Shown here one piece after another: positions 1 to 64,000 of a stretch of DNA of 64,000 nucleotides. Origin of the DNA: Escherichia phage outra. The notes under the pieces were generated by a model. The model did no database searches and was not told the DNA's origin. It was given only the letters and a program-made list of their open reading frames with translations. The stretch lies in the sequence record MN850645.1, one strand, 5' to 3'. The position numbers were made by a program, and so were the translations under genes. Each line of letters opens with the position of its first letter. Within the stretch, counting starts at the first letter, position 1.

Positions 1-897
1 TTACTGTTGCACTTCCACCACGGCTTGCTTGTTTTGATGCTCCAACACTTGTCTCCATCCATTTCAGATATGGTAAAAGACCACCGTGAACGATACGGTT
101 GTTCTTAACACCTTGTCCTGTAGCACGGGTTTGGAGGTTAACACCAATACCTGCATTATTCAATGTATATTCATGAGCAAGATAGTTAGCAATTGCTAAA
201 GACTCTGCTGTATCATCTGCTCTAAACAGACAACAAGAAGCACTACCTTTAATCTTAGTACGCAAAGTTGTTAAATAAGGCGATGGTAAATTAATCTTAA
301 GATCACTTACGTAGGTATATAGACGTTTAATGTCTTCTACTCTGCGATCTTTTGGTTGAATTTCCATTACCTTCATTGCTACACCAATGAATAAAAACTG
401 TGGTGATTCAAAAACCACATCATTGATCGCATCTTTCACAAGATACTTATCAACCATCTGGCGCAGTACGGAATAACCATAAGTCAGGTTTTTATCATGA
501 TTGATAATTTTACCAATCTCAATAATTTCTTCTTCTGTATAATCCATCTTCCCCCAATAGCCTTTACTTACAGACATATTGTAGAAATCCAGGAGGGAGG
601 GGATATTGTGATATCCCCCATGAGCCTGTTTATAGATCATACCAAGAAGTAACCGACCTGCCATATCACTATATGCCTGATCTTTCTTATCAATACATGC
701 TGCTATCATAGCTTTATGTAAATCACGAGTAGGCACACCGTCGTAACAACGTTTAACAGCTTCGAGTTCGATTTCAGACCAATTTAATTTACCAGCAGCA
801 AACTCTGACCATTTACGAAGTTTTTCTGGATTAAATTCTTCTTTCTTGCCGTTTGTTTTTGTTACATAACGGATAGATTTGCTTAGATACTGAGTCA
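1..897 (-). CDS. nrdA: Ribonucleotide reductase class Ia large subunit, N-terminal ~299 aa; gene continues past window start
   Basis: Not in ORF track (no stop in window). Manual minus-strand translation from GTG at 895-897 (RBS AGGAGAGG upstream) gives VTKTNGKKEEFNPEKLRKW..., DYTEEEI, ESPQFLFIGVA, INLPSPYLTTLRTKIKGSASCCLF, ...SRGGSATV, matching E. coli NrdA landmarks (ATP-cone, SSC active-site region). Confidence 0.7.
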
Positions 898-909
898 CTT
901 CCTCTCCTA

Positions 910-1170
910 TTAATTGTGCATGTTTAGAACATCTACATCATAACCGCCACGCATCTCATTATATAAGCCATTTGCGTATAGAAAACCTTCAAAATGATCT
1001 ATACCTTCAAAACCTTTTGCCTTTGCTTTGCGGTCTGCTTCTTGTCTTTTTGGGGATAATCTTTTAGATGTATCAAGGATAACTGTTACATTGCAACCTA
1101 ATGTTTCATCAAAATAGACTTCAATTTCACAGCCTTCATATTTATTACTTTCTGTCATTTGGCCTCTCAA
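910..1170 (-). CDS. hypothetical protein (86 aa)
   Basis: ORF track; tightly packed with neighbours on same strand; no recognisable motif. Confidence 0.4.
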   Translation of the reverse strand: MRGQMTESNKYEGCEIEVYFDETLGCNVTVILDTSKRLSPKRQEADRKAKAKGFEGIDHFEGFLYANGLYNEMRGGYDVDVLNMHN

Positions 1171-1581
1171 TTAGAATTCAGAATCATCATCTCGTGATGG
1201 ATCATGTTCATTTCCGAAGTCTTCCATTTTGATATGAGAGCTACCCCAACCTGTAAAATCTTCTTCTCCAAAGTGCAAAATATCTACACCTTGATAGATT
1301 CGTTTATATTTATAGTCTTGTCGAACTGGGAAAGTATACAATGTAGTATTTGCAAACACCACACGTCGATTGTTGTTACTACGAATATTAACACCACGTT
1401 CTACTGTATAATGTCCATCGGTAGACATACCAAGCATTACTAATGCTGCTCGCAACGTAGTGTTATGATACTCGTGAGGAATTTTTCCTCCGTGCTTTTT
1501 AGCCATTTCTTTCCAGATCGGTGTAGCCTTAATGGTAGACATACTTACGGTCGCCCAAATGGTTGTATTAATTAGTGACAT
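1171..1581 (-). CDS. hypothetical protein (136 aa)
   Basis: ORF track; abuts upstream ORF end; no recognisable motif. Confidence 0.4.
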   Translation of the reverse strand: MSLINTTIWATVSMSTIKATPIWKEMAKKHGGKIPHEYHNTTLRAALVMLGMSTDGHYTVERGVNIRSNNNRRVVFANTTLYTFPVRQDYKYKRIYQGVDILHFGEEDFTGWGSSHIKMEDFGNEHDPSRDDDSEF

Positions 1582-1678
1582 AAATTCTCCTTCTCTCTTT
1601 TAAGGAGAGCATAGCTCTCCTAACGTTAGCCTATACTACACGAATCTCAATTAAAAGTCAACTATAATTTTAAGTTGA

Positions 1679-2650
1679 TCACCATTTTGTATGGTTAGTC
1701 AAAAGTTGACGATGTTGAATCCAACCACAGAAGTTTCCACTCCACAAACGATGTTTACGATCCATGTGTGTAATACCTTCTTCCCAAGAAGTAGGGAACG
1801 GAGGAATATTAATACCACCTTTCTGTTGTTTTAATCCTGACAAATCCATTTCTTTCATTGGCGTTGCCTGGTGTTCAAACGGAGATGCATGTACCTTTTG
1901 TCCAGACAGCAAACGAGAATAGATATCCAATGCTTTATCTTTAGTATCATTCAATTTACGATAACTTACCTGAGCGCAACAAGAAGCTGAAATAGCTTTT
2001 GCTTCCTCTTCTGTCAACATTTTCTCGTTGGAGAAGGTTTCACCCAAGAAATAACGGATCATACCAGTTTCTGGATCTCGATCACGATTAACGTAAGGTG
2101 TATGCCATTCCCCTGGGAAAAGAAGATATGGTTCAGAAGATTCATACAGTTTTTTAATTTCTTTAGCAAGAGCCTCAATAGTAGGATCTGCATCAGCATC
2201 TACGCGCAACCACAAGAAGTTTTCTAGCTCTGTAGTGGTTACTACAGTCTTCATACGCTGGAATGGTTCTAGTAGGCGGTTTGCAACCTGTTTATGATAT
2301 CCAGCAAGGGCAAACTCTTCTGCAAAACGTGCAGCACTTAGTGCAGCCAAGTCCCACCATTCTTTTGCAGTGTAACCTGCATCAATCAGGGCATCGTGAT
2401 CTGTGCCTTTATCTTGCATACCTGGTTGGTTAGCACCAAAACGATAAGGACGTGCTGGAGATTGCCGTACCATTTCAATTAGAGTTTTAACAGGGATAGC
2501 TCGACTTGATGCGGCATTACGAGAAAACAAACGATGCGTCATCAATTCAGAGTGAATGATTCGAGGATATTCAAGTTCAAAGGTAACAATATCCTTACCT
2601 TCAGATGTTTGAGAATGTGCAATAATTTTTGCTGAAATAGAGTTTGTCAT
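1679..2650 (-). CDS. ThyX-like flavin-dependent thymidylate synthase (putative)
   Basis: Motif ELMTHRLFSRNAASSRA resembles the ThyX RHRxxxxxxxS signature, but first Arg is Thr and the protein (323 aa) is longer than typical ThyX; sits next to thymidine kinase. Confidence 0.45.
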   Translation of the reverse strand: MTNSISAKIIAHSQTSEGKDIVTFELEYPRIIHSELMTHRLFSRNAASSRAIPVKTLIEMVRQSPARPYRFGANQPGMQDKGTDHDALIDAGYTAKEWWDLAALSAARFAEEFALAGYHKQVANRLLEPFQRMKTVVTTTELENFLWLRVDADADPTIEALAKEIKKLYESSEPYLLFPGEWHTPYVNRDRDPETGMIRYFLGETFSNEKMLTEEEAKAISASCCAQVSYRKLNDTKDKALDIYSRLLSGQKVHASPFEHQATPMKEMDLSGLKQQKGGINIPPFPTSWEEGITHMDRKHRLWSGNFCGWIQHRQLLTNHTKW

Positions 2651-2659
2651 TATTTCTCC

Positions 2660-3250
2660 TTAAGGTAGTAAAATACTTTCAATTTCTTCCCACTGATTAT
2701 CTAAACCAGTGATAATTACATTAGGAAGTTTCTTTAACTCTTCCAAGTATGGATCTTCGTAAATAGTGTTGAAATATATTTTCAACGTTTCATCTGGAAA
2801 TAGGACAAGATTTTCAGCCCTATCGTCAATAGTTACGTCGCAAGGTAATAAGTATTTTTCTTTTGTTGCGAAAAAGCCATTACCAGATGTTCTACTAAAG
2901 TCCACTTTATCTAAAGATCGTGTTACGTGTCTATATTTAGAACTAAGGTGTCCACCCTTAGTGTGGCTTGCTATAGATATATTAGCTCCATTTGCAATTA
3001 TACGATGAACAACATCTGTACTATTAGGTACTACTCCCATAGTATCATATAGATGTTGGTTATCCCAAAAAGAGTAAGGATCTACACCAAATTGCTTTTT
3101 AAAATCAGGAAAATATTTCGTAATATCATAATGCACAGTCTTTTGTGTCTTATCAAACTTGATATTAGATCTACTTACCGCATTTAACCAACTCAACCAT
3201 TCTATATCGGCAGGAGCTATTACTAAATCCCAATCACATACTAGACGCAT
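2660..3250 (-). CDS. hypothetical protein
   Basis: Track ORF 2660..3364 overlaps tdk by 131 nt; internal Met39 at 3250 has RBS AGGAGA 4-5 nt upstream, so the start was trimmed to 3250. Confidence 0.4.
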   Translation of the reverse strand: MRLVCDWDLVIAPADIEWLSWLNAVSRSNIKFDKTQKTVHYDITKYFPDFKKQFGVDPYSFWDNQHLYDTMGVVPNSTDVVHRIIANGANISIASHTKGGHLSSKYRHVTRSLDKVDFSRTSGNGFFATKEKYLLPCDVTIDDRAENLVLFPDETLKIYFNTIYEDPYLEELKKLPNVIITGLDNQWEEIESILLP

Positions 3251-3797
3251 TATTTCTCCTGTTATAACATTTTCTACACATTGTTTCGTAAATGTCTTCT
3301 CCCCCAATAACAATCTGTTCTTTAGAGTCGATAAGTCTAGCATTAAAAATAGCCTTTCTTCCACATTTACAAATGCTTTTCAATTCTGTAATTGAATCTG
3401 CTATGGCTAATAACCGTTCAGAACCTTCAAACAATTCTGTAGCAAAATCTGTTTTAAGCCCATAACAGAATACAGGAATATCGTAATTATCTACCACATC
3501 TCCAAGAATGTCAACCATATCTTTAGTTAGGAATTGTGATTCGTCCACAAATACTGCATCTACTGGATTTTCTTTAAGCTGTGTATAAATTTCCAGCATA
3601 TCTTCTTTTGTTTTAACTGGTTTTGCTTCCTCTTTAATACCTATCCTAGAAGCAATAGCACAACCAGATCTGGTATCTAAAGCCGAAGTTAAAAGAAGAA
3701 CTTTCATATTTCTTTCTTTATAGTTCCAAGCTGTTTGTAAAAGATGTGTGCTTTTACCACTGTTCATTGGACTATATCGGAAATAAAGTTTAGCCAT
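3234..3797 (-). CDS. tdk: thymidine kinase
   Basis: MAKLYFRYSPMNSGKSTHLLQ... P-loop, FVDESQFL, CYGLKTDF, CKCGRKA zinc motif; near-colinear with E. coli Tdk. Confidence 0.9.
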   Translation of the reverse strand: MAKLYFRYSPMNSGKSTHLLQTAWNYKERNMKVLLLTSALDTRSGCAIASRIGIKEEAKPVKTKEDMLEIYTQLKENPVDAVFVDESQFLTKDMVDILGDVVDNYDIPVFCYGLKTDFATELFEGSERLLAIADSITELKSICKCGRKAIFNARLIDSKEQIVIGGEDIYETMCRKCYNRRNNASSM

Positions 3798-3842
3798 ATT
3801 TTCTCCTCTAACGCTCCCATTTGTGGGAGCGATAATACTTTA

Positions 3843-4418
3843 TTATTTCTCTTCGTCAAGAAGAATTTTTACTATTTGTTTTCTTCGCTTACTTACTGTA
3901 CTTTCTGGTGAAATTCCGCGCTTTGTTAGCCAATTTTTATCCTTTTTAGACTGGCATAAAGCTATCGCTTCTTTCTCCGCTTTTGCTTCCCTGAATGTCA
4001 TATCGTGCTTGTCAGCATAAGCTAGGATAGCGTTACACTGCTTACAAACTACACGCAGGTCGTCTTCTGTTACATACAATAGGCGTAAAACAAAACTTGG
4101 GATATCTTCATAACAGGTTAATGTACCTGCTGCATTAATATGGTCTACTTGAAAGTCTTTCATACCTCCTGTATGTCCACACAATTCACATTTACAATTC
4201 CAAACCTGTTTCGGTTTGCCTGTTTTCTTATCTAAAACTACATTGCCATCTTTGTCCAATCTATCGGCTTTAAATCGTACAGATTGGATCTTTTTTATCT
4301 TATTCGGGTGTCTCACCCATGCTTTCCTTAAGCAACCCCTTAAATATGTATAAAAGGCTGCTTGAGTTTTCCAAGGTGTTCCATCTCCCCAAATAACTTT
4401 AGGTTCTTTATTTTCCAA
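3843..4418 (-). CDS. HNH homing-endonuclease-like protein
   Basis: CKCELCGH...DHINAAG...CKQCN HNH/zinc-finger pattern. Confidence 0.65.
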   Translation of the reverse strand: MENKEPKVIWGDGTPWKTQAAFYTYLRGCLRKAWVRHPNKIKKIQSVRFKADRLDKDGNVVLDKKTGKPKQVWNCKCELCGHTGGMKDFQVDHINAAGTLTCYEDIPSFVLRLLYVTEDDLRVVCKQCNAILAYADKHDMTFREAKAEKEAIALCQSKKDKNWLTKRGISPESTVSKRRKQIVKILLDEEK

Positions 4419-4602
4419 TAGTGCTCACCTTTTTAGCTACATAATCTCCAGGTGGAATGTTATATTTAAAGAAAAGCATACGGTCTAAACCAGCCTTACA
4501 CATATTTTCTGGGATTGTGATTGTATATAGGAGTTTATCTCCGCGTTTATTGTATATTTTATATACTTCACCCTCTCCGTATTGTTTACCGTGAGAAGCC
4601 AT
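4408..4602 (-). CDS. hypothetical small protein (64 aa)
   Basis: ORF track only. Confidence 0.3.
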   Translation of the reverse strand: MASHGKQYGEGEVYKIYNKRGDKLLYTITIPENMCKAGLDRMLFFKYNIPPGDYVAKKVSTIGK

Positions 4603-4987
4603 CTACACTCTCCTTCAATTGTTCAATAGCATCTGCTGCTTCAATATACTTACCTTTATACATTGCTTTTAAAGCCTTACGAACAAGATCATCGTCTGTA
4701 TATAAATCAATTAGTTGATTAGCTAACTCAATTTTTACAGGATTTTTTAAGTTAGGGTAGGCTTCATACAACATATTGTAATACTTATCACTTAATTCTT
4801 TTTCAATATGAATAACGTGAATCGCTTTGTTTAGGTTGATCACACGATCACCTTTGTTTCGACAAGCATACTTAGCTAACTTAGTGAAACAAGGAGTTGC
4901 ACCAATTAGATATGCAAGTTCCAAAGGTTGCATACGCATACGTTTGTAGTGATCACCATCAATTTGAATATCCAGTGCTGTAGTCAT
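4586..4987 (-). CDS. hypothetical protein (133 aa)
   Basis: ORF track; followed by hairpin terminator at about 5003-5026. Confidence 0.4.
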   Translation of the reverse strand: MTTALDIQIDGDHYKRMRMQPLELAYLIGATPCFTKLAKYACRNKGDRVINLNKAIHVIHIEKELSDKYYNMLYEAYPNLKNPVKIELANQLIDLYTDDDLVRKALKAMYKGKYIEAADAIEQLKESVDGFSR

Positions 4988-5026
4988 AAATCCTCCAAAA
5001 ATAAAGGGGCTTTCGCCCCTTTTTTA

Positions 5027-5989
5027 TTAAATTCCAATAACAGTGTTTACACGTTTCTCTTTGCTACGCAAATTAACACGTCCACGAGACAGGCTATTAC
5101 ATGATGTGCATCTTAGCACTTGGAATGTACTAACCGCTGTTGTGTAAACCTTACCAGGAACAACTTCAAGGTGCTCTTTACCGCAACGAGGACAACGAAG
5201 TTTTTCATCGTCATAGAATGCAGATACGTTAGGGTGTTGTGGAATCCACGCACGAAGTTTGATGTAAAGATCTCTAAGAGAAACAACATCACCATCGTTG
5301 TATGTTTGCATACGGAAGAAGGCGTGTCTGTCTCCTTCACAACATGCTTTCCACAAAGGAAAACCTTCATTATCAAGTTTAAAGTTTTCTGTATCAAAAT
5401 ACAAACACATTTCTTTAAGCGCATTAGAAGGTAGTGCAAACTGCTTCTTAGCAGCCTTGAGTGTATCAATTACAACGTAGTGTGATGGTGGCTCCATACC
5501 GTGAAAAGCAAAACGTTGGTTAATATAAGCCTTATCAAACTTAATACCGTTGTGCGCGATCACAATATCTGCATCGTCAAGCAAGTGCCACAGATCTTGA
5601 CATAATTCCCAATCATCTGTATGATCTATGTCAAACAGAGGATAATTGCTAAGGTTCTTACCTTCTACTTCTCCTGTTTCTAAATCAGCAGATGAATAGG
5701 AAAGCAAGTAACCTCGACGAATAACTTGTTCAGGTGCAATAAAGGCTTTGAAACGTGAGAAGCTATACACAATCTCCGGTGCTGTCTCTACGTCAATAAT
5801 TTTAATTACTGGCCCACCTTTATCTTGCGGAGCACCGCGATGCGGTGAATTTACACGAGCTAAGTAATCATTTACTGTGCTCTTCTTAGTAGAACTTCCC
5901 AACACCTCTTGTGCAATCTTACGCGAAGAATAACCTTGTGCTTTCATAGATACAATCAAGGCTTTCTGTTCGTCTGTTAATTTACTCAA
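5027..5989 (-). CDS. DEDDh-type 3'-5' exonuclease with N-terminal HTH and C-terminal zinc ribbon (putative)
   Basis: Exo I-like IIDVETAPE, Exo II-like IAHNGIKFDKAYI, C-terminal CPRCGKEH...CTSCNS; N-terminal SSRKIAQEV HTH-like segment. Confidence 0.5.
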   Translation of the reverse strand: MSKLTDEQKALIVSMKAQGYSSRKIAQEVLGSSTKKSTVNDYLARVNSPHRGAPQDKGGPVIKIIDVETAPEIVYSFSRFKAFIAPEQVIRRGYLLSYSSADLETGEVEGKNLSNYPLFDIDHTDDWELCQDLWHLLDDADIVIAHNGIKFDKAYINQRFAFHGMEPPSHYVVIDTLKAAKKQFALPSNALKEMCLYFDTENFKLDNEGFPLWKACCEGDRHAFFRMQTYNDGDVVSLRDLYIKLRAWIPQHPNVSAFYDDEKLRCPRCGKEHLEVVPGKVYTTAVSTFQVLRCTSCNSLSRGRVNLRSKEKRVNTVIGI

Positions 5990-7020
5990 TGTTCCTCCTG
6001 CTCTGAAATATATGCTTGTAGCATACTTTCAAAAGTTGTTTCATCATTCGCCCAACGTTTCATATATACCAACTGAAAAATTGTCTCTATCCATTCATCA
6101 GTTGTCATTTCTACTTCTTCACCATCCCAAGAAGTAAATTTAACGCCATCTGGGAACCATTCATAATACTGATCTTTAACTGTCTGAAAAAGTTCAGCCT
6201 GTGTTTTACATTTGGAAATAAGATTAAAGCAAGTAATATCTCCAAACTTAACATCGAAATCTTGGTAAGGTCGAATACTATCTGTCTTATCGCCCATTAG
6301 CATTTGATAAGCTAACCAGTAACTACCCCAGCCCTTAATTTCTTTTTTCTTACCTTTTTCTACGATCCAGATATCACCAATAGATTCATCAATCAGAATA
6401 ATACAAGGATTTTTATAAACACCATCCTCTTTATAAAAGTTAAAGAGTAAACTTGGTGTGTGCAAGCTATCTTTGTCGATAGACGCTACAATATGAGAAA
6501 ACTTACCAGTTTCCTTGTAGGCTTTATACCCTGCATATCCATAAATTTCTAAAGCATCATCTGCCTCAATACCAGTAACAACGTCACCGTTATGTTTTTC
6601 AACTAGATAATCTTTAGTATCTGATAAATGGATTGGTCTTAAATCTGATCGTTCTGATTTATATTCTTTTGGCATTTTGAAAGAATGCCGGAAGGTTTTT
6701 CCTACCCCGATGACACCGCAATACTTTTGAAGTTTTAGGTGATCCATCATCTGGGTTATTTTTGTCTTTGCAGCTTGAAACGTAAAAGAAATATTATCTG
6801 GGACTATTTGAACATCTTTTATTTCAAAATCTTCTCTAGAGAACAACTTTTTACCAGCAGCTTCGCGTTGCGCGTTAAGTGCTCCTAACCATCCTCCAAT
6901 ATTTTTTGAAGATTTACCCCAAAAATCTGTTCTTGTTTCAAACTCTTTTACATTACCGGAAGCCTTATGTACAGCGTGGATTTTTCTTTGTTCTAAAGCT
7001 GAAGACGCTTGGAACGCCAC
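5986..7020 (-). CDS. FEN-like 5'-3' exonuclease / flap endonuclease (putative)
   Basis: VTGIEADDALEIYGY resembles the GxEADD motif of T5 D15 / T4 RNase H; downstream SIDKDSL and MGDKTDSIRPY resemble the second acidic cluster and H3TH region. Confidence 0.55.
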   Translation of the reverse strand: MAFQASSALEQRKIHAVHKASGNVKEFETRTDFWGKSSKNIGGWLGALNAQREAAGKKLFSREDFEIKDVQIVPDNISFTFQAAKTKITQMMDHLKLQKYCGVIGVGKTFRHSFKMPKEYKSERSDLRPIHLSDTKDYLVEKHNGDVVTGIEADDALEIYGYAGYKAYKETGKFSHIVASIDKDSLHTPSLLFNFYKEDGVYKNPCIILIDESIGDIWIVEKGKKKEIKGWGSYWLAYQMLMGDKTDSIRPYQDFDVKFGDITCFNLISKCKTQAELFQTVKDQYYEWFPDGVKFTSWDGEEVEMTTDEWIETIFQLVYMKRWANDETTFESMLQAYISEQEEH

Positions 7021-7112
7021 TTGATCGTAGTCTATTGCAAGAATTGTGTTCTCGTCAACATATTTGTGCAGGTCTTCCGGTTGGATTAAAATGTAACCGC
7101 TAATATTACCTC

Positions 7113-7325
7113 CTATTCATCATCTGAACTCTCTGTTGAGAATGTTCGTGTGTAGGGACACTGACGACTTGCAGAAACCTCTATAACCTTGTCGTACATA
7201 CCGTTAGAGTAAAAACAGTATTTTGTACTTCCAGAAACTTGTTCTCCAGAATTAATTAAAGTTATTTGACCAGCATAAGAATAAGAACTGATTACTAAAA
7301 GTAAACCGACAAGAAGTTTTTTCAT
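7113..7325 (-). CDS. small secreted protein (70 aa) with N-terminal signal peptide
   Basis: MKKLLVGLLLVISSYSYAG hydrophobic leader, then 50-aa mature region with 2 Cys; own RBS. Confidence 0.45.
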   Translation of the reverse strand: MKKLLVGLLLVISSYSYAGQITLINSGEQVSGSTKYCFYSNGMYDKVIEVSASRQCPYTRTFSTESSDDE

Positions 7326-7399
7326 GGTGTGTCTCCTTAAAAGCCCACCTAACTAAGTAGGTAGGCATATTAACACATATTAAATTAGTAAGTCAAGTA

Positions 7400-8284
7400 T
7401 TATTTTTGAATAGTTGACTTGATAAGGTCTTGCATAATACCACGGATTTCATTAAAGCACAGAAGGACAGATGCTTCAAAAGATCCTTCTTCATCATTAA
7501 AGTATTTAGGGAATTTAATACCACTCAACTTAAATTCTTTATCAACAATAAAGTTAACGAATCCGTCATATTCCAGACCAATGGCAACAACGTGCTTACC
7601 ATCTTCCATAAGTTCTACTGCACGAGATTCATAAAGTGACTCTTTACTCCATACAACCACACCTTCCGAATCTTCAAGTTTAATATAATTACCAAGGGTC
7701 AGTCGTTCAGCCTCATGTTCTTCTAAGATGGTATCAAAACCTTTAATAATGGCTTCTTCGTGTACACTAAACGGCAGAACTGGGAAAGTACCCAACACCT
7801 CACGAAGAAATACAGCAATATCTTCACTAATTTTCTTAGAACCATTAAGAACATAGGTAATACTGTTTTCAGTGTCTACAACAACATAGTTATAGAAATC
7901 ATCTGCCTCTGTTTCTGGAAGCAGAGAAAACACGATATCAGCCTCAATTGCTTTTTTACTTTCTTTGTCCAAGAAAAATTCTTTAGTAGGGTTTGCAGCA
8001 ATAAACTCTTGTTCCATCTCTTGGAGTTTTTCATTAAGAATGCGTTTAACTTTTTTCTTGTTAACTTTCTTAACAGATTGCCCTACTTTAATAACCTCTA
8101 AACCAGAGAACACTTTTACATAGGAACCATCATCTTCAAAACGAACAAGACCAATGGTATGTGCTTGTTGACCCTGTGCCACAACAAAATCCAGCGGTTT
8201 GTCTGTTACTGTGTTCAGTGCGGAAATAGACAGACCATCACCAGAAATCAGGGTTACGCAAGATTTGAAATTTTTAGCAAACAT
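7400..8284 (-). CDS. RdgC-like recombination-associated protein (putative)
   Basis: ~295 aa; segments FAKNFKSC, SLLPETEADDF and GTFPVLPFS parallel E. coli RdgC landmarks; start trimmed to ATG at 8284 (RBS GAGGAG). Confidence 0.45.
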   Translation of the reverse strand: MFAKNFKSCVTLISGDGLSISALNTVTDKPLDFVVAQGQQAHTIGLVRFEDDGSYVKVFSGLEVIKVGQSVKKVNKKKVKRILNEKLQEMEQEFIAANPTKEFFLDKESKKAIEADIVFSLLPETEADDFYNYVVVDTENSITYVLNGSKKISEDIAVFLREVLGTFPVLPFSVHEEAIIKGFDTILEEHEAERLTLGNYIKLEDSEGVVVWSKESLYESRAVELMEDGKHVVAIGLEYDGFVNFIVDKEFKLSGIKFPKYFNDEEGSFEASVLLCFNEIRGIMQDLIKSTIQK

Positions 8285-8294
8285 AGTTTTCTCC

Positions 8295-8573
8295 TCAAAT
8301 AACAACTACAAAATATTTTACGCCATCATATTCGACAATATGATCAGGATATTTAAATCCTTTATAAGATTTACCAAACAGACTAACAGCCTCATTAGCT
8401 TTGTTTTGCGGATTACTCAGCCACTGTTCTTCTGTGTAAAACTTAAACTCTGTTCTCTTACCTTCTTTTTCTAAACCAACAATTTCCTGTGTGATATCTT
8501 CAATACCTGCATTCTTCAAGGATTTGATTACCTGACGCAAACCGTGTTTAAAGATATCTTCTGCTGTTAACAT
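8295..8573 (-). CDS. hypothetical protein (92 aa)
   Basis: ORF track only. Confidence 0.35.
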   Translation of the reverse strand: MLTAEDIFKHGLRQVIKSLKNAGIEDITQEIVGLEKEGKRTEFKFYTEEQWLSNPQNKANEAVSLFGKSYKGFKYPDHIVEYDGVKYFVVVI

Positions 8574-8609
8574 AATACCTCCAATAAGCCCCCGAAGGGG
8601 CTTTATTTC

Positions 8610-9332
8610 TTAAGCAATGATTGCTGCGATATTAGGTTTAACAAAGGTAGATGGTTTCATAATTTTACCTTTGTCATCAAAGAATACGTACACCTTTTGA
8701 ACTTCGTTATATACAGCATGTACCCCAGTATAAGAACCTTCTGCACGATCTTTGCTTCGCATCTCGATAGCATCGCACTCTTTTTCAAGAGCTTCAATAA
8801 TATCCTTAGTTTCCCAAATAGCCAGGAGTTGCTTCTTGGTAGGATACTTGGACTCATTGCTATTCAACACTTCACGCATAACTTTCTTCTCGTTATAAAC
8901 AGAACGCACCAAAGTATCTCGTGCCATACGGGTAAGTGTAAGAGACATTAAGGCAAATTGCAAGTCATTTTCTACCATTTTATCAAATTCAATGATAACA
9001 TCGTAAATGTTTTCTGCCAGAACATCCCCTGTCGGCATTTCCAGAGCTTTATCAACACCTTCTTTACCAAAGAACATAAATGCCAGGTAGGATGCTACCA
9101 CAAAAATATCTGCTGCTGCATCAAGTAATTCAACGTGATCATTTTCCTGTGCTGCTGCTTGGAACTCTTTAAGTTCTTCTCGTACAAAAGAAAGTTGAGC
9201 TTCAAACATCTCTTGAGTAAATTCTGGAGTTACTCCACCACGTGCCTTAGCATTCCAAGCAACAATTTGATCGGCAGCTTTGATAAAGAAGCTATTGTCC
9301 ACTTTTACTTGTTTGAAAAAATTCTCGATCAT
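8610..9332 (-). CDS. MazG-like nucleoside triphosphate pyrophosphohydrolase domain protein (putative)
   Basis: N-terminal EELKEFQAAAQENDHVELLDAAADIFVV resembles the MazG/HisE EExxE...D metal-binding helix pair; C-terminal half unknown. Confidence 0.4.
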   Translation of the reverse strand: MIENFFKQVKVDNSFFIKAADQIVAWNAKARGGVTPEFTQEMFEAQLSFVREELKEFQAAAQENDHVELLDAAADIFVVASYLAFMFFGKEGVDKALEMPTGDVLAENIYDVIIEFDKMVENDLQFALMSLTLTRMARDTLVRSVYNEKKVMREVLNSNESKYPTKKQLLAIWETKDIIEALEKECDAIEMRSKDRAEGSYTGVHAVYNEVQKVYVFFDDKGKIMKPSTFVKPNIAAIIA

Positions 9333-9529
9333 TGTTTCTCCTTATTTAAAATATTGTTCTAACAAAACACTAATGCGAACTACCGATTCGCCCATATACG
9401 CCCCAGCACAGAGGAAAACAACAAATCTACAAAAATTGCAGTACCATTTGTCCACTGGAAACGAGGCTAACATTATAATTGCAATAGCAATTAACATCAT
9501 AAGAACTGTTACTAATACCATATTACCTC

Positions 9530-10645
9530 TTACTCTGCTGGTTCCCAAGTACCTGGAATCATCTTACGTACACGTACCCCAACAGGCTTGGTAGGAATAC
9601 CTTCGTCTGAAAATTCTTCGTACTCTATTTCAACAAATTGACCAATAAGTGTCAAAGCATTTTCTTCTTTACGATAGTTAATGGTTTCATCTGAATCCTT
9701 ACGCATCAGGAATTCGACTACTTTACCATTTTCCATCTCGCCTGTCAATACCCCGTCACCATTTTTATCACGTTTTGCACTTACCACTTTAACTTCAAGC
9801 GTCTGACGTGGTTTACGTTTAATAACATCATAAGAACGTTTATCAAACTCGTAAACACCTTGTGCGTTACGATACACCACACCTTCCGCTTTTTCACGTA
9901 GAGCTTTTGCATAGAATTCATCAAACTGCTCTTGGTTTTCAATGTATTCTGTATGTACTACACAAATTAGTTCATCTAAACCTTTATCTTCAACAACTTC
10001 TTTTAGAGCAGCTAAAACTTGAACCCTCTTCTCAAATGGTACAGATGGCACAGGAACATCATATACATAGTATTTAAGAAGTGGTGTGTTAGCATTATGC
10101 TTTTTCCACGCACTATTAATTTGTTGAAGGCTAAGGACACCCAAACCAGCAAAAACTTCACCGTCAAGAGGATGACCAACTACTTCTTTAATGAAGGTTG
10201 GAATTTCTTCCCAGTGAGGTGGAAGTTTATATACCTCACCAGCTTTAGATAAACATTCACCTTGCATGTTAATCATTGAACGTAGACCATTCAATTTATA
10301 TTGTGCATAACCTGGGAACAAAACACGGTCAGCATAATCTTTATAATCCTGACATTTCATGGGTGTGGAAGGAACATGGTTTTCAGCTTCCTCTTTTGTT
10401 TTATAATACCCATTCTTAAGTTGCTTTGTCCATTTGGCAAGAGCTTCTATTTCAGCTTGTTCTTCTGCTGTTGTTTCATTGGAGCGACCAATATTTTTAG
10501 GTTCTGCCGTATAAGATTTGCTAGTGATCTTTCCACCTAATTGACCATGAGCAACAGTTACAACACTACCTTCGGTATAGACTGACCACTGTCTAATTTT
10601 ACCTGTAGAAGTTTTACCATATAATGTAGGATTAGTTTGTTTCAT
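9530..10645 (-). CDS. ATP-dependent DNA ligase
   Basis: Motif I KLNGLR (KxDG-type), ~370 aa; start moved to Met17 (10645) with GGAGG RBS, removing overlap with upstream ORF. Confidence 0.75.
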   Translation of the reverse strand: MKQTNPTLYGKTSTGKIRQWSVYTEGSVVTVAHGQLGGKITSKSYTAEPKNIGRSNETTAEEQAEIEALAKWTKQLKNGYYKTKEEAENHVPSTPMKCQDYKDYADRVLFPGYAQYKLNGLRSMINMQGECLSKAGEVYKLPPHWEEIPTFIKEVVGHPLDGEVFAGLGVLSLQQINSAWKKHNANTPLLKYYVYDVPVPSVPFEKRVQVLAALKEVVEDKGLDELICVVHTEYIENQEQFDEFYAKALREKAEGVVYRNAQGVYEFDKRSYDVIKRKPRQTLEVKVVSAKRDKNGDGVLTGEMENGKVVEFLMRKDSDETINYRKEENALTLIGQFVEIEYEEFSDEGIPTKPVGVRVRKMIPGTWEPAE

Positions 10646-10835
10646 CTCTAACCTCCAGTTGCGAAAGAACCCATTTAGCCATTTCAATTTCACCGTGTAG
10701 TCTGCCTAGTTCATAGGCATCATCAATATTACCACCAGTGTAATCATCCACCATAAAGTAAGGATCTTCACTACTGTTAGGCGCGTTTGCAATTCTCGTT
10801 AGTTCTTCAATAAATGTCATAGTTAACCTTACCAA
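10632..10835 (-). CDS. hypothetical protein (67 aa)
   Basis: ORF track only. Confidence 0.35.
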   Translation of the reverse strand: MVRLTMTFIEELTRIANAPNSSEDPYFMVDDYTGGNIDDAYELGRLHGEIEMAKWVLSQLEVRDETN

Positions 10836-11053
10836 TTATACACAAGAGTTTGAATTTCTTCCATCAAGTCTTCAAGATCTGTATCAACATATTCAGAAGA
10901 TGTTGCCATAAAGTATGTAATCATTGTAAACCCTTCCGAAGAAAGGGCATCAAGGATATCATTAAACATATCTTCCATTTCAGTATTCTCACCAAATGAG
11001 AATAACATTTGTTGATCTTCGCTTACACCTTTAACATAGATAGCTGTACTCAT
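10829..11053 (-). CDS. hypothetical acidic protein (74 aa)
   Basis: ORF track only. Confidence 0.35.
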   Translation of the reverse strand: MSTAIYVKGVSEDQQMLFSFGENTEMEDMFNDILDALSSEGFTMITYFMATSSEYVDTDLEDLMEEIQTLVYNW

Positions 11054-11056
11054 ATA

Positions 11057-11377
11057 TTAATCCTTAAGACGTTCATTTAAATCTGCAATAACATCACCTA
11101 AATCTTCACATTCCAGTGTTAATTCGGAAACTTGTCCACTCAAATAACAAACTTCTTCATTTAGATCTGAAATAATGTTTTCTAATGAATCTACTTGGTC
11201 ATCATATGAACGTTTTGTTTCTTCAAGTTCTTCCGTAAGATCATTAATCAAACGGAGCAAAGATAAGATATAACCGTCTCCTGTTTCGTTCCTCCACTCA
11301 CTTCCGTAGCGATAAATAATAATTTCACCATTATCGACTACTGTAAAATACTTACCTTCACCAGAATAAATTTCCAT
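11057..11377 (-). CDS. hypothetical coiled-coil protein (106 aa)
   Basis: ORF track; heptad-like LxxLxxE pattern. Confidence 0.35.
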   Translation of the reverse strand: MEIYSGEGKYFTVVDNGEIIIYRYGSEWRNETGDGYILSLLRLINDLTEELEETKRSYDDQVDSLENIISDLNEEVCYLSGQVSELTLECEDLGDVIADLNERLKD

Positions 11378-11386
11378 ACACTCTCC

Positions 11387-11791
11387 TTATTGTAGCTTAA
11401 GTGAACTGCGAAGACGTTTCTCTTGCTGATCACGAATATGTTGTGGAACCTCGTGAATTGAGTCGTTACCGTGCCTATTTTCAACAACTAAAGAGATAAC
11501 TTGATAACCAAACTCTTCGGCAAGAGTTAAATAAGGTTTAAGTTCTTTCTCTGTGGTTGAAGTGTTAGAGACAATAATCTTTTCAACACCATACTGCATA
11601 TATTTTTGTACTTTGACACGACACCATTGGTGTGCTTTATGGATATTCTCTTCCTTCCACTCATACACACCATCTTCAGTGTAGTGGTATTGATCTGCCT
11701 CACAAATAGGCCAATGATTTTCAGAAATAATTTCTGCTACTGTAGATTTACCTGCGCCTGAAACACCACGTAAAATGATAAGTTGTTTCAT
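11387..11791 (-). CDS. P-loop kinase (polynucleotide/nucleotide kinase-like)
   Basis: Walker A LRGVSGAGKSTVAE at N-terminus; 134 aa; immediately downstream of RNA-ligase-like gene. Confidence 0.5.
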   Translation of the reverse strand: MKQLIILRGVSGAGKSTVAEIISENHWPICEADQYHYTEDGVYEWKEENIHKAHQWCRVKVQKYMQYGVEKIIVSNTSTTEKELKPYLTLAEEFGYQVISLVVENRHGNDSIHEVPQHIRDQQEKRLRSSLKLQ

Positions 11792-12724
11792 TTAGCCTCC
11801 AAAGAAGTTTTCTATTTCTTTACGTCGCTCTTGTGGATCTAGAGCAGCCCATTGAACCTTCGTAAAATTATTTCGAAGCCATTCTAGCAAAGTATAATAT
11901 TCTTCGTCAACAATTTGTTTAGCATTTTTTGGGTTGTCCCAAATCATATCCCACTTCTTATTGCCACCACGCATAAGGAATTTCTTAGCAAGATAGTATG
12001 GTGACTTAATCTTTAAGAGTAAGTTAAACGGATAGTTTGTTTCACGAACAACAAAGCCTTCGTGTCTACAATGTTTAGACATTTCAACAACATCTGAAAA
12101 TTTAATCATCGGATAAACTTCAGGACGTTTAAACTTTGTAACAGATGCAATCCCATCAAGAACACCTTCAGGTAACATGAAACTTGTCCCATCAAGATTT
12201 TGAATTCTTGCTCCAATTAAGTATGCGCCTGGTTCTTCTTCGACAATATGTGGATCAGAAGGATCACAGATTTCAAAAAGGAAAGTTGCTTTTGCACTTT
12301 CTGTCCACTTAATGAAATACTCTATGTCGTCACACTCGGAAACAATACGGTTCTTTGCCATAATTGCAAAATCTGATTCTAGGCTCCCTGTTGTTGATAC
12401 AACAAGTTTCCCTTTGTACACACCTACAGATGCCATAAAACCGTTTACTTTACGGACAACATCTACAATTTCGTCTGCTGGAAGATCTGTACCATTTTCA
12501 AAACGATTAAAGATTTTAGTAAAAGGCCAAATAACAACATTGTCTTCTGAGTCAACAACCAACCCACGACAATCTAGAAGTCGTTTGTCAACGTTCCACA
12601 AATTATCCCAGAATACATTGTTTTTGTATTTAAGCACAGCAAGACCAGCATACTCTCCAGATTTAACTTCTTTTTTATGCACTAAACCTTTTGCAATCAG
12701 GTCATCACAATTGAACTTAGCCAT
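11792..12724 (-). CDS. RNA ligase-like nucleotidyltransferase (Rnl2-like, putative)
   Basis: Covalent nucleotidyltransferase motif I KVNGF (KxNG); 310 aa; flanked by phosphoesterase and kinase. Confidence 0.45.
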   Translation of the reverse strand: MAKFNCDDLIAKGLVHKKEVKSGEYAGLAVLKYKNNVFWDNLWNVDKRLLDCRGLVVDSEDNVVIWPFTKIFNRFENGTDLPADEIVDVVRKVNGFMASVGVYKGKLVVSTTGSLESDFAIMAKNRIVSECDDIEYFIKWTESAKATFLFEICDPSDPHIVEEEPGAYLIGARIQNLDGTSFMLPEGVLDGIASVTKFKRPEVYPMIKFSDVVEMSKHCRHEGFVVRETNYPFNLLLKIKSPYYLAKKFLMRGGNKKWDMIWDNPKNAKQIVDEEYYTLLEWLRNNFTKVQWAALDPQERRKEIENFFGG

Positions 12725-12725
12725 C

Positions 12726-13277
12726 TTAATCTCCTTTGATTATCTTATGATGGTCTACAACAACAATATCACGCTTATCCATAATAGAGATGATTTCGTC
12801 AAAATGCAAGATTTTACCGTGTGCATCCCAACCAACATCCAACATCTTCCCATACAAATGATCAGGGAATGATCCGTGAGAGTGTCCGTGTAGCATGATT
12901 GATCCATGCCCTTGTTTATTCCAGGCAGCCATAGGGTAATGGCTTAAGACGAAAAACAGCTTCTGATATTTCACTTCGTCATAATAAACCACTTCTCCAT
13001 ACTCTGCAAGCACTTTTCTGTGTTTACTGTAATCATGGTTCCCAACACAGTAAGTAATATCCCCTTGGAGACGGGAAGCAATCTTACGGGTATCTTCTTC
13101 AGTCCCGAAACAGAAGTCCCCAAGATGGTACATCTTTACTCCTGGTGTTGTGGCACATTTATTCCATGCTTCGATCAGTGCTTCTGTCATATGCTCCATA
13201 TCTTCCCACGGGCGATATTCAGGAGCAAACTCTCGGATACGTTTGTGCATAAAATGCAAATCACTTGTAATAAACAT
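12726..13277 (-). CDS. calcineurin-like metallophosphoesterase
   Basis: SDLHF...GDFCFG...GNHDY...GHSHG metal-binding motif series. Confidence 0.7.
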   Translation of the reverse strand: MFITSDLHFMHKRIREFAPEYRPWEDMEHMTEALIEAWNKCATTPGVKMYHLGDFCFGTEEDTRKIASRLQGDITYCVGNHDYSKHRKVLAEYGEVVYYDEVKYQKLFFVLSHYPMAAWNKQGHGSIMLHGHSHGSFPDHLYGKMLDVGWDAHGKILHFDEIISIMDKRDIVVVDHHKIIKGD

Positions 13278-13639
13278 TAGTATAATCCCTCGCTGAATAG
13301 TTCACTGTTGTGACCATTTCTTTCGTAGTTAATTTGTTTGGCGTTATCTGCAATGATATAAGCATCTTTTCGACTCCACCAATTGTAATACTGATCAATA
13401 AACCCTTGATTATCAGGTAAGCAAAACAGTTTATCGATCAATCCTGCATCTTTTAAAACATTAAGTTGTGCAGATAGTATAGGATTTGCATGCCTAACAC
13501 AAGGAATAATTAACTCTTCACCATTGTTGAGAATATACTTATTCGCAGCGCAGACTATAACACGTTGAGCATAGTGATCCTCACCAATCCAGGTAAGAGG
13601 TTGGTAACAAATATCATGTTGATTAGTAGCGCACATCAA
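13277..13639 (-). CDS. hypothetical protein (120 aa)
   Basis: ORF track only. Confidence 0.4.
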   Translation of the reverse strand: MMCATNQHDICYQPLTWIGEDHYAQRVIVCAANKYILNNGEELIIPCVRHANPILSAQLNVLKDAGLIDKLFCLPDNQGFIDQYYNWWSRKDAYIIADNAKQINYERNGHNSELFSEGLY

Positions 13640-13794
13640 TTTTCTCCATACTCTTTTAGTCTATCAGCGAAAAAACTGTAATCAGGAAGTAAAAGATCAT
13701 TACTCGTATCGCTCCAGTTCTCTTCCTCTCTATAGATAAAATGCCCTTCATCCTCTTCTTGCTCTGACCAAACTGAATAATGCATAATACCTAC

Positions 13795-14169
13795 TTAATA
13801 GTTAACACGTTTAATTTCAACACCATAGGATGAAATAAAATTTTCCTTAGCTAACATATATTTACCAGCAGCAGAAGGATTTGATGTATGAACATAGATA
13901 GTTTTAAGAGCATCCCATTCACCCGCGTACAACATACATTCTACATCCAAGAACGCATGATATCCTTCTTGATCTTCTCCAAGATCATTATCGAAGTGTA
14001 TCTCTGAGATAGTATTGAAATTATCTTCATCTGAAACAAAAGATGACCAATCCTCAAAAGATTTTAACCAAATGGCATCCTCATAACCATAATCTTTAGG
14101 ATCTCTTAAATCGTCTAACCAAAGAATTTTAGCCACTATCAACCTCCTTCCTGTTTCTCTTCTTTCCAA
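13795..14169 (-). CDS. hypothetical protein (124 aa)
   Basis: ORF track; ILWLDDLRDP / IHFDNDLGE segments of unknown significance. Confidence 0.4.
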   Translation of the reverse strand: MERRETGRRLIVAKILWLDDLRDPKDYGYEDAIWLKSFEDWSSFVSDEDNFNTISEIHFDNDLGEDQEGYHAFLDVECMLYAGEWDALKTIYVHTSNPSAAGKYMLAKENFISSYGVEIKRVNY

Positions 14170-14330
14170 GTTTTACCTTTATCTACCAATTTCTTAGAAA
14201 CAGCAAATCTTTCCCCATTGATATAAAACAAATAAAGAATAAAGGATTTTCCTATAGTTACAGTATCTACTACTTCTACACGCTTCACACCTTGCATGTA
14301 TTTGGCTTTACCTGAATAAATAAGAAACAT
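14139..14330 (-). CDS. hypothetical small protein (63 aa)
   Basis: ORF track only. Confidence 0.3.
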   Translation of the reverse strand: MFLIYSGKAKYMQGVKRVEVVDTVTIGKSFILYLFYINGERFAVSKKLVDKGKTWKEEKQEGG

Positions 14331-14608
14331 TACTTATTCCTTTTGTTGTTGATCACATCTAAAGCTGTGTAAGGCTTGTTTGTACCGCTGTATTCAAGAA
14401 TAATTGGTACATATTCATAGACCAACTCAAAAGTGCCATACACAGAATCTGCAACTGAAATAAGCATTTCAGTGCCTTCGTCGTTCTTAATTAATGAAAA
14501 TCTTGCCCCTGGTTTATTGAGCACTTCATATTTCTTACCTGCTGTCAGCAAACCTGAATACCATTCATTTTGCACAACAGACAAACACTTCAGATATGTT
14601 TTTCTCAT
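14330..14608 (-). CDS. hypothetical protein (92 aa)
   Basis: ORF track only. Confidence 0.35.
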   Translation of the reverse strand: MRKTYLKCLSVVQNEWYSGLLTAGKKYEVLNKPGARFSLIKNDEGTEMLISVADSVYGTFELVYEYVPIILEYSGTNKPYTALDVINNKRNK

Positions 14609-14946
14609 TTCTTTTTGCTCCTTCTTTTAGGCTTCTCGTATAAACCTAACACAGCCGATTCTTTTGCACAAATAGGAACTGACTTCATTCCTCGTTTTTT
14701 AGCTTCTGGTAGATTCAAAACCCACCAGCCAAACCAGTACAATTCATCCTCTGTAAAAGGATTTGCCATAGGATCTGCATCACGTTCTTCAAATTTAGCA
14801 AGAGCTTCTTCTATCTTTTCTATTGGAGTATCAAAGACAAAAGCCTCTGTGTCAAATTTTTGTTTCTTAGGAGCGGCTTTTGCCGCCCCATCTTTAGATG
14901 CGTGCTTTGTTACGGATCGCTTCTTCGGTGTTTTCGCCATCAACAA
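14605..14946 (-). CDS. hypothetical basic protein (113 aa)
   Basis: Lys/Arg-rich N- and C-termini; possibly nucleic-acid binding. Confidence 0.4.
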   Translation of the reverse strand: MLMAKTPKKRSVTKHASKDGAAKAAPKKQKFDTEAFVFDTPIEKIEEALAKFEERDADPMANPFTEDELYWFGWWVLNLPEAKKRGMKSVPICAKESAVLGLYEKPKRRSKKK

Positions 14947-15133
14947 CCTCCATGCGGTGTAAGAAATCTTGCTGGAATCGCCAATACTGTTGACCAGTCC
15001 TTACATCTTCGTAGATCACAACAGGATCAAATACTTTAGATACACCTGCTGGTTTAGGGAAGCCAACTACACGATATAAACCACCTTTGCTAATACAAGA
15101 ATATGTTACATCAGTTAAAATTTCTTTTTTCAT
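14894..15133 (-). CDS. hypothetical protein (79 aa)
   Basis: ORF track only. Confidence 0.3.
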   Translation of the reverse strand: MKKEILTDVTYSCISKGGLYRVVGFPKPAGVSKVFDPVVIYEDVRTGQQYWRFQQDFLHRMEVVDGENTEEAIRNKARI

Positions 15134-15327
15134 TTCTTAATAAACTCCAATACAGGTACGTGATCAGCAGTTAAAGTTACACAATTGTAACTCACCTTTT
15201 CAACTTCAGAGAATGCTTCAACCCATAGCAAGAAATTCTCTTTAGCTTCTTCATAATTCAATGTTGACTTAACAACATGGAACTCACCAAGGATTACTCT
15301 ATAGATTGTTTGCATAGTTTGATTCAT
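15130..15327 (-). CDS. hypothetical protein (65 aa)
   Basis: ORF track only. Confidence 0.35.
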   Translation of the reverse strand: MNQTMQTIYRVILGEFHVVKSTLNYEEAKENFLLWVEAFSEVEKVSYNCVTLTADHVPVLEFIKK

Positions 15328-15393
15328 TTATTTTTCCTTTGTTTAAAATGTGTTAAACAATCGCAAATGCTTGTGACGCACTTTGTGATTCCA

Positions 15394-15762
15394 CTAATTA
15401 ATGTCAGCACTATGATTGTTGAGAGTATAGGATACTCCATCGCCCAAGTCAACATGAATCTCAACTCCTAACTGTCTTTCTAATGGTAAACGTTTTGAGA
15501 ATTGATAATTACAAAGTTTACAGTCTAAGTCAAGCAACTCATGTTTGCTTAAACCTGCAACGATAACTTTGCTCCCCACTGTCCACTCAATACCTTCAAA
15601 ATTATCTCTTCTTTTCAAAATGTCAAGTAAGAAGATGATTTGTTGCCATTCCGTAGACAAGTCTTCTTCATAGAATGCAGAACAAAAAGTTTTATCATCG
15701 TAGAAAGCATACATTATGCCTCCATCTATTGTTTCACTTCTAACGTAACGTGTGACCCTCAT
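15394..15762 (-). CDS. hypothetical protein (122 aa); first gene of the minus-strand early block
   Basis: ORF track; RBS GGAGGAAATAATG at start. Confidence 0.4.
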   Translation of the reverse strand: MRVTRYVRSETIDGGIMYAFYDDKTFCSAFYEEDLSTEWQQIIFLLDILKRRDNFEGIEWTVGSKVIVAGLSKHELLDLDCKLCNYQFSKRLPLERQLGVEIHVDLGDGVSYTLNNHSADIN

Positions 15763-15893
15763 TATTTCCTCCTGTATGGCTCTGTAACGAGCTAATCGCC
15801 TTTAAGATATGCAATCACCTTACCTCACAGTAAAACTCGTTACAATCGTTTTTAGGAGGTTTAGGTTGTACTTAAAAATAATCTAAAAAGGTG

Positions 15894-15922
15894 TTGACAA
15901 ACGCAAAAAAGTATGCTACCCT
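15894..15922 (+). promoter_or_regulatory. sigma70-like promoter candidate (TTGACA-N17-TACCCT)
   Basis: Consensus -35 hexamer, weak -10; followed by GC hairpin ACCCCC...GGGGGT. Confidence 0.3.
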
Positions 15923-16103
15923 AACCCCCGAAAAACGCCGAGCGCAGCGAGGGGGTGTTATCTAATCTTGTGATACATGATCTAACAGACAACTGAGTAG
16001 TCTACATATAGCATTATGTTATGTCTCTAATACTAACATACATACTCTATACTAACAATAGATTCTTTATTAATTTTATTATTAATTAAATAATAAATAT
16101 CTA

Positions 16104-16132
16104 TTGACTTTAGATCTATCTGTATGTAGAGT
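16104..16132 (+). promoter_or_regulatory. sigma70-like promoter (TTGACT-N17-TAGAGT) with A/T-rich UP-like region
   Basis: Hexamers at correct spacing ~40 nt upstream of the Prs-like gene; preceded by ~60 nt A/T tract. Confidence 0.5.
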
Positions 16133-16171
16133 AGAGAACATAAAGTCCTAACTCAACTAAGGAGATAAACA

Positions 16172-17065
16172 ATGAAAGTTAGTATTCTACATGGTGTTGG
16201 CTGTTATGTTACTGATGTAGACGTTAAAGTCTTTACATTCTCTGGTGGAGAACAACATGTTCAACTAGACACGAATCTATCAGGTTTCAATCATGCTACA
16301 GACAGAATCTTACTCTCTTTAGAAGTAAGATCTGCTAAAGACTTGATGACTTTGGTTATGACTAAGAATGCATTGGACAATATGCTATATCATAAACCAT
16401 ATTGTGTTGATTTGCTCATGTTGTATGTGCCATATGCACGACAAGACAGAGTGTGTGAACCTGGGGAAGCATTCGGAGTTAAAGCATTTGCTTCTATAAT
16501 TAATTCATTAAATTTCTCACGTGTTATCGTTGCTGATCCACATAGTGATGTTACTCCAGCAGTGTTTGACAGACTCTGTGTAATATCTCAAGAAGAGATT
16601 GCTTACGAAACTTTAAAGTGGAAGTTACGTATGGAGAATTTTGCTCTTGTTAGCCCTGATGGTGGTGCTCTTAAGAAAATATTTAAATTATCTAAGAAAA
16701 TGTCTTTAGATGTGTTCTGTGCAGAGAAGGTTAGAGATACTGCAACAGGTGCTATTGTTCGTACAGACATTTCTGTACAGGATTTCAATAAACGTAACCT
16801 GATGATCGTAGATGATATCTGTGACGGCGGTAGAACTTTTATTGAATTGGCTAAAGTGCTACGTGCTCGTAACGCAGGTAAGATTGAGTTATATGTTACA
16901 CACGGTATCTTTTCTAAAGGTCTTAAAGAGTTAAGTGAGCACTTTGACTGCATTCATTCTCTTAATGTGTGGGAAGATAACATCCAAGAAGATTCCGGTG
17001 TTCTTGTTAAGAATCAGTCAGATTTGCAACAACAAATTGTATCTCCATACGTGTGGAATTTTTAA
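16172..17065 (+). CDS. ribose-phosphate pyrophosphokinase (Prs) homologue; candidate ADP-ribose pyrophosphokinase
   Basis: YVPYARQDRV (Prs Y.GYARQDR motif) and LMIVDDICDGGRTF (PRPP-binding loop); RBS AAGGAG. Confidence 0.8.
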   Translation: MKVSILHGVGCYVTDVDVKVFTFSGGEQHVQLDTNLSGFNHATDRILLSLEVRSAKDLMTLVMTKNALDNMLYHKPYCVDLLMLYVPYARQDRVCEPGEAFGVKAFASIINSLNFSRVIVADPHSDVTPAVFDRLCVISQEEIAYETLKWKLRMENFALVSPDGGALKKIFKLSKKMSLDVFCAEKVRDTATGAIVRTDISVQDFNKRNLMIVDDICDGGRTFIELAKVLRARNAGKIELYVTHGIFSKGLKELSEHFDCIHSLNVWEDNIQEDSGVLVKNQSDLQQQIVSPYVWNF

Positions 17066-17075
17066 ATAATAAGTG

Positions 17076-17104
17076 TTGACAATAGGGAGTATGCTTAGTA
17101 AGAT
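17076..17104 (+). promoter_or_regulatory. sigma70-like promoter (TTGACA-N17-TAAGAT)
   Basis: Sits in the 70-nt gap between the Prs-like and Nampt-like genes. Confidence 0.5.
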
Positions 17105-17136
17105 ACTCCCACACTAACAAACAAGGAGACATAACT

Positions 17137-18870
17137 ATGAATATTTTTGCACCTTTTGCTACTGATTGGTATAAACCTGGTCACAAGCAGATGTACAACC
17201 AAAATACAAAACTCATTTTCTCTAATTTAACTCCTCGTAATGATAAAAACTTTGCACACTATGCAGATCGTGAAGCACGTGGTGTGATTGTTTTAGGTAT
17301 TCGTCGAGCAGTCACTGATGCTCTTGTAATTATGTGGGACAGCTTCTTTAAAATGTCTCGTAGTGCAGCAGTAAATAAATTTTATCGTATGTCTAAAAAT
17401 GCATTAGGTGCTTCTGCTCCTTCTGCTGAATGTTGGGGAGAATTGCACGATTTAGGTTATCTTCCGCTAGAAGTTCGATCTCTGCCAGAAGGTGTTTTGT
17501 GTCCTATTGGTGTTCCTGTGTTTACTGTGCATAATACTTTAGAAAAATTCTTTTGGTTAACTAACTATGTGGAAACACTCTTGTCAGATGAAACTTGGAA
17601 GACAATGACTAATGCCACAGCAGCTTTTCAGTATAAGCGTATCGCTATGGCGTATGCGATGGCAACGTGTGATAACATTGATCACGTTAATTTCCAGTGT
17701 CATGACTTTAGCCTACGTGGTTTAAGCAATATCGAAGATGGTTATAAGAGTGGTATCGCTCATTTGGCATCTTTCACAGGTACAGATAATATTCTGGCTA
17801 TTGAAACTGTGCATGATTACTATGGTATTGATTATGATCAGTTTGTTGCAGGTTCTATTCCGGCAACAGAACATTCAGTAGCAACGACTAACATTGGAGC
17901 TATTGTTGAAGATCTAAAGGAACATTTTCCACGTCTTAAAGCTGATGTAGATTGGCTTCGTTATGTAGCAGAAAAAGAGTTTCTTCGTCGTTATATTGAA
18001 GAAATTGTTCCAGAAGGTTTTTGTTCATATGTAGCAGATTCTTATGATTACTGGACTGTATTGACTAACATTCTGGTAGAGTTGAAAGATTCCATCATGT
18101 CACGAAATGGTCGTCTTGTTATTCGTCCAGATTCAGGAGATCCGGTTAAAGTTGTTGCAGGGTACAATGTTGAATCTTTTGATAACTATGAAGATCTTTT
18201 AAATAATGGTATTGCTACAGCCACTGAAGTAGTACATTTGGCTGATGTTAATAAGTATTACAATGTTCTTCAGGATTGCAGTGTTGCTGATTGTATTGAT
18301 GAAACTTATGAGATTCCTTATTGTGAAGCAGTAGGTTCTATTCAAATCCTTTGGGAAGTGTTTGGCGGCACTATCAATCGAAAAGGCTACAAGGTTCTTG
18401 ATCAGCACATCGGTATGATTTATGGTGATTCTATTACTGTTGAACGAGAACACGAAATCTTACGCCGACTGAAGAAGAAAGGCTTTGCTGCTTCCAATAT
18501 TGTATTTGGTGTTGGTAGTTATACTTATCAGTTCAATACACGAGATACTTTTGGTTTTGCTGTTAAAGCAACAGGTAGTATCATCGGTGAACACGAAATT
18601 TTGGTAAGTAAGGAGCCTAAAACTGATCCTGGTAAACGCTCTGCAAAAGGTTTTATTAAGGTTGTTAAGGATACAAATGGTAAACTTTCTCTTGTGGATA
18701 ATCTTTCTTTTAAAGATATCCAAGATGAAGACAATGAGTTAAAAGTTATCTTCAGGGATGGTACGGTTATTACACCACAAGTAGAAGGACGTGATGAAAC
18801 ATTTACTGATATCCGTAACCGTGTTGATGTAGAGGTTCTTCGTACTATGGGAACCATCCAGGTTGACTAA
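17137..18870 (+). CDS. nicotinamide phosphoribosyltransferase (Nampt/NadV) homologue
   Basis: FATDWYKPGHKQMY N-terminal Nampt signature, 577 aa; RBS AAGGAG. Confidence 0.8.
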   Translation: MNIFAPFATDWYKPGHKQMYNQNTKLIFSNLTPRNDKNFAHYADREARGVIVLGIRRAVTDALVIMWDSFFKMSRSAAVNKFYRMSKNALGASAPSAECWGELHDLGYLPLEVRSLPEGVLCPIGVPVFTVHNTLEKFFWLTNYVETLLSDETWKTMTNATAAFQYKRIAMAYAMATCDNIDHVNFQCHDFSLRGLSNIEDGYKSGIAHLASFTGTDNILAIETVHDYYGIDYDQFVAGSIPATEHSVATTNIGAIVEDLKEHFPRLKADVDWLRYVAEKEFLRRYIEEIVPEGFCSYVADSYDYWTVLTNILVELKDSIMSRNGRLVIRPDSGDPVKVVAGYNVESFDNYEDLLNNGIATATEVVHLADVNKYYNVLQDCSVADCIDETYEIPYCEAVGSIQILWEVFGGTINRKGYKVLDQHIGMIYGDSITVEREHEILRRLKKKGFAASNIVFGVGSYTYQFNTRDTFGFAVKATGSIIGEHEILVSKEPKTDPGKRSAKGFIKVVKDTNGKLSLVDNLSFKDIQDEDNELKVIFRDGTVITPQVEGRDETFTDIRNRVDVEVLRTMGTIQVD

Positions 18871-18941
18871 ATAAAAACTTCGTGATAAGATTAAGGTAAG
18901 GAGAGCCTGCAACTGCCCTGGATGGGCTTCACGAAGGATTT

Positions 18942-19163
18942 ATGAAACAACATAATTTTTATTTTCGTTGCCGAGCCTGTAACAGACACTTGACTAATCA
19001 CTCCCGTAGAGACAGGAATGGTAATATTCAAGAGTCGGATCTATGCTCGATTTGTACAAGTTTGGCATTCGACGACAGTCCCGAAAGGGTTTATCAACAT
19101 CAAAGTGTAACTGATCTTCTTCTAAATTACACAGCACCAGAGGAGGAATTAGATTTCACATAA
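18942..19163 (+). CDS. small zinc-ribbon-like protein (73 aa)
   Basis: CRACN...CSIC paired Cys motifs. Confidence 0.35.
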   Translation: MKQHNFYFRCRACNRHLTNHSRRDRNGNIQESDLCSICTSLAFDDSPERVYQHQSVTDLLLNYTAPEEELDFT

Positions 19164-19283
19164 TTAAGGAAACAGTATGTCTACAGAAATTATTTTTGGC
19201 TTATCTGTTTTTATTGCTATTGTATCTTTTGTATGCGGTTATACACTAGGTTACAGATCAAGAAAAAATATTGTAAAAACTAG

Positions 19284-19313
19284 TTGACAACATAGCTAGT
19301 TATTTGCTAAGAT
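19284..19313 (+). promoter_or_regulatory. sigma70-like promoter (TTGACA-N18-TAAGAT)
   Basis: Upstream of ORF 19344 and the tRNA array. Confidence 0.45.
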
Positions 19314-19343
19314 AGGCACAAGTTAAACAAAAAGGAGAAAACT

Positions 19344-19610
19344 ATGACAGAACGTACTTATGGTAAAGAATTGATTGAGAAGCACGTATTGATTGATAAT
19401 AAAGGTGGAGCAATCTTTATTTTTGAACCTGAATCAGTTCTTACTGAAAACGAAAATGGTAGCGTTAGCCTTAAAACAGAAAGTTTGGTAATTGACTTCC
19501 TTGCTCTTCTGGATGAAATGGGGCTTCCTCACGAAGAAGAAGCAGCTATTGCTTTGATTGCAGTTCTTCTGGAGAAACGCGAAGCTGGTGAAATGACCCA
19601 GTATGCCTAA
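19344..19610 (+). CDS. hypothetical protein (88 aa)
   Basis: ORF track; RBS AAGGAG. Confidence 0.45.
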   Translation: MTERTYGKELIEKHVLIDNKGGAIFIFEPESVLTENENGSVSLKTESLVIDFLALLDEMGLPHEEEAAIALIAVLLEKREAGEMTQYA

Positions 19611-19617
19611 TACTCAA

Positions 19618-19693
19618 GGTTCCATAGCTCACTGACGAGAGCGCACACCTCATAAGTGTCGAGGGCAGGGATTGTAACCCTGGGGAACCACCA
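19618..19693 (+). tRNA. tRNA, anticodon CAT (Met or Ile-lysidine)
   Basis: Hand-folded cloverleaf: acceptor GGTTCCA, D-loop with GG, anticodon loop CTCATAA, encoded CCA; coordinates +/- 2. Confidence 0.6.
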
Positions 19694-19724
19694 TTTAAAA
19701 GGAGGTGCTATGCATCTCCTATAT

Positions 19725-19810
19725 GCAAGTGTGGTGGAATTGGTGATACACATTGTGCTTAAAACGCAACGCTTAAATGATTGAGGGTTCGAATCCCTCC
19801 ACTTGCACCA
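19725..19810 (+). tRNA. tRNA-Leu (TAA), type II
   Basis: Acceptor GCAAGTG/CACTTGC, anticodon loop CTTAAAA, long variable arm, T-arm GAGGGTTCGAATCCCTC, CCA. Confidence 0.65.
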
Positions 19811-19812
19811 AC

Positions 19813-19921
19813 GCCTAGTAGGGTATTTGGTAATTCCGAGGCCATCAAAGCCTGAAAAATATGTTAGACCGCTTTGTCTAACTAAATACGAAATATGGTT
19901 CGATTCCATAACTAGGCTCCC
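19813..19921 (+). ncRNA. atypical ~105-nt tRNA-like element (possible anticodon UCA); may be a pseudo-tRNA
   Basis: Perfect 7-bp acceptor pairing GCCTAGT/ACTAGGC and canonical T-arm TATGGTTCGATTCCATA, but oversized internal region with extra 6-bp hairpin; putative anticodon loop CATCAAA is non-canonical (A at position 33). Confidence 0.3.
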
Positions 19922-19953
19922 AATTTAAATAGTAATTTTTTAATAAAAATATC

Positions 19954-19982
19954 TTGACATTTACTTAGTTTTTTGTTATAGT
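19954..19982 (+). promoter_or_regulatory. sigma70-like promoter (TTGACA-N17-TATAGT)
   Basis: Near-consensus hexamers ~12 nt upstream of next tRNA-like gene. Confidence 0.5.
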
Positions 19983-19993
19983 CATTATGAAAA

Positions 19994-20075
19994 CGGGGTG
20001 TATCTCACCTGACTTCTAATCAGGCGTTAACCGAGTAATTGGAGTATGCAGGTTCGAATCCTGTCACCCCGGCCA
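19994..20075 (+). tRNA. tRNA-like gene, possible Arg (TCT); structure atypical
   Basis: 7-bp acceptor CGGGGTG/CACCCCG, T-arm GCAGGTTCGAATCCTGT, CCA, and clean anticodon arm CCTGA-CTTCTAA-TCAGG; D-arm spacing could not be folded canonically by hand. Confidence 0.35.
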
Positions 20076-20093
20076 AAAAGTTTTAAAAACTAC

Positions 20094-20122
20094 TTGACAA
20101 GCAAGATAGTTTTATGTTAGAT
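20094..20122 (+). promoter_or_regulatory. sigma70-like promoter (TTGACA-N17-TTAGAT)
   Basis: Upstream of tRNA-Ser. Confidence 0.4.
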
Positions 20123-20138
20123 TTAAAGTATGGTAACT

Positions 20139-20228
20139 GGAAGGTAGGGCGCAGCGGTGCGCAACCAGGTTTGAACCCTGGCCCATTGTAGCGATACGGT
20201 GATGGTTCGACTCCATTATCTTCCTCCA
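20139..20228 (+). tRNA. tRNA-Ser (TGA), type II
   Basis: Acceptor GGAAGGT/ATCTTCC, anticodon arm CCAGG-TTTGAAC-CCTGG, long variable arm, T-arm GATGGTTCGACTCCATT, CCA; 3' end anchored to track ORF 20199. Confidence 0.7.
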
Positions 20229-20246
20229 AATTCTCTTAGGAGCTTT

Positions 20247-20399
20247 ATGAATTATAAAACTATTGGACAGGTTGTTACCGGAGTTAAGATTGTAAATAAT
20301 AAAGTTGTTTATGAGTATTCTAATCTTCAACAATCTGAAGATGGTAAGAATATTCGTATGGTAAAAGCAGAACAAAAAGATTCCGGTTGTTTTGAATAA
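20247..20399 (+). CDS. hypothetical small protein (50 aa)
   Basis: Track ORF 20199..20399 starts inside tRNA-Ser; internal ATG at 20247 with RBS TAGGAG is the more plausible start. Confidence 0.3.
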   Translation: MNYKTIGQVVTGVKIVNNKVVYEYSNLQQSEDGKNIRMVKAEQKDSGCFE

Positions 20400-20407
20400 T
20401 TAAGAAC

Positions 20408-20493
20408 GGTAGATTGGTGAAATGGTAGCCACAACAGTTTGCTAAACTGTCGTCGGAAACGGCGTGTAGGTTCAAGTCCTACATCTACCGCCA
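20408..20493 (+). tRNA. tRNA-Ser (GCT), type II
   Basis: Acceptor GGTAGAT/ATCTACC, anticodon arm ACAGT-TTGCTAA-ACTGT, T-arm GTAGGTTCAAGTCCTAC, CCA. Confidence 0.65.
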
Positions 20494-20664
20494 AGTTATC
20501 TTTAATGTAGCTTGTTGCTCTTAGTTGCTTGGTGTAACTTTTTGGAAGGATGGCTGCAACCATCTTACTTTAATAGAGTAAACTTTCGGCAGATGGCCCC
20601 CCACCATCTTACCGATACCTCATAGTTAGTGGTGCGAACACTGGCTATTTTAAAGATAATTTAT

Positions 20665-20740
20665 ACATCGTTAGCTTAGTTGGTAGAGCAAGGGGCTTTT
20701 AACTCCAAGGTCGAAGGTTCGAATCCTTCACGATGTACCA
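20665..20740 (+). tRNA. tRNA-Lys (TTT)
   Basis: Acceptor ACATCGT/ACGATGT, D-loop AGTTGGTAG, anticodon loop CTTTTAA, T-arm GAAGGTTCGAATCCTTC, CCA. Confidence 0.65.
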
Positions 20741-20745
20741 AACAC

Positions 20746-20832
20746 GTAGGTATCGCATAGCGGCAATTGCTGGAGACTGTAAATCTCCTGCCCTTCGGGG
20801 CTTCGTTGGTTCGAGTCCAACTACCTGCACCA
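20746..20832 (+). tRNA. tRNA-Tyr (GTA), type II
   Basis: Anticodon arm GGAGA-CTGTAAA-TCTCC, long variable arm, T-arm GTTGGTTCGAGTCCAAC, CCA. Confidence 0.65.
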
Positions 20833-20839
20833 AATTAAA

Positions 20840-20924
20840 GATGGATTGGCCTAGTGGTTGGGCGACGGACTGTTAATCCGTGAACGAAAGTTCTAGCAAG
20901 GTTCAAATCCTTGATCCATCGCCA
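20840..20924 (+). tRNA. tRNA with anticodon GTT (Asn-like) and an unusually long variable arm
   Basis: Acceptor GATGGAT/ATCCATC, anticodon arm ACGGA-CTGTTAA-TCCGT, variable hairpin GAACGAAAGTTC, T-arm CAAGGTTCAAATCCTTG, CCA. Confidence 0.5.
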
Positions 20925-21003
20925 AATAGTGCTTGTAGAGTTAATAGAAACCTCTAGAATTTTCTAGAATTGTAGGTATCAAATCCTACCAAGCAAATAT
21001 TTT

Positions 21004-21078
21004 GCTCCTATCGTATAACGGCTATTACGGTTGCCTTGTAAGCAACTTATCAGGGTTCGAGTCCTTGTGGGAGCACCA
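21004..21078 (+). tRNA. tRNA-Thr (TGT)
   Basis: Acceptor GCTCCTA/TGGGAGC, anticodon arm GTTGC-CTTGTAA-GCAAC, T-arm CAGGGTTCGAGTCCTTG, CCA. Confidence 0.65.
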
Positions 21079-21095
21079 ATTTTAACTCTAAAGGA

Positions 21096-21425
21096 GTGTA
21101 TGTGACAGAAAAAGAGTTAGAGAAATATTTTAATATCAATGTTTTCGATGGTTTTGATGATATCGAAGATGTTGAAAGATATTATGAAGTAGAGTTAGAT
21201 AAGGATAACATTGTAATTCTTTCTGCCACTTATGATTGTGCATATTATGAAGGTGAATCTCACGTTTATTTTTATGATATGAAAACATCTTTGTTTTATG
21301 AAGTACACGCATATCATTGTTCTTGTTATGGCTTAGAAGGTCAGTGGGAACCTGAAGAAATAGGTGATTTGGACTTTACTATTGCATATCTAAACAGACG
21401 TGGTGCATCTAATATTTTAAAATAA
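21096..21425 (+). CDS. hypothetical protein (109 aa)
   Basis: ORF track; GTG start adjacent to AAGGAG; HCSCYG Cys/His segment. Confidence 0.45.
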   Translation: MYVTEKELEKYFNINVFDGFDDIEDVERYYEVELDKDNIVILSATYDCAYYEGESHVYFYDMKTSLFYEVHAYHCSCYGLEGQWEPEEIGDLDFTIAYLNRRGASNILK

Positions 21426-21439
21426 ATATCAAAAGCCTC

Positions 21440-21469
21440 TTGACAAAGAGGCTAATAATATGTTAGAGT
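21440..21469 (+). promoter_or_regulatory. sigma70-like promoter inside an 8-bp inverted repeat (AGCCTCTTGACAAAGAGGCT)
   Basis: TTGACA lies in the loop of a perfect palindrome; -10-like TAGAGT about 18 nt downstream; upstream of tRNA-Gly. Confidence 0.45.
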
Positions 21470-21480
21470 AATATTGTTAA

Positions 21481-21555
21481 GCGGGTATAGTGTTAATGGT
21501 AGCATATGAGGTTTCCACCCTCCAGGTGCAGGTTCAAGTCCTGTTACTCGCTCCA
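21481..21555 (+). tRNA. tRNA-Gly (TCC)
   Basis: Acceptor GCGGGTA/TACTCGC, anticodon loop TTTCCAC, T-arm GCAGGTTCAAGTCCTGT, CCA. Confidence 0.6.
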
Positions 21556-21655
21556 AGATTATTTAAATGGAATCGCTAGAGAAAATTTCTCTTTTCGCTC
21601 ATGGTTTTCTCCTTCAAACTCTAGCGGTTCTTTTTAAGTGATTTTTTAGTTTTAT

Positions 21656-21730
21656 TGGAGATTAGCCTAGTGGGAAGGCAACGGCCTTTGAAGTCGTGAT
21701 GACTAGGTTCGATTCCTAGATCTCCAGCCA
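21656..21730 (+). tRNA. tRNA-Gln (TTG)
   Basis: Acceptor TGGAGAT/ATCTCCA, anticodon loop CTTTGAA, T-arm CTAGGTTCGATTCCTAG, CCA. Confidence 0.65.
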
Positions 21731-21737
21731 ATATTTA

Positions 21738-21813
21738 CAGTGCGTAGCGCAGTTGGTAGCGTGGGAGCTTTGGATGCTTCGGGTCGCAGGTTCGAGTCCT
21801 GCCGCACTGACCA
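21738..21813 (+). tRNA. tRNA-Pro (TGG)
   Basis: Acceptor CAGTGCG/CGCACTG, D-loop AGTTGGTA, anticodon loop TTTGGAT, T-arm GCAGGTTCGAGTCCTGC, CCA. Confidence 0.65.
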
Positions 21814-21818
21814 AATTT

Positions 21819-21893
21819 GCAGAGATAGCTGAGACGGATTAGTGCTACCCTGAAAAGGTAGAAAGGATGGATCGTTACCATCTCTCTGCACCA
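21819..21893 (+). tRNA. tRNA-Phe (GAA), non-canonical T-loop
   Basis: Acceptor GCAGAGA/TCTCTGC, anticodon arm CTACC-CTGAAAA-GGTAG, T-arm GATGG-ATCGTTA-CCATC, CCA. Confidence 0.55.
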
Positions 21894-21970
21894 AATAACA
21901 CCATCCAAGGAGTAGACTTGGTTAACTGTCAATAGCACATTGAGGCTTCTTACAGTGGTGTATTTATTAT

Positions 21971-22055
21971 GGCTAAGTGGTGGAATGGTATACACGATAC
22001 GCTTAGAACGTATTGCCCCAAGGGATTGTGAGTTCGAGTCTCACCTTAGCTACCA
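21971..22055 (+). tRNA. tRNA-Leu (TAG), type II
   Basis: Anticodon arm ATACG-CTTAGAA-CGTAT, long variable arm, T-arm GTGAGTTCGAGTCTCAC, CCA. Confidence 0.65.
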
Positions 22056-22143
22056 TATCTAAGAGATATCATAGGGTTTGCAACGGATATCTACCGTCCT
22101 GTTAAGGATACCACGCCAAGACGGGTTATAAAGGGTTAGCCAT

Positions 22144-22219
22144 TGATAGTGTGAAGCTGGCGTTTCGAGTGCTTTCATAAGGCATTGCGAGAAGAGTTCG
22201 ATTCTCTTACTATCAACCA
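22144..22219 (+). tRNA. tRNA, anticodon CAT (Met/Ile2 class)
   Basis: Acceptor TGATAGT/ACTATCA, anticodon loop TTCATAA, T-arm AAGAGTTCGATTCTCTT, CCA. Confidence 0.55.
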
Positions 22220-22234
22220 AATTACTACAGATTG

Positions 22235-22313
22235 CGCGGGATAGAGGAGTCTGGTCGTCCTCGCCAGTTTCATATGCTGGAGATCATCGGTTCGAATCCG
22301 ATTCCCGCCTCCA
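22235..22313 (+). tRNA. tRNA, anticodon CAT; unpaired 1:72 position (initiator-like feature)
   Basis: 5' CGCGGGA vs 3' TCCCGCC leaves a C:C mismatch at 1:72; anticodon arm CCAGT-TTCATAT-GCTGG; T-arm ATCGGTTCGAATCCGAT, CCA. Confidence 0.5.
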
Positions 22314-22371
22314 TTAAATACCTCCCTTCTGGTGTAATGATTAAATTGCATTGACACTTCAAGGAACTCAT

Positions 22372-22454
22372 AGCCGGGTAGATTTAAAAGAGTATGGTAC
22401 TCAATATGGCTCCAAACCATAGATCAAGGGGTTCGATTCCTCACCTTGCTGCCA
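22372..22454 (+). tRNA. tRNA-Trp (CCA) candidate; boundaries uncertain
   Basis: Clean anticodon arm TATGG-CTCCAAA-CCATA and T-loop GGGGTTCGATTCC with CCA end, but acceptor pairing is imperfect by hand. Confidence 0.35.
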
Positions 22455-22459
22455 ATTAT

Positions 22460-22535
22460 TGTGGTATCGTACAGATGGTTAGTACACTCGACCGATAATC
22501 GAGAAACAACGGTTCGATTCCGTTTACCACGACCA
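22460..22535 (+). tRNA. tRNA-Ile (GAT)
   Basis: Acceptor TGTGGTA/TACCACG, anticodon arm CTCGA-CCGATAA-TCGAG, T-arm AACGGTTCGATTCCGTT, CCA. Confidence 0.65.
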
Positions 22536-22646
22536 AACTCCGTGCCAGCGGTGTCTTCGAAGAACAAGCCTAGTTCCTTCTGAGATGGAGGGGTGCGACT
22601 CCTTAACGCACAACATACTACTACTAAATACTTATCAGGAGATATC

Positions 22647-22916
22647 ATGTATACTTTAAAAGTAATTCGCAAGTTTCCTCAAGAAGAGGAAGTAAGAATT
22701 TATAACACTGTACCATTCGTAGTAAATGAAGAAGAATTCTTTTATTGCTTAGAAGATGAAGTAATTATTCAATATCATTGGGAAGGTTACGACAGACAAG
22801 ATGGTGTTGTAGCTTCTGTGCTTGCTGGTGACAGAGTGTTATTCATTCACAAAACTGAATCAGCATATCTAATGAATGATAAAGGACAAACTGTTAAAGT
22901 AATTAACAGACCATAA
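22647..22916 (+). CDS. hypothetical protein (89 aa)
   Basis: Track ORF 22593..22916 starts with GTG in tRNA-flanking sequence; ATG at 22647 has RBS AGGAG. Confidence 0.4.
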   Translation: MYTLKVIRKFPQEEEVRIYNTVPFVVNEEEFFYCLEDEVIIQYHWEGYDRQDGVVASVLAGDRVLFIHKTESAYLMNDKGQTVKVINRP

Positions 22917-22928
22917 AGAATTTTATAA

Positions 22929-22953
22929 AAGCCTCCTTTTTGGAGGTTTTTTA
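22929..22953 (+). terminator. rho-independent terminator (GCCTCC-TTTTT-GGAGG + T-tract)
   Basis: GC hairpin followed by TTTTTTATT immediately after ORF stop. Confidence 0.6.
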
Positions 22954-23022
22954 TTATCTATAAAATAAAGATCTTTACAAAACGTATAAAATATGTTATC
23001 CTTAAGTAAGGAGGTGCATATT

Positions 23023-23313
23023 ATGCCTAAATTGAAAAGAGGTCGAGGTAGACCTACAGCCGAAATGCAACAGATTTATGCTATGGATGCTGCACAGGCG
23101 CAAGTAAAAGAAATTTTTGCTGGTCGTTATTTAGATGCTATGCGTTACATTGCAGATCTTGTTGTAGATGAAAAGGCTTCTGCTAATATTAAGTTGACTG
23201 CTTCTAAGATCATCAAAGAACAAGTAGAAGAATGGCTGGAAGAACATTATGAATCTATGGAAGAAGAAGATATTCTTCCAGAAAATTCTCCCCCTCAAAA
23301 AATCGTTATCTAA
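23023..23313 (+). CDS. AT-hook-like DNA-binding protein (96 aa, putative)
   Basis: N-terminal PKLKRGRGRPT; RBS AAGGAGG at internal ATG 23023; function unknown (small terminase is one possibility). Confidence 0.35.
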   Translation: MPKLKRGRGRPTAEMQQIYAMDAAQAQVKEIFAGRYLDAMRYIADLVVDEKASANIKLTASKIIKEQVEEWLEEHYESMEEEDILPENSPPQKIVI

Positions 23314-23359
23314 TTCTCCTCTCTTGGGAACTTTGTTCCCCCTCTCCTTGTTAATTAAC

Positions 23360-23390
23360 ACCCCTTTCCGAAAGGTTAGGGGTTTTTATT
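23360..23390 (+). terminator. rho-independent terminator (ACCCCT...AGGGGT + T-tract)
   Basis: 6-bp GC stem with nested CCGAAAGG mini-hairpin, followed by TTTTTATTTAT. Confidence 0.5.
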
Positions 23391-23657
23391 TATACCTATT
23401 GCTTTTATATATGTTTTTATGATATGATTAATACAGGAGGATTATAAAATGAGAAACTATGTAGCTAAACACGATTTTAATAGGGCTTCTTATCACAGAG
23501 ATAAGAAGAACAGTTATTCGCGTAAATGGGATCTGGAGGAAGAGTTAGACTATGATTACAGAAGAACAATGGAAGGAGATTTTGGAGAATGCACAACCGA
23601 TGGTAGTGAAGAAGATAGTTAATAATTCACCAAATCTGCCTAAAGTAAAATTTAAAG

Positions 23658-24089
23658 ATGATGATACTGACTATGTTAATAAACCTACTGAAGAATAAAT
23701 GGGTTAGGTATTTTGTTCTTATTATAGCACTGTTTGGTGGTTTGTATGTTGGTTTAAACAAATTACACGATGACGTGTATGCACAAGGCTACAACGCAGG
23801 TGTTGCTAAACAAGAACAAATATTACAACAAAACCAAATTAAAGCAAAACAGCAATTCGATATCTTACAAGCAAAAGCAGATTCAGAAAGATCTAAATTG
23901 AATGAAAAAATTCATTCATTAACGAAAGAAAGAAATGATCTTCTTACACAACTGGATAAGAAGAGTAATAACATAACACAAGAGAGAATAGATTATGCGA
24001 AAACATCTTCTGGCGCTATGTCTTGTTTTAGCCCTAATGATGACGGGTTGCGCATCATCAACAACAGCTTCCCAGCCTCTACTGATTGA
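23658..24089 (+). CDS. Rz-like inner-membrane spanin (putative)
   Basis: N-terminal TM segment VRYFVLIIALFGGLYVGL followed by coiled-coil-rich periplasmic domain; overlaps the next lipoprotein ORF out of frame. Confidence 0.5.
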   Translation: MMILTMLINLLKNKWVRYFVLIIALFGGLYVGLNKLHDDVYAQGYNAGVAKQEQILQQNQIKAKQQFDILQAKADSERSKLNEKIHSLTKERNDLLTQLDKKSNNITQERIDYAKTSSGAMSCFSPNDDGLRIINNSFPASTD

Positions 24090-24324
24090 GCAGTGTAAAG
24101 CTGTAGCAACACAACAAATAAAAGCCCCTGATTCTGTCAGTATGGAAAAACCATCTACCCCTGTTTTATATACTCCTAATCAAATAAAGAAAGGAGTTAC
24201 AAGATCAGAGGTAGTTGATAATCAAACTTTAAATAACGCTTTGTGGGAAAAAGATAGGATAAAACTTATCAGTTTGCAAAACTATATTAAAACATTACAA
24301 AGCGAAGGAATAATTTCTAATTAG
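23995..24324 (+). CDS. Rz1-like outer-membrane lipoprotein spanin (putative)
   Basis: Signal peptide with lipobox LMMTGC; starts inside the Rz-like ORF in another frame. Confidence 0.55.
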   Translation: MRKHLLALCLVLALMMTGCASSTTASQPLLIEQCKAVATQQIKAPDSVSMEKPSTPVLYTPNQIKKGVTRSEVVDNQTLNNALWEKDRIKLISLQNYIKTLQSEGIISN

Positions 24325-24332
24325 GAGGAGAT

Positions 24333-33826: not shown

Positions 33827-35233
33827 ATGGCAACTTTTCGTGATAAGGTAGTTTCCGTAACCCTTACCTACGGTGCTACTTCAATTAGTGAAACACAGTT
33901 TGATATCCCTCTAATTCTTACAGGGCATAACGTTACTGGCAATCTTGTAGATTATTTCACTTCTTCAGACGCACTTCTGCAAGCAGGTTTTGGCACTGCC
34001 GATCCAGCTTATAAAATGGCAAAACTACTATTTGACGGTCTGTTCGCACCAGAACAAGTTATCGTCGGTAAGCGTGATGTTTCTAAAACAACTCTAACTC
34101 CAGTAGTTGAAGATAGTGCAACTTACGTTATCACTATTAAAGCAAATTCAAAAAGCAAGGACTTCAAGTTTGTTGCCGATGATACTGCAACTGCTCAAGA
34201 GATTGTTGTTGGTTTAACAGAAATGATCAACGCAGACGTAGTGTATAAAGAATTTTTCACTGTGTCAAACGATGGTAGTGTTATCACTGTAACCCCAGTT
34301 GCAGGTAAATACGCTACTATGGATAGTTCAGGATTCACAACTAACGTAGAATATGCAAATGATATCTTAGAAGATATTGCTAAAATTGCAGACTATGAAA
34401 ACAGTTGGTTCTGGTTACTATCTGATTCTCACGCAGAACAAGATATTATCGATCTAGCAGGTTATGTAGAAGAGCACGATAAAGTGTATTTCTTCTCTAC
34501 CTCACAACCAGGTGTTCTAACTAAAGAAGAAGATAACATTCTAGAACGCTTAGGTGATATGGGCTACAATAACACTTGTATGGCATTGTGGATGACTAAC
34601 GCTGACACAGTGTTCCCAGAGGCTGCTGTAGTTGGTTCTATCTGCTCTGCAACACCAGGTACTACTACCCTGCATGGTAAAACCCTTGTTGGTATCGAGA
34701 TTGAAAAACTTGGTCAGACAGCAGAAAACTTTATCGTTCAACAGAATGGTAATATTTACCGTAAAGAACACGGTGTTCTGTTCTACCGTGATGGCTTCAT
34801 GGTTAGTGGTTTCTATGTTGACTATGTGGTACACGCTCTGTGGTTCAAAGCTCGCGTAGAAGAATCTCTGTTCGCTCTATTCAAACAGCAATCTATGCTT
34901 GGTAGTGGTGTTAGAGCAACTTCTGCTGGTCTTGCTTTGATTCGTCAAGCTGTTACTGCAAACCCAATCCAAGTAGGTATTAACAATGGTTCTATTGCCA
35001 ATGAGGTAGTAACTTCAGAGGAAACAGGACTTCTGGTAAGCCTTAAACCTACTATCTATATCCCATCTCGTGCAGATATGACTGATGCTCAAATCAATGC
35101 ACGTTTGGTTGATGGTATGGTTATTGAATACGTATATGCTGGATTCTTCCACTATGTTAAAGTGCAGGTAAACGTTCTGACGAACCGCACTGCAAATAGC
35201 CAGAATTCCAATAGCTCTACTGTATCTTCATAA
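33827..35233 (+). CDS. tail sheath protein (putative)
   Basis: 468 aa followed by a 159-aa tube-sized gene, chaperone pair and tape measure: canonical contractile-tail gene order; biased codon usage. Confidence 0.55.
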   Translation: MATFRDKVVSVTLTYGATSISETQFDIPLILTGHNVTGNLVDYFTSSDALLQAGFGTADPAYKMAKLLFDGLFAPEQVIVGKRDVSKTTLTPVVEDSATYVITIKANSKSKDFKFVADDTATAQEIVVGLTEMINADVVYKEFFTVSNDGSVITVTPVAGKYATMDSSGFTTNVEYANDILEDIAKIADYENSWFWLLSDSHAEQDIIDLAGYVEEHDKVYFFSTSQPGVLTKEEDNILERLGDMGYNNTCMALWMTNADTVFPEAAVVGSICSATPGTTTLHGKTLVGIEIEKLGQTAENFIVQQNGNIYRKEHGVLFYRDGFMVSGFYVDYVVHALWFKARVEESLFALFKQQSMLGSGVRATSAGLALIRQAVTANPIQVGINNGSIANEVVTSEETGLLVSLKPTIYIPSRADMTDAQINARLVDGMVIEYVYAGFFHYVKVQVNVLTNRTANSQNSNSSTVSS

Positions 35234-35239
35234 TTAAAA

Positions 35240-35262
35240 GCAGCGGGGGAAACCCCGCTTAT
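35240..35262 (+). terminator. hairpin terminator/attenuator after sheath gene
   Basis: AGCGGGGG-AAA-CCCCGCT hairpin; weak T-tract. Confidence 0.4.
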
Positions 35263-35291
35263 ATGAAAAGTAGTATAAAAGGAGATCCACT

Positions 35292-35771
35292 TTGGATAAA
35301 ATGCTTACTGGCGTAATGGCCTATGATCCTTCTCAAGTAATCCTGTCTTTGGGTGGTTGGGAACCTTGGGGTTTCGCCGCAGATACCAAAATTGTTATTA
35401 ACAAAACTAACGATATCATCAACCCATATTCAGGTACTGATGGTGACGTTTCCTTGGCTCTTAGTCGTAACCGTTTAGGTACGCTAACAATGTCACTGCA
35501 ACGTACTTCCCCAGCAAACGAAGTTCTTGCTGCTTATGCACAAACGATGTATTCTACTCGTCAAGTAGCATTTAGCGTATATCTAGAAGACCCTCGCGGA
35601 TATTATATCAGCACAATTGGTTGGATTCAAAGCCAACCGGACGACACTATTGGTGAAACTATTCAAGAAAACCAATGGGTAATTGGTCTTAAAGATGCAA
35701 GCCTACTTCGTTCTACTGTAGGTGTTGGTGTTAACGCACTTAACTCTATTAGTGCTCTAACTATTCAGTAA
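35292..35771 (+). CDS. tail tube protein (putative)
   Basis: 159 aa directly after sheath-sized gene; followed by terminator. Confidence 0.5.
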   Translation: MDKMLTGVMAYDPSQVILSLGGWEPWGFAADTKIVINKTNDIINPYSGTDGDVSLALSRNRLGTLTMSLQRTSPANEVLAAYAQTMYSTRQVAFSVYLEDPRGYYISTIGWIQSQPDDTIGETIQENQWVIGLKDASLLRSTVGVGVNALNSISALTIQ

Positions 35772-35774
35772 TAA

Positions 35775-35800
35775 AAAGGGCAGAAATGCCCTTTATTTTT
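35775..35800 (+). terminator. rho-independent terminator
   Basis: AAGGGCA-GAAA-TGCCCTT then TATTTTT. Confidence 0.55.
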
Positions 35801-35814
35801 AAAGAGAGGAAATA

Positions 35815-36297
35815 ATGGAACAACAAAAAGATAATACTATTGCAAAATTTGCTCGTCCAGAAGTAATGGTTGAAATTGATCTGGATGAAGGACGCAGTGT
35901 AAAATTTAGAGTTCTCAAGTGGAGTCCAACTAAAGTTTTTGAAAGGATTCCAGAACTAGGTAGTGTACTAGCTGTTCCTATGACAATGTATAATACTGCT
36001 CTTATGTCAGCAGATGAAGATCTAGAAGCTCGTATTGCTATGGCGCTGATCCAGTTATTCAGTGGTCTGGAAGAAAAAAACTTAGCCGCATTCTTACGTA
36101 AAATTTTAGATGAAGTTTACACAGAAGCAGGTCATAGTGTTTCCGATAATTTTGATGAATTGTTTTTTGCTCACCCAGAATTAGTTGTTGATTTAGCTGC
36201 AAAAGTTCTTGAGGTGAACTATGCCCCTTTTTTCAAACGAGGTTTCGGAAAACTGTTGACCCAATTTCAAGGAATAGAGACTCTAGCGAAGAGTTAA
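35815..36297 (+). CDS. tail assembly chaperone (gpG-like, putative)
   Basis: 160 aa immediately upstream of tape measure; slippery-like TTTTTTC near 3' end; -1 frame stays open into next ORF. Confidence 0.45.
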   Translation: MEQQKDNTIAKFARPEVMVEIDLDEGRSVKFRVLKWSPTKVFERIPELGSVLAVPMTMYNTALMSADEDLEARIAMALIQLFSGLEEKNLAAFLRKILDEVYTEAGHSVSDNFDELFFAHPELVVDLAAKVLEVNYAPFFKRGFGKLLTQFQGIETLAKS

Positions 36298-36344
36298 GTC
36301 CGGCAATTAAATCAGCAATTGAAATTGCCTCACAAACCCTTAGC

Positions 36345-36572
36345 TTGACATGGTATGAAGTAATTCTTTGTAAGGTAGTTAAGAATACCTCCGAAACCTT
36401 GTCCTCGTTAGATAATTACGGTGTAGATTATCTACTTAAAATTTATGAATATTTAACATTTGAAGACTATGTACAAGATCTTCACGTTAAAGATGCGGAT
36501 ATTAAACGTGGTCAACAGAGAACAATAAGAGAACTGGATACGGCTATGAAAAAATTAATTCCAGATTCATAA
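36345..36572 (+). CDS. probable frameshift extension of tail assembly chaperone (gpGT-like)
   Basis: Starts at TTG with no RBS; frame is -1 relative to upstream chaperone and open back into it. Confidence 0.4.
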   Translation: MTWYEVILCKVVKNTSETLSSLDNYGVDYLLKIYEYLTFEDYVQDLHVKDADIKRGQQRTIRELDTAMKKLIPDS

Positions 36573-36591
36573 GTAATACGGAGGATTACCC

Positions 36592-38571
36592 TTGTTAGAA
36601 ATTAACACTTCCAAGATTAAGAATACAGTAACGTTTACTGTAGATAAAGACAGTTTAAAAAATACTAAAGACGCAATTAAAAACCTTAAAACTTTTACAG
36701 AATCTATTGAACCATCTTTAAATATGACTAAAATGCGTCGTCAGTTTAAAAGTATGGAAGAGTATGCTAAAAGAATAAGGCAGCAAATGTCAGGTCTTGG
36801 CGGCGGTAATCCTCCACCAATCCCACCAACCGGAGGTTCAAGTGGTGGTGGAAAAGGAGGAAGTGGCAGAGGTGGTTCTGGATCTTCTGGAGGACGTAAG
36901 ACACCGGAGGAAAGAGCCGCAGAAGCCGCCGCTAAACGTGCAGCACTTGCTAATATGAAGCAAGACGATTTTAGTTTTAAAGCTATGCCTTTTACAAAAG
37001 CAGACAGTAGAATTCTAGAAAAATCTAAAAAGATTGTAGAAGAAACTGTTGAACTTTATCGTAAAGGCGTGATTACTAGCCAACAAATGAACAATACTTT
37101 GGCTAGACAGTTAGAAGAACTACGCAGATCTCATAGAGAGAAGAATGCACAACTTCTTGATGAAGAGAGAGCTAGACGTAGAATTGCCCGTCTGCAAGAA
37201 GCAGAAGATAAAAGAAGACAGCGTGTTCGAGAAAGAGAAAGAAAGGAGTTCGAACGTCAGCAAAGGAGGGAAAAAGAAGCAAGACAGCGAGATAGACAAC
37301 GTAAGTTATCTGGTGTAGGTAATGCTGCTATTGCTCTTAACCCTGCTATGTTTGGTGCTGCTCTTTTAGGTGCTGGTTTATATCAAGGCATAAGCAAAAT
37401 AGCTGAAAGCATCACAACTGCGGCAGAACGTATTAATATGGTTAGTAAAGGTGGTCAGAACGTACAGGTAAACCCTAATGCAATTTTAACAATGCGTACT
37501 TGGGGTGAGATGAACGGTGTAGACTCTGCCAGCATTATTAAAGCCATTGACAATATTAAAGACGTTCGTGAACGTTTAGGTAATACTGTACTCCACTCTG
37601 AATTTGATGAAAAATCAGGTAAATGGAAAGGTGGAGATAGTGGTATTAATGAAATCATGAACCAATTTGGTTGGTCGAAAGAAGATGTTGCTAAATTCCA
37701 GAACAGACCTTTAGACTTTGTTCAAGCACTTGTTAATGAAGGTCAAAAAAGAGGAATGAACTCCGCGCAAATTGGTCGTTTGATGGAAAACCTTGGTGAT
37801 GACTTAATGCACTACCAACGTATGTTTTTGGATAACGGTAAAGAGTACATGAAAGTCTTGGATATGTTAAAAAATTCAGGAGCCACTCTTAACGATGAAA
37901 ACATCAAAGCAGCACAAGATTTTGTTAAGCTAAGAGCACAAATTAGTGCAGCAGGAGAAGGTTTTACCAATAACTTACTTATAGGATTTATGGATGGTTT
38001 AAAATCTGCACCAGATTTTGCAGAGAATATGAAAACTTTCCAAGAAGCTGCTCGTGGTCTTGGTGAAATGTCTGGTAGTATTGTAAGTAGCCTTGCAAAA
38101 ATTGCGAAATATTTCCTTGATTTTTCAAATAAGGTTGGGCCAAAAAACAATACTAAAGAAGCTGTAAGAGATTATTATAATGGTACGCAGTATGGGTACG
38201 ATGCACAGGTTGGTGGTAATCCTTGGGCTTATTGGCCTATTGGAAGAGATCAACATCTGCCTGAAAATCAACCTTTAGGTAACTTTGATAGTAGTTTCTT
38301 AACTAGTGCCTTAAATCCAAGTGCTTCTAGTATTGGTTACAATAGACCTGATTTAACAGCATCTATGCTAACACCACGCCAAGGTGTTCCAGTACCGTTA
38401 AGTGTAGAGAATACGGTTGTTATCCCAGACAACGCATTCCAGATTAATGTTATTCCAGATGGCTATGGTTTTAGTAATTATCTAGATGCGACAATGAATA
38501 CCAGTTTTAGTAACTTCTCACAAGGTTTAACTCTTCAGTTAAGCAGTGGACAATCTTCTACTGGTGGTTAA
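36592..38571 (+). CDS. tail tape measure protein
   Basis: 659 aa after chaperone pair; Gly-rich low-complexity and RE/RQ-rich charged helical segments; followed by terminator. Confidence 0.6.
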   Translation: MLEINTSKIKNTVTFTVDKDSLKNTKDAIKNLKTFTESIEPSLNMTKMRRQFKSMEEYAKRIRQQMSGLGGGNPPPIPPTGGSSGGGKGGSGRGGSGSSGGRKTPEERAAEAAAKRAALANMKQDDFSFKAMPFTKADSRILEKSKKIVEETVELYRKGVITSQQMNNTLARQLEELRRSHREKNAQLLDEERARRRIARLQEAEDKRRQRVRERERKEFERQQRREKEARQRDRQRKLSGVGNAAIALNPAMFGAALLGAGLYQGISKIAESITTAAERINMVSKGGQNVQVNPNAILTMRTWGEMNGVDSASIIKAIDNIKDVRERLGNTVLHSEFDEKSGKWKGGDSGINEIMNQFGWSKEDVAKFQNRPLDFVQALVNEGQKRGMNSAQIGRLMENLGDDLMHYQRMFLDNGKEYMKVLDMLKNSGATLNDENIKAAQDFVKLRAQISAAGEGFTNNLLIGFMDGLKSAPDFAENMKTFQEAARGLGEMSGSIVSSLAKIAKYFLDFSNKVGPKNNTKEAVRDYYNGTQYGYDAQVGGNPWAYWPIGRDQHLPENQPLGNFDSSFLTSALNPSASSIGYNRPDLTASMLTPRQGVPVPLSVENTVVIPDNAFQINVIPDGYGFSNYLDATMNTSFSNFSQGLTLQLSSGQSSTGG

Positions 38572-38577
38572 TGCATA

Positions 38578-38606
38578 AAGCCTCGCTTCGGCGGGGCTTT
38601 TTATTT
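38578..38606 (+). terminator. rho-independent terminator after tape measure
   Basis: GCCTCGC-TTCG-GCGGGGC hairpin + TTTTTATTT. Confidence 0.6.
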
Positions 38607-38609
38607 GTC

Positions 38610-38639
38610 TTGACAAAGAGTTGTTTTTCGTGATAAAAT
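38610..38639 (+). promoter_or_regulatory. sigma70-like promoter (CTTGACAAAGAG...-N-TAAAAT)
   Basis: Shares CTTGACAAAGAG core with promoter at 21440. Confidence 0.4.
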
Positions 38640-38686
38640 GAGTGATAAGGGAGAATGTTTCTTATCACATTAAGAGGTAAAATTAT

Positions 38687-39397
38687 ATGGCAGCAAACAC
38701 TCCAGAACAACACGTTCAAGCGGTTTATAAAGCGGAACAAGATATAAATTCTACAAAAAACACAAATAACTCTGCCTCTACTGTGAAAGGGGAGAATGGT
38801 TTTTGTATTTTAGCAAGTGTTTACAATAGTGCAAGTGATCAATATATTCAAAACTACCAAGCTATAGTTTTTGATGCTGTTCCAAATATCGGTGTAAAAC
38901 GTCAAGCAGATGTTACTAGCTATCCTGTAGAAAATGGTGCTAATGTATCGGATCACGTTCAAGTTAAGAATAATACTTTCTCTTTATCAGGAATGATTAC
39001 AGAGACACCTGTAAGATTGATGCGAGATATGCTATATAGTGCTGGTGTTAACGGTACTCGTATCAGTCAAGCAATTACTTATTTAGATAAAATATTTGAT
39101 GAAAGACAGCCTATCATCTTAATAACAGAACATAAAGTTTATGAGAATGTTATTTTGAAAGGTATTTCTTATGAATATCAAACAGAATATGCAATGCAAT
39201 TTGACTTGGAATTTGAACAAGTAAGATTAGTTTCTTACGGGGAAACAAATGCTATTGCACTTAAGACAAAACCAAATAAGAATACAGGTGTTAAAAACAA
39301 GAAAGGTACTAGTCCAGATGCTGATTTGGATGCAAGAACAGGGAAAGCAACTGGTACAGAACATCTTAGTGATCACAGTGCAGATGGTAAAAAATAA
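38687..39397 (+). CDS. tail/baseplate structural protein (236 aa)
   Basis: Position after tape measure. Confidence 0.4.
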   Translation: MAANTPEQHVQAVYKAEQDINSTKNTNNSASTVKGENGFCILASVYNSASDQYIQNYQAIVFDAVPNIGVKRQADVTSYPVENGANVSDHVQVKNNTFSLSGMITETPVRLMRDMLYSAGVNGTRISQAITYLDKIFDERQPIILITEHKVYENVILKGISYEYQTEYAMQFDLEFEQVRLVSYGETNAIALKTKPNKNTGVKNKKGTSPDADLDARTGKATGTEHLSDHSADGKK

Positions 39398-39408
39398 GGA
39401 GAAAATTT

Positions 39409-39828
39409 TTGGCTATTTCATCTTATTCAAAGATCAGTAGAAGCACATCTAATAGTGGCTACAATGCAGTATTTATTGATCGAAATTTAGGTTATTATTC
39501 TTGGTACTTACCTACAGAACAGTACCCAGACCAAACATATACAGTAACTCTCGATGGAGTAGATTATGATATACGTTTGAGATGGAATACAAGAGATCAA
39601 GCGTGGCAAATGCAATTAGGGTTATCAGGAGACAACCCTAGTGTAACTTTTAAAGTAACCAATGGTTTAGATCTTCTAGAACCATATAAGTATATAGAAT
39701 CTGTGCCGGATGGTCAACTTTATTTGGTAGATACTGTTAAAATAAATGGTAGACCTAATTACTATGACACAGGTGTAGATAAAAGATTTGCTTTGGTTTA
39801 TATCGACGCTCTTCCATATCAAGCATGA
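39409..39828 (+). CDS. tail/baseplate structural protein (139 aa)
   Basis: Position. Confidence 0.4.
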   Translation: MAISSYSKISRSTSNSGYNAVFIDRNLGYYSWYLPTEQYPDQTYTVTLDGVDYDIRLRWNTRDQAWQMQLGLSGDNPSVTFKVTNGLDLLEPYKYIESVPDGQLYLVDTVKINGRPNYYDTGVDKRFALVYIDALPYQA

Positions 39829-39844
39829 TAAAAGGAGTTTTTAA

Positions 39845-40855
39845 ATGGCAGAAGAAAGAAATTACACAAAAGCTCCTGCACCCAATCTAAACAGAGCATA
39901 CAAACTGTTAATAGGTACAGCTACTAATACTAAAGAAAAAAGGACAAAAAATTCCTCTTTCAAATCTACAGTAGACTTAGATACTAAACTAGGGGATGCT
40001 AAAAAATCAACCCCTAATTTGTATGTTATTACGGAGCACCAAATATCTTTCACAATAAGAAAAGATAATAATAAAGATCCTAATCAAGCCGAGATAACTA
40101 TTTATAACCTAAGTGATGATACTGTTAATTATATTAACAAAGGTATTCGTAACAACTTGGCTGTTGCTTTGGCAGTAGGTTATGAAGGTCAAGAGTTAAT
40201 TATGATCTTTAAGGGAACGGTGCAATGGGTGAGTGATACTTTTAACAATACAGACAGACGTACAGTGTTACATTGTCTGGATGGTGGTATTAACATCTCC
40301 GAAGCAAGGACAAGCAGAAGTTATCCGAAAGGTACAAAAGTAAGTAAGGTTGTTAAAGATTTAGTTAAAGATTTAGGTACTACAGAAGGTAATATTCACG
40401 TAGACACAGAGAAAACTTTATCATCTGCAACAGCTATGTGTGGTAACACATCACATTACTTAGAAAGTATCTGTAAAGGTATTGATCATAATGTGTCAAT
40501 ACAAGATGGATCTGTTTACGTAACACCAAGATCACAAATGTCTAGTGCAAGATGCGCATATATTAGTGCAGAAACAGGTTTAATTGGTAGTCCAGAACCT
40601 TTCCACAACGATATTAAACCGACACAAAAAGTAACTAAATCTTCTAAGAAAGCTAAAAAGCCTACTGATGGTGTTAAGTTCAGATGTGAAATGAACGGTG
40701 CTATCTTACCAGAAAAAACTGTTTGGCTCAAGAGTCATAACTATGATGGTGGTTTTAAGGTGGTGTCTGTTGTTCATACAGGAGATAGGGAAGGTAAAGA
40801 CTGGACAACTGAAGTAGAGTCTGTATCTGTATCTGCAATTATTAAGAAGGGCTAG
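39845..40855 (+). CDS. baseplate hub-like protein (putative)
   Basis: 336 aa preceding spike-like gene. Confidence 0.4.
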   Translation: MAEERNYTKAPAPNLNRAYKLLIGTATNTKEKRTKNSSFKSTVDLDTKLGDAKKSTPNLYVITEHQISFTIRKDNNKDPNQAEITIYNLSDDTVNYINKGIRNNLAVALAVGYEGQELIMIFKGTVQWVSDTFNNTDRRTVLHCLDGGINISEARTSRSYPKGTKVSKVVKDLVKDLGTTEGNIHVDTEKTLSSATAMCGNTSHYLESICKGIDHNVSIQDGSVYVTPRSQMSSARCAYISAETGLIGSPEPFHNDIKPTQKVTKSSKKAKKPTDGVKFRCEMNGAILPEKTVWLKSHNYDGGFKVVSVVHTGDREGKDWTTEVESVSVSAIIKKG

Positions 40856-40857
40856 AA

Positions 40858-41595
40858 ATGGATGCTTTAAATTTTGTAACAGCAATCCGTGGATTAATCA
40901 ACGAACAAGTTGCGGAAGTACATACATCTTTACCTGTAAGGGTAATTGGTGTAGATTATGGATCTAAGACAGTAACTTTAGAATCTATCGTAAAAAATAC
41001 CAGATCTACTGAAGATGAAATAGATTACCCAACATTCCACGATGTTCCTTTTATGGTAAATGGTGGTGGTACAGGTAGAATTTCATTTCCAATTAAAGCA
41101 GGAGATATTGGTGTTGTTGTCTTTTCAGAAAGAGATCCGTCGAATGCTTTCCAGACAGACGGAGATACAGCCAGCAGCGGAACATTAATTCAACCTTGTG
41201 GTTTGTATCCAGCCTGTTTTATTCCTAAGATAGCAACAGCTACAGATTCTTCTGAAGAAGTAGACTCTGAAAAAGTTGTTATCTCAAATAATAAGCAAAC
41301 TTACGCTTCGTTTGATCCTAACGGTAATATATCTGTGTACAACACACAAGGTATGAAAATAGATATGACACCAAACAGTATCGTTCTTACTGATGCAGGA
41401 GGAGGAAAACTTACACTGCAAGGTGGGACTATGACATATAAAGGTGGTACTGTAAATTTAAACGGTTTAACAATCACACCTGACGGTCGTATGAAAGATA
41501 GTGGTGGCATTGGTTTACACACACATACACACCCTGTACGCGGTGTTGAAACTGGTGGTAGCACTGTTACTTCCGACAAACCAAATGGAGGTTAA
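40858..41595 (+). CDS. baseplate central spike protein (gpV-like, putative)
   Basis: C-terminal GGIGLHTHTHPV resembles the HxH metal-binding apex of spike proteins; Gly-rich beta region. Confidence 0.45.
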   Translation: MDALNFVTAIRGLINEQVAEVHTSLPVRVIGVDYGSKTVTLESIVKNTRSTEDEIDYPTFHDVPFMVNGGGTGRISFPIKAGDIGVVVFSERDPSNAFQTDGDTASSGTLIQPCGLYPACFIPKIATATDSSEEVDSEKVVISNNKQTYASFDPNGNISVYNTQGMKIDMTPNSIVLTDAGGGKLTLQGGTMTYKGGTVNLNGLTITPDGRMKDSGGIGLHTHTHPVRGVETGGSTVTSDKPNGG

Positions 41596-41598
41596 CAG

Positions 41599-42234
41599 AT
41601 GGGAATACCATTTGATTTAAAACTTGATGGTTCTAACGATTTAGTAATGGTGGATGGTGATTTAACACTAACCACAACTAAAAGTGAAATTGCAGCACAG
41701 ACGCTTGGAATAACACTTAGAACTTTCCGTGGAGAATGGTTCCTCAACTCTAATTTTGGGGTTCCATATCTGCAAGAGATTATTGGTGTTGCCAAGAAGA
41801 AAGAGATTGTTGATCGCATTTTCTTATCAACTATCGCAAGTAATGTTTATATAGATAATATCAATTCCTACACATCCTCTTATGATAGAGATGATAGGTA
41901 TTACTCAATGAATGTTACTGTTACAGTTGGTGAACAAGTTGTTAGTGCTCTATTCAGTACACAGCCGTCTGAAGAATATATCTATCCAGAAGCTGGTGAT
42001 GATAATGCAGCAATCACTTGTGAAGCATTTGAAATTGTTGAATCTGCAAATAGACTCTATCGCTTTATTAACATTGTTGGTCTTCCTAAAGATACTTATT
42101 CTACTTGGTGGAATGAGTGGTCTAACGAGGCATTGATTGAAAAATACCTTGTTAACGAAGCCAATAAAGGTCTTGCAACCAATTACAACTATGCTATAAC
42201 AGCAACAATGGGAGCTACAAATAATAATGGCTGA
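41599..42234 (+). CDS. baseplate assembly protein (gp25/W-like family, putative)
   Basis: N-terminal GITLRTFRGEWFLNSNFGVPY pattern typical of small baseplate wedge proteins. Confidence 0.4.
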   Translation: MGIPFDLKLDGSNDLVMVDGDLTLTTTKSEIAAQTLGITLRTFRGEWFLNSNFGVPYLQEIIGVAKKKEIVDRIFLSTIASNVYIDNINSYTSSYDRDDRYYSMNVTVTVGEQVVSALFSTQPSEEYIYPEAGDDNAAITCEAFEIVESANRLYRFINIVGLPKDTYSTWWNEWSNEALIEKYLVNEANKGLATNYNYAITATMGATNNNG

Positions 42235-42700
42235 TTTAACTACAATCAAGGTGTCTGATCTACCTGTAACAACATCTGTTTCAGACACAGATTATTTTGT
42301 AACAGATCAATCAGGCATCACTAAGAAAACATCCTTACGTGTTCTTCTTGCGGGTGCTGGTGTTACACGAAATCGTCTTTCTGCAAGGGGTACTGTTACA
42401 AATACCCTAGCTTTAGATATTAGCACGGCAGAGTATTTCTCTGCCACTTTATCTAGTCCAACTTGCAGTATTTCATTTAGTAATGTTCCAGTTACAACTA
42501 ACATTGTTCAAAACTTTACGCTATCCCTACGTCAAGGCAGTGGAGCAAATAAAGTAACGTGGCCTCAATCTGTTAAATGGAGTTTTGGTCGCGCTCCTGT
42601 TTTGAGTTATAAGCAGGGAGCTACAGATATTTTTGAATTTGTTAGTTATGATAATGGAGCTACCTGGATAGGTAGTTTAGTGATGGCAGGAGTGATTTAA
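42227..42700 (+). CDS. baseplate-associated protein (157 aa)
   Basis: Position; overlaps neighbours by a few nt. Confidence 0.4.
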   Translation: MADLTTIKVSDLPVTTSVSDTDYFVTDQSGITKKTSLRVLLAGAGVTRNRLSARGTVTNTLALDISTAEYFSATLSSPTCSISFSNVPVTTNIVQNFTLSLRQGSGANKVTWPQSVKWSFGRAPVLSYKQGATDIFEFVSYDNGATWIGSLVMAGVI

Positions 42701-45576
42701 TGTCAAGAATTAAGCACAGAATTGACAATGTTTTTCAACTGATCGATGGACATATTCAGTTCTTAGATCGTAATACAGGTTTAACTGTAGATCCTACAGT
42801 GCAACACTATGTATTAAACCCACAAAACGTTCTAGCTAATAACAGACACTTTATAAACTGGACTGCTCAAGAAGGGCAACCAAACGGGGATGCTACAACA
42901 GAAGGTCAATCCGTGCTTATTCTTGGTTGCGCTTATGCATACCTAGCTTCCGGCGATACAAAGTATTTAGACTCTGCTAAAAAATATTGGCAAGCCTATA
43001 TAGATTACTTCTTTGGTGGTCAACCTATCCCAGATCCGCCAGCAAAGTATCGCCCTAACTGGATTATTAACGGTAAAGAACCACGTCTTGCACATTATCC
43101 TCTTACAGATGATGGCTACCCTACACACGGAGGTTTTAAGGGTAGCTTAATGACGTGGACTAACGGTAGAACAGTTATTCCTCATGGTGCTCCACATTGG
43201 GGAGAATACCTTGATAAAGCATGGTTTGCTTTTAATGGTAATCTAGGATGGAACTCTGTAAACGCTACAGTATATGCTGTTAATGCAGATGGTACAACAG
43301 ATTGGTCTAAGAAGGGAGATCAATGGGATGTTGATTGGATCATTGATCGTCTAGGACGTAAAGTTGATTGGGATGGAAATATCTTAGAAGAAGGTTTTCC
43401 AACATCTCAATACGGAACAGTTCAACTAAAAAATACTTCTGTAAATGGTACATATAAATTTAACTATGCGACTTGTAACCCTGTTGAACACGGTGGTTAT
43501 TTAATGGAGCGTAACACTATGTGGCATAACAGACCAGTTAACGTTCCGGTAGAAATGGGCTTTCAGGATAATGCGTCAGATGCCGAAACTTGGTGGTGTG
43601 ATGCTAATTACCTGATGTACCAAATTACAGGAGAAAGAAAATATTGGCTATGCTGGCAGTCTTCACTGTTAGTGTGTCAAGATTATTCAAACATTGATAT
43701 GTTTGATAAATTCTTCCGTAAGTCTACATATGCAACTATCCCGTTTACAGATGGCATCTCTTACGATTATTCGTATCCATCTACAGCAATACCTAAATAT
43801 TCAAGAGATACTTTAGGTTATATTGTTATTAGACAAGATGTTGCTGCTCAAACAACATTAGAACAGCAATCTATTTGGTTTAAAGTTGATCAGAACTCTA
43901 AGTTACGAGTTCAGTTCCAAGGCGTAGATGACGCAGGACATGGTATTCTTTTCCGTCCAGAATTGGAGCTAAGTAAGACCAAAGATGAAAATAACACAGT
44001 AACTTACCGTTGTGGCTTACCATTAGGTACAGCTAATATGACAAGCATGGATATTCCATTATCCAGCTTTATGAGAAGTACCCCTCCGAATGGTGGAACA
44101 TATATTATCGCAGATCCGCGAATTATTGTTGACTGGGGTGACAATACTGTGGTACAATTTAAGTATGTAACAGGTATTGCTGGAACTAATAATGACCAGA
44201 TTGTTACTGCATCAATGGATACGGATGGTGGTGTCACTGTTGGTTTTTGGTTAACTCCTACATCAAAAGCTAATGTTAAGTCTATTACATATAGAACATA
44301 TGAAGATGACTTTAACATGACTATCACGGATGCTCAAGGTTGGAGATGGTGGGCTATGCTGCCTAAAACGCAAGGAGCATGGAGTACGAAGACTTTATCA
44401 GCTTCTGATTTTCAGTTAAGTGCTTACCAGCCTAATCATCCAGATACAGATCCTAAACCTTCAGCAATAAATCTTACTGCGGTAGATCAGGTAAATTTAG
44501 TTCTTGATACGGCTCCTGTCAATGGTTTAACAGGAACAATAGATTTCTATTGTATTAATGATGTACCTGAAAGATATTCGTCATCTTCTGGTGATGATTA
44601 TACCATGTACTTCCGTATTACTGTACAGGCTTCAAGTCCTCATACTGCTAAGTTAGGTGATTGTACTATTATTGACTATAAGTTAAATAGTCTTAATTAC
44701 ACACCAGGAATAATTCCATTCTCTAATATCAGTGACCCAAACACTGCATTATACGATGGATGGCGTGGTATTCCATACCCAGGATACCAGTATCCTTCCT
44801 TATACTGCTTCGCAGGTAGGGATATTGATTGGACACGTTTAAACAACAGTATTGATTTCTTGTATGATGCTCAAATGTGGTTTTATAACACGTTTGATCC
44901 TGTGATGCCTGGGCCTATGGCACAAGCATATGTGTGGGATCGTTGGGATGCAAGAAAATACGGTGAACCTAATACGTTTACAATGAAACACTGGAATGAA
45001 AAAGCGTGGGATGGTTATGAAGCTCGTGCATTCTACTGTGCTTGTCATGCTGTATACGAACTTGTACAAAGAGGAGAAACACCTCCTGAAAAACTAGTAA
45101 CTGTTTGTAAAAATTGGATCAACTACCTTAAATGGTTCCAAGACAATAATGATGGAAGAACACCAACTATCTTTAACCCAGATGGTACAGTTCTTGCGCC
45201 TATAGATGACTTTACTAGTCATATGTCTGCACTGTTTATGGCGGGTTGTTCAATCATGGGCTTGGCAGGTTATGATTCACAAATTCCAAACATTGGTATT
45301 GTAGCAGACAGATGTTTTGATCTGATTCAGCAAAACTATATTGTGCTCTCCCCTAACCATCCAATGAATGGTTGCTGGAGTGTTGCACCGCGTCCAGATT
45401 CAGATAACGGAATGTTCTTTGGTTTCCATGCTGGAGAACTATTACGTGGTTTTGGTTTATATGCTTTATATCGTAAACTAAATCCTCAAAACGCCTTACC
45501 AATTTTGGACAATAGTAACATACCGACACTAACTGTTCTAACTATGAATGATATTAGTGTTGATGTAACCAAATAA
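42700..45576 (+). CDS. large tail/baseplate protein (958 aa) with possible glycan-processing domain
   Basis: Trp/Tyr-rich segments (AYAYLASGDTKYLDSAKKYWQAYIDYFF; FYCACHAVYELVQRGE) suggest a helical carbohydrate-active fold; unverified. Confidence 0.4.
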   Translation: MSRIKHRIDNVFQLIDGHIQFLDRNTGLTVDPTVQHYVLNPQNVLANNRHFINWTAQEGQPNGDATTEGQSVLILGCAYAYLASGDTKYLDSAKKYWQAYIDYFFGGQPIPDPPAKYRPNWIINGKEPRLAHYPLTDDGYPTHGGFKGSLMTWTNGRTVIPHGAPHWGEYLDKAWFAFNGNLGWNSVNATVYAVNADGTTDWSKKGDQWDVDWIIDRLGRKVDWDGNILEEGFPTSQYGTVQLKNTSVNGTYKFNYATCNPVEHGGYLMERNTMWHNRPVNVPVEMGFQDNASDAETWWCDANYLMYQITGERKYWLCWQSSLLVCQDYSNIDMFDKFFRKSTYATIPFTDGISYDYSYPSTAIPKYSRDTLGYIVIRQDVAAQTTLEQQSIWFKVDQNSKLRVQFQGVDDAGHGILFRPELELSKTKDENNTVTYRCGLPLGTANMTSMDIPLSSFMRSTPPNGGTYIIADPRIIVDWGDNTVVQFKYVTGIAGTNNDQIVTASMDTDGGVTVGFWLTPTSKANVKSITYRTYEDDFNMTITDAQGWRWWAMLPKTQGAWSTKTLSASDFQLSAYQPNHPDTDPKPSAINLTAVDQVNLVLDTAPVNGLTGTIDFYCINDVPERYSSSSGDDYTMYFRITVQASSPHTAKLGDCTIIDYKLNSLNYTPGIIPFSNISDPNTALYDGWRGIPYPGYQYPSLYCFAGRDIDWTRLNNSIDFLYDAQMWFYNTFDPVMPGPMAQAYVWDRWDARKYGEPNTFTMKHWNEKAWDGYEARAFYCACHAVYELVQRGETPPEKLVTVCKNWINYLKWFQDNNDGRTPTIFNPDGTVLAPIDDFTSHMSALFMAGCSIMGLAGYDSQIPNIGIVADRCFDLIQQNYIVLSPNHPMNGCWSVAPRPDSDNGMFFGFHAGELLRGFGLYALYRKLNPQNALPILDNSNIPTLTVLTMNDISVDVTK

Positions 45577-45584
45577 GGAAAATA

Positions 45585-47660
45585 ATGAAACAGGCTATTT
45601 TTACTGTAACTCGAAATACGAGAGTAAATGCCAGTTCATTCAGCTATAAGACCGTCGATGGAACGGCGGTCGCTGGTAGAGATTATGTAGCTAAACAGGG
45701 AACAGTAACGTTCCCTTCTGATGCAGATTCTGCTACTGTAGTGGTTGATGTATATGAACGTCCGGCAAACTCTTTAGATCTTTATTTTACTCTTGAGATT
45801 ACTAGCATAAGTCAAAATAACATGATGATCAACGAAGAAATTCGTTGTGTTATTACGACTGATCAATCGAATACAACCCCGCTAACTTGGCCTGTTGTGA
45901 AGTCTAGAATGTTTGATCCTAAGTTTTGGACAATAGATTCTCAAGCAACAGAAAGTTGTTCTATTATCTCTAATGGTGATTCTTTCACAGCAAGAATGGT
46001 TAATAGGACAGTGGCTGGTCTTGCTGGGATTATTTGGTCAACTTACGATAAATATGATCACAAAGGATTAGGCTACCAAGAACATTCTGACTTAAGTAAA
46101 GAGAAACTTTGGTTTAAAATGGAACTTAGTCAAGGTGTTCCTGGATTAAAAGAAGAAAAATTAATGCCATCCTTAACAGTGACACTGAAGGATGAAACAG
46201 TTCATTATGTATCTCTAAACTTTTATGCAGAAGAAGTTTCAGAGGACGGTAAAACAGCAATAATCAAATTAGATTTCTCAAATTTAAAATCTGGGCCAGA
46301 AAATGATATTGTTGTTGACACTACACAGATAGATAACATGTTCTTCTCCTTGATTTCCGCAAGGTATCAAGAAATTGAAGATGTTATACCAGTAGACAAT
46401 ATAGATCTTTCCTTTAAGTTTACCATACTAGAGCCTGATACTGGTTACAGTATGATGAATATGGGTAATTTAAATGTTCCGGCGCACACCATAAGAATGT
46501 GTACATCTTATGATGATATGTATAACCTAACACCAGAGCGAGTTATTTCTAACACCTATAGATTAGGTTATAGAGATATGATTAACCATTATAATGGTAT
46601 GTCACACTATTATCAATTTAGTTGGGATGCCGGATCTAATAAATGGGCTTTGAATAGAACAGAATATTTAAACCCAGCAACAGAAGCCTGGTTTGATAAT
46701 TTCCACGCTAATGCAAAAGCTATGGGCTACACAGTAATGAACTCCTTAAGTTTTGAACTTATGAGTACAGTGTGTCCTGTAGAATGGGTACAACATACTT
46801 GGAATGATGATCTGGCTGCTACAGGTTATGAGCCACCAAGTTATGTTTTATCTCCTTCAATTGATGAAGGGATGAATTATTTACAAGGTGTAATAAATAA
46901 GATAGCTTCTATATCCGCTGCCAATGATCTTCCTGTTATTATTCAGGTTGGTGAACCGTGGTGGTGGTATAACACAGCTACCAATCTACCGTGTATCTAT
47001 GATTATACAACCAAAGTTGCATTTAATAATGAAACTGGGTTATATGCACAAGATGTTGGTACAGTTAAGAATTATAAAACTGGTACACCATATGATGAAT
47101 ATTATGCATTCCTATCTAAAACATTAGGACTGCGTGTTGCTAAATTTGCAACAGATACTAAATTAGCCTATCCTGGAGCTAAAGTTACATTATTACCATT
47201 TGTGCCATCCATTTTAGGTAACGGTATGATGGAGTTTGTTAACTTCCCTAAAGATCATTATATCCCAGAAAACTTTGACTTTTATTGTTCAGAATGTTAT
47301 GACTGGTTGTTGGAAGGTCAGATGGAAAGATCTTTCGACGCTATCAAAATACCTAATGAGCAACTAGGTTTTAGTTATGATAAGATACATTATCTTGCAG
47401 GGTTTGTTCCAGATGCAACTCTAGCACCATTATATGGCTTTGATCCTGAATCAGACTACAGAACATATTTGTGGAAAATGATTATAGGTAATATTGTATT
47501 GAATGACCAGAAGTTTGTTGGTTTGTATCAATACATATGGGCTTATCCACAAATTATGGCAGATTCATTAACTGTTCTTAATTCAAAATCCCAAGTTTTT
47601 TATATGGGTAACGTACCTCTGAATGTCTTTTTACAAGATACAGTATATGTTTCTTCTTAA
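45585..47660 (+). CDS. large tail/baseplate protein (691 aa)
   Basis: ORF track; aromatic-rich GEPWWWYN segment; function unknown. Confidence 0.4.
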   Translation: MKQAIFTVTRNTRVNASSFSYKTVDGTAVAGRDYVAKQGTVTFPSDADSATVVVDVYERPANSLDLYFTLEITSISQNNMMINEEIRCVITTDQSNTTPLTWPVVKSRMFDPKFWTIDSQATESCSIISNGDSFTARMVNRTVAGLAGIIWSTYDKYDHKGLGYQEHSDLSKEKLWFKMELSQGVPGLKEEKLMPSLTVTLKDETVHYVSLNFYAEEVSEDGKTAIIKLDFSNLKSGPENDIVVDTTQIDNMFFSLISARYQEIEDVIPVDNIDLSFKFTILEPDTGYSMMNMGNLNVPAHTIRMCTSYDDMYNLTPERVISNTYRLGYRDMINHYNGMSHYYQFSWDAGSNKWALNRTEYLNPATEAWFDNFHANAKAMGYTVMNSLSFELMSTVCPVEWVQHTWNDDLAATGYEPPSYVLSPSIDEGMNYLQGVINKIASISAANDLPVIIQVGEPWWWYNTATNLPCIYDYTTKVAFNNETGLYAQDVGTVKNYKTGTPYDEYYAFLSKTLGLRVAKFATDTKLAYPGAKVTLLPFVPSILGNGMMEFVNFPKDHYIPENFDFYCSECYDWLLEGQMERSFDAIKIPNEQLGFSYDKIHYLAGFVPDATLAPLYGFDPESDYRTYLWKMIIGNIVLNDQKFVGLYQYIWAYPQIMADSLTVLNSKSQVFYMGNVPLNVFLQDTVYVSS

Positions 47661-47671
47661 GGATCTCTAGT

Positions 47672-47917
47672 ATGAGAAAATTTTTAATAGGTATGTTTTG
47701 TACATATCCTGATAATAAAGTCAGTTCTACTAAAGTTTGGAATGCTATTGGTATGATTGTTATGTCCAGTATGTTTATTTATTTGGGAATTGATAAAGAA
47801 ATTCCTGAATGGATGGGCTGGGCTTTTGTTTTTATGATCACACCATCCAGACTAATGAAGAATTTAATAGATTTACGTTGGGGCAGATCACCTGCCCCTG
47901 ATAAGGAGGATAACTAA
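47672..47917 (+). CDS. small membrane protein (81 aa, two hydrophobic segments)
   Basis: IGMIVMSSMFIYLGI and WMGWAFVFMITP hydrophobic stretches; embedded in baseplate cluster. Confidence 0.4.
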   Translation: MRKFLIGMFCTYPDNKVSSTKVWNAIGMIVMSSMFIYLGIDKEIPEWMGWAFVFMITPSRLMKNLIDLRWGRSPAPDKEDN

Positions 47918-49404
47918 TGGCAGATTATGGTTTAACAGATGCTGGTTTTGTCATTCCAACGTTTGATGATATTCTAAATAATTATATGACAGCATTGAAA
48001 AACACTTTCGGTGCAGATACAGCTACATCTGAAGATACTGTCTTTGGTCAACTGTTTCGTATTATTGCATATACAGATTACACCCTTTGGGAAGGTATGC
48101 AAGGTGTTTACAATACCCAAACCTTAGATGGTGCAGAAGGTATTTACCTTGATGAAATTTTCTCTAAGAGAGGTTTTTATCGTAAGGCAGCTTCTGCTGG
48201 TAGTGGTTATGCTTATGTTAAATCTAACAATAAGGCAGCTTGGACTTATGAACTAAGCACCGATGTTTATTTTAATGCCGATAACGATTTGACATATTAT
48301 GTCAGTGCACCAACAATGTTGAATGCTAAGATTGGAGCATATACCATTTCTAAAGCAAACGCAACAGCTTCTGGTGAAACTTCTATTACTTTCTACATTC
48401 AAAGTGCTATTGATGGTGGTCTTAACAGTAAAACACTAAGTCCTAGCAATACAAACTTTATTTTAGATCTCACGAATTTCATTAAAGCTAACGTATCAAC
48501 AACAGATCGTGCTTTAGTATGGAATGATGCCAGTAATGTTTACATGGGTTATAATCCAGAAGATAATGTTAACCCAATAGGTCTAGTAACACCAGTGAAA
48601 TTTTACGCATCTATTGCAATTGGTACAAAATGGAGTGAAATCCCAGTTACGTGTTCAGACGTTGGTTATAATCCAGTAGGTACAGAAAGTATTACAGGTA
48701 TTTCTTCAACGTTTACAGGCTTTTTAGATACAGGTAACTTCTATCCATTCTCTCCAGGTACGGATGTTGAAACAGATGCAGAATTCCGTTCTCGTTTCAA
48801 TGATAATATGGATGAAGCTAATGCTGCTACTCGTGCTGCTATTGTTAAAGCTCTGCTACTGACAGATGGTGTGACAAAGGTTAAGATTTATGATAACCCT
48901 ACACTACATGATCAGGAACATGCTCCAGCTATGACATTCCAGACTATTGTGTATGGCGGTACAGCAGAAGAAGTTGCACAGGTTATTTATAATACTAAGC
49001 CTATTAACACCTTAACCTATGGTACAACAGCAATTACTATCGTAACAGAAGATGGCGGTCAAGAAGTAATTCGTTTTTCTCCTGGTGACAATGCTGAATA
49101 TTCACTTAAACTAGTATATCAAACTGGCAATGGTAGTGTATTAAGTACAACAGAAAGAGAAAATATTGTTTCTGCTCTTTCAAATCTACAGGCTTATTTT
49201 GAGTTAGGTTCAACAGTAACTAACGATCAGATAAAAGGTGTAATTTATTCTGCACTTGCGTTCGGACGCTTGACTTCTCTCCGTGTTTATGTTAAACTTA
49301 ATACTGAGGATGACAGTAAATATAATGAGGGAGATATCACTCCAGCGTACAATGTTGTACCATCCTTTGACCTTGATAATATTTCCTACGAGTACGGAGT
49401 CTAA
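47917..49404 (+). CDS. baseplate J-like protein
   Basis: 495 aa; N-terminal MADYGLTDAGFVIPTFDDILNNY... typical of gpJ/gp47-like baseplate proteins (recalled pattern). Confidence 0.5.
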   Translation: MADYGLTDAGFVIPTFDDILNNYMTALKNTFGADTATSEDTVFGQLFRIIAYTDYTLWEGMQGVYNTQTLDGAEGIYLDEIFSKRGFYRKAASAGSGYAYVKSNNKAAWTYELSTDVYFNADNDLTYYVSAPTMLNAKIGAYTISKANATASGETSITFYIQSAIDGGLNSKTLSPSNTNFILDLTNFIKANVSTTDRALVWNDASNVYMGYNPEDNVNPIGLVTPVKFYASIAIGTKWSEIPVTCSDVGYNPVGTESITGISSTFTGFLDTGNFYPFSPGTDVETDAEFRSRFNDNMDEANAATRAAIVKALLLTDGVTKVKIYDNPTLHDQEHAPAMTFQTIVYGGTAEEVAQVIYNTKPINTLTYGTTAITIVTEDGGQEVIRFSPGDNAEYSLKLVYQTGNGSVLSTTERENIVSALSNLQAYFELGSTVTNDQIKGVIYSALAFGRLTSLRVYVKLNTEDDSKYNEGDITPAYNVVPSFDLDNISYEYGV

Positions 49405-49406
49405 AA

Positions 49407-50036
49407 ATGGCAGTGAGTGTTGACCATGTGACAACGTGGGATAGTATCAATGAAGATGTTAAAGACCTACTGATTGAAGATTTTAAATCTTCTCCGAACA
49501 TTGTCAAACTACTCTATATCATTTCTAGCGAAAAACAAAAGATAGATCAGGCAATGATCTATCTTGCCAAACACCGCTTAATCTCTACTGCAACTGGTAA
49601 GTATTTAGATCTTATTGGTGAAGAGATGGGGATGGAAAGAAATGGTGCTACAGATGAAGAGTATCGTACAATATTAAAAATCAGGGCTTATCGTGTTGCG
49701 TCTTCTGGTACGCGAGATGATATCATTGATATGTTCGCTCGTTTTACAGGAACAGAAAAAGAAACGATTAATACATACGTTGGATTAAATAAAACATTCG
49801 ACGTATTCTTTTATAATTTGTGTCTACAATCCGATCAGGCAGTAGCACAGTTACTTAACGTTTTCCCGATCCTAAGTAGTTATCGCTTAGGTGCGAAAGC
49901 GGGTGCAGCCTTTGGTTTCACTTCCTATTATGCCACAACTCCACCTCATGGTATAGGTGGTTTAGGTTCTCTTTACACAGAGGCTGAAGGAGATGATACA
50001 GGGCGAATGACTATGCTGATAGCTCAAATAGAATAA
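49407..50036 (+). CDS. baseplate/tail protein (gpI-like, putative)
   Basis: 209 aa immediately after J-like gene. Confidence 0.4.
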   Translation: MAVSVDHVTTWDSINEDVKDLLIEDFKSSPNIVKLLYIISSEKQKIDQAMIYLAKHRLISTATGKYLDLIGEEMGMERNGATDEEYRTILKIRAYRVASSGTRDDIIDMFARFTGTEKETINTYVGLNKTFDVFFYNLCLQSDQAVAQLLNVFPILSSYRLGAKAGAAFGFTSYYATTPPHGIGGLGSLYTEAEGDDTGRMTMLIAQIE

Positions 50037-50049
50037 GGAGTTACTCTTA

Positions 50050-51033
50050 ATGGCAAAGCCACAATACTACCCTGACTGGGCGACACAAACAGTAACCCTC
50101 CCAGGAACGGGAAACACAAACAAGATTAGACCAAAAGAAACCATCCGTAATGTTGGTATGGACTTTGGTCAGATTATGACTTGTGAAGAAATGAACTGGA
50201 TCTTAAACAATATTGGGTCTTGGATTCGCTATATGCAAGATGAATTCTTCCCAACATTGCCTACTACATATCTTCCTATAGTCGGTACTAAAATTACAAT
50301 GGCAGGTGATGCTACAGGTGAAGTCACATGGAATGGTAATGCTGCTGTAACATTATCTATTCAAGTAGTAGATAACAGCCATAATCACTTATCAGCTAAC
50401 ATTACAGACGCAACATCAAACCAAGTTGTAGGGAATGTCCTTGTTAAGCGTGATAATGGTGGTGCTATCTATGCAGGTGATATTTACACTTGTGGTACAG
50501 GTGCTACAGATCCTGCAACATTATTTTTTAGAAACTACAACGGACAAACAGTAGGTAATATGTCCTCTGAACCAGGTGCAGGTGGTCAACTCTATATTTA
50601 TAGAATGAACCCATCAACTGGAGGAACATCTTGTGCAGTCCGTTTATATGATGCAGGTTATGTTTTAATAGACAACCCTCGTTCTAATTCTGGTCAAGAT
50701 ACTGGTAATGGTAATGCTCTTGTAAGATTAGACTATCTTAACTCCAGACTAAACTCATTGCAAAGCACACTGCAAAATAATATTAACAACGTTAATAGTA
50801 ACTTGCAAGGCCAAATTAATAGCATTAACAATAGAGTTTCTTCTGTTGTGTCTGCTATCCGTCTTGGAACACGTATCCAAGCTGGTGTATCTGAGTCTCG
50901 TTTCTATGCTGGTCACGTGATCACAGGTTGGGGTTTTGGTGACAAGAAAGAACTTCGTGGTGCTTGGTATTGGTCAGCCCCGCTACAATATTATATTAAT
51001 GGTAGCTGGATAACAGTAACCAACGTTTCGTAA
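50050..51033 (+). CDS. tail fibre protein (short)
   Basis: 327 aa, Gly/Asn/Thr-rich, NxxNxxLQ repeats; follows baseplate J/I genes. Confidence 0.45.
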   Translation: MAKPQYYPDWATQTVTLPGTGNTNKIRPKETIRNVGMDFGQIMTCEEMNWILNNIGSWIRYMQDEFFPTLPTTYLPIVGTKITMAGDATGEVTWNGNAAVTLSIQVVDNSHNHLSANITDATSNQVVGNVLVKRDNGGAIYAGDIYTCGTGATDPATLFFRNYNGQTVGNMSSEPGAGGQLYIYRMNPSTGGTSCAVRLYDAGYVLIDNPRSNSGQDTGNGNALVRLDYLNSRLNSLQSTLQNNINNVNSNLQGQINSINNRVSSVVSAIRLGTRIQAGVSESRFYAGHVITGWGFGDKKELRGAWYWSAPLQYYINGSWITVTNVS

Positions 51034-51042
51034 GGAGAGTCT

Positions 51043-51594
51043 ATGAAAAAAGACGTTATTTTTACAGGTTTTGAATTGTATGAACCAGAATTAACAGAAG
51101 AAAATATTCTTTATCTTTCTGTTGGTGGTGGTTTTTTGCAAGACAAAGATGGTAACGACTGGTATCAGCTTCAAAAAACTTTGATGGTAGAATATCCCGA
51201 CGCTTATTTTATTACCTTAGATGATAATAATATTGTACGTGGTGCTACTAAAGATGTTACTACCTATTTCCCTGCCGGACAATCTATTTTAGTTACATAT
51301 AATGTACCAGATAAAATAGAAGATGAAAGTAACATTGGCTCTTGGCAATATGTTGAAGGTAAGTTTGTTCCTCACAATAATCTTGCTATTGAAGATGCTA
51401 CTCTTAAGTTAGAAAAGGAGCTAACTTGGGCTACGAATCAAGTGTCTGCGATTCAAGATTTAGAGGAATTACAAGGTTTATCTGAAGAACAAAAAGATTG
51501 GTTAGGAAAAGTTAAACTCTATCGTGCAACATTAATTCAAATTAACGTTGAAGATGCACCTAATATAACTTGGCCTACAAGACCTAAGAAATAG
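51043..51594 (+). CDS. tail fibre assembly/accessory protein (putative)
   Basis: Position between fibre genes. Confidence 0.35.
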   Translation: MKKDVIFTGFELYEPELTEENILYLSVGGGFLQDKDGNDWYQLQKTLMVEYPDAYFITLDDNNIVRGATKDVTTYFPAGQSILVTYNVPDKIEDESNIGSWQYVEGKFVPHNNLAIEDATLKLEKELTWATNQVSAIQDLEELQGLSEEQKDWLGKVKLYRATLIQINVEDAPNITWPTRPKK

Positions 51595-51603
51595 GGGCAA
51601 TGT

Positions 51604-51945
51604 ATGGAGCTAACAGAAGTATGGGATATCGCTAAAGAGGCGATTATCCCTCTTATTGGCGTAATCTGGGTGGTCTTCAAACAGAAGATAGATGATATGG
51701 CAAGTGATTTGGATAAAATGGAAGACAAATACCGCGAACTAGAAAAGAAGTTGGTGTTTGTTGAATCCACTTATGCTACCAAAGCAGAACTTGCTCAAAT
51801 GCTTAACCAGATCAACTCTACATTAATGGCAAATAATACTGCCTTAGAACAGAAGATTGAAAAAATAATGGATTTAAAAAATGCTCCTGTTCAATTAATG
51901 CTAGAGGAGATTACAAAGCGCACACAAAGTAAGGACAAAAATTAA
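51604..51945 (+). CDS. small coiled-coil protein (113 aa)
   Basis: N-terminal hydrophobic segment plus heptad-rich region. Confidence 0.35.
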   Translation: MELTEVWDIAKEAIIPLIGVIWVVFKQKIDDMASDLDKMEDKYRELEKKLVFVESTYATKAELAQMLNQINSTLMANNTALEQKIEKIMDLKNAPVQLMLEEITKRTQSKDKN

Positions 51946-54359
51946 TGGCGAATTTTCCAACATATCCTGCTACGACACTAGAACAAGGTGTTGATCTGGT
52001 TATATTCTCGTCTAACCAGATGCATGATGTTATTAATGGAGATGCTACAGCAACTGTAGAAACCGAAACAGGTTTAATACCTACACTGCGTAAAGCACTT
52101 GTTGATAACTTCTTCTTTAAGAGTCCTGTTGCTTGGTCAGCAGGATCAACTGAAACTGTATTTAACCAGTTACGTTATTTTGAAAACGGTATCTTGAGTG
52201 GGTACTATTATGCCCCATCTGCCACTACTGCTAACCCTGTACCTATGCAGGGCACACCTGTAGGGGATAGTAACTGGACTCTGTACGCTCTTAAAACTGA
52301 ACAGTTAGCTTCAGATGTGTATCCTTGGTATTTTAAAGGTGCTACAGGATATGAAACAGAAATCAGTCCTCCTTATATCTTTGATAATGCTATTGTCACC
52401 ATTAACGGTGTAATTCAGATTCAAGGTGAAGCATTTACTATCAAAGATAGTAAAATTATTCTGGCAGAACCATTAGGTTTAGATCCGTCTACTGGTCTAC
52501 CTAACAAATTGTTTGCTTTTATTGGTAAAACAACAGCCTCTACTTCTTACGTAGAGAAAAACCTTTTGTCATCCACCACTGGTGCAGCAATGGTTGGTCT
52601 TCCATCTGGAGGCAACCTGTTACAAGCTCAATACTTTGTAACGCCTGAGCAGTTTGGTGCAATTGGTGATGGAGTTACCGATGATACTCAAGCAATTTTA
52701 AAAACCATTACTTTCGCTAACACGAATAACATTCAAGTACGTGCAGATAAGAATTATAGATTCACAAGCTCAATTGCTATGTCTGGTATTCGTTGGTATG
52801 GTGGTACATTCACTGGTAACGGTGGAACAATGATTTCTACTGTGTCCTGTTGGATGGAAAACGTTCGCTTTGAAAAATGTTATGTTAAGATGTTAGGTGG
52901 TGATTGCCGATTCTATCGTAATATCTTCTCCAACGCAACATCTACAGCAGCATTCTTAATGCAAGCAATGACAAGTGAAGGTACGTTGGACTTCAGTTAC
53001 AACGAAATGTATGGTTGTAAATATGCGATCCTGCAACAAGGTACTGGAGAAGTAATGACCTACGGGCGTTACTCTAACAACTATATTCACGATATTAAAG
53101 GTGATGCTATTGAACTTAACGTAGTTCAAAAACACTACACTGAAGGTTTGATTATCGAGAATAACCACATTGCTAACGTAGATGCTTCTGGACAAGGGGC
53201 AAACTGGGGTATTGGTATTGGTGTAGCAGGTAGTGGCCCATATGGTGTTGATGTTCCTGACTCACAATATGTACGTAATTTCAGTATCGTTGGGAATAGG
53301 GTTTACAATTGCCGTCAATGTCTACACGTTGAAATGGGTAAAAACTTCACAATACGTGATAACGAAGTTTATCCTAACACAGCAGTTTCAACAGGTACAG
53401 GTTTAACTACTTGTGGTGTTGCATTATACGGATGCCAAGATTTTGAAGTTGATGGTTTAACTGGTTATCTGCTTAATGATCCGTCTGTTTCAACACGCAT
53501 GGTCTTTATTGACTGGGGTGTTAACAGTGGAAGATATGCGGGGCCACCAATTAACTTTACAATTAAGAATTTGGATATTCCAGAATCTTCAATTGAGATT
53601 GCAACGGCTGGATCAGATGCCTGGGAAAACTCTACAATTGTTAGTAACATCAATTGTAATGTTTTTAAATGGCGTGGGCTACCATCTAGCTCTACCTTTA
53701 ATAATATTCGTTGCCGTAGTATTGACTTTATTGGTCAACACGGAAGCGGAGAAGGAAGTGGTGGCGGTTTCTATACTCGCAGCCAATTCACGTATATGAA
53801 GTGGGTAGGATGTACAGCACTTAGCGGAGATGAAACAACAGTTTCTTTTGCTAAAATCTACACTGATCGTTGCGATCAGGTTGGAAATAACTTTGGTGTT
53901 CCAACTGCTGTTGATGGTACAGGTCATCGTGGGCCAGTTTTAACTACTATTTCTGAACAATATTTTACAGCTTATGATGAATTCCCAGGTGGGCGTGAAT
54001 TCCCTACTGGAACAGTTATTCATTGTGCAAGCGGTAAAAAACATGTTGTTACAGTAGGTGGTGCTTTCTTTAGTGCCAACGAGAAAATAAAAGCAACTGT
54101 TACAGGTCAAACCTATCTACAGTCTAATGCTTTAAACTGGGCTAGTAATGGCTACGCTAAAGCAGCAGGTACTAAGATTGTTATTCCAGGTGCAGGTGCA
54201 AATGGCGGCGATCTTGTGACAACTATAGCACGTGCTACATACGTGACAAATAGTTTGTACACAATAGATATTGCAGATCCAATTGTAACACCTACAGCAG
54301 AGAATACACAAATTAAAGCTCTGAATCCTGTTACTTTTGTTACTGTCAATAATGCTTAA
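51945..54359 (+). CDS. tailspike with pectate-lyase-like right-handed beta-helix (putative depolymerase)
   Basis: PEQFGAIGDGVTDDTQAIL signature of pectate-lyase-superfamily tailspikes; 804 aa. Confidence 0.6.
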   Translation: MANFPTYPATTLEQGVDLVIFSSNQMHDVINGDATATVETETGLIPTLRKALVDNFFFKSPVAWSAGSTETVFNQLRYFENGILSGYYYAPSATTANPVPMQGTPVGDSNWTLYALKTEQLASDVYPWYFKGATGYETEISPPYIFDNAIVTINGVIQIQGEAFTIKDSKIILAEPLGLDPSTGLPNKLFAFIGKTTASTSYVEKNLLSSTTGAAMVGLPSGGNLLQAQYFVTPEQFGAIGDGVTDDTQAILKTITFANTNNIQVRADKNYRFTSSIAMSGIRWYGGTFTGNGGTMISTVSCWMENVRFEKCYVKMLGGDCRFYRNIFSNATSTAAFLMQAMTSEGTLDFSYNEMYGCKYAILQQGTGEVMTYGRYSNNYIHDIKGDAIELNVVQKHYTEGLIIENNHIANVDASGQGANWGIGIGVAGSGPYGVDVPDSQYVRNFSIVGNRVYNCRQCLHVEMGKNFTIRDNEVYPNTAVSTGTGLTTCGVALYGCQDFEVDGLTGYLLNDPSVSTRMVFIDWGVNSGRYAGPPINFTIKNLDIPESSIEIATAGSDAWENSTIVSNINCNVFKWRGLPSSSTFNNIRCRSIDFIGQHGSGEGSGGGFYTRSQFTYMKWVGCTALSGDETTVSFAKIYTDRCDQVGNNFGVPTAVDGTGHRGPVLTTISEQYFTAYDEFPGGREFPTGTVIHCASGKKHVVTVGGAFFSANEKIKATVTGQTYLQSNALNWASNGYAKAAGTKIVIPGAGANGGDLVTTIARATYVTNSLYTIDIADPIVTPTAENTQIKALNPVTFVTVNNA

Positions 54360-54363
54360 TTAA

Positions 54364-54386
54364 AAAGGGGCGAAAGCCCCTTTATA
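54364..54386 (+). terminator. hairpin terminator
   Basis: AGGGGC-GAAA-GCCCCT hairpin after tailspike gene. Confidence 0.45.
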
Positions 54387-54400
54387 AAAGGAGTAGTAAA

Positions 54401-56362
54401 GTGATTTTAACACGTCCAAATAGTGCCATTGCAGACATGGTAGAGTCTCGCTATAGAAAGCGTAGAAGTTTTGCAAGTGGTTTTACCTTAAGAGATGCTC
54501 GTGAAGCATTGCTCTTTGAAACTGACGGTAACTACTATCAGTGGAAAGGTTCTCTACCTAAAGTTGTACCTGCTAACTCTACTCCTACATCTACTGGAGG
54601 TATTTCAGATACAGCTTGGAAAAATGTGGGTAATGCAGATGACATTGCTCAAATAGAATCAGAATTAGATGCTATTGAAGCTGAAATTGAAGATCTTAGA
54701 GAATCCATTCCAGAAGCTGGTAAATCAGCTTACCAGATTGCCGTAGACAATGGTTTCCAAGGTACTGAGACAGAGTGGTTGGCTTCTTTAAAAGGTGATC
54801 CAGGTGCTCCATTAAAGCTGCTAGGGACGCTATCTAATACCAACCAATTACCTACAACTGGAAACAATGCAGGAGATGCATGGATTGTAGGCGAGAATAT
54901 GTATGCTTGGGATGGTACTGCTTGGAGAAAAGTAAACTCACAGGGGCCAGAAGGTAAATCAGCTTATCAAGTTTGGCTTGCAGCAGGAAACCAAGGTACA
55001 GAACTAGATTATCTTGCTTCAATTAAAGGTGATAAAGGGGAGCCTGGCCCAGAGGGGCCACAAGGTGTACCAGGTAACAATGCTAATGGTTTTGATTACC
55101 AAGGTGCAGCTAATTCCGTTTCAGATCTTCCTTCTGCATCTCCTGGAAACACATCTCAAGCATGGAGTATTGGTACATATCTATACGTGTCAAACGGTGT
55201 AGAATGGATCAATATGGGTGCTATAGTGGGGCCAAAAGGAGATAAAGGCGACAAAGGAGATAAGGGTAACACTGGTGATTCAGCTTATCAAGTCTGGTTA
55301 AACGCTGGTAACGTTGGTACTATTGACGAATATATTGCCTCTCTGAAAGGAGAAAAAGGTGATAAGGGAGACAAGGGTGATCAAGGTGAGCAGGGTATAC
55401 AAGGCTTGACGGGGCCAACTGGTGCAGGGTTGACCATTATTGATATTCTGACTGACACTTCTGAACTACCACAAACTGGAGAAGATGGTGATGGTTATCT
55501 GATCAATAATGAACTTTGGGTTTGGTTGCAAGGAGCCACACAGTGGACAAATGTTGGTCGTTTAGCTGGTACTCCAATCACTGCAAAAGGACACGTTGCG
55601 TCTGCAAGTGCACTTCCTCCTACATCCAATTACGGTGATGCTTATCTAACGGAAGACACAGGTCATCTTTACATTTACACCTATGATGAACAAACTCAAA
55701 CTGCTGAATATGTAGATATGGGCAGTTTGAAAGGTGATAAGGGTGAGAAAGGTGACGCTGGTACTAACGGTACAGACGGTGCAACTTGGATTGTTAAAAC
55801 AACAGATCCAATCTCTAGTGATGGTAAACAAGGGGATTATGCCTTTAATATCTCCACTGGCGAGGTGTTCTTAAAAACATCTGCAACTGTCTGGACTTCT
55901 CAAGGTACACTACCTAGCATTACAGATGCACCTAGTGACGGTAAGATCTATGCTCGTAAAGATGGAGCATGGGAAGAACTCACCAGTTCTGTAGATGGTC
56001 AAGATATAGTTCCAACAAAAGTAACAACTAATTTTATAGAGGTTACAGCATATACCAACAACTCTGTTACAGGTGACTGGACACCTCCAGGAACACATAA
56101 CATGAATGTGTTGAATCTTACTGGTAACTCTACTATAAAAGCATGGCCTGGTGTCGAAGATAGCACAAAACCTAAACCATTCTCTGCAATAGTTTATCTT
56201 ATCCAAGATGCCACTGGAGGTCGTACTGTTACTTTAGATCCATCTTATAAAGTAATTGGTTCTAGTGATATTAATACAGATCCTAACGGAGTAACAATAC
56301 TACAACTAACATATTGTGGTGTTGGTGATTACGTGGATGCTATTGTTGCTAAACGCACATAA
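54401..56362 (+). CDS. tail fibre protein with collagen-like G-x-x repeats
   Basis: GPKGDKGDKGDKGNTGD, GEKGDKGDKGDQGEQGIQGLTGPTG, GDKGEKGDAGTNGTDG; 653 aa. Confidence 0.55.
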   Translation: MILTRPNSAIADMVESRYRKRRSFASGFTLRDAREALLFETDGNYYQWKGSLPKVVPANSTPTSTGGISDTAWKNVGNADDIAQIESELDAIEAEIEDLRESIPEAGKSAYQIAVDNGFQGTETEWLASLKGDPGAPLKLLGTLSNTNQLPTTGNNAGDAWIVGENMYAWDGTAWRKVNSQGPEGKSAYQVWLAAGNQGTELDYLASIKGDKGEPGPEGPQGVPGNNANGFDYQGAANSVSDLPSASPGNTSQAWSIGTYLYVSNGVEWINMGAIVGPKGDKGDKGDKGNTGDSAYQVWLNAGNVGTIDEYIASLKGEKGDKGDKGDQGEQGIQGLTGPTGAGLTIIDILTDTSELPQTGEDGDGYLINNELWVWLQGATQWTNVGRLAGTPITAKGHVASASALPPTSNYGDAYLTEDTGHLYIYTYDEQTQTAEYVDMGSLKGDKGEKGDAGTNGTDGATWIVKTTDPISSDGKQGDYAFNISTGEVFLKTSATVWTSQGTLPSITDAPSDGKIYARKDGAWEELTSSVDGQDIVPTKVTTNFIEVTAYTNNSVTGDWTPPGTHNMNVLNLTGNSTIKAWPGVEDSTKPKPFSAIVYLIQDATGGRTVTLDPSYKVIGSSDINTDPNGVTILQLTYCGVGDYVDAIVAKRT

Positions 56363-56365
56363 TCA

Positions 56366-56390
56366 AAGCCCCTTCGGGGGCTTATTGTTT
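56366..56390 (+). terminator. hairpin terminator
   Basis: AAGCCCC-TTCG-GGGGCTT hairpin. Confidence 0.45.
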
Positions 56391-56401
56391 AAGGAGATTA
56401 A

Positions 56402-58288
56402 ATGTATCCTATTCCTTTATTTATGTCAACAACATCAGCTTCAGTAGTAACAGCTACATCTATAACCACTTCCTCTATTGGCATTGCAATAGTTGGTAGT
56501 AAAAAACAACTGACATATACAGTTACACCCGAAGATGGTGCGTTATTTGATATAGCTTTTTCATCTTCAGATAATACCAAAATGGTTATAGATAATAATG
56601 GTATGATGGAGTTTGTTGCTGAAGGTGGTTTTGATGCAATAATGACAGCTAAAAATAATTTAGGTGCTGTCTTAACTGATCAATCTGGTGGTTATGCTTC
56701 AGAATTAAGTGTGTACACTGAAAGTCTATCGGCTATGGATGTAGGCACTACTCAACAGTTGGTTGCTACAATCAGTCCAGAAGGTGCTAAAGACCTTCCA
56801 GATATGGTAATTACATACACCACAACAGATCCAGAAGTAGCTACTGTAAGCCCTACAGGATTAATAACTGCTCTTAAAGATGGCAATTGCCGTATAGGTT
56901 GTACTGCAACGTATCAAGGAACAGTTGTGGCCTCTGATAGTTCTTATTTAGGTGTTAATGCTATTCCTGTTATTTCTAATGTAACAGCCGTGGCAAACAG
57001 TTATGGAGACGTTCGTGTTGCTTGGGATGTAACTGATCCACTAGACGGTGATACTTATACTGTAGAAGTATTAGATTTAAGTGATAATAGTGTTCAGTGG
57101 ACTACAACAACCACGAATACTTACGCTTACTTTGATATCTCTGACTCTATTCCTCTTTATGGGTTTGCTCCAACATACCTTAAAATTAGCGTTAAGAGCA
57201 CCAAAGCAGCAGCCGTTATCTTTAATAACTCAATAGCTACAGATGATTCGTTCATTAAAGAAGTTATTGTCTTTGCTGGACAAGATAACGTAAATGCACA
57301 CTTTACAGAATTATCTGGTGCAAATAAAGCAGTAATGAGTAGCACAACAACCCGTAATGCATATGCTACGCAACGTGGTTTAGCAAATGCTGAAGTTCTT
57401 CCGTTAAATACAGCTTCTGGATCATCAGCAGCAGATAAATATGCTGACGATAAAGCTGGAACAGGTACACCAGACAACTACTGGTATGATCTGGATAACA
57501 CAGCAGATGGGCCATGCTTAACTAACTTTATCACTAAAGTCACACCTTATGCAAGTAAGGTTAAAGCAATTATTTGGGGACAAGGTGAAAATGATGCTGT
57601 ATCAGCATCTTCGACTGTTGCAGGTAGGTACAGTAACACTACACGTTACCATGATGCTACGATAGCTATCTTTGATAAGATGCGTACAATAGTTCCTGCT
57701 TCTCAAGCAAAAATTGTTTGGCAGATCCTAGGACGTTCTTATTTATATGGTGTAGAAGTTAATGGTGTGGATTGGCAGAAGTACAGAAATGTACAAAGAA
57801 CCATCTCTACAGCACGTGATGATGTTATCATTGGTTCTTGGGTAGATGGTGCTGAACGTTACAGTGGTTATGTTTATGAAGAAGGTATTGATGGTCGTAT
57901 CCATTATATTTCTTCTGTATATCAAACAGCAGCTACAAAACTTGCTAAATCAGCAGCAGACGGTACAGATTTAACATCAACACCACCTGTTTGGGTTGAT
58001 ATGTCTGTTCCAACAGGAGGAGCCGCTGTAAGACAAGCTAACCAAGATGCAATTATTTCTTGGGAACCAGCAGGATATACCAAACATTACTTCCGAAATG
58101 TAAACGTCCTCACAGCAGCAATTCTTACAGAACAAACTCTTGATACTAACACTTACACATTTACTTATGCAGATCAGGTTGAACAATACGGGTTTGCAGC
58201 AGGTACAGCAGTGTTTGATGTTGCACACTATGATGCTGATAATGACGTGTTATCACCTCTTGTCAGATTTACAGTCAATGTTACATAA
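56402..58288 (+). CDS. tail protein with Ig-like N-terminal region and SGNH/SASA-type esterase-like C-terminal domain (putative glycan deacetylase)
   Basis: VIVFAGQDNVNAHF (GQSN-like) and IIWGQGENDA (WxQGExD-like) resemble sialate O-acetylesterase/SGNH motifs; N-terminal Thr/Ser-rich beta region. Confidence 0.5.
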   Translation: MYPIPLFMSTTSASVVTATSITTSSIGIAIVGSKKQLTYTVTPEDGALFDIAFSSSDNTKMVIDNNGMMEFVAEGGFDAIMTAKNNLGAVLTDQSGGYASELSVYTESLSAMDVGTTQQLVATISPEGAKDLPDMVITYTTTDPEVATVSPTGLITALKDGNCRIGCTATYQGTVVASDSSYLGVNAIPVISNVTAVANSYGDVRVAWDVTDPLDGDTYTVEVLDLSDNSVQWTTTTTNTYAYFDISDSIPLYGFAPTYLKISVKSTKAAAVIFNNSIATDDSFIKEVIVFAGQDNVNAHFTELSGANKAVMSSTTTRNAYATQRGLANAEVLPLNTASGSSAADKYADDKAGTGTPDNYWYDLDNTADGPCLTNFITKVTPYASKVKAIIWGQGENDAVSASSTVAGRYSNTTRYHDATIAIFDKMRTIVPASQAKIVWQILGRSYLYGVEVNGVDWQKYRNVQRTISTARDDVIIGSWVDGAERYSGYVYEEGIDGRIHYISSVYQTAATKLAKSAADGTDLTSTPPVWVDMSVPTGGAAVRQANQDAIISWEPAGYTKHYFRNVNVLTAAILTEQTLDTNTYTFTYADQVEQYGFAAGTAVFDVAHYDADNDVLSPLVRFTVNVT

Positions 58289-58292
58289 ACAA

Positions 58293-58320
58293 AAAGGAGC
58301 CAATAGGCTCCTTTTCTTTT
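58293..58320. terminator. bidirectional rho-independent terminator between convergent genes
   Basis: AGGAGCC-AATA-GGCTCCT hairpin flanked by A-run and T-run. Confidence 0.6.
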
Positions 58321-58323
58321 ATC

Positions 58324-58755
58324 TTAATCAGTGAAAATTACGCTCACATCTTCTTTAGAGAAGAGTTTATGATCTTCACCTTTTGTCTCAAGAGTTTCAT
58401 ACAGGTTAAGAAGTTCTGAAACATCTTTCTCTACTAGTTTCTTCAATGTTGCAATTTTCTGTTTGCGATTTTTAATACGTTCAGCTACAACCTTACGTTG
58501 GTATCCGGCAGTACGATAACCTGAGAAAGTTACACCAGTGAGACTTGCAGTTACAGGATCGTAATGACGTTCAATCTGAAATTTATTAAAAGGTACAGCG
58601 TCATCACGAATAATCTTACCGCCATTACTTACTTGACGAAGACCAGTAACTTGTTCTAGTCGTGCCATAGAAATCTTTGGAGACAGACCAGAGTCCAGGT
58701 TCATACCGTTGTTAATCAGTGCTTTCAGGGTGATTTTGCTGTTCAGTGTACTCAT
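58324..58755 (-). CDS. hypothetical protein (143 aa; start may be Met18 at 58704)
   Basis: ORF track; overlaps methyltransferase 3' end unless internal start is used. Confidence 0.4.
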   Translation of the reverse strand: MSTLNSKITLKALINNGMNLDSGLSPKISMARLEQVTGLRQVSNGGKIIRDDAVPFNKFQIERHYDPVTASLTGVTFSGYRTAGYQRKVVAERIKNRKQKIATLKKLVEKDVSELLNLYETLETKGEDHKLFSKEDVSVIFTD

Positions 58756-59443
58756 TTAGTCGTTCCTCCGCTTGCTTAAAAATATTTACATCGGCTTCAC
58801 AGCCTAAGTATTCTCTACCTGTTAAAAGTGCCGCAACTTGTGTTGTTGCACTTCCAGAGAAGAAGTCTAAGACTACATCTCCTTCGTTGGTATGTATATT
58901 AATAAGGTCACAAAACAAAGTCAAGTGTTTTTGTGTCGGATGAAAACGATCTGCTCCTTGATAGATAGGATACTCAAACACACCCTTGTGGTAGGAGGCA
59001 TTGAAGGTTGGCTTAGAACCTTTAACACAAACAATAGCCATCTCTTTAGCGTTACTAAGGTAGTTAACACCACTGTTGATGGGTACAGGGTTTGTTTTAA
59101 TCCATTCAATAGTACGGAACATACGAAAACCAAGCGGTTCAAGGATTTCACGTAGCTCCTGGATCTTCCAGATATCATACCAAACTATGCAAGTACCACC
59201 TTTTCTAAGCACCCTATAGGCTTCTTTGAATACTTCTTTAAAGTAAGGAATATCTACAACATCCCAATCCCCAAAGTTGTAAGATACACGGAATCTATCT
59301 GTATCTTTTCCAGTAGGCTCTCCAGATTGAAAATTTGTGTCACGAGAAATAGCATATGGTGGGTCAGTAAGAATCAAATCTACACTATTGCTTTCGAGGG
59401 TTTGCAGGTAGTTTAACGCGGTGTTGTTTACAAATTCGCTCAT
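58712..59443 (-). CDS. DNA N6-adenine or N4-cytosine methyltransferase (beta-class)
   Basis: DPPY catalytic motif near N-terminus and DFFSGSATT AdoMet-binding motif near C-terminus. Confidence 0.7.
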   Translation of the reverse strand: MSEFVNNTALNYLQTLESNSVDLILTDPPYAISRDTNFQSGEPTGKDTDRFRVSYNFGDWDVVDIPYFKEVFKEAYRVLRKGGTCIVWYDIWKIQELREILEPLGFRMFRTIEWIKTNPVPINSGVNYLSNAKEMAIVCVKGSKPTFNASYHKGVFEYPIYQGADRFHPTQKHLTLFCDLINIHTNEGDVVLDFFSGSATTQVAALLTGREYLGCEADVNIFKQAEERLNEYTEQQNHPESTD

Positions 59444-59461
59444 TATATCTCCTTCAAAGAA

Positions 59462-59490
59462 AAGGAGCCGTTAGGCTCCTTATATTTACA
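59462..59490 (-). terminator. hairpin terminator downstream of SSB-like gene
   Basis: AAGGAGCC-GTTA-GGCTCCTT hairpin. Confidence 0.45.
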
Positions 59491-59503
59491 CAATATTTAA
59501 CTA

Positions 59504-60451
59504 TTAGAAACAGTGCAGGAAGTTTCGACCATACTGCAAACCAATAGGAGCAAATGGGATATCATCATCGAAATCTTGAACAACAGGTTCTGGTTCTTTC
59601 GGTGCTGGCTCTTTCTTCTCTACTTTTTTAGTTTCTTTCTTAACTTCTTGTACTGGGGTAGACATTCCACGGATAGCAGCAGCTACTTTATCAGACAAAG
59701 CAAGAACTTCACGAGCAGCTTCAATAATCTCTTCTGCCGTTACAGTTTTACCTGTATGATCACGACAAGCGTTAAGAATTGCGTGTCCAACTGAAGCACC
59801 AAGATCATAGTCAGTCACATCAACGCCACGATCTTTAGCAATTTCTGCTTTCAGAGTAACAGTTGCAGATTGTACCACACCAGCCAAGTCGAAAGCATCA
59901 CCTTTCACACCAGCACGTAGAAGCTCCAGAGCGCCGTTTACAGCGTGTCCTGTTTCAATCCCTACGGTATCACGTTTTTTGTAGTTAGGCTTGCTACCTT
60001 CGTTATTAGATGGCTTATTTCCACCTTTTGAAGAAGATTGTGCTTGCTGAACACCTTCTGTTGAAAGAATAGTGATTTTACCTTTAGAGGAATTGTAGTA
60101 TGTTTTGCCATTCCATTCAGAAGGTTTAACATCCATAGTTAGTTCTACACCTTTTTCGATAGTAACCCACTTGTCACCATCTTTAACTTGCAGGTTTTCA
60201 TGTTCTGGATGCAGTTTAACTTCACCTAGGCTAACCCAAACACCTTTATCATCAGCACTAGCACCTTTCTCTTTAATAAGCAGAGATGCTTTGTGAGTTG
60301 ATTCAATTTTCTTATCTGGCTGACCTGCAACCTTAATATAAGAGACTTTCATTTCATCAAACTTATCCAGTTTGACATATTCAACGATACCTTCAGCCCA
60401 GAATGCTTCTTTTTTAGTACGACGGTCGATTTCAGAATTAATTACTGGCAT
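59504..60451 (-). CDS. single-stranded DNA-binding protein-like
   Basis: Acidic DFDDDIPF motif (matches bacterial SSB C-terminal tail) 15 aa from the C-terminus; Gly/Ser/Asn-rich linker; biased codon usage. Confidence 0.5.
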   Translation of the reverse strand: MPVINSEIDRRTKKEAFWAEGIVEYVKLDKFDEMKVSYIKVAGQPDKKIESTHKASLLIKEKGASADDKGVWVSLGEVKLHPEHENLQVKDGDKWVTIEKGVELTMDVKPSEWNGKTYYNSSKGKITILSTEGVQQAQSSSKGGNKPSNNEGSKPNYKKRDTVGIETGHAVNGALELLRAGVKGDAFDLAGVVQSATVTLKAEIAKDRGVDVTDYDLGASVGHAILNACRDHTGKTVTAEEIIEAAREVLALSDKVAAAIRGMSTPVQEVKKETKKVEKKEPAPKEPEPVVQDFDDDIPFAPIGLQYGRNFLHCF

Positions 60452-60467
60452 AAATTCTCCTCTATAA

Positions 60468-60866
60468 TTACATTACTTTAACACAAAACTCTCGTAAAAG
60501 AGTAGCGTCAGTTTCTTCCAACAGGTATTTACCAAGACCAATACCAAATCCTATTTCACCACTTTCGAAATGGAGGATTTGTATCTTTTCTCCACCAAGG
60601 TTAATTACTTTTGCTTTTCCAGGATTATCCAAAACATCTCGTATTGTATCCTGTAGTAACATAAGCTCACGTTTTGTGATAGTGGTTTCAGATATCTCTT
60701 TGTTTTCTACCCGCACTGTTAAACGGTTGTATCCACCAAAGAGACATAGTATTTGAATAAAAAAGGTATTATCTTGAGGTTCAACATCTTTTTTAGTTAG
60801 CTCAAGACGGTTAGTTTCCCTACTGTAGAACGTCTCGACTAAGATTTTAGAACGATTATCTGTCAT
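60468..60866 (-). CDS. hypothetical protein (132 aa)
   Basis: ORF track only. Confidence 0.4.
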   Translation of the reverse strand: MTDNRSKILVETFYSRETNRLELTKKDVEPQDNTFFIQILCLFGGYNRLTVRVENKEISETTITKRELMLLQDTIRDVLDNPGKAKVINLGGEKIQILHFESGEIGFGIGLGKYLLEETDATLLREFCVKVM

Positions 60867-60909
60867 TCAAGTCCTCATAATAACACATAATTATAATGTT
60901 TGTCAACAC

Positions 60910-61503
60910 TTAAATCTTAAATTCTTCGTTGTTAAATGAATCCAGTGTACGTACTTCTGGTTCTTTGGGAATGAAAACGTCTTTTACAAAGCGGAACATA
61001 GGGAAACGTTCTGCCATTTTACGGACGTGTGCTTCCTTACCTGTGTATCGGTGATTAATAGTACAAATATTAGTTTTCAGTGCAAATTCAAAGTCTGGAT
61101 GATATACATAATTTTGACCATCCCAGTAACACAGGCAAATAGCCACATCAAAGTTCCATACGATTTCACTGCGTACACCCTCTTCCATGATCATAAAGTT
61201 AAACTTAAGATCTTTATAGTATGCTTCAAATACCCATTTCAAATGTGGTAGTTCGGCATAAGTGTGTTCTGTTTGCTTAGTAAGTTGTTTAACATTACGT
61301 GCACCAACACCCAACATCAAAAATTTCTCTACTAGTACGAGTGTATTGTGGTTAGGCATACGCAAGTAAATGTCAATATCTTGCGCAGGTTTCTCTAATC
61401 GCCAATCACGTACAGCGCCGCCAGCTACAATTGCAAACGGATCTACCAGTTGGCACATACGTAATACTTCTAAAGCTCGTACTTTTTGATCTTCAATATT
61501 CAT
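60910..61503 (-). CDS. Pol-beta-superfamily nucleotidyltransferase (CCA-adding-enzyme head-like, putative)
   Basis: GGAVRDWRL...DIDIY resembles GGxVRD...DxD of tRNA nucleotidyltransferases; start trimmed to ATG 61503 (RBS AGGAGA). Confidence 0.45.
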   Translation of the reverse strand: MNIEDQKVRALEVLRMCQLVDPFAIVAGGAVRDWRLEKPAQDIDIYLRMPNHNTLVLVEKFLMLGVGARNVKQLTKQTEHTYAELPHLKWVFEAYYKDLKFNFMIMEEGVRSEIVWNFDVAICLCYWDGQNYVYHPDFEFALKTNICTINHRYTGKEAHVRKMAERFPMFRFVKDVFIPKEPEVRTLDSFNNEEFKI

Positions 61504-61687
61504 ATTTTCTCCTATCGTGTCCACTCTTTGTGTTGTTCTACATACTCAAGCATTTCATTATATAGTGCTTTTTCATATAATGCGGCGTTAGTTTCTTACT
61601 ACCAGGTAGCGTACTCTCGCCTTCCAAATCATTAATACCTTCACCATATACGGTAAGCATAAAAACTCCTTTAAAATCAAAGAGATG

Positions 61688-64000
61688 TCAGTGACAAGAC
61701 GCCCATGAGTTACCAACATCGTAACCAGCAGTGAGAGGTACATTAAGATTGTAATACTCACCAGCTTTATTAACAGCGATAGATGCTAATTCTCCAGCAC
61801 GACTGTAGGCTGTAAACCAACCACCTTTCGGAGATTCATGTACGTTAGCCCAAATCTTGCCAGTACGTTTCTCTTCCTCTTCTTTCCAGGCATTAACTTT
61901 ATCCAAACATTCTTTATCAATTTTCTTTTGTTCTTCTGGATCATCAACTTGAGTCCAACCTAAAGATTCTTTAGAGAACCATTTAAAATGCACCAGATCA
62001 CGAGTTACTTCAAGCTGTGCTTCATCGTGATATGCAATCATTTGTTGAACGAATGACTTATTTTTCCAGTCATCAACAAAAAAGTCAACAGCTAATCCTT
62101 CTTCTTCGATAAGATCGTCGTAGATAACCATTGCTCTTTTTGCACAAATAACACCACCACTCTGGAACAGAGAGTTAAGTATTGCGTGTGCAGATCGTGT
62201 AGGTACTTTCCTACCATCAATACCCAGAATGTATTTCTTACCTGTTTTAACCCAAAAGTCATGCAGACGTTCTTTAAGAAGCGCAAGAGGTTTTGCAGCT
62301 TCCCAGAAAGCATCGTATACAAGCTGTCCTGTATACATATCACTACCTATAGTTTTTGCTACTTTTGCAGCTTGAGCACCATAAGTAATACCATACTTAA
62401 CAGATTTAGCAGGGCTTCGTTCAAACTTACGACCAATAGTGTCAGAAATACGTCGAGCCATCATTGTATGAACGTCATTAGGTTTTTCCAATAACAGAGC
62501 ATTACAATATTCGTGTGGTTCCTGCTCGTACCGCCAACAGTAGTGTGATTCTATTTTTGCCTCAAGAGAATCAAAGTCATAACCAATTTGGAAGTATTTT
62601 GGAACTTCTACACCAAATAAGTTACGCATTTCATATCCGTACAGAGATGTTACACGTGGGATATTTGCTACTAGCCTATGTTTCATACGAGACGTAGCTG
62701 CATCACACGTTGCAGCAGGAGTTGGTATACGACCATCAGCCCTTACTGCTGCCAGATAACCTTTATCGTAATCCTCTTCATCTTCTTCCCAATCAGCACC
62801 ACCCCCTAGAATAGAGTTCCTACGGTGTTTATACGTAAGATACTGCACAATCTGCGTAGCATAAGGAAACTTTTCACCTAGTGCTTCCAAGTTAGGACAA
62901 ATATCTTTCTCTTGCCCTTTTGTAAAGGAAGGGTTCGTAAGCACTTTAACACCACGACCTTTAGCTTTAGCAATACGATCTCTTAGTTTCCATTCCAAAG
63001 TTTCTGGTGTGCACTCCAGATGATCACATCTGTCCTGGCAGAAGTTAGATGCTAATGTTTGATCAACATAGTCACGAATAGCTTTCTCCATTTGTGCTTC
63101 ATCTTTCTTAATCTTAGTGCCAGATTTAAGAGTGATATCTTTATCTTTATATTCAGATGGACTCCAACCTAAACCAACTAACCAGTTTTTAATATGTGTA
63201 GTGTCGTCTAAAGTAGCAGGTACTGTAGGATCACAAATAGGTTCTTCTGCTGGAATAGGTAGTTTAAACTCTTTACCTAATGCAAATAGCCACCAACCAT
63301 CTTCTTTTTGTACAAGTTCACCAGAATGTTTCTCTGCAAACTTTATCATGTTACTTGAAGGTTCACCATTCTTTTTAAACTGTAGTTTAGGTGGAATGAA
63401 TGATTTCAAATAACCTTTAGTAGCAGGTTTAGGAGGTAGCACAGGTTCTGCCTCTAAACGACATGCTTCCATTCGAGCATCCAGATCACGAATATTATCT
63501 TCTGCTTGTTTCATATTGAAAGCAAAGCCACGGTGCTCTTGACGTGTAATAATATCAGCTACACGTTGTTCTAAGTTAAATGGTTCAGACCACTTGTTAT
63601 AATCACCCCACTCTTCCATCAAATAACGGAACACTGCGGTGTTAGCTTTGTTATCGTAAATACAGTAATACAGCATATCTGCTGCAAATGTTTTAAATCT
63701 TTCAGTTTCAGGAATGTTTTTTCTAAAATCAATTTTAACATCCCCTCCAGCTTTCTTAGATAACTCTGCCAGACTATGACCACCGAAGCGATCAGGGTTT
63801 AGTGTCTTACTTAAGATCATAGTATCACAAATTTCAATGTTACTATTACCCCAAGTATTGTACTTAATACTGTAGTTGAGTTTAAAAAATAATTTAATTG
63901 CCAGTAAGTCAAAGTTAATGATGTTATGTCCAACTACTTTGGTAATTTTATAGTTTGAATTACCTTTAAATTTACCTGTTCCATTTACAAAATCAGGAAA
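61688..64000 (-). CDS. DNA polymerase, family A (T7 gp5-like); N-terminus lies beyond window end
   Basis: DRFGGHSLAEL (cf. T7 KRFGSHALEAWG), motif A YDFDSLEAKI, motif B KYGITYGAQAAK, motif C AYHDEAQLEV, C-terminus NSWASCH (cf. T7 NWAICH). Frame is open upstream of track start 63820, with a VVGHNIINFD-like Exo II segment near 63900-63930. Confidence 0.8.
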   Translation of the reverse strand, partial: FPDFVNGTGKFKGNSNYKITKVVGHNIINFDLLAIKLFFKLNYSIKYNTWGNSNIEICDTMILSKTLNPDRFGGHSLAELSKKAGGDVKIDFRKNIPETERFKTFAADMLYYCIYDNKANTAVFRYLMEEWGDYNKWSEPFNLEQRVADIITRQEHRGFAFNMKQAEDNIRDLDARMEACRLEAEPVLPPKPATKGYLKSFIPPKLQFKKNGEPSSNMIKFAEKHSGELVQKEDGWWLFALGKEFKLPIPAEEPICDPTVPATLDDTTHIKNWLVGLGWSPSEYKDKDITLKSGTKIKKDEAQMEKAIRDYVDQTLASNFCQDRCDHLECTPETLEWKLRDRIAKAKGRGVKVLTNPSFTKGQEKDICPNLEALGEKFPYATQIVQYLTYKHRRNSILGGGADWEEDEEDYDKGYLAAVRADGRIPTPAATCDAATSRMKHRLVANIPRVTSLYGYEMRNLFGVEVPKYFQIGYDFDSLEAKIESHYCWRYEQEPHEYCNALLLEKPNDVHTMMARRISDTIGRKFERSPAKSVKYGITYGAQAAKVAKTIGSDMYTGQLVYDAFWEAAKPLALLKERLHDFWVKTGKKYILGIDGRKVPTRSAHAILNSLFQSGGVICAKRAMVIYDDLIEEEGLAVDFFVDDWKNKSFVQQMIAYHDEAQLEVTRDLVHFKWFSKESLGWTQVDDPEEQKKIDKECLDKVNAWKEEEEKRTGKIWANVHESPKGGWFTAYSRAGELASIAVNKAGEYYNLNVPLTAGYDVGNSWASCH

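What the first reader, a model, noticed from the sequence alone, without database searches (positions are those of the whole stretch)
19813..19921. Oversized tRNA-like element with a possible UCA anticodon
A perfect 7-bp acceptor pairing (GCCTAGT/ACTAGGC) and a canonical T-arm enclose about 105 nt, far longer than a normal tRNA, with an extra 6-bp hairpin (GTTAGAC...GTCTAAC). The best anticodon-like loop, CATCAAA, would put UCA at positions 34-36, which reads UGA. This could be an opal-suppressor or Sec-like tRNA, a tRNA with an insertion, or a decayed pseudo-tRNA; it cannot be resolved by eye.
Basis: inference. Interest (0 to 1): 0.45.

Follow-up and report, generated by a model that had tools for sequence, protein, structure and literature searches.

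The report
Oversized phage tRNA with UCA anticodon
The flagged stretch is a real, structurally conserved but non-standard tRNA gene in the tRNA cluster of a phi92-like E. coli phage; it belongs to a previously uncurated family of extra-long phage tRNAs, it is not a selenocysteine tRNA, and whether it actually reads the UGA stop codon is still open.

Summary
Window 19813-19918 folds into a 106-nt cloverleaf: a 7-bp acceptor stem, an extended D stem, a 4-bp anticodon stem with loop CAUCAAA, a 39-nt variable region with a 7-bp hairpin, and a canonical T arm. ARAGORN and Rfam at gathering thresholds miss it. Relatives occur in Vequintavirinae, other Stephanstirmvirinae, one Schitoviridae phage and metagenomic phage contigs, and none in bacterial genomes. 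Across 17 distinct sequences 98.4% of cells are paired and 12 pairs show compensatory changes, including a tertiary D-loop/T-loop pair. A covariance model built without the window lineage scores the element at 80.1 bits (E=7.5e-18). Ordinary class II tRNAs score 17-23 bits. It is not tRNA-Sec: the acceptor/T arrangement is 7/5, the discriminator is U73, and position 33 is A. The sub-threshold tRNA-Sec score is what ordinary long-arm tRNAs also get. Sibling members carry other loops: UUU with A73, UAU, or UCC/GCC in odd 6/8-nt loops. The "anticodon" is therefore a swappable part of a special scaffold. The phage shows no UGA recoding. Twenty-five of 55 sister genomes have deleted the element through two independent deletions. 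Best reading: a processed, chargeable accessory tRNA, either a weak UGA reader or a non-decoding mimic.

The parts
19813..19819 (+). acceptor stem, 5' strand (GCCTAGT); G1 lies 2 nt after the CCA of tRNA-Leu(UAA)
   Evidence: All 7 pairs are kept in 17 sequences and 4 pairs show compensatory changes.
19820..19821 (+). positions 8-9 (A, G); A8 replaces the usual U8
   Evidence: A8 is invariant in the family.
19822..19837 (+). D arm: GGTATT-TGGT-AATTCC (6-bp stem with one U.U mismatch, 4-nt loop); it can also be drawn as a 4-bp stem with an 8-nt loop
   Evidence: helix 2: 99% paired, 3 compensatory pairs. The D-loop G (column 18) covaries with the T-loop C (column 94): G:C in 13 sequences and U:A in 4.
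19838..19838 (+). G26-like junction base (invariant)
19839..19853 (+). anticodon arm: AGGC-CATCAAA-GCCT, a 4-bp stem and a 7-nt loop with C32 A33 U34 C35 A36 A37 A38 (TCA at 19845-19847)
   Evidence: The loop is invariant in 13 UCA-type sequences. Stem pair 27:42 switches between A-U and G-C.
19854..19862 (+). G followed by an A-rich single-stranded 5' flank of the variable region (GAAAAATAT); G(A/U)AAA is conserved family-wide
19863..19882 (+). variable-arm hairpin GTTAGAC-CGCTTT-GTCTAAC (7 bp); sequence and length differ between lineages but a hairpin is always present
   Evidence: There is a compensatory change within the L021/L061 lineage. The hairpin reads as a terminator-like site on the minus strand.
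19883..19893 (+). single-stranded 3' flank TAAATACGAAA (family consensus (U/G)(A/G)AAUACAUA)
   Evidence: ATAC is invariant.
19894..19910 (+). T arm TATGG-TTCGATT-CCATA
   Evidence: helix 5, 100% paired, 2 compensatory pairs.
19911..19917 (+). acceptor stem, 3' strand (ACTAGGC)
19918..19921 (+). discriminator U73 followed by CCC; CCA is not encoded here, whereas relatives outside the genus encode UCCA
19618..19810 (+). upstream tRNA-Met(CAU) and tRNA-Leu(UAA), probably on the same precursor transcript
   Evidence: A promoter-like site lies at 19284-19313 and the next promoter-like site only at 19954-19982, after the element.

Best explanation
Shown, about 0.9: the element is a genuine tRNA-fold RNA gene under selection. 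It is the Justusliebigvirus member of a phage-specific family of 97-108-nt tRNAs. The family has a 7/5 acceptor/T helix, A8, an extended D stem with a 4-nt loop, and a G19:C56-type elbow pair. It also has a 4-bp anticodon stem between two G residues and a 30-40-nt variable region made of G(A/U)AAA, a hairpin and AAUACAUA.

Inferred from context: it is transcribed with tRNA-Met and tRNA-Leu(UAA). RNase P cuts it 2 nt after the Leu CCA, the 3' end is trimmed, and host CCA-adding enzyme completes it.

Inferred, about 0.4: it is aminoacylated. U73, G1:C72, C2:G71 and C35 resemble the E. coli GlyRS and CysRS identity sets, and the long arm with U73 could also attract SerRS. On the ribosome it would act as a low-efficiency, dispensable reader of UGA, inserting an ordinary amino acid and not selenocysteine. 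In this reading its deviant loop (A33, short stem) is the same kind of deviation as C33 in the phage's own tRNA-Ile, plausibly selected to escape host enzymes that attack anticodon loops. It does not recode the phage, because UGA remains a normal stop.
For: Structure and family:
- Covariation supports the fold.
- The tertiary pair switches from G:C to U:A.
- The leave-out model scores the element at 80.1 bits against at most 19.2 bits for the window's ordinary tRNAs, and other members score 100-115 bits.
- No match was found in 185,579 species genomes or in 5,426 E. coli genomes.

Transcription context:
- The element always sits 2-5 nt behind the CCA of another tRNA, inside a tRNA array.

Decoding:
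- The loop has 7 nt with A37.
- A33-U34-C35-A36-A37 is invariant in 7 lineages, even where positions 32 and 38 change (L064).
- The rV5-type sibling has a canonical U33-UUU-A37 loop plus A73, the LysRS-type combination. It passes the Rfam tRNA gathering score at 35.5 bits and is rV5's only Lys-type tRNA.
- Seunavirus and Mydovirus orthologues keep NCC (UCC, UCC, GCC, UCC) together with U73, G1:C72 and C2:G71.
- Non-U33 occurs in an otherwise canonical, conserved tRNA-Ile(GAU) of the same phages.
- A canonical-scoring tRNA(CUA) sits in the tRNA clusters of the metagenomic contig L062, which also carries the element, and of cultured Klebsiella Stephanstirmvirinae phages.
- 4-bp anticodon stems are compatible with decoding and can favour UGA reading (PMC13092985).
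Against: - U33 is near-universal in decoding tRNAs (own knowledge), and in the loci held here 260 of 275 distinct tRNAs have U33.
- Syntenic orthologues have 6-nt (or 8-nt) loops that no standard decoder has.
- No UGA avoidance or recoding is seen. Stops are TAA 53, TGA 8 and TAG 5, every TGA-ending ORF counted there has a back-up stop within 2-20 codons, and no convincing read-through gene was found.
- The element moved between unrelated phage families, so a specific read-through target gene is unlikely.
- In this genus CCA is not encoded and varies (UCCC or UUCA), the D stem has a U.U mismatch, and 25 of 55 genomes lost the element through two different deletions.
- There is no direct evidence of transcription, charging or decoding.
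Confidence: 0.4

Rival explanations
1. It is a non-decoding tRNA mimic. The RNA is processed, and perhaps charged, like a tRNA, but it is built not to work in the ribosomal A site. Its role would be to bind, saturate or resist a host factor that recognises tRNA shape plus a particular anticodon loop, for example an antiphage tRNA nuclease or a tRNA-modifying toxin. Alternatively it could donate an amino acid outside translation.
For: - All UCA and NCC members have A33 or C33.
- Syntenic orthologues in Seunavirus and Mydovirus have a 5-bp stem with a 6-nt loop (CAUCCA, CAGCCA, CCUCCA).
- The scaffold, including its single-stranded flanks, is conserved while the loop identity changes (UCA, NCC, UUU, UAU).
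- Seunavirus, Mydovirus and the window phage already carry a canonical tRNA-Gly(UCC).
- The distribution is accessory: recurrent deletions and transfer into a Schitoviridae phage.
- The same clusters hold other loop-aberrant tRNA-like genes.
- There are precedents for tRNA-like RNAs that are not used in translation (PMC5389517 section 16; B. cereus tRNA-Other, PMC3399842).
- Phage tRNAs have been proposed to be shaped by host tRNases (PMC10264068).
- Retron Eco2, which nicks tRNA acceptor stems, restricts the three phage groups that carry the family, among others (PMC12916289). This is a lead only.
Against: - No target is known for a UCA-type loop; the only host UCA tRNA is tRNA-Sec.
- The rV5-type sibling looks like a working tRNA-Lys.
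- The discriminator co-varies with the anticodon, as expected for real synthetase substrates.
- C33 in tRNA-Ile shows that a non-U33 base does not by itself exclude decoding.
Confidence: 0.35
2. In this genus it is a decaying remnant. The family was functional in the ancestor, but the Justusliebigvirus copy is now drifting towards loss.
For: - It has the lowest Rfam score of all members (29.4 against 37.6-39.1 bits).
- The D stem has a U.U mismatch.
- The encoded CCA is lost and three different 3' trailers occur among near-identical phages, while all 16 canonical tRNAs of the window encode CCA.
- 25 of 55 genomes carry one of two independent deletions.
Against: - Lineage-specific compensatory changes keep all four helices: acceptor pairs 4:69 and 5:68 (tRNA numbering), the outermost anticodon-stem pair, and two T-stem pairs.
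- The loop and flank motifs are intact.
- The model score is 80 bits.
- 30 genomes retain the full element.
- Phage tRNAs lacking an encoded CCA can still be completed by the host enzyme (own knowledge, phage T4).
Confidence: 0.12
3. It is a selenocysteine tRNA or a mimic that hijacks the Sec pathway.
For: - The anticodon is UCA and the loop differs from E. coli selC (CUUCAAA, own knowledge) only at position 33.
- It has a 6-bp D stem with a 4-nt loop and a long extra arm.
- The best Rfam hit is RF01852.
Against: - The acceptor/T arrangement is 7/5, not 8/5.
- The discriminator is U73, not G73.
- The score is below the gathering threshold in all members (29-39 against 47).
- RF01852 gives similar scores to ordinary class II tRNAs.
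- Siblings with the same scaffold carry UUU, UAU or NCC loops.
- There is no similarity to any E. coli genome sequence.
Confidence: 0.02
4. It is not a tRNA-like RNA at all. It could be a tRNA-Asn with an intron, an antisense terminator, or a chance palindrome.
For: - ARAGORN in intron mode calls tRNA-Asn(gtt) with an 18-nt intron.
- The variable hairpin plus the T-run scores as a minus-strand terminator.
Against: - The GTT triplet and the hairpin sequence are not conserved in any other lineage.
- No minus-strand gene needs a terminator here.
- Covariation supports the four-helix cloverleaf and not these alternatives.
Confidence: 0.01

Closest known systems
Bacterial tRNA-Sec (selC, Rfam RF01852)
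   Same: UCA anticodon followed by AAA, a 6-bp D stem with a 4-nt D loop, a long extra arm, and an unusually long molecule.
   Different: The acceptor/T helix is 7/5 rather than 8/5. The discriminator is U73 rather than G73, and position 33 is A rather than U. The variable hairpin is separated from the core by 8-11-nt single-stranded flanks. The score is below the gathering threshold. There is no Sec machinery in the phage context. Siblings have non-UCA loops.
Laboratory opal suppressors derived from tRNA-Gly (glyT UCC to UCA) and tRNA-Cys(UCA) (own knowledge; selC* tRNA-Cys with U73 and UCA in PMC5389517)
   Same: U73 with a C35-A36 anticodon. G1:C72 and C2:G71 as in E. coli tRNA-Gly. Orthologues carry the Gly anticodons UCC or GCC.
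   Different: Class II-like body with a 39-nt variable region, A33, a 4-bp anticodon stem, and a natural occurrence conserved in phages.
allo-tRNAs (Mukai et al., PMC5389517)
   Same: Long variable arm, G73/U73-type discriminator, very diverse anticodons including stop anticodons, and some members apparently not used in translation.
   Different: allo-tRNAs are defined by 8/4 or 9/3 acceptor/T helices and this family is 7/5. They are mostly from Acidobacteria and soil, not from enterobacterial phages.
Ordinary class II tRNAs (Ser, Leu, Tyr) of the same phages
   Same: Cloverleaf with an extra arm, location in the same tRNA operons, and an encoded CCA in most members.
   Different: The family model separates them by about 60-90 bits. 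Also different are the long single-stranded flanks around the extra arm, A8, the 4-nt D loop, the 4-bp anticodon stem and the non-U33 base.
Non-decoding tRNA-like RNAs (B. cereus tRNA-Other, PMC3399842; staphylococcal cell-wall tRNA-Gly, own knowledge)
   Same: tRNA fold with features that disfavour ribosomal use, and possibly charged.
   Different: No sequence relation, and no non-translational role has been shown here.

Membership tests
tRNA-Sec (bacterial) | 13-bp acceptor/T helix in an 8/5 arrangement | tested here: not met
   7-bp acceptor and 5-bp T stem in all 17 sequences.
tRNA-Sec (bacterial) | G73 discriminator | tested here: not met
   U73 in all UCA-type members.
tRNA-Sec (bacterial) | UCA anticodon in a canonical loop (CUUCAAA) | tested here: inconclusive
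   UCA and AAA are present but position 33 is A.
tRNA-Sec (bacterial) | 6-bp D stem with a 4-nt loop | tested here: met
   GGUAUU-UGGU-AAUUCC with one U.U mismatch in the window, and 6 of 6 pairs in relatives. The two inner U-A pairs never vary, so a 4-bp stem with an 8-nt loop cannot be excluded.
tRNA-Sec (bacterial) | Rfam RF01852 gathering score of 47 bits | tested here: not met
   29.4 bits in the window and 37.6-39.1 bits in relatives. Ordinary class II tRNAs get 29-41 bits.
tRNA-Sec (bacterial) | Serylation, conversion by SelA, delivery by SelB to a SECIS-linked UGA | not testable with these tools
Canonical tRNA as called by standard finders | ARAGORN default call or Rfam RF00005 score of at least 29 bits | tested here: not met
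   ARAGORN makes no call and there is no gathering-level hit. Relaxed ARAGORN gives inconsistent calls. The rV5-type sibling does pass at 35.5 bits.
Opal suppressor tRNA (functional class) | 7-nt anticodon loop with UCA at 34-36 and a purine at 37 | tested here: met
   Loop CAUCAAA, invariant in 13 sequences.
Opal suppressor tRNA (functional class) | U33 for the U-turn | tested here: not met
   A33 in all UCA-type members.
Opal suppressor tRNA (functional class) | Aminoacylation and UGA read-through in vivo | not testable with these tools
   The only indirect evidence is that UGA is used as a normal stop (8 of 66 ORFs) and no convincing read-through gene was found.
allo-tRNA | 8/4 or 9/3 acceptor/T helix | tested here: not met
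   7/5.
tmRNA | tRNA-like domain plus a tag reading frame | tested here: not met
   No ARAGORN tmRNA call. The only Rfam tmRNA hit lies on the neighbouring tRNA-Leu 3' end.
Phage long-variable-arm tRNA family defined here (Vequintavirinae, Stephanstirmvirinae and others) | Match to covariance model R1, built from 17 sequences without the window lineage | tested here: met
   80.1 bits, E=7.5e-18, full length 1-105.
Phage long-variable-arm tRNA family defined here (Vequintavirinae, Stephanstirmvirinae and others) | A8; D arm NNNNUU-NGNN-AANNNN; G; 4-bp anticodon stem; G(A/U)AAA; hairpin; AAUAC; GGUU(C/A)GAYUCC; G1:C72 and C2:G71 | tested here: met
   All are present. The window deviates only in the 3' flank (AAUACGAAA instead of AAUACAUA) and in one D-stem pair.
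Phage long-variable-arm tRNA family defined here (Vequintavirinae, Stephanstirmvirinae and others) | Location inside a phage tRNA array, next to tRNA-Leu(UAA) and tRNA-Arg(UCU) | tested here: met
   Window order is Met-Leu(UAA)-element-Arg(UCU)-like. The related orders are listed.

The most novel reading that the evidence does not exclude
rV5-like, phi92-like and some N4-like phages carry a dedicated class of tRNA mimics. These have an L-shaped, CCA-ended body with a giant, motif-flanked extra arm and deliberately non-canonical anticodon loops (A33 or C33, 6-nt loops, 4-bp stems). Their loop is swapped between lineages (opal-type, Gly-type, Lys-type) to match whichever host tRNA-directed immunity or toxin they must absorb or outlast. 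The window element would be the opal-type (UCA) version of such a counter-defence RNA and not a translation component.
Probability: 0.3. Interest if true: 0.8.

Novelty: new variant of a known kind. Interest (0 to 1): 0.58.

Why it matters
Phage tRNA genes are usually explained by codon usage or, more recently, as replacements for host tRNAs destroyed by antiphage nucleases. This work defines a conserved family that breaks several near-universal tRNA rules at once: A33, A8, a 4-bp anticodon stem and a 30-40-nt motif-flanked extra arm. The family is nonetheless held together by compensatory evolution across at least three phage taxa. It is missed or inconsistently labelled in GenBank as tRNA-TERM, tRNA-Lys, tRNA-OTHER, tRNA-???, or not annotated at all. 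If it decodes, it is a natural stop-codon reader in standard-code lytic coliphages, and it shows that A33 tRNAs can work. If it does not decode, it is a new type of tRNA mimic, probably tied to the conflict over host tRNA pools. Natural deletion alleles in sister phages (for example JohannJBalmer, Paula and phi92) make the question directly testable. The covariance model would also allow consistent annotation of well over a hundred deposited phage records.

Tried and rejected
- Relaxed ARAGORN runs (lower thresholds, intron mode, tmRNA mode) gave no call or mutually inconsistent calls: tRNA-???(aata), a minus-strand tRNA-Leu, and tRNA-Asn with an intron. None is supported by homologues.
- One pattern scan was mis-specified by one base and found only a chance hit.
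- The anticodon-free patterns added only chance hits or already known loci.
- The genome-contig scan returned 24 chance matches, all of them GCCATCAAAGC upstream of ordinary tRNAs or inside coding sequence.
- I looked for Watson-Crick pairing between the two single-stranded flanks of the variable region, and for a kink-turn-like arrangement. The AUGU/ACAU pairing seen in Hena1 and L062 is not kept in UTK0002, L021 or the window, so I rejected it.
- An alternative loop register takes the loop U as the U-turn base, which gives CAA or CCA anticodons. I considered it less likely because it does not fit the discriminator, and the 4MG variant (G at that position) breaks it.
- The read-through search in the window found only one TGA followed by a long open extension (the 710-aa ORF at 63820..61688, 49 codons). 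That extension looks like a separate small ORF.
- Seven literature searches found no description of this family. The rV5 genome paper lists six tRNAs and not this one.
- I did not search for a protein partner, because sister genomes differ at this locus by the 100-127-nt deletion alone.

Full report
**Context.** The window comes from a phi92-like E. coli myovirus (Justusliebigvirus, Stephanstirmvirinae), with 97-99% identity to vB_Eco_PATM, inny, VEcB and others. Positions 19618-22535 hold a plus-strand tRNA array. ARAGORN tRNAs there. Rfam at gathering thresholds, one of which (19994-20072) ARAGORN misses. Neither tool calls 19813-19921.

**Observation.**
- Acceptor stem: GCCUAGU (19813-19819) pairs with ACUAGGC (19911-19917).
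- T arm: UAUGG-UUCGAUU-CCAUA.
- Extra hairpin: GUUAGAC/GUCUAAC, which is 7 bp rather than 6.
- Anticodon arm: AGGC-CAUCAAA-GCCU.

I add several points.
- The D arm is GGUAUU-UGGU-AAUUCC.
- Positions 8-9 are A and G.
- The anticodon stem has only four pairs, framed by G and G.
- Position 33 is A.
- The discriminator is U and is followed by CCC, not CCA.
- The extra hairpin is separated from the core by single-stranded AAAAAUAU and UAAAUACGAAA.

The single-sequence fold is only modestly better than shuffles (z=-2.78).

**Homologues.** blastn found the element in 30 close relatives. It also found copies at about 70% identity in the Erwinia Henunavirus phages Hena1 and pEp_SNUABM_01, where it is deposited as tRNA-TERM / tRNA-sup(tca). 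A further copy lies unannotated in Salmonella phage UTK0002 (Schitoviridae). Pattern scans of viral and metagenome collections added four more UCA-type lineages: the L015/L021/L053 group, L057, L062 and L064. The same pattern gave only chance matches in one genome per bacterial species. blastn found nothing in 5,426 complete E. coli genomes. The RNA is therefore phage-specific.

**Structure.** On 13 distinct UCA-type sequences the cloverleaf is 98.9% paired. Eight pairs show double (compensatory) changes, against 0-1 for registers slid by 1-3 columns.

A search anchored on the conserved 3' flank plus the T arm found siblings with other loops. blastn with those siblings showed the scaffold to be widespread in Vequintavirinae: rV5 and about 120 relatives, PVP-SE1, GAP31, 4MG, KB57, Mydo and Ro1. 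GenBank labels for these copies range from nothing to tRNA-Lys, tRNA-OTHER, tRNA-TERM and tRNA-???(atcc).

On 17 family sequences 98.4% of cells pair and 12 pairs are compensatory. These include the tertiary elbow pair. Where the D loop reads UGGC the T loop reads UUCGAUU, and where the D loop reads UGUC the T loop reads UUAGAUU, so a G:C pair becomes U:A. RNAalifold predicts the same four helices de novo.

A covariance model built from 17 sequences without the window lineage finds the window element at 80.1 bits, E=7.5e-18. The best ordinary tRNA in the window reaches 19.2 bits. Other members score 100-115 bits and other class II tRNAs 19-23 bits. The fold and the family membership are therefore established.

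**Why it is not tRNA-Sec.**
- The best Rfam hit is RF01852, but at 29.4 bits against a gathering score of 47. Relatives score 37.6-39.1 bits.
- The same model gives 29-41 bits to ordinary Tyr- and Ser-type tRNAs of related phages. The hit reflects the long arm, not Sec identity.
- The defining 8/5 helix and the G73 discriminator are absent, and siblings with the same body carry non-UCA loops.

**Why it is not a random insertion or a decayed pseudogene.** The variable region is the family hallmark. It consists of G(A/U)AAA, 2-4 nt, a hairpin whose sequence varies but stays paired, and then (U/G)(A/G)AAUACAUA. The hairpin shows compensatory changes between Hena1 and L062 and within the L021/L061 lineage.

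**Anticodon loops across the family.**
1. CAUCAAA: the window and six other lineages.
2. AAUCAAG: L064.
3. A 5-bp stem with a 6-nt loop, or a 4-bp stem with an 8-nt loop. The loop is CAUCCA in PVP-SE1, GAP31, KB57 and KE22, CAGCCA in 4MG, and CCUCCA in Ro1.
4. UUUUUAA in the rV5 group.
5. UUUAUAA in Av-05.

Counted from the 3' side of the loop, types 1-3 read N33 (A or C), then U/G34, C35, A/C36 and A37. That gives UCA in types 1-2 and UCC, UCC, GCC, UCC in type 3, all of them glycine anticodons.

G1:C72 and C2:G71 are invariant in the family, and U73 is present in all UCA/NCC-type members. From my own knowledge these, together with C35 and C36, form the E. coli GlyRS identity set. U73 with C35-A36 is also most of the CysRS set.

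The rV5 type combines UUU with A73, the LysRS-type combination. It has a canonical U33, passes the Rfam tRNA threshold, and is the only Lys-type tRNA of rV5, whose genome paper missed it. A discriminator that co-varies with the anticodon suggests that members are real synthetase substrates. Mukai et al. also note that a long arm with G73 or U73 suggests SerRS recognition.

**Can the UCA member decode?**
For:
- The loop has 7 nt with A37.
- Positions 33-37 are strictly conserved even where 32 and 38 change.
- 4-bp anticodon stems are known in decoding tRNAs and favour UGA reading in some organisms (PMC13092985).
- The window's own high-scoring tRNA-Ile(GAU) has C33, as do its orthologues in Vequintavirinae. 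These phages therefore tolerate, and perhaps select, non-U33 tRNAs. This fits the idea that phage tRNAs carry loop changes to escape host tRNases (PMC10264068).
- The tRNA cluster of metagenomic contig L062, which also carries the element, and those of cultured Klebsiella Stephanstirmvirinae phages also contain a canonical-scoring tRNA(CUA).

Against:
- A33 itself.
- The odd-sized loops of the syntenic Seunavirus and Mydovirus orthologues, in phages that already carry a canonical tRNA-Gly(UCC).
- The absence of any sign of recoding. Among 66 non-nested ORFs of at least 80 codons, stops are TAA 53, TGA 8 and TAG 5. TGA is not rarer than TAG, and every TGA-ending ORF counted there has a second stop within 2-20 codons.
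- One further ORF, which starts at the window edge, ends in TGA and is followed by a long open frame (49 codons after the 710-aa ORF). That stretch looks like a separate small ORF.
- The element has moved between unrelated phage families, so a dedicated read-through gene is unlikely.

**Dispensability.** Of 55 Justusliebigvirus records, 30 keep the element and 25 lack it. Two different deletions are responsible.
- A 127-nt deletion leaves the first five bases (phi92, Paula, alia and one VEcB assembly).
- A roughly 100-nt deletion lies between the two CTAG tetranucleotides of the acceptor arms (JohannJBalmer and three others).

In this genus the encoded CCA has been lost and the 3' trailer varies (UCCC or UUCA), whereas every canonical tRNA of the window encodes CCA. 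The element is thus accessory here and may be under relaxed selection. Even so, lineage-specific compensatory changes keep every helix intact.

**Expression context (inferred).** G1 lies 2 nt after the CCA of tRNA-Leu(UAA). A promoter-like site precedes the small ORF and tRNA-Met (19284-19313). The next strong promoter-like site (TTGACA-17-TATAGT, 19954-19982) follows the element. In every lineage the element sits 2-5 nt behind another tRNA. This implies release by RNase P and 3' trimming, with CCA addition by the host enzyme in this genus.

**Verdict.** The Sec and pseudogene readings are rejected or disfavoured. The element is a member of a distinct, previously uncurated family of long-armed phage tRNAs.

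Function is not shown. I put about 0.4 on a chargeable, weak and dispensable UGA reader with a nuclease-evading loop. I put about 0.35 on a non-decoding tRNA mimic or decoy, about 0.12 on a copy decaying in this genus, and very little on tRNA-Sec or non-tRNA readings. Seven full-text literature searches found no description of the family, but the library is incomplete.

Noticed in passing
window 19994-20072: A second non-standard tRNA sits right after the element. It has an anticodon arm CCUGA-CUUCUAA-UCAGG (UCU, Arg-type), no D arm in the usual place, and a small hairpin CCGA-GUAA-UUGG after the anticodon arm. It has G73 and an encoded CCA. Rfam tRNA scores 38.6 bits but ARAGORN is silent. 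It is labelled tRNA-Undet or tRNA-OTHER in some relatives, has its own strong promoter-like site (19954-19982), and is kept in phages that deleted the UCA element.
   Followed up: partly
window 22371-22453: An unannotated, degenerate tRNA-Trp-like sequence lies between tRNA-Met and tRNA-Ile. Its anticodon arm is UAUGG-CUCCAAA-CCAUA (CCA), with G73 and an encoded CCA. About 9 extra nucleotides precede the D arm and the acceptor stem has a C.U mismatch. Rfam tRNA gives 22.9 bits, below threshold, and ARAGORN is silent.
   Followed up: partly
window 22460-22535 (and orthologues in L001, L053, L067, L070-L074): The canonical-scoring tRNA-Ile(GAU) (58 bits) has C33, giving loop CCGAUAA. This is conserved in phi92-like and rV5-like phages. 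Only 15 of 275 distinct tRNAs in the loci held here lack U33.
   Followed up: partly
L075:1423-1498, L077:223-298, L071:1424-1498, L070:2831-2900: Seunavirus and Mydovirus phages carry further loop-aberrant tRNA-like genes. One lies directly 5' of their family member, with loops AAGAUUC, ACGAUUC or the 6-nt ACGAUA. GAP31 carries another at L070:2831-2900, in the same tRNA array but not adjacent to the family member (6-nt loop UCGUCA, annotated as a pseudo tRNA).
   Followed up: no
L062:2791-2865; L084:2808-2882 (Klebsiella phage phi1_175008); also KP2025 and KP13-26: A tRNA with the amber anticodon CUA scores 61.9 bits with Rfam tRNA in L062, and is annotated tRNA-Pyl or tRNA-Sup-CTA in the Klebsiella phages. 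It sits in the tRNA cluster of Klebsiella Stephanstirmvirinae phages that appear to use the standard code. phi1_175008 lacks the UCA element.
   Followed up: partly
window 61538-61690 (minus strand): The 710-aa ORF at 63820..61688 ends in TGA and is followed in frame by 49 sense codons before a TAG. The extension contains an internal Met and may be a separate small ORF.
   Followed up: partly
GenBank records MT932211.1 and OZ035773.1 (L082): Two assemblies both named VEcB differ at this locus. One has the element and the other carries the 127-nt deletion, so the loss may happen on short time scales or during propagation.
   Followed up: no
hits H72-H74, H96-H97 and H188-H191 (MG0656xx records): Records deposited as Campylobacter jejuni phages are 98.5-100% identical, over the short query segments used here, to E. 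coli rV5-like and phi92-like phages. They are probably mislabelled hosts or contaminants.
   Followed up: no
window 19284-19313, 19954-19982, 20094-20123: Near-consensus sigma-70-type promoter-like sites (TTGACA, 17-18 nt, TAnnnT with an upstream TG) precede individual tRNA genes or small groups. This suggests several short transcription units inside the tRNA cluster.
   Followed up: no

What the first reader, a model, noticed from the sequence alone, without database searches (positions are those of the whole stretch)
36228..36572. Candidate -1 programmed frameshift in the tail assembly chaperone
The first chaperone ORF contains T_TTT_TTC (codons Pro-Phe-Phe, about 36228-36234) some 20 codons before its stop. 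The -1 frame is open from this point through the next ORF (36345-36572), which lacks an ATG and RBS. This matches the conserved G/GT-type frameshift found upstream of tape measure genes in tailed phages.
Basis: partly seen in the sequence, partly recalled or inferred. Interest (0 to 1): 0.5.

Follow-up and report, generated by a model that had tools for sequence, protein, structure and literature searches.

The report
Unannotated tail-chaperone −1 frameshift, phi92-like phage
A phi92-like E. coli phage almost certainly makes a second, longer tail assembly chaperone when ribosomes slip back one base on a run of T's; this is the classic phage trick, ordinary in kind but not annotated in any record of this phage group that I inspected.

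Summary
The window is a phi92-like myophage, 99% identical to phi92. The order is tail tube gene, chaperone gene (35815-36297, Pfam Phage_TAC_15), a 'gp133' ORF, then the tape measure gene. T_TTT_TTC lies in codon phase at 36228-36234, 20 codons before the chaperone stop. The −1 frame is open from 36213 to 36572. A second in-phase heptamer, C_CCT_TTT (36225-36231), overlaps it.

Comparative evidence makes a programmed −1 frameshift very likely:
- All 16 GenBank relatives read from the two subfamilies, and 44 of 46 IMG/VR loci, keep the −1 overlap and T_TTT_TTC in phase. Some share only 26-38% chaperone identity.
- Synonymous variation is zero at the heptamer and just after it, and near saturation elsewhere.
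- The conserved C-terminal domain begins upstream of any usable start codon.
- The start-less stretch 36298-36344 evolves as −1-frame coding sequence.

The product would be a 252-aa, 28.8-kDa fusion. I found no downstream stimulatory RNA structure. An upstream SD-like GAGGTG is only partly conserved.

No record I inspected joins the two ORFs. A 2025 paper proposes the same kind of frameshift in sister families. Verdict: a new member of a known kind; confidence 0.87, interest 0.3.

The parts
35292..35771 (+). Tail tube gene (phi92 gp131 homologue), upstream neighbour of the chaperone
   Evidence: Pfam KPP10_Orf10 and phrog_280; gp131 is the tube protein in the phi92 cryo-EM structure (PMC13450770)
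35775..35794 (+). Terminator-like hairpin followed by a T tract, between the tube and chaperone genes; a possible attenuator that lowers chaperone and tape measure expression
   Evidence: function inferred
35815..36297 (+). Short chaperone ORF (TAC-N, phi92 gp132 homologue), 160 aa, 18.1 kDa, the product of standard decoding
   Evidence: Pfam PF21822 Phage_TAC_15 E 1.6e-22; phrog_3840 E 4e-54; mass
36211..36216 (+). SD-like GAGGTG about 12 nt upstream of the heptamer; possible upstream stimulator. A comparable element (anti-SD duplex −6.9 kcal/mol or better) is present in 15 of 25 representatives and weaker or absent in the rest
   Evidence: anti-SD duplex −6.9 kcal/mol in the window. The spacing falls within the 6-17 nt range searched for stimulatory SD-like sequences in E. 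coli (PMC4066793). Role inferred
36225..36231 (+). Overlapping in-phase heptamer C_CCT_TTT; an alternative or additional slip site that gives the same product
   Evidence: It is the only canonical heptamer at the corresponding position in the one IMG/VR relative that shows no other heptamer (L046); L051 has it plus an A_AAA_AAC further downstream
36228..36234 (+). Slippery heptamer T_TTT_TTC in X_XXY_YYZ phase (codons Pro-Phe-Phe); the proposed −1 shift site
   Evidence: In phase in 16 of 16 GenBank relatives read from the two subfamilies and 44 of 46 IMG/VR loci. Zero synonymous variation among 28 representatives. The H_HH.U_UU.Y class is among the most efficient heptamers in E. coli (PMC4066793)
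36241..36246 (+). Invariant GGT TTC (Gly-Phe in the 0 frame, Arg-Phe-Arg in the −1 frame); a dual-coding footprint just after the slip site
   Evidence: Its distance from the heptamer varies (6 or 9 nt), which argues for a protein-level rather than an RNA-level constraint
36234..36572 (+). −1-frame extension: 112 codons plus TAA. It comprises a disordered linker and a small helical C-terminal ('T-like') domain. Joined to residues 1-140 of ORF1 it gives the 252-aa, 28.8-kDa long chaperone (TAC-NC)
   Evidence: AlphaFold2 model with pLDDT 77
36345..36572 (+). 'gp133' as annotated in phi92 and relatives (TTG start, no RBS); in reality the 3' part of the frameshift product
   Evidence: The conserved sequence and a predicted helix begin upstream of this TTG
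36592..38571 (+). Tape measure protein gene (phi92 gp134 homologue), with a TTG start after a GGAGG RBS
   Evidence: PMC13450770

Best explanation

Most ribosomes read 35815-36297 normally and make the 160-aa chaperone. A minority slip back one nucleotide, with tRNA-Pro/tRNA-Phe or tRNA-Phe/tRNA-Phe over C_CCU_UUU_UUC (36225-36234). They then continue in the −1 frame to 36572 and make a 252-aa protein. That protein carries the chaperone domain, a flexible linker and a small helical C-terminal domain, which is the ORF annotated as 'gp133'.

By analogy with lambda gpG/gpGT, both proteins would coat the tape measure protein (gp134). The rare C-terminal domain would recruit the tail tube protein (gp131). 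Neither protein would remain in the virion.

Shown here: the sequence architecture, its conservation, and selection on the −1 frame starting at the slip site. Inferred: that the slip is ribosomal, how efficient it is, and what the two domains bind.

The signal appears to be the heptamer alone, possibly helped by an SD-like GAGGTG about 12 nt upstream. There is no downstream structure.
For: 1. Context. The order sheath, tube, chaperone, −1 ORF, tape measure is seen. ORF1 matches Pfam Phage_TAC_15 and phrog_3840.

2. Conservation of architecture. The downstream ORF lies in the −1 frame with an 85-160 nt overlap in all 17 sequences compared, the window included. T_TTT_TTC is in phase in all 16 relatives read from Stephanstirmvirinae and Vequintavirinae and in 44 of 46 IMG/VR loci. 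The other two have C_CCT_TTT. A Vibrio phage has A_AAT_TTT.

3. Synonymous sites. Among 28 representatives below 90% nucleotide identity, the conserved-residue columns in the slip region (36229, 36232, 36241, 36244) have zero synonymous entropy (TTT in 27 of 27, TTC in 25 of 25, GGT in 27 of 27, TTC in 24 of 24). The 18 conserved columns upstream range from 0.22 to 2.25 bits.

4. Protein conservation in the −1 frame. It starts right after the slip (the RFR motif) and includes a conserved segment, xxAIxxAxxxxxSLxW, upstream of the annotated start.

5. No conserved start codon. In 10 of the 20 representatives that could be scored there is no ATG/GTG/TTG between the slip site and the conserved Trp. 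Where one exists, it is not positionally conserved and has no SD.

6. Coding signature. The start-less stretch 36298-36344 varies mostly at −1-frame third positions (18/12/35), like the annotated gp133 part (83/52/146).

7. No single-frame version. None of the 16 relatives of the C-terminal part found among 1.84 billion representative proteins exceeds 138 aa.

8. Heptamer efficiency. H_HH.U_UU.Y heptamers are among the most efficient −1 shifters in E. coli, and U_UU.U_UU.C and C_CC.U_UU.U shift above 0.1% without a stimulator (PMC4066793).

9. Virion content. gp132 and gp133 are not among the proteins modelled in the phi92 virion (PMC13450770).

10. Sister families. The same kind of frameshift, on a GTTTTT motif, has been proposed for Vandenendeviridae and Andersonviridae (PMC12846349).
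Against: There is no direct evidence here or in the searched literature: no fusion peptide, reporter assay or ribosome profiling for any phi92- or rV5-like phage.

No stimulatory structure lies downstream. The 100-nt fold has z = −1.5, and the 60-nt folds in 25 representatives have z between −1.6 and +1.9. Rfam gives no match at gathering score. Efficiency could therefore be low.

The SD-like element is weaker or missing in about 10 of 25 representatives.

Heptamers in phase are common by chance in this AT-rich genome.

The IMG/VR loci were partly found through a peptide pattern that contains the Phe-Phe motif. That biases the sample towards the amino acids, though not towards the codons.
Confidence: 0.87

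Rival explanations
1. Transcriptional slippage. RNA polymerase inserts one extra U on the T6 run (36228-36233) in a fraction of transcripts. Standard translation of those mRNAs then gives the same 252-aa fusion, and no ribosome slips.
For: The site is a homopolymeric T run, and the product would be identical (sequence). Runs of A or U are known slippage sites, and U7 and A7 are avoided in E. coli genes (PMC4066793; PMC5009743). A title cited (Vladimirov et al. [quoted passage not shown] I could not read that paper.
Against: The run is only 6 T. As I recall, bacterial RNA polymerase slips appreciably only on runs of about 8-9 or more; I did not test this. Relatives keep a heptamer in the ribosomal X_XXY_YYZ phase even where the T run is shorter: C_CCT_TTT with 4 T in L046, and A_AAT_TTT in the Vibrio phage. 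That fits tRNA re-pairing, not polymerase slippage. The run never lengthens to T7 or more in any of the roughly 60 sequences.
Confidence: 0.06
2. Two separate genes, as annotated. 'gp133' (75 aa) is translated on its own from the TTG at 36345, possibly by reinitiation after termination at 36297, and the heptamer is incidental.
For: Every GenBank record I inspected annotates it this way or leaves the ORF out. A TTG start exists, and gene callers find 64-84-aa ORFs.
Against: There is no SD before 36345. The conserved domain and a predicted helix start about 15 residues upstream of the TTG. In 10 of the 20 representatives that could be scored there is no start codon at all before the conserved Trp, and the start positions that do exist are not conserved. 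The start-less region shows a coding substitution pattern. Heptamer codons are invariant at synonymous sites. The −1 relationship and the overlap are kept in every relative examined.
Confidence: 0.05
3. Chance arrangement or decaying remnant. The −1 ORF is not expressed in any functional way.
For: In-phase heptamers are frequent by chance (73 in the window).
Against: The −1 ORF stays open and conserved at the protein level across subfamilies whose chaperones share only 26-38% identity. It shows third-position-dominated variation.
Confidence: 0.02

Closest known systems
Phage lambda gpG/gpGT tail assembly chaperones, and the conserved frameshift of long-tailed dsDNA phages (Levin, Hendrix & Casjens 1993; Xu, Hendrix & Duda 2004, 2013, 2014; summarised in PMC5009743)
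   Same: The gene pair lies between the major tail or tube gene and the tape measure gene. [quoted passage not shown] The second ORF has no start of its own. Neither product is expected in virions. No downstream RNA stimulator is evident here; as I recall, lambda needs none either.
   Different: There is no detectable sequence homology to lambda G or T: the chaperone matches Pfam Phage_TAC_15, and the C-terminal domain has no Pfam or fold match. The heptamer is U_UUU_UUC (with an overlapping C_CCU_UUU) rather than lambda's G_GGA_AAG (from memory). The host phage is a contractile-tailed myovirus. Nothing has been verified experimentally.
Proposed −1 frameshift on a conserved GTTTTT motif in the short-chaperone genes of Vandenendeviridae (Pakpunavirus, phage Adele) and Andersonviridae (Mooglevirus); PMC12846349 (2025), PMC4319497
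   Same: The phage lineages are related: that paper links them structurally to Vequintavirinae. [quoted passage not shown] The downstream region is likewise routinely mis-annotated as a hypothetical protein or as intergenic. The argument is likewise the unbroken −1 frame across divergent genomes. The Vequintavirinae relatives examined here carry TGT TTT TTC, which contains GTTTTT.
   Different: That paper reports the motif for Vandenendeviridae and Andersonviridae; the passages I read do not report it for Stephanstirmvirinae or Vequintavirinae. In the window the base before the run is C (CCT TTT TTC), which creates a second overlapping heptamer.
Phage P2 gpE/gpE+E' (the myovirus example of the same frameshift; from memory, not checked here)
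   Same: A contractile-tailed phage, a −1 shift on a T-rich heptamer (T_TTT_TTG as I recall), and a gene pair just upstream of the tape measure gene.
   Different: No sequence similarity was detected in my searches. The genome size and lineage differ.
E. coli dnaX −1 frameshift (upstream SD-like element plus heptamer plus hairpin)
   Same: An SD-like sequence about 10-12 nt upstream of the heptamer could act as a stimulator here, as it does in dnaX.
   Different: There is no downstream hairpin here. The SD-like element is only partly conserved. The frameshift product here is longer, not shorter, than the 0-frame product.

Membership tests
G/GT-type tail assembly chaperone frameshift (functional class, Xu et al. 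2004) | The gene pair is located between the major tail (tube) gene and the tape measure gene | tested here: met
   Tube 35292-35771, chaperone 35815-36297, −1 ORF to 36572, tape measure 36592-38571. The identities of gp131 and gp134 are confirmed by the phi92 cryo-EM paper
G/GT-type tail assembly chaperone frameshift (functional class, Xu et al. 2004) | The first ORF is a tail assembly chaperone | tested here: met
   Pfam PF21822 Phage_TAC_15, 80.8 bits against a cut-off of 22; phrog_3840, E 4.4e-54
G/GT-type tail assembly chaperone frameshift (functional class, Xu et al. 2004) | The second ORF overlaps the 3' end of the first in a shifted frame and lacks its own initiation signals | tested here: met
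   The −1 frame is open 36213-36572, an 85-nt overlap. The first start codon is the TTG at 36345, without an SD. In 10 of 20 scorable representatives there is no start codon before the conserved Trp
G/GT-type tail assembly chaperone frameshift (functional class, Xu et al. 2004) | A slippery sequence lies in the correct phase inside the overlap and is conserved among relatives | tested here: met
   T_TTT_TTC at 36228-34. It is in phase in 16 of 16 GenBank relatives and 44 of 46 IMG/VR loci, with zero synonymous variation
G/GT-type tail assembly chaperone frameshift (functional class, Xu et al. 2004) | Two proteins, short and fused, are made at a fixed low ratio | not testable with these tools
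   This needs proteomics, a western blot or a reporter assay. No such data for phi92- or rV5-like phages turned up in the literature searches
G/GT-type tail assembly chaperone frameshift (functional class, Xu et al. 2004) | The products are absent from mature virions | tested here: inconclusive
   The phi92 cryo-EM atlas models gp130, gp131 and gp134-139 but not gp132 or gp133. Virion mass-spectrometry tables for relatives list tube and tape measure proteins but not the genes between them. Absence from these lists is not a dedicated test
G/GT-type tail assembly chaperone frameshift (functional class, Xu et al. 2004) | The N-terminal domain binds the tape measure protein and the C-terminal (T) domain binds the tail tube protein | not testable with these tools
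   Inferred by analogy only. The C-terminal model is a small helical domain with no fold relatives outside its own family
Lambda gpG / gpT sequence families | Detectable sequence or fold homology to lambda G and T | tested here: not met
   The only Pfam match is Phage_TAC_15. The C-terminal part has no Pfam family, no PDB sequence hit and no PDB or BFVD fold hit beyond close relatives. It works like G/GT but is not a member of the lambda sequence families
GTTTTT-motif chaperone frameshift of Vandenendeviridae and Andersonviridae (PMC12846349) | [quoted passage not shown] | tested here: inconclusive
   The uninterrupted −1 frame is met. The T run is met. The literal G is present in the Vequintavirinae relatives (TGTTTTTTC) but replaced by C in the window and in other Stephanstirmvirinae (CCTTTTTTC). 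Direct homology between these chaperones and those of Adele or Moogle was not tested

The most novel reading that the evidence does not exclude
The frameshift signal may be unusual in mechanism. It would be a stimulator-less, tandem 'double heptamer' (C_CCU_UUU_UUC) giving ribosomes two consecutive chances to slip. Its efficiency would be tuned by an upstream SD-like GAGGUG and perhaps by the invariant CGGUUUCG just downstream, acting at the RNA or nascent-peptide level rather than only through dual coding. Alternatively, part of the fusion could arise by RNA polymerase slippage on the T6 run. Either case would make this widespread coliphage group a clean model for structure-independent −1 frameshifting in E. 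coli.
Probability: 0.1. Interest if true: 0.45.

Novelty: new member of a known kind. Interest (0 to 1): 0.3.

Why it matters
It corrects the annotation of a core morphogenesis gene in a large, much-used group of phages: phi92-like and rV5-like coliphages and their Klebsiella, Salmonella, Cronobacter, Erwinia and Pectobacterium relatives. A tblastn search matched 368 GenBank records, and many of these phages are therapy or biocontrol candidates.

'gp133' and its homologues (phrog_16039, phrog_10409) are listed as proteins of unknown function or are not called at all. They should instead be joined to the chaperone gene as the long frameshift product.

The finding extends the conserved tail-chaperone frameshift to two more subfamilies of large myoviruses. 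It also supplies a heptamer-only signal that is invariant in every subfamily sequence examined and easy to test in E. coli. It does not change what is understood about frameshifting or tail assembly.

Tried and rejected
- **Downstream stimulatory structure.** Folding 36235-36334 gave z = −1.54, with 17 of 200 shuffles folding as well. Folding 36200-36300 gave z = +0.39. The 60-nt downstream segments of 25 representatives gave z from −1.6 to +1.9 and no shared fold. A small hairpin at about 36279-36295 lies roughly 45 nt from the site, which is too far. Rejected.
- **Rfam scan of 35700-36700.** Only sub-threshold hits on the opposite strand (SraG 36 bits against 50; CRISPR-DR35 25 against 35). 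Chance.
- **A_AAA_AAC at 36075-81 as the shift site.** The −1 frame closes after 6 codons (sequence). Rejected.
- **+1 frame.** Closed after 7 codons. Rejected.
- **Fold and sequence search on the C-terminal part.** The AlphaFold2 model (pLDDT 77) matched only its own family in BFVD and nothing in the PDB. No PDB sequence relatives for either part. Uninformative about function.
- **Search for a natural single-frame fusion.** None was found among the 19 and 16 homologues, all of which are 138 aa or shorter.
- **Vladimirov et al. 2022 on T4-like chaperones.** The paper is not held.
- **Logan contig L065 with T5 instead of T6.** It looked like a possible slippage variant. However, the contig is short, the chaperone ORF called on it is only 122 aa, and losing one T would not give the −1 frame. 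I treated it as an assembly or sequencing error.
- **Genome-wide heptamer control.** The one longer −1 read-through (53664) lies in a spurious ORF inside an 804-aa gene.

Full report
**What the window is.** Region 35292-38571 is 99.1-99.5% identical to Escherichia phage phi92 and other members of Justusliebigvirus (Stephanstirmvirinae). The local gene order is:
- tail sheath, 33827-35233
- tail tube, 35292-35771 (phi92 gp131)
- a 160-aa ORF, 35815-36297 (gp132)
- a 75-aa ORF, 36345-36572 (gp133)
- tape measure protein, 36592-38571 (gp134)

A 2026 cryo-EM study of phi92 confirms gp130 as sheath, gp131 as tube and gp134 as tape measure. It does not find gp132 or gp133 in the virion (PMC13450770). 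ORF1 matches Pfam PF21822 (Phage_TAC_15; 80.8 bits against a cut-off of 22) and phrog_3840 'tail assembly chaperone' (E 4e-54). The downstream ORF matches only families of unknown function, phrog_16039 and phrog_10409.

**Checking the observation.**
- ORF1 codons read CCT(36226-28) TTT(36229-31) TTC(36232-34). T_TTT_TTC is therefore in X_XXY_YYZ phase at 36228-36234, 20 sense codons before the TAA at 36295-97.
- The −1 frame is open from 36213 to the TAA at 36570-72. The overlap with ORF1 is 85 nt.
- The +1 frame closes after 7 codons.
- The first ATG/GTG/TTG in the −1 ORF is the TTG at 36345, and no Shine-Dalgarno pairing precedes it.
- The fusion would be 252 aa and 28.8 kDa, against 160 aa and 18.1 kDa for the 0-frame product.

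- The preceding codon pair GCC CCT creates a second in-phase heptamer, C_CCT_TTT (36225-31). A slip there gives the same protein.
- An in-phase A_AAA_AAC at 36075-81 is a dead end.

As a single-sequence observation this is not rare. The window holds 73 in-phase X_XXY_YYZ heptamers (Y = A or T) in ORFs of at least 100 aa, with a median −1 read-through of 6 codons. Only a few read through for more than 50 codons, and the longest of those lies in a spurious ORF inside a real 804-aa gene. The case therefore rests on context and conservation.

**Conservation of the architecture.** A tblastn search with the hypothetical fusion matched 368 phage records. The match came as two pieces, one per frame, in nearly all of the 60 rows listed. 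I read 17 sequences in detail: the window, phi92, 14 further members of Stephanstirmvirinae and Vequintavirinae, and one Vibrio phage.
- In all 17, the downstream ORF is in the −1 frame and overlaps the chaperone gene by 85-160 nt.
- All 16 sequences from the two subfamilies carry T_TTT_TTC in the same phase. Their chaperones share 26-38% identity with the window's across subfamilies.
- The Vibrio phage PWH3a-P1 has A_AAT_TTT instead.

A scan of IMG/VR added 46 loci. Of these, 44 have T_TTT_TTC in phase. L046 has only C_CCT_TTT, and L051 has C_CCT_TTT plus an A_AAA_AAC further downstream. One of the two peptide patterns used for that scan contains the Phe-Phe motif. This biases the sample towards the amino acids, but not towards the codons or the base before them.

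**Selection signatures.**
- *Synonymous sites.* Among 28 representatives below 90% nucleotide identity, 18 columns with a conserved amino acid upstream of the site show near-saturated synonymous variation. For example, Phe at 35905 is TTT 13 / TTC 14, and Phe at 36163 is 10 / 18. The entropies range from 0.22 to 2.25 bits. The four conserved columns at and just after the site are invariant: TTT in 27 of 27, TTC in 25 of 25, GGT in 27 of 27, TTC in 24 of 24.
- *Dual coding.* The invariant GGT TTC is Gly-Phe in the 0 frame and Arg-Phe-Arg in the −1 frame. Its distance from the heptamer differs by one codon between subfamilies. I therefore read it as a dual-coding footprint rather than an RNA element.
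- *Protein conservation in the −1 frame.* The fusion alignment shows conservation right after the slip (FF-x-x-RFR). A variable Gly/Ser/Thr/Pro-rich linker follows, then a conserved domain that begins with xxAIxxAxxxxxSLxW(Y/F). In the window this segment (SPAIKSAIEIASQTLSLTWY) starts about 15 residues upstream of the annotated TTG.
- *No conserved start.* Of the 25 representatives, 20 could be scored against the conserved Trp. In 10 of those 20 there is no ATG/GTG/TTG anywhere between the slip site and the Trp. Elsewhere the candidates are not positionally conserved and lack an SD.
- *Coding pattern in the start-less stretch.* Among 11 Stephanstirmvirinae sequences, the stretch between the ORF1 stop and the annotated start (36298-36344) varies mainly at −1-frame third positions (18/12/35). 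The annotated gp133 part does the same (83/52/146).
- *No single-frame fusion.* Among 1.84 billion representative proteins, the 16 relatives of the C-terminal part are all 55-138 aa. No natural single-frame fusion exists.

Together these results show that the −1 frame is translated from the T run onward, and that frameshifting is the only conserved way into it.

**Mechanism.** Systematic measurements in E. coli place H_HH.U_UU.Y heptamers among the most efficient −1 shifters. U_UU.U_UU.C, C_CC.U_UU.U and C_CC.U_UU.C all belong to this class. U_UU.U_UU.C and C_CC.U_UU.U exceed 0.1% even without a stimulator. The stated rule is that the A-site tRNA must stay cognate after re-pairing, which tRNA-Phe does on UUC to UUU (PMC4066793).

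I found no downstream stimulator. Folds of the region are no more stable than shuffles. No common structure appears in 25 representatives. Rfam gives nothing at gathering score.

An SD-like GAGGTG sits about 12 nt upstream (36211-16; −6.9 kcal/mol against the anti-SD). That is within the 6-17 nt range used for stimulatory SD-like elements (PMC4066793). It encodes Glu-Val, and in about 10 of 25 representatives it is weaker or absent, so I rate it a possible modulator only.

The likely outcome is low-level, heptamer-driven slippage, as in lambda G-T. In lambda the G:GT ratio is about 30:1 and is critical for tail assembly (PMC5009743). The roles I assign to the two domains are inferred by analogy: the chaperone domain on the tape measure protein, and the C-terminal domain recruiting the tube protein. 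The C-terminal model (pLDDT 77) has a disordered linker at residues 1-18 and helices at 23-36, 40-51, 56-59 and 64-108. It has no fold relatives outside its own family.

**Rivals.**
- *Transcriptional slippage on the T6 run.* It would give the same protein and cannot be excluded from sequence alone. But the run is short, it never lengthens in about 60 sequences, and relatives with only four T keep a heptamer in ribosomal phase.
- *Independent initiation at 36345*, which is what current annotation implies. The missing SD, the missing start codons in relatives, and conservation upstream of the TTG all contradict it.
- *A non-functional remnant.* The protein-level conservation excludes it.

**Comparison with what is known.** The phenomenon is the classic conserved frameshift of tail assembly chaperone genes in long-tailed phages (Xu, Hendrix & Duda 2004, as cited in PMC5009743).

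None of the GenBank or RefSeq records I inspected joins the two ORFs. These include phi92, rV5 derivatives, BASEL phages and Pharokka-annotated genomes. Several omit the second ORF altogether.

Full-text searches found no paper reporting the frameshift for phi92-like or rV5-like phages.

A December 2025 paper proposes a −1 frameshift on an invariant GTTTTT motif in the chaperone genes of Vandenendeviridae and Andersonviridae, and relates those lineages to Vequintavirinae (PMC12846349). The Moogle genome note had already annotated one (PMC4319497). The Vequintavirinae relatives examined here carry TGT TTT TTC, which contains that motif. The window has CCT TTT TTC.

This is therefore a new member of a known kind, probably the same ancestral site. 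It is not a member of the lambda G or T sequence families, since no homology was detected.

**Verdict.** Confidence is 0.87 that a programmed −1 ribosomal frameshift at 36225-36234 yields a 252-aa long chaperone. The value is in annotation and as a clean test system rather than conceptual: interest 0.3.

Noticed in passing
window 35775-35794 (+): A terminator-like hairpin (AAAGGGCAGAAATGCCCTTT) followed by ATTTTT sits between the tail tube stop (35771) and the chaperone start (35815). It may attenuate transcription so that the chaperone and tape measure are made in lower amounts than sheath and tube. The record for phage Paula annotates terminators in this region.
   Followed up: partly
window 36225-36234: Two overlapping in-phase heptamers, C_CCT_TTT and T_TTT_TTC, form a 10-nt slippery block in Stephanstirmvirinae. 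Vequintavirinae relatives (TGT TTT TTC) have only the second. IMG/VR locus L046 has only the first, and L051 has the first plus a downstream A_AAA_AAC.
   Followed up: yes
window 36592-36594 and 36581-36585: The tape measure gene starts with TTG after a strong GGAGG RBS. Stephanstirmvirinae relatives also use TTG, whereas Vequintavirinae relatives use ATG.
   Followed up: partly
window ~36800-36900 (tape measure residues ~68-101): There is a Gly/Ser/Pro-rich low-complexity stretch near the tape measure N-terminus (GGGNPPPIPPTGGSSGGGKGGSGRGGSGSSGG). The phi92 cryo-EM paper could not resolve the tape measure N-terminus.
   Followed up: no
window ~34778-34870 (phi92 NC_023693 66790-66882): The phi92 RefSeq record annotates a 'hypothetical tRNA' inside the tail sheath gene. 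ARAGORN finds no tRNA there in the window, so this is probably a spurious annotation.
   Followed up: yes
GenBank MG0656xx records: About 20 records named 'Campylobacter phage', with host Campylobacter jejuni, are 99% identical to phi92-like or rV5-like E. coli phages. The host labels look doubtful.
   Followed up: no
L065 603-620 (Logan SRR14312191 contig, 975 bp): This contig, related to the chaperone locus, has T5 instead of T6 at the slip site. A gene caller therefore produced a 107-aa 'MALFQTRFRK...' protein. The chaperone ORF called on the contig is only 122 aa, so this is most likely a homopolymer sequencing or assembly error.
   Followed up: partly
window 35772-35897 (−): A sub-threshold Rfam hit to SraG sRNA (36.3 bits against a gathering score of 50) lies on the opposite strand and overlaps the terminator hairpin. 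It is probably driven by the hairpin, or by chance.
   Followed up: no
P0024 and P0028: In some distant relatives the codon before TGT ends in A. This creates an ATG in the −1 frame directly abutting the T run (ATG TTT TTT CAA...), and gene callers use it as the start of the second ORF. Whether it ever serves as an initiation site is unknown.
   Followed up: no

Follow-up and report, generated by a model that had tools for sequence, protein, structure and literature searches.

A phi92-like coliphage baseplate module encodes orthologues of phi92 gp141 and gp142, two large tail proteins with predicted glycosidase-type folds

Two very large proteins encoded within the baseplate module of a Justusliebigvirus (phi92-like coliphage) are, with near certainty, the orthologues of phi92 gp141 and gp142, and are likely to be virion-borne, glycan-targeting tail proteins. 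Their predicted folds, an (α/α)6 barrel in gp141 and a (β/α)8 barrel in gp142, are assigned with high confidence, and we infer that both proteins bind, and probably cleave, host surface polysaccharide.

Within the window, i.e., the whole stretch of 64,000 nucleotides that was analysed, the ORFs for the 958-aa (42700-45576) and 691-aa (45585-47660) proteins are found inside the baseplate module, in agreement with the initial annotation. Between the gp25-like and J-like genes that annotation had listed these two ORFs and a small membrane protein; the latter is present (81 aa), together with a 157-aa ORF that had gone unmentioned. The locus is laid out as follows:

41599..42234, + strand: gp139 orthologue, gp25-like sheath initiator (phrog_120; Paula annotation; phi92 cryo-EM assignment)
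42227..42700, + strand: gp140 orthologue, 157 aa (phrog_9017 "tail fiber protein"; phi92 gp140 "conserved phage structural protein")
42700..45576, + strand: gp141 orthologue, 958 aa, ATG start; predicted (α/α)6-barrel glycosidase-like protein with two β-rich insertions
45585..47660, + strand: gp142 orthologue, 691 aa, ATG start; candidate NGR-glycan recognition module
47640..47671, + strand: empty "gp143 slot", variable-cassette junction (the match to PaulScherrer DNA is interrupted at 47640 and picks up again at 47672)
47672..47917, + strand: gp144 orthologue, 81 aa, predicted membrane protein (phrog_1322 "membrane protein"; kept within tail-fibre clusters)
47917..49404, + strand: gp145 orthologue, Baseplate_J wedge protein (PF04865; phi92 cryo-EM)

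The genes are tightly packed, with an ATG/TAA overlap at 42700 and gaps of 8 nt (45577-45584) and 11 nt (47661-47671), and those for gp141 and gp142 are translationally coupled inside a structural operon. Across 6.5 kb, the DNA is 99% identical to that of ESCO32, ZYD, and arall; for Paula, in which CDS notes cite phi92 gp139-gp151 in the order observed here, the figure is 98.6%. By tblastn, identity of the two proteins is 99-99.9%, and this high identity combined with synteny to phi92 gp139-gp147 places them in the phi92 orthologue groups; other Justusliebigvirus isolates are reported to be >97% identical to phi92 proteins. Gene order equals that of phi92 and of the BASEL phage PaulScherrer (bas60_0025/0026), namely gp139-gp140-gp141-gp142-(gp143)-gp144-gp145, and the gp144 orthologue is 37% identical to the rV5 "membrane protein" gp29. 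The 958-aa protein has 311 homologues (E ≤ 0.001) and tblastn matches in 531 phage records, the 691-aa protein 291 homologues and matches in 331 records; neither is a chance ORF. Comparison with related phage baseplates, a check proposed in the initial annotation, thus returned genes that are real but already known, since the proteins are near-identical to phi92 gp141 and gp142 and public records describe them as tail proteins that target sugars ("tail fiber protein with glycosidase activity" for both orthologues; potential glycosidase/carbohydrate-binding tail fibre proteins). The phi92 pair was reportedly described by Schwarzer et al. in 2012.

The initial annotation had suggested, from aromatic-rich segments, a helical carbohydrate-active fold in the 958-aa protein. 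Structure prediction bears this out, yielding glycosidase-type barrels for both gp141 and gp142; aromatic residues make up 13.5% of gp141 as a whole and 15.5% of its helical barrel segments. As modelled, gp141 is a globular protein and not a fibre, with an (α/α)6 barrel of clan GH-M/GH126 type, organized as follows:

42700..43053, + strand: aa 1-118, N-terminal helix and first barrel helices (helices 8-24, 67-84, and 87-104 in the model)
42901-42903: E68, in the "TTEGQS" motif, invariant in 37/37 sequences
43054..43569, + strand: aa 119-290, β-rich insertion 1 (strands 122-276 in the model; no Pfam match at E ≤ 10)
43570..43734, + strand: aa 291-345, barrel helices with the "ASDAE" motif (helices 293-310 and 313-330 in the model)
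43579-43581: D294; D294 and E296 are invariant in 37/37 sequences
43735..44769, + strand: aa 346-690, β-rich insertion 2 (strands 354-658, pLDDT ∼90; no Pfam match)
44770..45573, + strand: aa 691-958, C-terminal half of the barrel (helices 711-926 in the model)
44785-44787: Y696, invariant, in the invariant "W..PYPGYQYP"

Insertion 2 is modelled as probably two β-sandwich domains, which are candidate carbohydrate-binding modules, and phrog_23426 ("tail protein") matches aa 500-625. The C-terminal tail (aa 928-958) is disordered, with pLDDT <50 at 928-931 and 944-958. GH126 provides the best structural match, including similarity to its founding member, and the (α/α)6 barrel is also the fold of GH8. 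Entry 3ren carries "family 8" in its PDB title, but CPF_2247 and PssZ are classed as GH126 in the literature (PMC13363691).

All 37 of 37 gp141 homologues compared, at a mean identity of ∼45%, retain the motif residues E68, D294, E296, and Y696. Roles for Glu (as proton donor) and Asp in GH8/GH48/GH126 are documented (PMC13363691), as are those of the Glu/Asp/Tyr residues together (PMC13363691, PMC7479077), and E68, D294, and Y696 would supply the GH8-type set of proton-donor Glu, substrate-binding Asp, and water-coordinating Tyr. Alignment of the gp141 profile by hhalign, run against a single BcsZ sequence and then against a BcsZ profile that was shallow because homology search gave only orthologues at ≥60% identity, placed E68 on BcsZ E55 and produced collinear motifs ("TSEGQS", "ASDGD", "WRFNPSY"/"WRFNPSYLPP") at a nonsignificant score (E = 0.044, probability 1.2%). 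The GH8 general-base Asp (the BcsZ "SYDAIRVY" position) is not kept: it maps to gp141 ∼779-780, where column 779 is variable and the family consensus shows "x" at each of the two columns. D750 ("WDARKY") was entertained as an equivalent base and rejected, being aligned elsewhere by hhalign, and is still invariant. The GH126-specific Arg, Arg139, is invariant and sits three residues after Asp136, with Tyr307 also invariant (PMC7479077); judged by spacing alone this Arg is not conserved in gp141, in which residue 297 is T, L, Q, E, V, or C across the family. No match to PF01270 (GH8) was obtained for full-length gp141 or a barrel-only construct at E ≤ 10, nor any Pfam, NCBIfam, or PDB sequence match by phmmer, family profile, or the barrel-only construct at that threshold, the sole sequence match being GH76 repeat-like at E = 0.13 (family profile against PDB).

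The gp140 orthologue, which has a variable N terminus and a conserved C-terminal domain (∼aa 60-157), is a small fibre-like adaptor travelling with gp141-family genes. Genes with this C-terminal domain immediately precede gp141 homologues in a Pseudomonas P2/HP1-like prophage (47% identity), in rV5 (gp43, 42%), and in SPN3US (gp123, 35%), and by this sequence pattern gp140 and gp141 form a two-gene cassette that occurs in unrelated phages. Homologues of gp141 at ∼45% identity occur in phages that infect Pseudomonas, Stenotrophomonas, Vibrio, Erwinia, and marine hosts, and since most of these phages lack gp142, gp141 is unlikely to be NGR-specific; such conservation across diverse hosts is unusual for a host-specific depolymerase. 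One explanation, which we consider rather improbable, is that gp141 hydrolyses a widely conserved β-linked matrix or envelope polymer (cellulose, pEtN-cellulose, or another exopolysaccharide), in which case it would clear biofilm matrix and not act as a host-specific receptor-binding enzyme. However, the family stands isolated, comprising 382 clusters among 1.84 billion representatives with its profile reaching no cellular GH8/GH126 members in that set, and its active-site base differs from that of GH8.

Domain fusions link gp141-like modules to tail components. In P0089, a P2 gpI-type wedge domain (Tail_P2_I) is N terminal to a gp141-like module, and P0095, found in an SU10-like podovirus tail cluster, joins gp141-like to gp142-like sequence with the junction at ∼gp141 aa 935; elsewhere, the C terminus of gp141 modules is extended by distal modules that are of gp142 type or rich in glycine. 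P0095 drops exactly the gp142 Calx-β domain and the gp141 C-tail, suggesting that these are a docking pair. In rV5, the genes for the gp141 and gp142 homologues are ∼12 kb apart, the latter adjoining wedge genes, so adjacency is not required for function, and docking of Calx-β on the gp141 C-tail was accordingly weakened to one option.

The second protein, gp142, was modelled with AF2 at a pLDDT of 93 and is divided into three domains:

45594..45857, + strand: aa 4-91, Calx-β domain (PF03160, E = 1.2e-9; Na/Ca-exchanger Calx-β PDB matches)
45909..46400, + strand: aa 109-272, NCTSP_N β-sandwich domain (PF23844, E = 5.5e-21; matches N4 gp65 residues 45-129)
46479..47564, + strand: aa 299-660, (β/α)8 TIM barrel, in which polar residues following the strands are invariant
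46953-46955: E457, in "GEPWWW", invariant, after barrel strand β4
47292-47294: E570, invariant, after barrel strand β6

gp142 matches N4 Gp64 in the PDB at E = 1.4e-28 (phmmer) and 2.7e-80 (profile) and gp65 at E = 2.7e-30, and scores 273.3 bits with PF23845 and 75.1 bits with PF23844, well above the Pfam cut-off of 27 for each NCTSP family. In N4, where gp64-gp65 heterodimers build a six-fold, non-contractile sheath about the short tail tube, the barrel model is split over two chains, the major, receptor-binding gp65 and the minor gp64 (PDB 9LC0, 9YF4, 9YF5), with PF23845 positions 4-46 mapping to gp65 and 60-347 to gp64; judged by sequence, gp142 is a single-chain version of this sheath pair. 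It differs from the N4 proteins in having the N-terminal Calx-β domain, which is absent from Acinetobacter-prophage homologues as well as from P0095, and in lacking gp65 domains D3-D10. Because only domains are common to gp142 and the N4 proteins, we class it as a domain-level homologue and not a sheath; indeed it cannot be a tube sheath, since this phage, unlike N4, is contractile-tailed.

gp142-type proteins have been labelled as carrying a "glycan deacetylase domain" from Phyre2 (PMC8594841, PMC8669472), and a GenBank note on the PaulScherrer record reads "glycosidase and deacetylase domains". The corresponding reading in the BASEL and NGR papers, that gp142 is a polysaccharide deacetylase tailspike, is very improbable. 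Foldseek does list full-length PgaB (4f9j, E = 2.4e-7), but gp142 resembles the C-terminal glycoside-hydrolase domain of PgaB/BpsB (GH153; PMC5933820) and not the CE4 deacetylase domain, and neither the fold nor the sequence of a CE4 polysaccharide deacetylase (PgaB N-terminal domain type) was found in gp142, so that the label seems a misnomer. GH42, GH14, GH5, and GH35 barrels score about equal to PgaB/BpsB, with which gp142 has no detectable sequence-profile similarity.

A role for gp142 in receptor recognition draws on genetic and comparative observations. phi92-like BASEL phages need wecB and nfrB (PMC8669472), a conserved fibre protein of Vequintavirinae and phi92-like phages is homologous to N4 Gp64 (PMC8594841), and Gp142 has been named, on grounds of homology, as the NGR-binding protein (bioRxiv 10.64898/2026.04.02.716166). 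We therefore lean towards gp142 recognising the NGR glycan, the ManNAc-based polymer on which phi92-like phages depend genetically; such recognition would allow the virion to get past the O-antigen, so that the short fibre gp147 reaches the LPS core. By analogy to N4, for which NfrA, a protein, is the described binding partner of sheath protein gp65 and NGR that of the appendage gp66 (PMC13434306), the partner of gp142 might be a protein and not a glycan.

The C terminus of gp142 may also serve as the exchange point for an extra tailspike, which in phi92 is the endosialidase gp143 and for which the slot here is empty. In phi92, PaulScherrer, and other relatives, the slot holds an extra tailspike gene and the gp142 C terminus is 34 residues longer, the slot in PaulScherrer being occupied by bas60_0027 and bas60_0028; the present genome differs from phi92 in lacking gp143 and in its short (691-aa) gp142 C terminus, and ESCO32-type phages likewise are without gp143. 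Relatives with an insertion appear as two-piece DNA matches, and the exchange cassette starts inside the last codons of gp142.

Whether the predicted glycosidase folds actually catalyse is evenly balanced. The less probable but credible alternative is that both are inactive, lectin-like receptor binders and an arm for exchangeable spikes, a role like that described for the N4 sheath. gp141 has no conserved residue at the GH8 general-base position and gp142 no acidic residue after β7, the nucleophile site in clan GH-A enzymes; the published account of N4 gp65/gp64 gives them structural sheath and receptor-binding roles only, with no mention of glycosidase or hydrolase (PMC13434306); gp141 modules always bear variable distal modules at the C terminus; and high conservation across hosts fits a scaffold. 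However, the invariant Glu/Asp/Tyr of gp141 and the invariant polar residues after all eight strands of the gp142 barrel exceed the needs of a scaffold, and GH126 also lacks a GH8-type base, yet PssZ is an active exopolysaccharide hydrolase (PMC13363691).

Evidence for presence in the virion comes from rV5, where MS of virions identified the gp142 homologue gp34 (4 peptides, 10.3% coverage); gp42 (the gp141 homologue) is said to be detected in the main text of that study and is missing from MS Table S5. Taken with the location of SPN3US gp123-gp124 outside the tail gene cluster, and with a 2026 phi92 cryo-EM study that neither places nor mentions gp141 or gp142, the missing entry could indicate that the proteins are assembly factors or lysis-released enzymes merely encoded within the baseplate module. 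This is hardly to be expected, given the gp34 peptides, the fusions that join gp141-like modules with the P2 gpI wedge domain and with modules of tail-fibre type, the homology of gp142 to N4 virion proteins solved in situ, and the translational coupling of the genes. No paper on the proteomics of SPN3US gp124 (a gp141 homologue) was found. As virion components, gp141 and gp142 would sit on the baseplate periphery, anchored via gp140 and/or the wedge. In the phi92 reconstruction, fibres I and III attach to the gp145 wedge protein, fibre I is portrayed as a scaffold resembling an arm, tipped by the endosialidase, and no protein is given for the fibre I arm or for any of fibre II; that gp141 and gp142 form this fibre I/II arm is a tentative assignment. 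A more ambitious proposal, distinctly improbable as a whole, is that gp140, gp141, and gp142 constitute a two-enzyme arm of fibre I and/or II and a portable glycan-processing module common to podoviruses and myoviruses. Under that joint proposal, gp141 would be the first member of a phage-borne GH-M/GH126 glycanase branch and might cleave ManNAc-based NGR in the manner of GH126 PssZ acting on the Listeria ManNAc-Gal exopolysaccharide, gp142 would represent the N4 gp65/gp64 sheath barrel in an unsplit, ancestor-like state, and the N4 "sheath" and phi92 baseplate arm would be one module.

The initial annotation's interpretation is thus partly supported. phi92-like and rV5-like phages have host ranges among the broadest of coliphages, and explaining this breadth requires knowing the job of each tail protein. 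The candidate catalytic residues in both proteins, the hydrolase-type rather than deacetylase-type label for the gp142 barrel, the gp140-gp141 cassette, and the position of the tailspike exchange junction are concrete starting points, of possible use in enzymology, map fitting, and host-range engineering.

A comparable branched adaptor-plus-tailspike system is that of G7C. In the branched system of K1E/K1-5, a conserved proximal protein likewise carries exchangeable enzymatic spikes (PMC13450770); spike carriage is putative in the present phage, whose proximal components, in contrast, have enzyme-like folds themselves. Compared with the GH-M/GH126 enzymes CPF_2247 (3REN), PssZ (6R2M), CelA (1CEM/1KWF), and BcsZ (3QXQ), gp141 has no significant sequence similarity and its barrel is broken by ∼515 residues of β-rich insertions; it is a phage tail protein, whereas they are secreted cellular enzymes.

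The two unusually large ORFs and the 81-aa ORF reported in the initial annotation between the gp25-like and Baseplate_J genes were confirmed at the positions below, where gp139 to gp147 are phi92 gene numbers. A further 157-aa ORF (42227-42700), absent from that account, precedes the 958-aa gene.

41599-42234, gp25-like sheath initiator (gp139 orthologue), upstream flank
42227-42700, gp140 orthologue, 157 aa, directly 5' of the gp141 gene
42700-45576, + strand, gp141 orthologue, 958 aa (ORF listing)
45585-47660, + strand, gp142 orthologue, 691 aa (ORF listing)
47672-47917, + strand, gp144 orthologue, 81 aa, predicted membrane protein (ORF listing)
47917-49404, Baseplate_J wedge gene (gp145 orthologue), downstream flank

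From gp140 to gp144, neighbouring genes overlap or are separated by gaps of 8-11 nt, as expected for a single translationally coupled structural operon. Across the window (1-64000), GC skew changes from negative to positive at 16000 and back to negative at 58000, consistent with two transcription-direction switches either side of the structural module. A 6.5-kb regional query exhibited 99% identity to Escherichia phages ESCO32, ZYD and arall, and 98-99% to about 50 further Justusliebigvirus genomes. Four unannotated 'Campylobacter phage' records with Campylobacter jejuni as listed host (MG065639, MG065645, MG065656 and MG065689) are 98.7% identical to the region, and further such records of that dataset match rV5-like phages; these are probably mislabelled hosts or contaminating coliphages.

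The phage Paula record maps the same genes to phi92 gp139 (gp25-like), gp140, gp141, gp142 and gp144, as well as gp145 (gp6/J-like), gp146, gp147 and gp150 (colanidase), and labels gp141 and gp142 'potential tail fiber protein with glycosidase activity or carbohydrate binding module'. In BASEL phage PaulScherrer, gp141 is a 'lateral tail fiber protein with several glycosidase domains', and gp142 carries the same lateral tail fiber wording 'with glycosidase and deacetylase domains'; a 2017 review counts phi92 Gp141 and Gp142 among glycosidases, with reference to Schwarzer et al. 2012. Because of these annotations, the feature and its initial interpretation were already public, and the finding is known in kind, its genes being orthologous to phi92 genes that carry annotations. 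The present analysis adds modest refinements: a GH-M/GH126-like assignment of gp141 with residue candidates, a corrected deacetylase label, the pairing of gp140 and gp141 in a cassette, the fusion proteins, the position of the slot junction and the way in which the barrel maps in two parts to N4 gp65 and gp64.

No sequence match to gp141 was found in Pfam, NCBIfam or the PDB. An AlphaFold2 model built from 37 homologues was confident (pLDDT 86, pTM 0.82) and predicts an (α/α)6 barrel from paired helices 67-104, 293-330 and 711-926, with β-rich stretches inserted around residues 119-290 and 346-690, in support of the helical carbohydrate-active fold initially suggested for this protein. Structure 3ren (CPF_2247) bears a 'family 8' PDB title; GH126, the family founded on CPF_2247, also includes PssZ and is a structural relative of clan GH-M (GH8 and GH48), sharing with it a proton-donor Glu, a substrate-binding Asp and a water-coordinating Tyr while lacking a GH8-type base (PMC13363691, PMC7479077). 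Residues E68 ('TTEGQS'), D294/E296 ('ASDAE') and Y696 ('WRGIPYPGYQYP') of gp141 are invariant in 37/37 sequences, whose mean identity to the query is about 45%. Alignment of a barrel-only gp141 profile with that of the GH8 protein BcsZ (hhalign) was collinear over 316 columns and not significant (E = 0.044, probability 1.2%); this non-significant alignment pairs E68 with BcsZ E55 (mutated in structure 3QXQ; PMC13363691), ASDAE with 'ASDGD' and Y696 with 'NPSY'. Among the 37 sequences, neither the GH8 base position, as placed by hhalign, nor the GH126-specific Arg three residues past the Asp is conserved. The gp141 profile, searched against 1.84 billion representatives, recovered 382 clusters only and did not reach cellular GH8 or GH126. 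Because of the fold, the invariant residues, the variable base, the unconserved Arg and this isolation, gp141 is described here as having a GH-M/GH126-like (α/α)6 glycosidase fold with a plausibly intact acid/Asp/Tyr set and is, as judged from sequence, not a GH8 or GH126 member. That such an enzyme acts as a hydrolase of a conserved matrix glycan is unlikely.

For gp142, Pfam detected three domains:

residues 4-91, Calx-β
residues 109-272, NCTSP_N (NCTSP, the phage N4 sheath protein family)
residues 299-660 (window 46479-47564), TIM-barrel_NCTSP, E = 3.7e-81

By sequence, its PDB relatives are limited to two sheath proteins of phage N4, Gp64 (E = 1.4e-28, improving to 2.7e-80 when the family profile is used) and gp65 (E = 2.7e-30). 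AF2 models it with very high confidence (pLDDT 93). The 'poly-GlcNAc deacetylase domain' label of the BASEL and NGR papers is a product of Phyre2 (PMC8669472, PMC8594841), so in all likelihood the fold recognised there was the hydrolase-type barrel of PgaB and not its CE4 deacetylase domain; similarity of the gp142 family profile to E. coli PgaB was undetectable, and we consider deacetylase activity of gp142 very improbable. Invariant polar residues follow the barrel strands, among them D310/D311 (β1), E391 (β3), E457 in 'GEPWWW' (β4), E570 (β6) and Y603 (β7), with E457 and E570 also kept in N4 gp64; the pattern marks a candidate conserved pocket for sugar binding or catalysis. Binding without catalysis, with gp141 and gp142 serving purely as scaffolds, is possible, on the doubtful side.

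Matches to the gp141 family occur in 531 phage records including Justusliebigvirus, with identities of 83% in Phapecoctavirus, 35% in Vequintavirus and 41% in jumbo phage SPN3US. The family extends to Rosemountvirus-like Salmonella phages, Erwinia and Vibrio phages, P2-like phages (annotated 'glycosyl hydrolase') and prophages of Pseudomonas, Enterobacter, Gluconobacter and marine bacteria. In every context examined, namely a Pseudomonas P2/HP1-like prophage, rV5 (gp43-gp42) and SPN3US (gp123-gp124, which lie away from the tail cluster), a homologue of the gp140 C-terminal domain lies directly 5' of the gp141 homologue. Because this domain recurs upstream while the N-termini of the small proteins differ between contexts, the arrangement suggests an adaptor-plus-enzyme cassette. 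Fusion proteins join the gp141 module to an N-terminal P2 gpI wedge domain (P0089), to a C-terminal extension of about 650 residues with a glycine-rich domain at its end (P0096 and relatives), or, in one SU10-like podovirus contig (P0095), to gp142-like NCTSP_N and TIM barrel domains 50% identical to gp142 residues 103-677. These architectures would place the module at the tail periphery, its C-terminus being a putative attachment point for distal modules. SU10-like/Grimontviridae podoviruses (comparison loci L003, 6691-11364, and L008, 4962-7880) carry a gp141-family gene two genes past the head-tail adaptor, separated from it by one gene of about 255-260 codons, and in one metagenomic SU10-like contig the gp141-family and gp142-like fusion is 1557 aa; the podovirus tail protein and the myovirus baseplate accessory are therefore the same module.

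Unlike phi92, and like ESCO32, which was reported without endosialidase gp143, the window has no gp143 between gp142 and gp144. DNA identity to PaulScherrer (locus L009, 5901-8484) stops at 47640, in the last codons of gp142, and returns at 47672. The variable tailspike cassette of Justusliebigviruses begins within these codons; genomes with a spike in the gp143 slot encode a 719-aa gp142 whose C-terminus differs and is longer by 34 residues, and the window combines the short 691-aa gp142 with an empty slot (47640-47671). The gp142 end may thus be a docking point for an optional tailspike. The gp140 N-terminus ('TIKVSDLPVTTSVSDTDYFVTDQSG', 42227-42320) is similar to that of the PaulScherrer slot spike ('TITNLPETSKVNGSDYLVLDQSD', L009 6254-6330), which suggests a common anchoring motif of proteins docking on the same arm. 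The gp144 product (47672-47917), labelled a conserved structural protein in the Paula record, is homologous to rV5 gp29 ('membrane protein', 37% identity), whose gene likewise lies amid tail-fibre genes, elsewhere in the order.

Infection by phi92-like and Vequintavirinae phages fails on ΔwecB and ΔnfrB hosts (PMC8669472), and these phages therefore depend on NGR, a surface glycan under c-di-GMP control, postulated to be ManNAc-based; the dependence offers them a way round O-antigen. A 2026 preprint names phi92 Gp142 the NGR-binding protein by homology to N4 Gp65 (bioRxiv 10.64898/2026.04.02.716166); in current N4 models, gp66 appendages bind NGR and gp65 binds the exporter NfrA (PMC13434306). 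The gp142 homologue rV5 gp34 (690 aa, with Calx-β) was found in virions by MS (4 peptides, 10.3% coverage), and the gp141 homologue gp42 is detected according to the main text and missing from the MS table (PMC3606486); that table holds 19 proteins, none of 865 aa, and the gene table flags 'MS evidence' on gp34 and gp41, not gp42 (PMC3606486, Additional files 3 and 5). Roles of gp141 and gp142 outside the virion are highly unlikely. An August 2026 phi92 cryo-EM study built gp134-gp139, gp145 and gp146, identified gp147 as fibre III, put gp143 by inference at the end of L-shaped fibre I and left the fibre I arm and fibre II without an assigned protein; its candidate screen took fibre-shaped AlphaFold models only, and gp141 and gp142 are nowhere mentioned. 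Beyond the observed folds, invariant residues, homologies, cassette and fusion architectures and empty slot, we infer a mechanism in which gp141 and gp142 would sit at the baseplate periphery, gp141 anchored by gp140 and/or the wedge, gp142 would recognise NGR, and one or both barrels would cut glycan or engage it processively, giving short fibre gp147 access to the LPS core.

gp142 covers Pfam barrel model PF23845 (348 positions) from end to end. At the N4 locus (L010, 14758-20192, holding gp64 and gp65), gp65 matches only positions 4-46 (residues 374-416) and gp64 positions 60-347 (residues 109-407). The gp142 family profile is divided in the same way, so that either each N4 protein holds a half-diverged barrel or one barrel is assembled from both chains of a gp65/gp64 heterodimer.

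Follow-up and report, generated by a model that had tools for sequence, protein, structure and literature searches.

An orthologue of the phi92 colanidase tailspike gp150 and its catalytic core in common with host WcaM

The question raised by this locus of Escherichia phage outra (MN850645.1) is whether a long open reading frame encodes a tailspike that degrades a host polysaccharide and, if so, which polysaccharide is attacked and by what chemistry. The window is the whole stretch of DNA that was analysed, 64,000 nucleotides in length. A first-pass annotation had proposed a tailspike ORF at this site, and reading the sequence reproduced its coordinates and strand exactly: an ATG opens a frame of 804 aa (Table 1). 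The ATG overlaps the TAA stop codon of an upstream gp149-like ORF (113 aa) in the sequence TAATG at 51943-51947, and this overlap suggests that translation of the gene is coupled to that of its neighbour. The GC-rich hairpin on the 3' side of the gene has a predicted folding energy of -14.7 kcal/mol (z = -3.7 versus shuffles) and is possibly a weak terminator or an RNA-stabilising element before the gp151 homologue. Its T-run is short, and for this reason the terminator scan passed it over. The promoter scan gave 33 sites versus 28.7 expected from shuffles, which is no enrichment.

Table 1. Positions of the colanidase tailspike gene, its protein modules, and its flanking signals in the window.
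Feature	Position (nt)	Residues	Strand	Remarks
Ribosome-binding site AGGA	51932..51935		+	9 nt 5' of the ATG; sequence read; same RBS annotated in phi92
Colanidase tailspike gene, phi92 gp150 orthologue	51945..54359		+	804 aa plus stop
N-terminal virion-anchor module	51945..52310	1-~122	+	Precomputed Pfam PF26208 on homologues
Small beta domain	52311..52484	~123-180	+	Resembles part of podophage tail-fibre/adaptor proteins
Neck/linker	52485..52643	~181-233	+	pLDDT 54-67, short helices; crystallised fragment (6e0v) starts at aa 180
Motif PEQFGAIGDGVTDDTQAIL	52644..52700	234-252	+	N-terminal cap and first beta-helix rung
Right-handed parallel beta-helix catalytic domain	52644..53909	~234-655	+	
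Catalytic core common to host WcaM	53016..53612	358-556	+	Contains D387, E390, W421-G426, H461, E463
C-terminal tailspike Ig-like domain	54054..54320	704-792	+	PF20745 TSP_Ig-like, E = 2e-14, 54 bits versus cutoff 27.9
GC-rich hairpin AAAGGGGC-GAAA-GCCCCUUU	54364..54383		+	20 nt; 5 nt past the stop codon

The encoded protein was identified by comparison with phi92. It differs from phi92 gp150 at four residues (V282I, N528S, S555A, and D711A; 99.5% amino acid identity), and the two proteins have the same length, genomic position, domain order, and conserved residues, with 800 of 804 positions identical. The genes differ at 20 of 2415 nucleotides, and 16 of these 20 differences are synonymous. 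The similarity to the gp150 type protein of PHROG 6117, 'colanic acid degradation', is full length (99.5% over 804 aa), and the match to this family has E = 1e-269. A phmmer search of PDB sequences aligned residues 180-804 with chain 6e0v_A/6e0w, 'Bacteriophage Phi92 gp150', at 1429 bits. This match, together with the excess of synonymous differences, establishes that the frame is no chance ORF. 6E0V is the apo form of phi92 gp150, and 6E0W is its complex with one colanic-acid repeat unit.

Copies of the protein at 99% identity or more were found by tblastn in 46 of 50,697 phage records, the best of them (99.9% amino acid identity) in phages Eryne, muut, inny, and alia. Many of the copies at or above 99% are annotated as 'colanidase tailspike', 'colanic acid-degrading protein', or 'colanic acid degradation'. 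Colanic acid is the M-antigen exopolysaccharide of Enterobacteriaceae and is made under Rcs-inducing stress. Positions 40000-64000 of the window have 99.2% DNA identity to Escherichia phage vB_EcoM_ESCO8 (Justusliebigvirus), and the genes flanking the ORF follow the same order as in the baseplate and tail-fibre cluster of phi92, from gp141 to gp153. A difference from phi92 is the absence of the endosialidase gene gp143, which neighbours gp150 in that phage. The sequence identities and the order of the cluster identify the window as DNA of a phi92-like myophage and the ORF as the gp150 orthologue. The gene is most probably the colanidase tailspike of this phi92-like myophage (Justusliebigvirus), a modular and presumably trimeric protein, and we assign this reading a probability of roughly 93%. 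The finding is not new because the sequence, structure, and activity of gp150 are already known. The locus carries another copy of a depolymerase that has been characterised both structurally and biochemically; dozens of phage genomes already bear its annotation, and gp150-type colanidase is already in use for making colanic-acid oligosaccharides.

The architecture of the protein was assessed by BLASTP of the query versus 78 homologues, which showed three types of partner. In the first type, homology is confined to residues 1-~115/125, and many proteins carry this N-terminal module ahead of unrelated C-terminal domains, with the break at residues ~115-125. Partners of the second type have residues 1-~218/228 in common with the query and continue into unrelated C-terminal enzymatic domains, assigned by precomputed Pfam to PF27114, PF12708, PF13229, PF13472, and PF05048. 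The third type has only residues ~180/230-801 in common and begins with a Tail_spike_N (PF18668), P22-type head-binding (PF09008), or T7 tail-fibre (PF03906) N-terminus. A second module breakpoint lies at residues ~200-230, where homologue alignments break between 199 and 230. Two 713-aa 'colanic acid-degrading proteins' of other coliphages (P0006 and P0007) are 56-57% identical to the window protein over the catalytic and C-terminal modules (aa 189-801), and their N-terminal anchor module is different and shorter. The N- and C-terminal parts are exchanged as cassettes, which is classical for receptor-binding proteins, and this modularity fits the expectation for a receptor-binding protein attached to the virion.

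The N-terminal module also has a structural counterpart in a baseplate. Residues 12-126 align to residues 15-130 of phiTE baseplate chain 9cuy_g (E = 9e-18). In the phiTE baseplate paper (9CUY), the long tail fibre was modelled for residues 14-171 and its N-terminus binds the outer wedge and the sheath initiator; these residue ranges indicate that chain g is probably the long tail fibre. Residues 1-120 have low pLDDT in the monomer model. The adjoining residues ~123-180 (pLDDT 77-86) weakly matched 23sh_r 'tail fiber gp9' (E = 7e-4), 8es4_G Gp44, and 7y22_e 'tail adaptor protein', and also matched phrog_2710 and phrog_11393 (tail fiber). The anchor and the adaptor-like beta domain would fix the spike, which is probably a trimer, at the baseplate periphery, and the order along the spike is anchor, beta domain, short neck, beta-helix, and Ig-like domain.

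A virion tailspike is not the only way in which such an enzyme could serve a phage. The protein could instead be a soluble accessory 'moron' enzyme that is released by lysis and strips colanic acid from neighbouring cells, which would agree with the PHROGs category of the gp150 family ('moron, auxiliary metabolic gene and host takeover', not 'tail') and with a 2026 phi92 cryo-EM study, in which the fibre II density could not be fitted with gp150 models from AlphaFold3. A soluble enzyme is nevertheless very unlikely given the homology of the N-terminal 120 aa to the N-terminus of a baseplate-bound fibre in phiTE and the many different enzymatic heads carried by the same anchor module. The gene also lies inside the baseplate/tail-fibre operon with apparent translational coupling to its neighbour, and the title of the PDB entry calls the protein a tailspike. 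The resemblance between the N-termini of gp150 and the phiTE baseplate fibre could guide the placement of gp150 in the phi92 fibre density. The anchor homology bears on the site of gp150 on the phi92 baseplate.

The fold of the tailspike was predicted with an AlphaFold2 monomer model built on 37 homologues. The mean pLDDT was 83.7, with values mostly >90 over residues 230 to 650, and the model has the regular short strands typical of a beta-helix. The top Foldseek match in the PDB was 6e0v (E = 7.6e-84), an entry titled 'Apo crystal structure of the colanidase tailspike protein gp150 of Phage Phi92'. The next matches were mannuronan epimerases, the Sf6, HK620, and Det7 tailspikes, and GH87 glucanases. 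The model and the structural match show a right-handed parallel beta-helix corresponding to 6E0V within the pectin-lyase-like fold superfamily, and the tailspike with a beta-helix that the first-pass annotation had proposed is confirmed at this level. Membership in a Pfam pectate-lyase family was considered separately and rejected because both candidate families scored below threshold. PF12708 (Pect-lyase_RHGA_epim, formerly Pectate_lyase_3) reached 15.3 bits versus a cutoff of 27 (E = 0.018) and covered aa 236-294 only, and PF12218 was also sub-threshold over the motif region. TSP_Ig-like was the sole significant match in the local Pfam scan.

The motif at the start of the beta-helix had been taken as a hallmark of depolymerase tailspikes. 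It does cap the beta-helix, but it is found in other enzymes as well and is degenerate in close homologues. In a profile search of PDB entries, region 228-298 aligned to iota-carrageenase, mannuronan C5-epimerases, and beta-1,3-glucanase, and the motif is degenerate in P0017, P0019, P0025, and P0026, homologues with 43-49% identity. Residues 230-660 were compared with 1.84 billion representative proteins, giving only 191 matches at E ≤1e-3, of which 74 reached ≤1e-10 and 31 reached ≤1e-30; the weak matches mostly span just the first 50-100 query residues. Judged by these alignments, the motif is a widespread beta-helix N-terminal cap common to hydrolases, epimerases, and lyases, and the catalytic domain beyond it belongs to a small family. 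Its degeneracy and its occurrence in diverse enzymes mean that the motif is no catalytic signature and alone is no predictor of function. It informs on the fold, not on chemistry or substrate. At this locus, a beta-helix depolymerase was recognisable from its N-terminal cap motif by reading the sequence alone.

The substrate is predicted from the phi92 orthologue. According to PMC13450770, which cites Xu 2025, the phi92 enzyme hydrolyses a Glc-Fuc linkage in the backbone of colanic acid. The related enzyme of phage NST1 (CAE; GenBank HM214492) is likewise a colanic-acid-degrading enzyme; its colanic-acid hydrolase activity has been demonstrated by experiment, and it was used as such a hydrolase (PMC9143390). 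By analogy to the 99.5% identical orthologue, the window protein is predicted to be a glycoside hydrolase acting on colanic acid, a prediction that these reports support and that agrees with its earlier listing as a candidate polysaccharide depolymerase. The tailspike endoglycosidases of P22, Sf6, HK620, and Det7 differ from it in sequence (~10-17% identity), in their O-antigen substrates, in their podo/sipho-type anchors, and in their catalytic residues.

Candidate catalytic acidic residues were sought by family conservation. D387 and E463 are present in all of 24 homologues of the catalytic module and E390 in 23 of the 24. An alignment of 34 sequences with 19-54% identity, including E. coli K-12 WcaM, shows D387, N392, H461, and E463 to be invariant and E390, W421, and Q458 to be conserved in at least 90%. 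The window protein has all of the putative active-site residues (D387, E390, H461, and E463). The usual glycoside-hydrolase arrangement consists of two carboxylates plus helpers, and D387 and E463 are therefore proposed as the catalytic pair, with E390 and H461 alongside them.

These residues bear on the term 'pectate-lyase-type', which holds for the fold but not for the chemistry. A true polysaccharide lyase would act by beta-elimination at the glucuronic acid of colanic acid, and this mechanism is highly improbable. Names of the transferases place glucuronic acid in the colanic-acid side chain, and the Glc-Fuc backbone linkage that the phi92 enzyme reportedly hydrolyses is non-uronic. A non-uronic linkage is incapable of beta-elimination. 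The residues conserved in the family, Asp, Glu, and His, are typical of glycoside hydrolases, and the sub-threshold PF12708 score points the same way. Pectate and pectin lyases (Pel9A 1RU4, 1IDJ, and PF12708-type beta-helices) differ from the window protein, which shows no significant membership in their families and whose phi92 counterpart is reported to act by hydrolysis, not by beta-elimination. The idea that the four substitutions relative to phi92 gp150 altered its specificity or inactivated it to leave a binding-only spike is scarcely credible and was rejected because, although the substitutions exist, none of the four falls on a conserved column, 16 of the 20 nucleotide differences are synonymous, and variants ≤1 aa away occur in many K-12-isolated phages.

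A hydrolytic colanidase tailspike suggests the following course of infection. The beta-helix would bind colanic acid and hydrolyse its backbone with the release of repeat-unit oligosaccharides, and the cut slime layer would allow the virion to reach the cell surface. Other fibres, among them the homologues of gp142 (N4-gp65-like, NGR glycan), gp147, and gp151, would then bind the definitive receptors. Reviews of phi92 describe its colanidase as degrading colanic acid and thereby enabling secondary tailspikes to degrade and/or bind the cell envelope. The gp142 homologue is located at 45585..47660 and has N4-gp65-type non-contractile tail sheath domains (PF23844 and PF23845). Large-scale receptor screens assigned the NGR glycan as the Justusliebigvirus receptor on K-12, recognised via the gp142 homologue, and because of this assignment colanic acid is best regarded as a barrier that is inducible and as a layer for initial attachment, not as the sole receptor. 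The expectation that the host receptor is a surface polysaccharide needs the correction that colanic acid is an inducible exopolysaccharide barrier, that the tailspike is one of several receptor-binding proteins, and that the receptor mapped on K-12 for this genus is the NGR glycan.

The catalytic module has a relative in the host. The precomputed Pfam family on this module is PF27800, which is named WcaM. NCBIfam TIGR04004 (WcaM) matched aa 358-552 with 100.6 bits (E = 7.7e-29) and NF007517 scored 98.1 bits, far below the WcaM equivalog cutoff of these models (about 795-808 bits). A score of ~100 versus ~795 bits makes gp150 a homologue of the WcaM core, not an orthologue of WcaM. BLASTP gave 32% identity to E. 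coli K-12 WcaM over 200 aa (E = 1e-26), and the two proteins have the conserved blocks DxxGDAIExNV, NWGIGIGxAGS, and CRQxxHVExGK. The homology itself is already on record, as Pfam groups both proteins in PF27800.

WcaM is encoded by the last gene of the E. coli colanic-acid (wca) cluster, b2043. It differs from gp150 in its length of 464 aa, in its Tat signal peptide, and in lacking the phage anchor and the C-terminal Ig-like domain. Its N-terminus reads MPFKKLSRRTFLT... and contains the Tat signal SRRTFL; the N-terminus of the window protein, MANFPTYPATTLEQ, has no RR motif and is not a Tat signal. WcaM is listed among Salmonella Tat substrates, and a delta-wcaM Salmonella strain has been used as a 'colanic-acid-deficient' mutant, a usage that counts neither for nor against a glycanase role. 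The literature searched contained no functional study of WcaM and no assigned biochemical function. Neither prophage genes nor a wca cluster are present in the genomic context of the Enterobacter homologue P0017.

A precedent for such a host enzyme is WceF of Pantoea stewartii (PDB 6TGF), a Tat-exported glycanase with a tailspike-like beta-helix encoded in the stewartan cluster. Mutations in wceF lead to larger stewartan, which suggests a role in chain length. WceF is ~14% identical to the window protein and differs from it in being bacterial and Tat-exported and in its stewartan substrate. The invariance of D387, H461, and E463, the near-invariance of E390, and the WceF precedent make an endogenous colanidase activity of WcaM plausible, and by analogy its role may resemble that of Pantoea WceF, BcsZ, PslG, or AlgL. 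We tentatively propose, at somewhat less than even odds, that the phage core has a common origin with wcaM, that WcaM is a periplasmic colanic-acid glycanase that trims the polymer or controls its chain length, and that phages captured and weaponised this host enzyme. No paper proposing WcaM as a colanidase was found in the literature searched. If the proposal is true, the link between gp150 and WcaM would provide a textbook E. coli gene cluster with a function for one of its orphan genes.

The tailspike slot between the gp142 and gp144 homologues is empty (window 47641-47676). In phi92, the endosialidase gp143 fills this slot with about 2.9 kb, and the alignment with the window jumps there from position 4789 to position 7733 of the phi92 locus. 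ESCO8 has a different, 2.2-kb tail spike in the slot. The C-terminal end of the gp142 homologue of the window is also different and shorter (691 aa versus 719 aa). The spike-less arrangement appears, by matched span, to be common to phages muut, ZYD and Eryne. Because the endosialidase slot is empty, K1/K92 capsule activity should be absent from this phage.

Coordinates of the features in the window and in the bacterial loci L003, L004 and L005 (each locus in its own numbering)
Feature	Sequence	Coordinates	Strand	Remark
tRNA cluster	window	19618-22535	+	16 genes
gp142 homologue	window	45585..47660
gp144 homologue	window	47672..47917
113-aa ORF, orthologue of phi92 gp149	window	51604-51945	+	directly upstream of tailspike
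gp151 homologue, fibre	window	54401-56362	+	Tail_spike_N domain
hairpin after gp151 homologue	window	56366-56383
628-aa ORF, 'tail component'	window	56402-58288	+	single intact gene
hairpin after 628-aa ORF	window	58292-58315	bidirectional	where genes switch to minus strand
P0017, Enterobacter sp. BIGb0383	L003	8001-9785		594-aa chromosomal homologue
P0011, E. coli GCA_053902965.1	L004	8001-10430		809-aa homologue of catalytic module
wcaM, E. coli K-12	L005	4503-5897		compared with window 53016-53612

The tailspike is preceded by the gp149 orthologue, which RefSeq and PHROGs label 'lipoprotein'. A lipobox lipoprotein is ruled out because the sequence contains no cysteine. By eye, the protein seems to begin with a hydrophobic helix and to continue as a charged stretch that resembles a coiled coil. 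The stop codon of this ORF and the start codon of the tailspike overlap in the sequence TAATG, which suggests coupled expression of the two genes.

Downstream of the tailspike, the N-terminus of the gp151 homologue matches PF18668 (E 3.6e-21), and the protein has G-X-Y repeats like those of collagen and matches fibritin-C weakly. In the 628-aa ORF, Big_2 Ig-like domains are recognized (E 1.9e-13), and aa 374-437 match SASA carbohydrate acetylesterases (PF03629) weakly, at a sub-threshold 15 bits. phi92 lacks window 56992-57209, and its annotation divides the region between gp152 and gp153, so the gene may be disrupted in the phi92 reference.

In the minus-strand DNA polymerase region (window ~61571 and ~62539), ESCO8 and phi92 are longer than the window. 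The surplus amounts to about 450 nt in ESCO8 and about 730 nt in phi92, inside or beside the polymerase gene, which is annotated in ESCO8 as 'part I'. The differences suggest a mobile insertion that is absent from the window. The tRNA cluster includes three tRNA-Met(CAT), two Leu and two Ser genes.

Homologues of the tailspike are also found in bacterial chromosomes. P0017 is 49% identical to tailspike aa 228-801, lacks the phage anchor and has a degenerate FGAxGDG motif; no signal peptide is obvious by eye. Adjacent to its gene in L003 are dcm/vsr and a YfaZ-family gene; phage-type Pfam domains were not found among the neighbors. P0017 is possibly a colanidase-like enzyme that is bacterial or has been domesticated. 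In the E. coli chromosome, the P0011 gene is immediately followed by a lysis cassette (holin/holin/GH19 endolysin/spanin-like), and temperate phages thus appear to carry WcaM-type spikes too.

WcaM itself is a Tat-exported protein encoded in the colanic-acid cluster of the host. It has the catalytic core of the phage colanidase, including the Asp, Glu and His residues that are invariant there, and this common core suggests that WcaM may be a colanic-acid glycanase.
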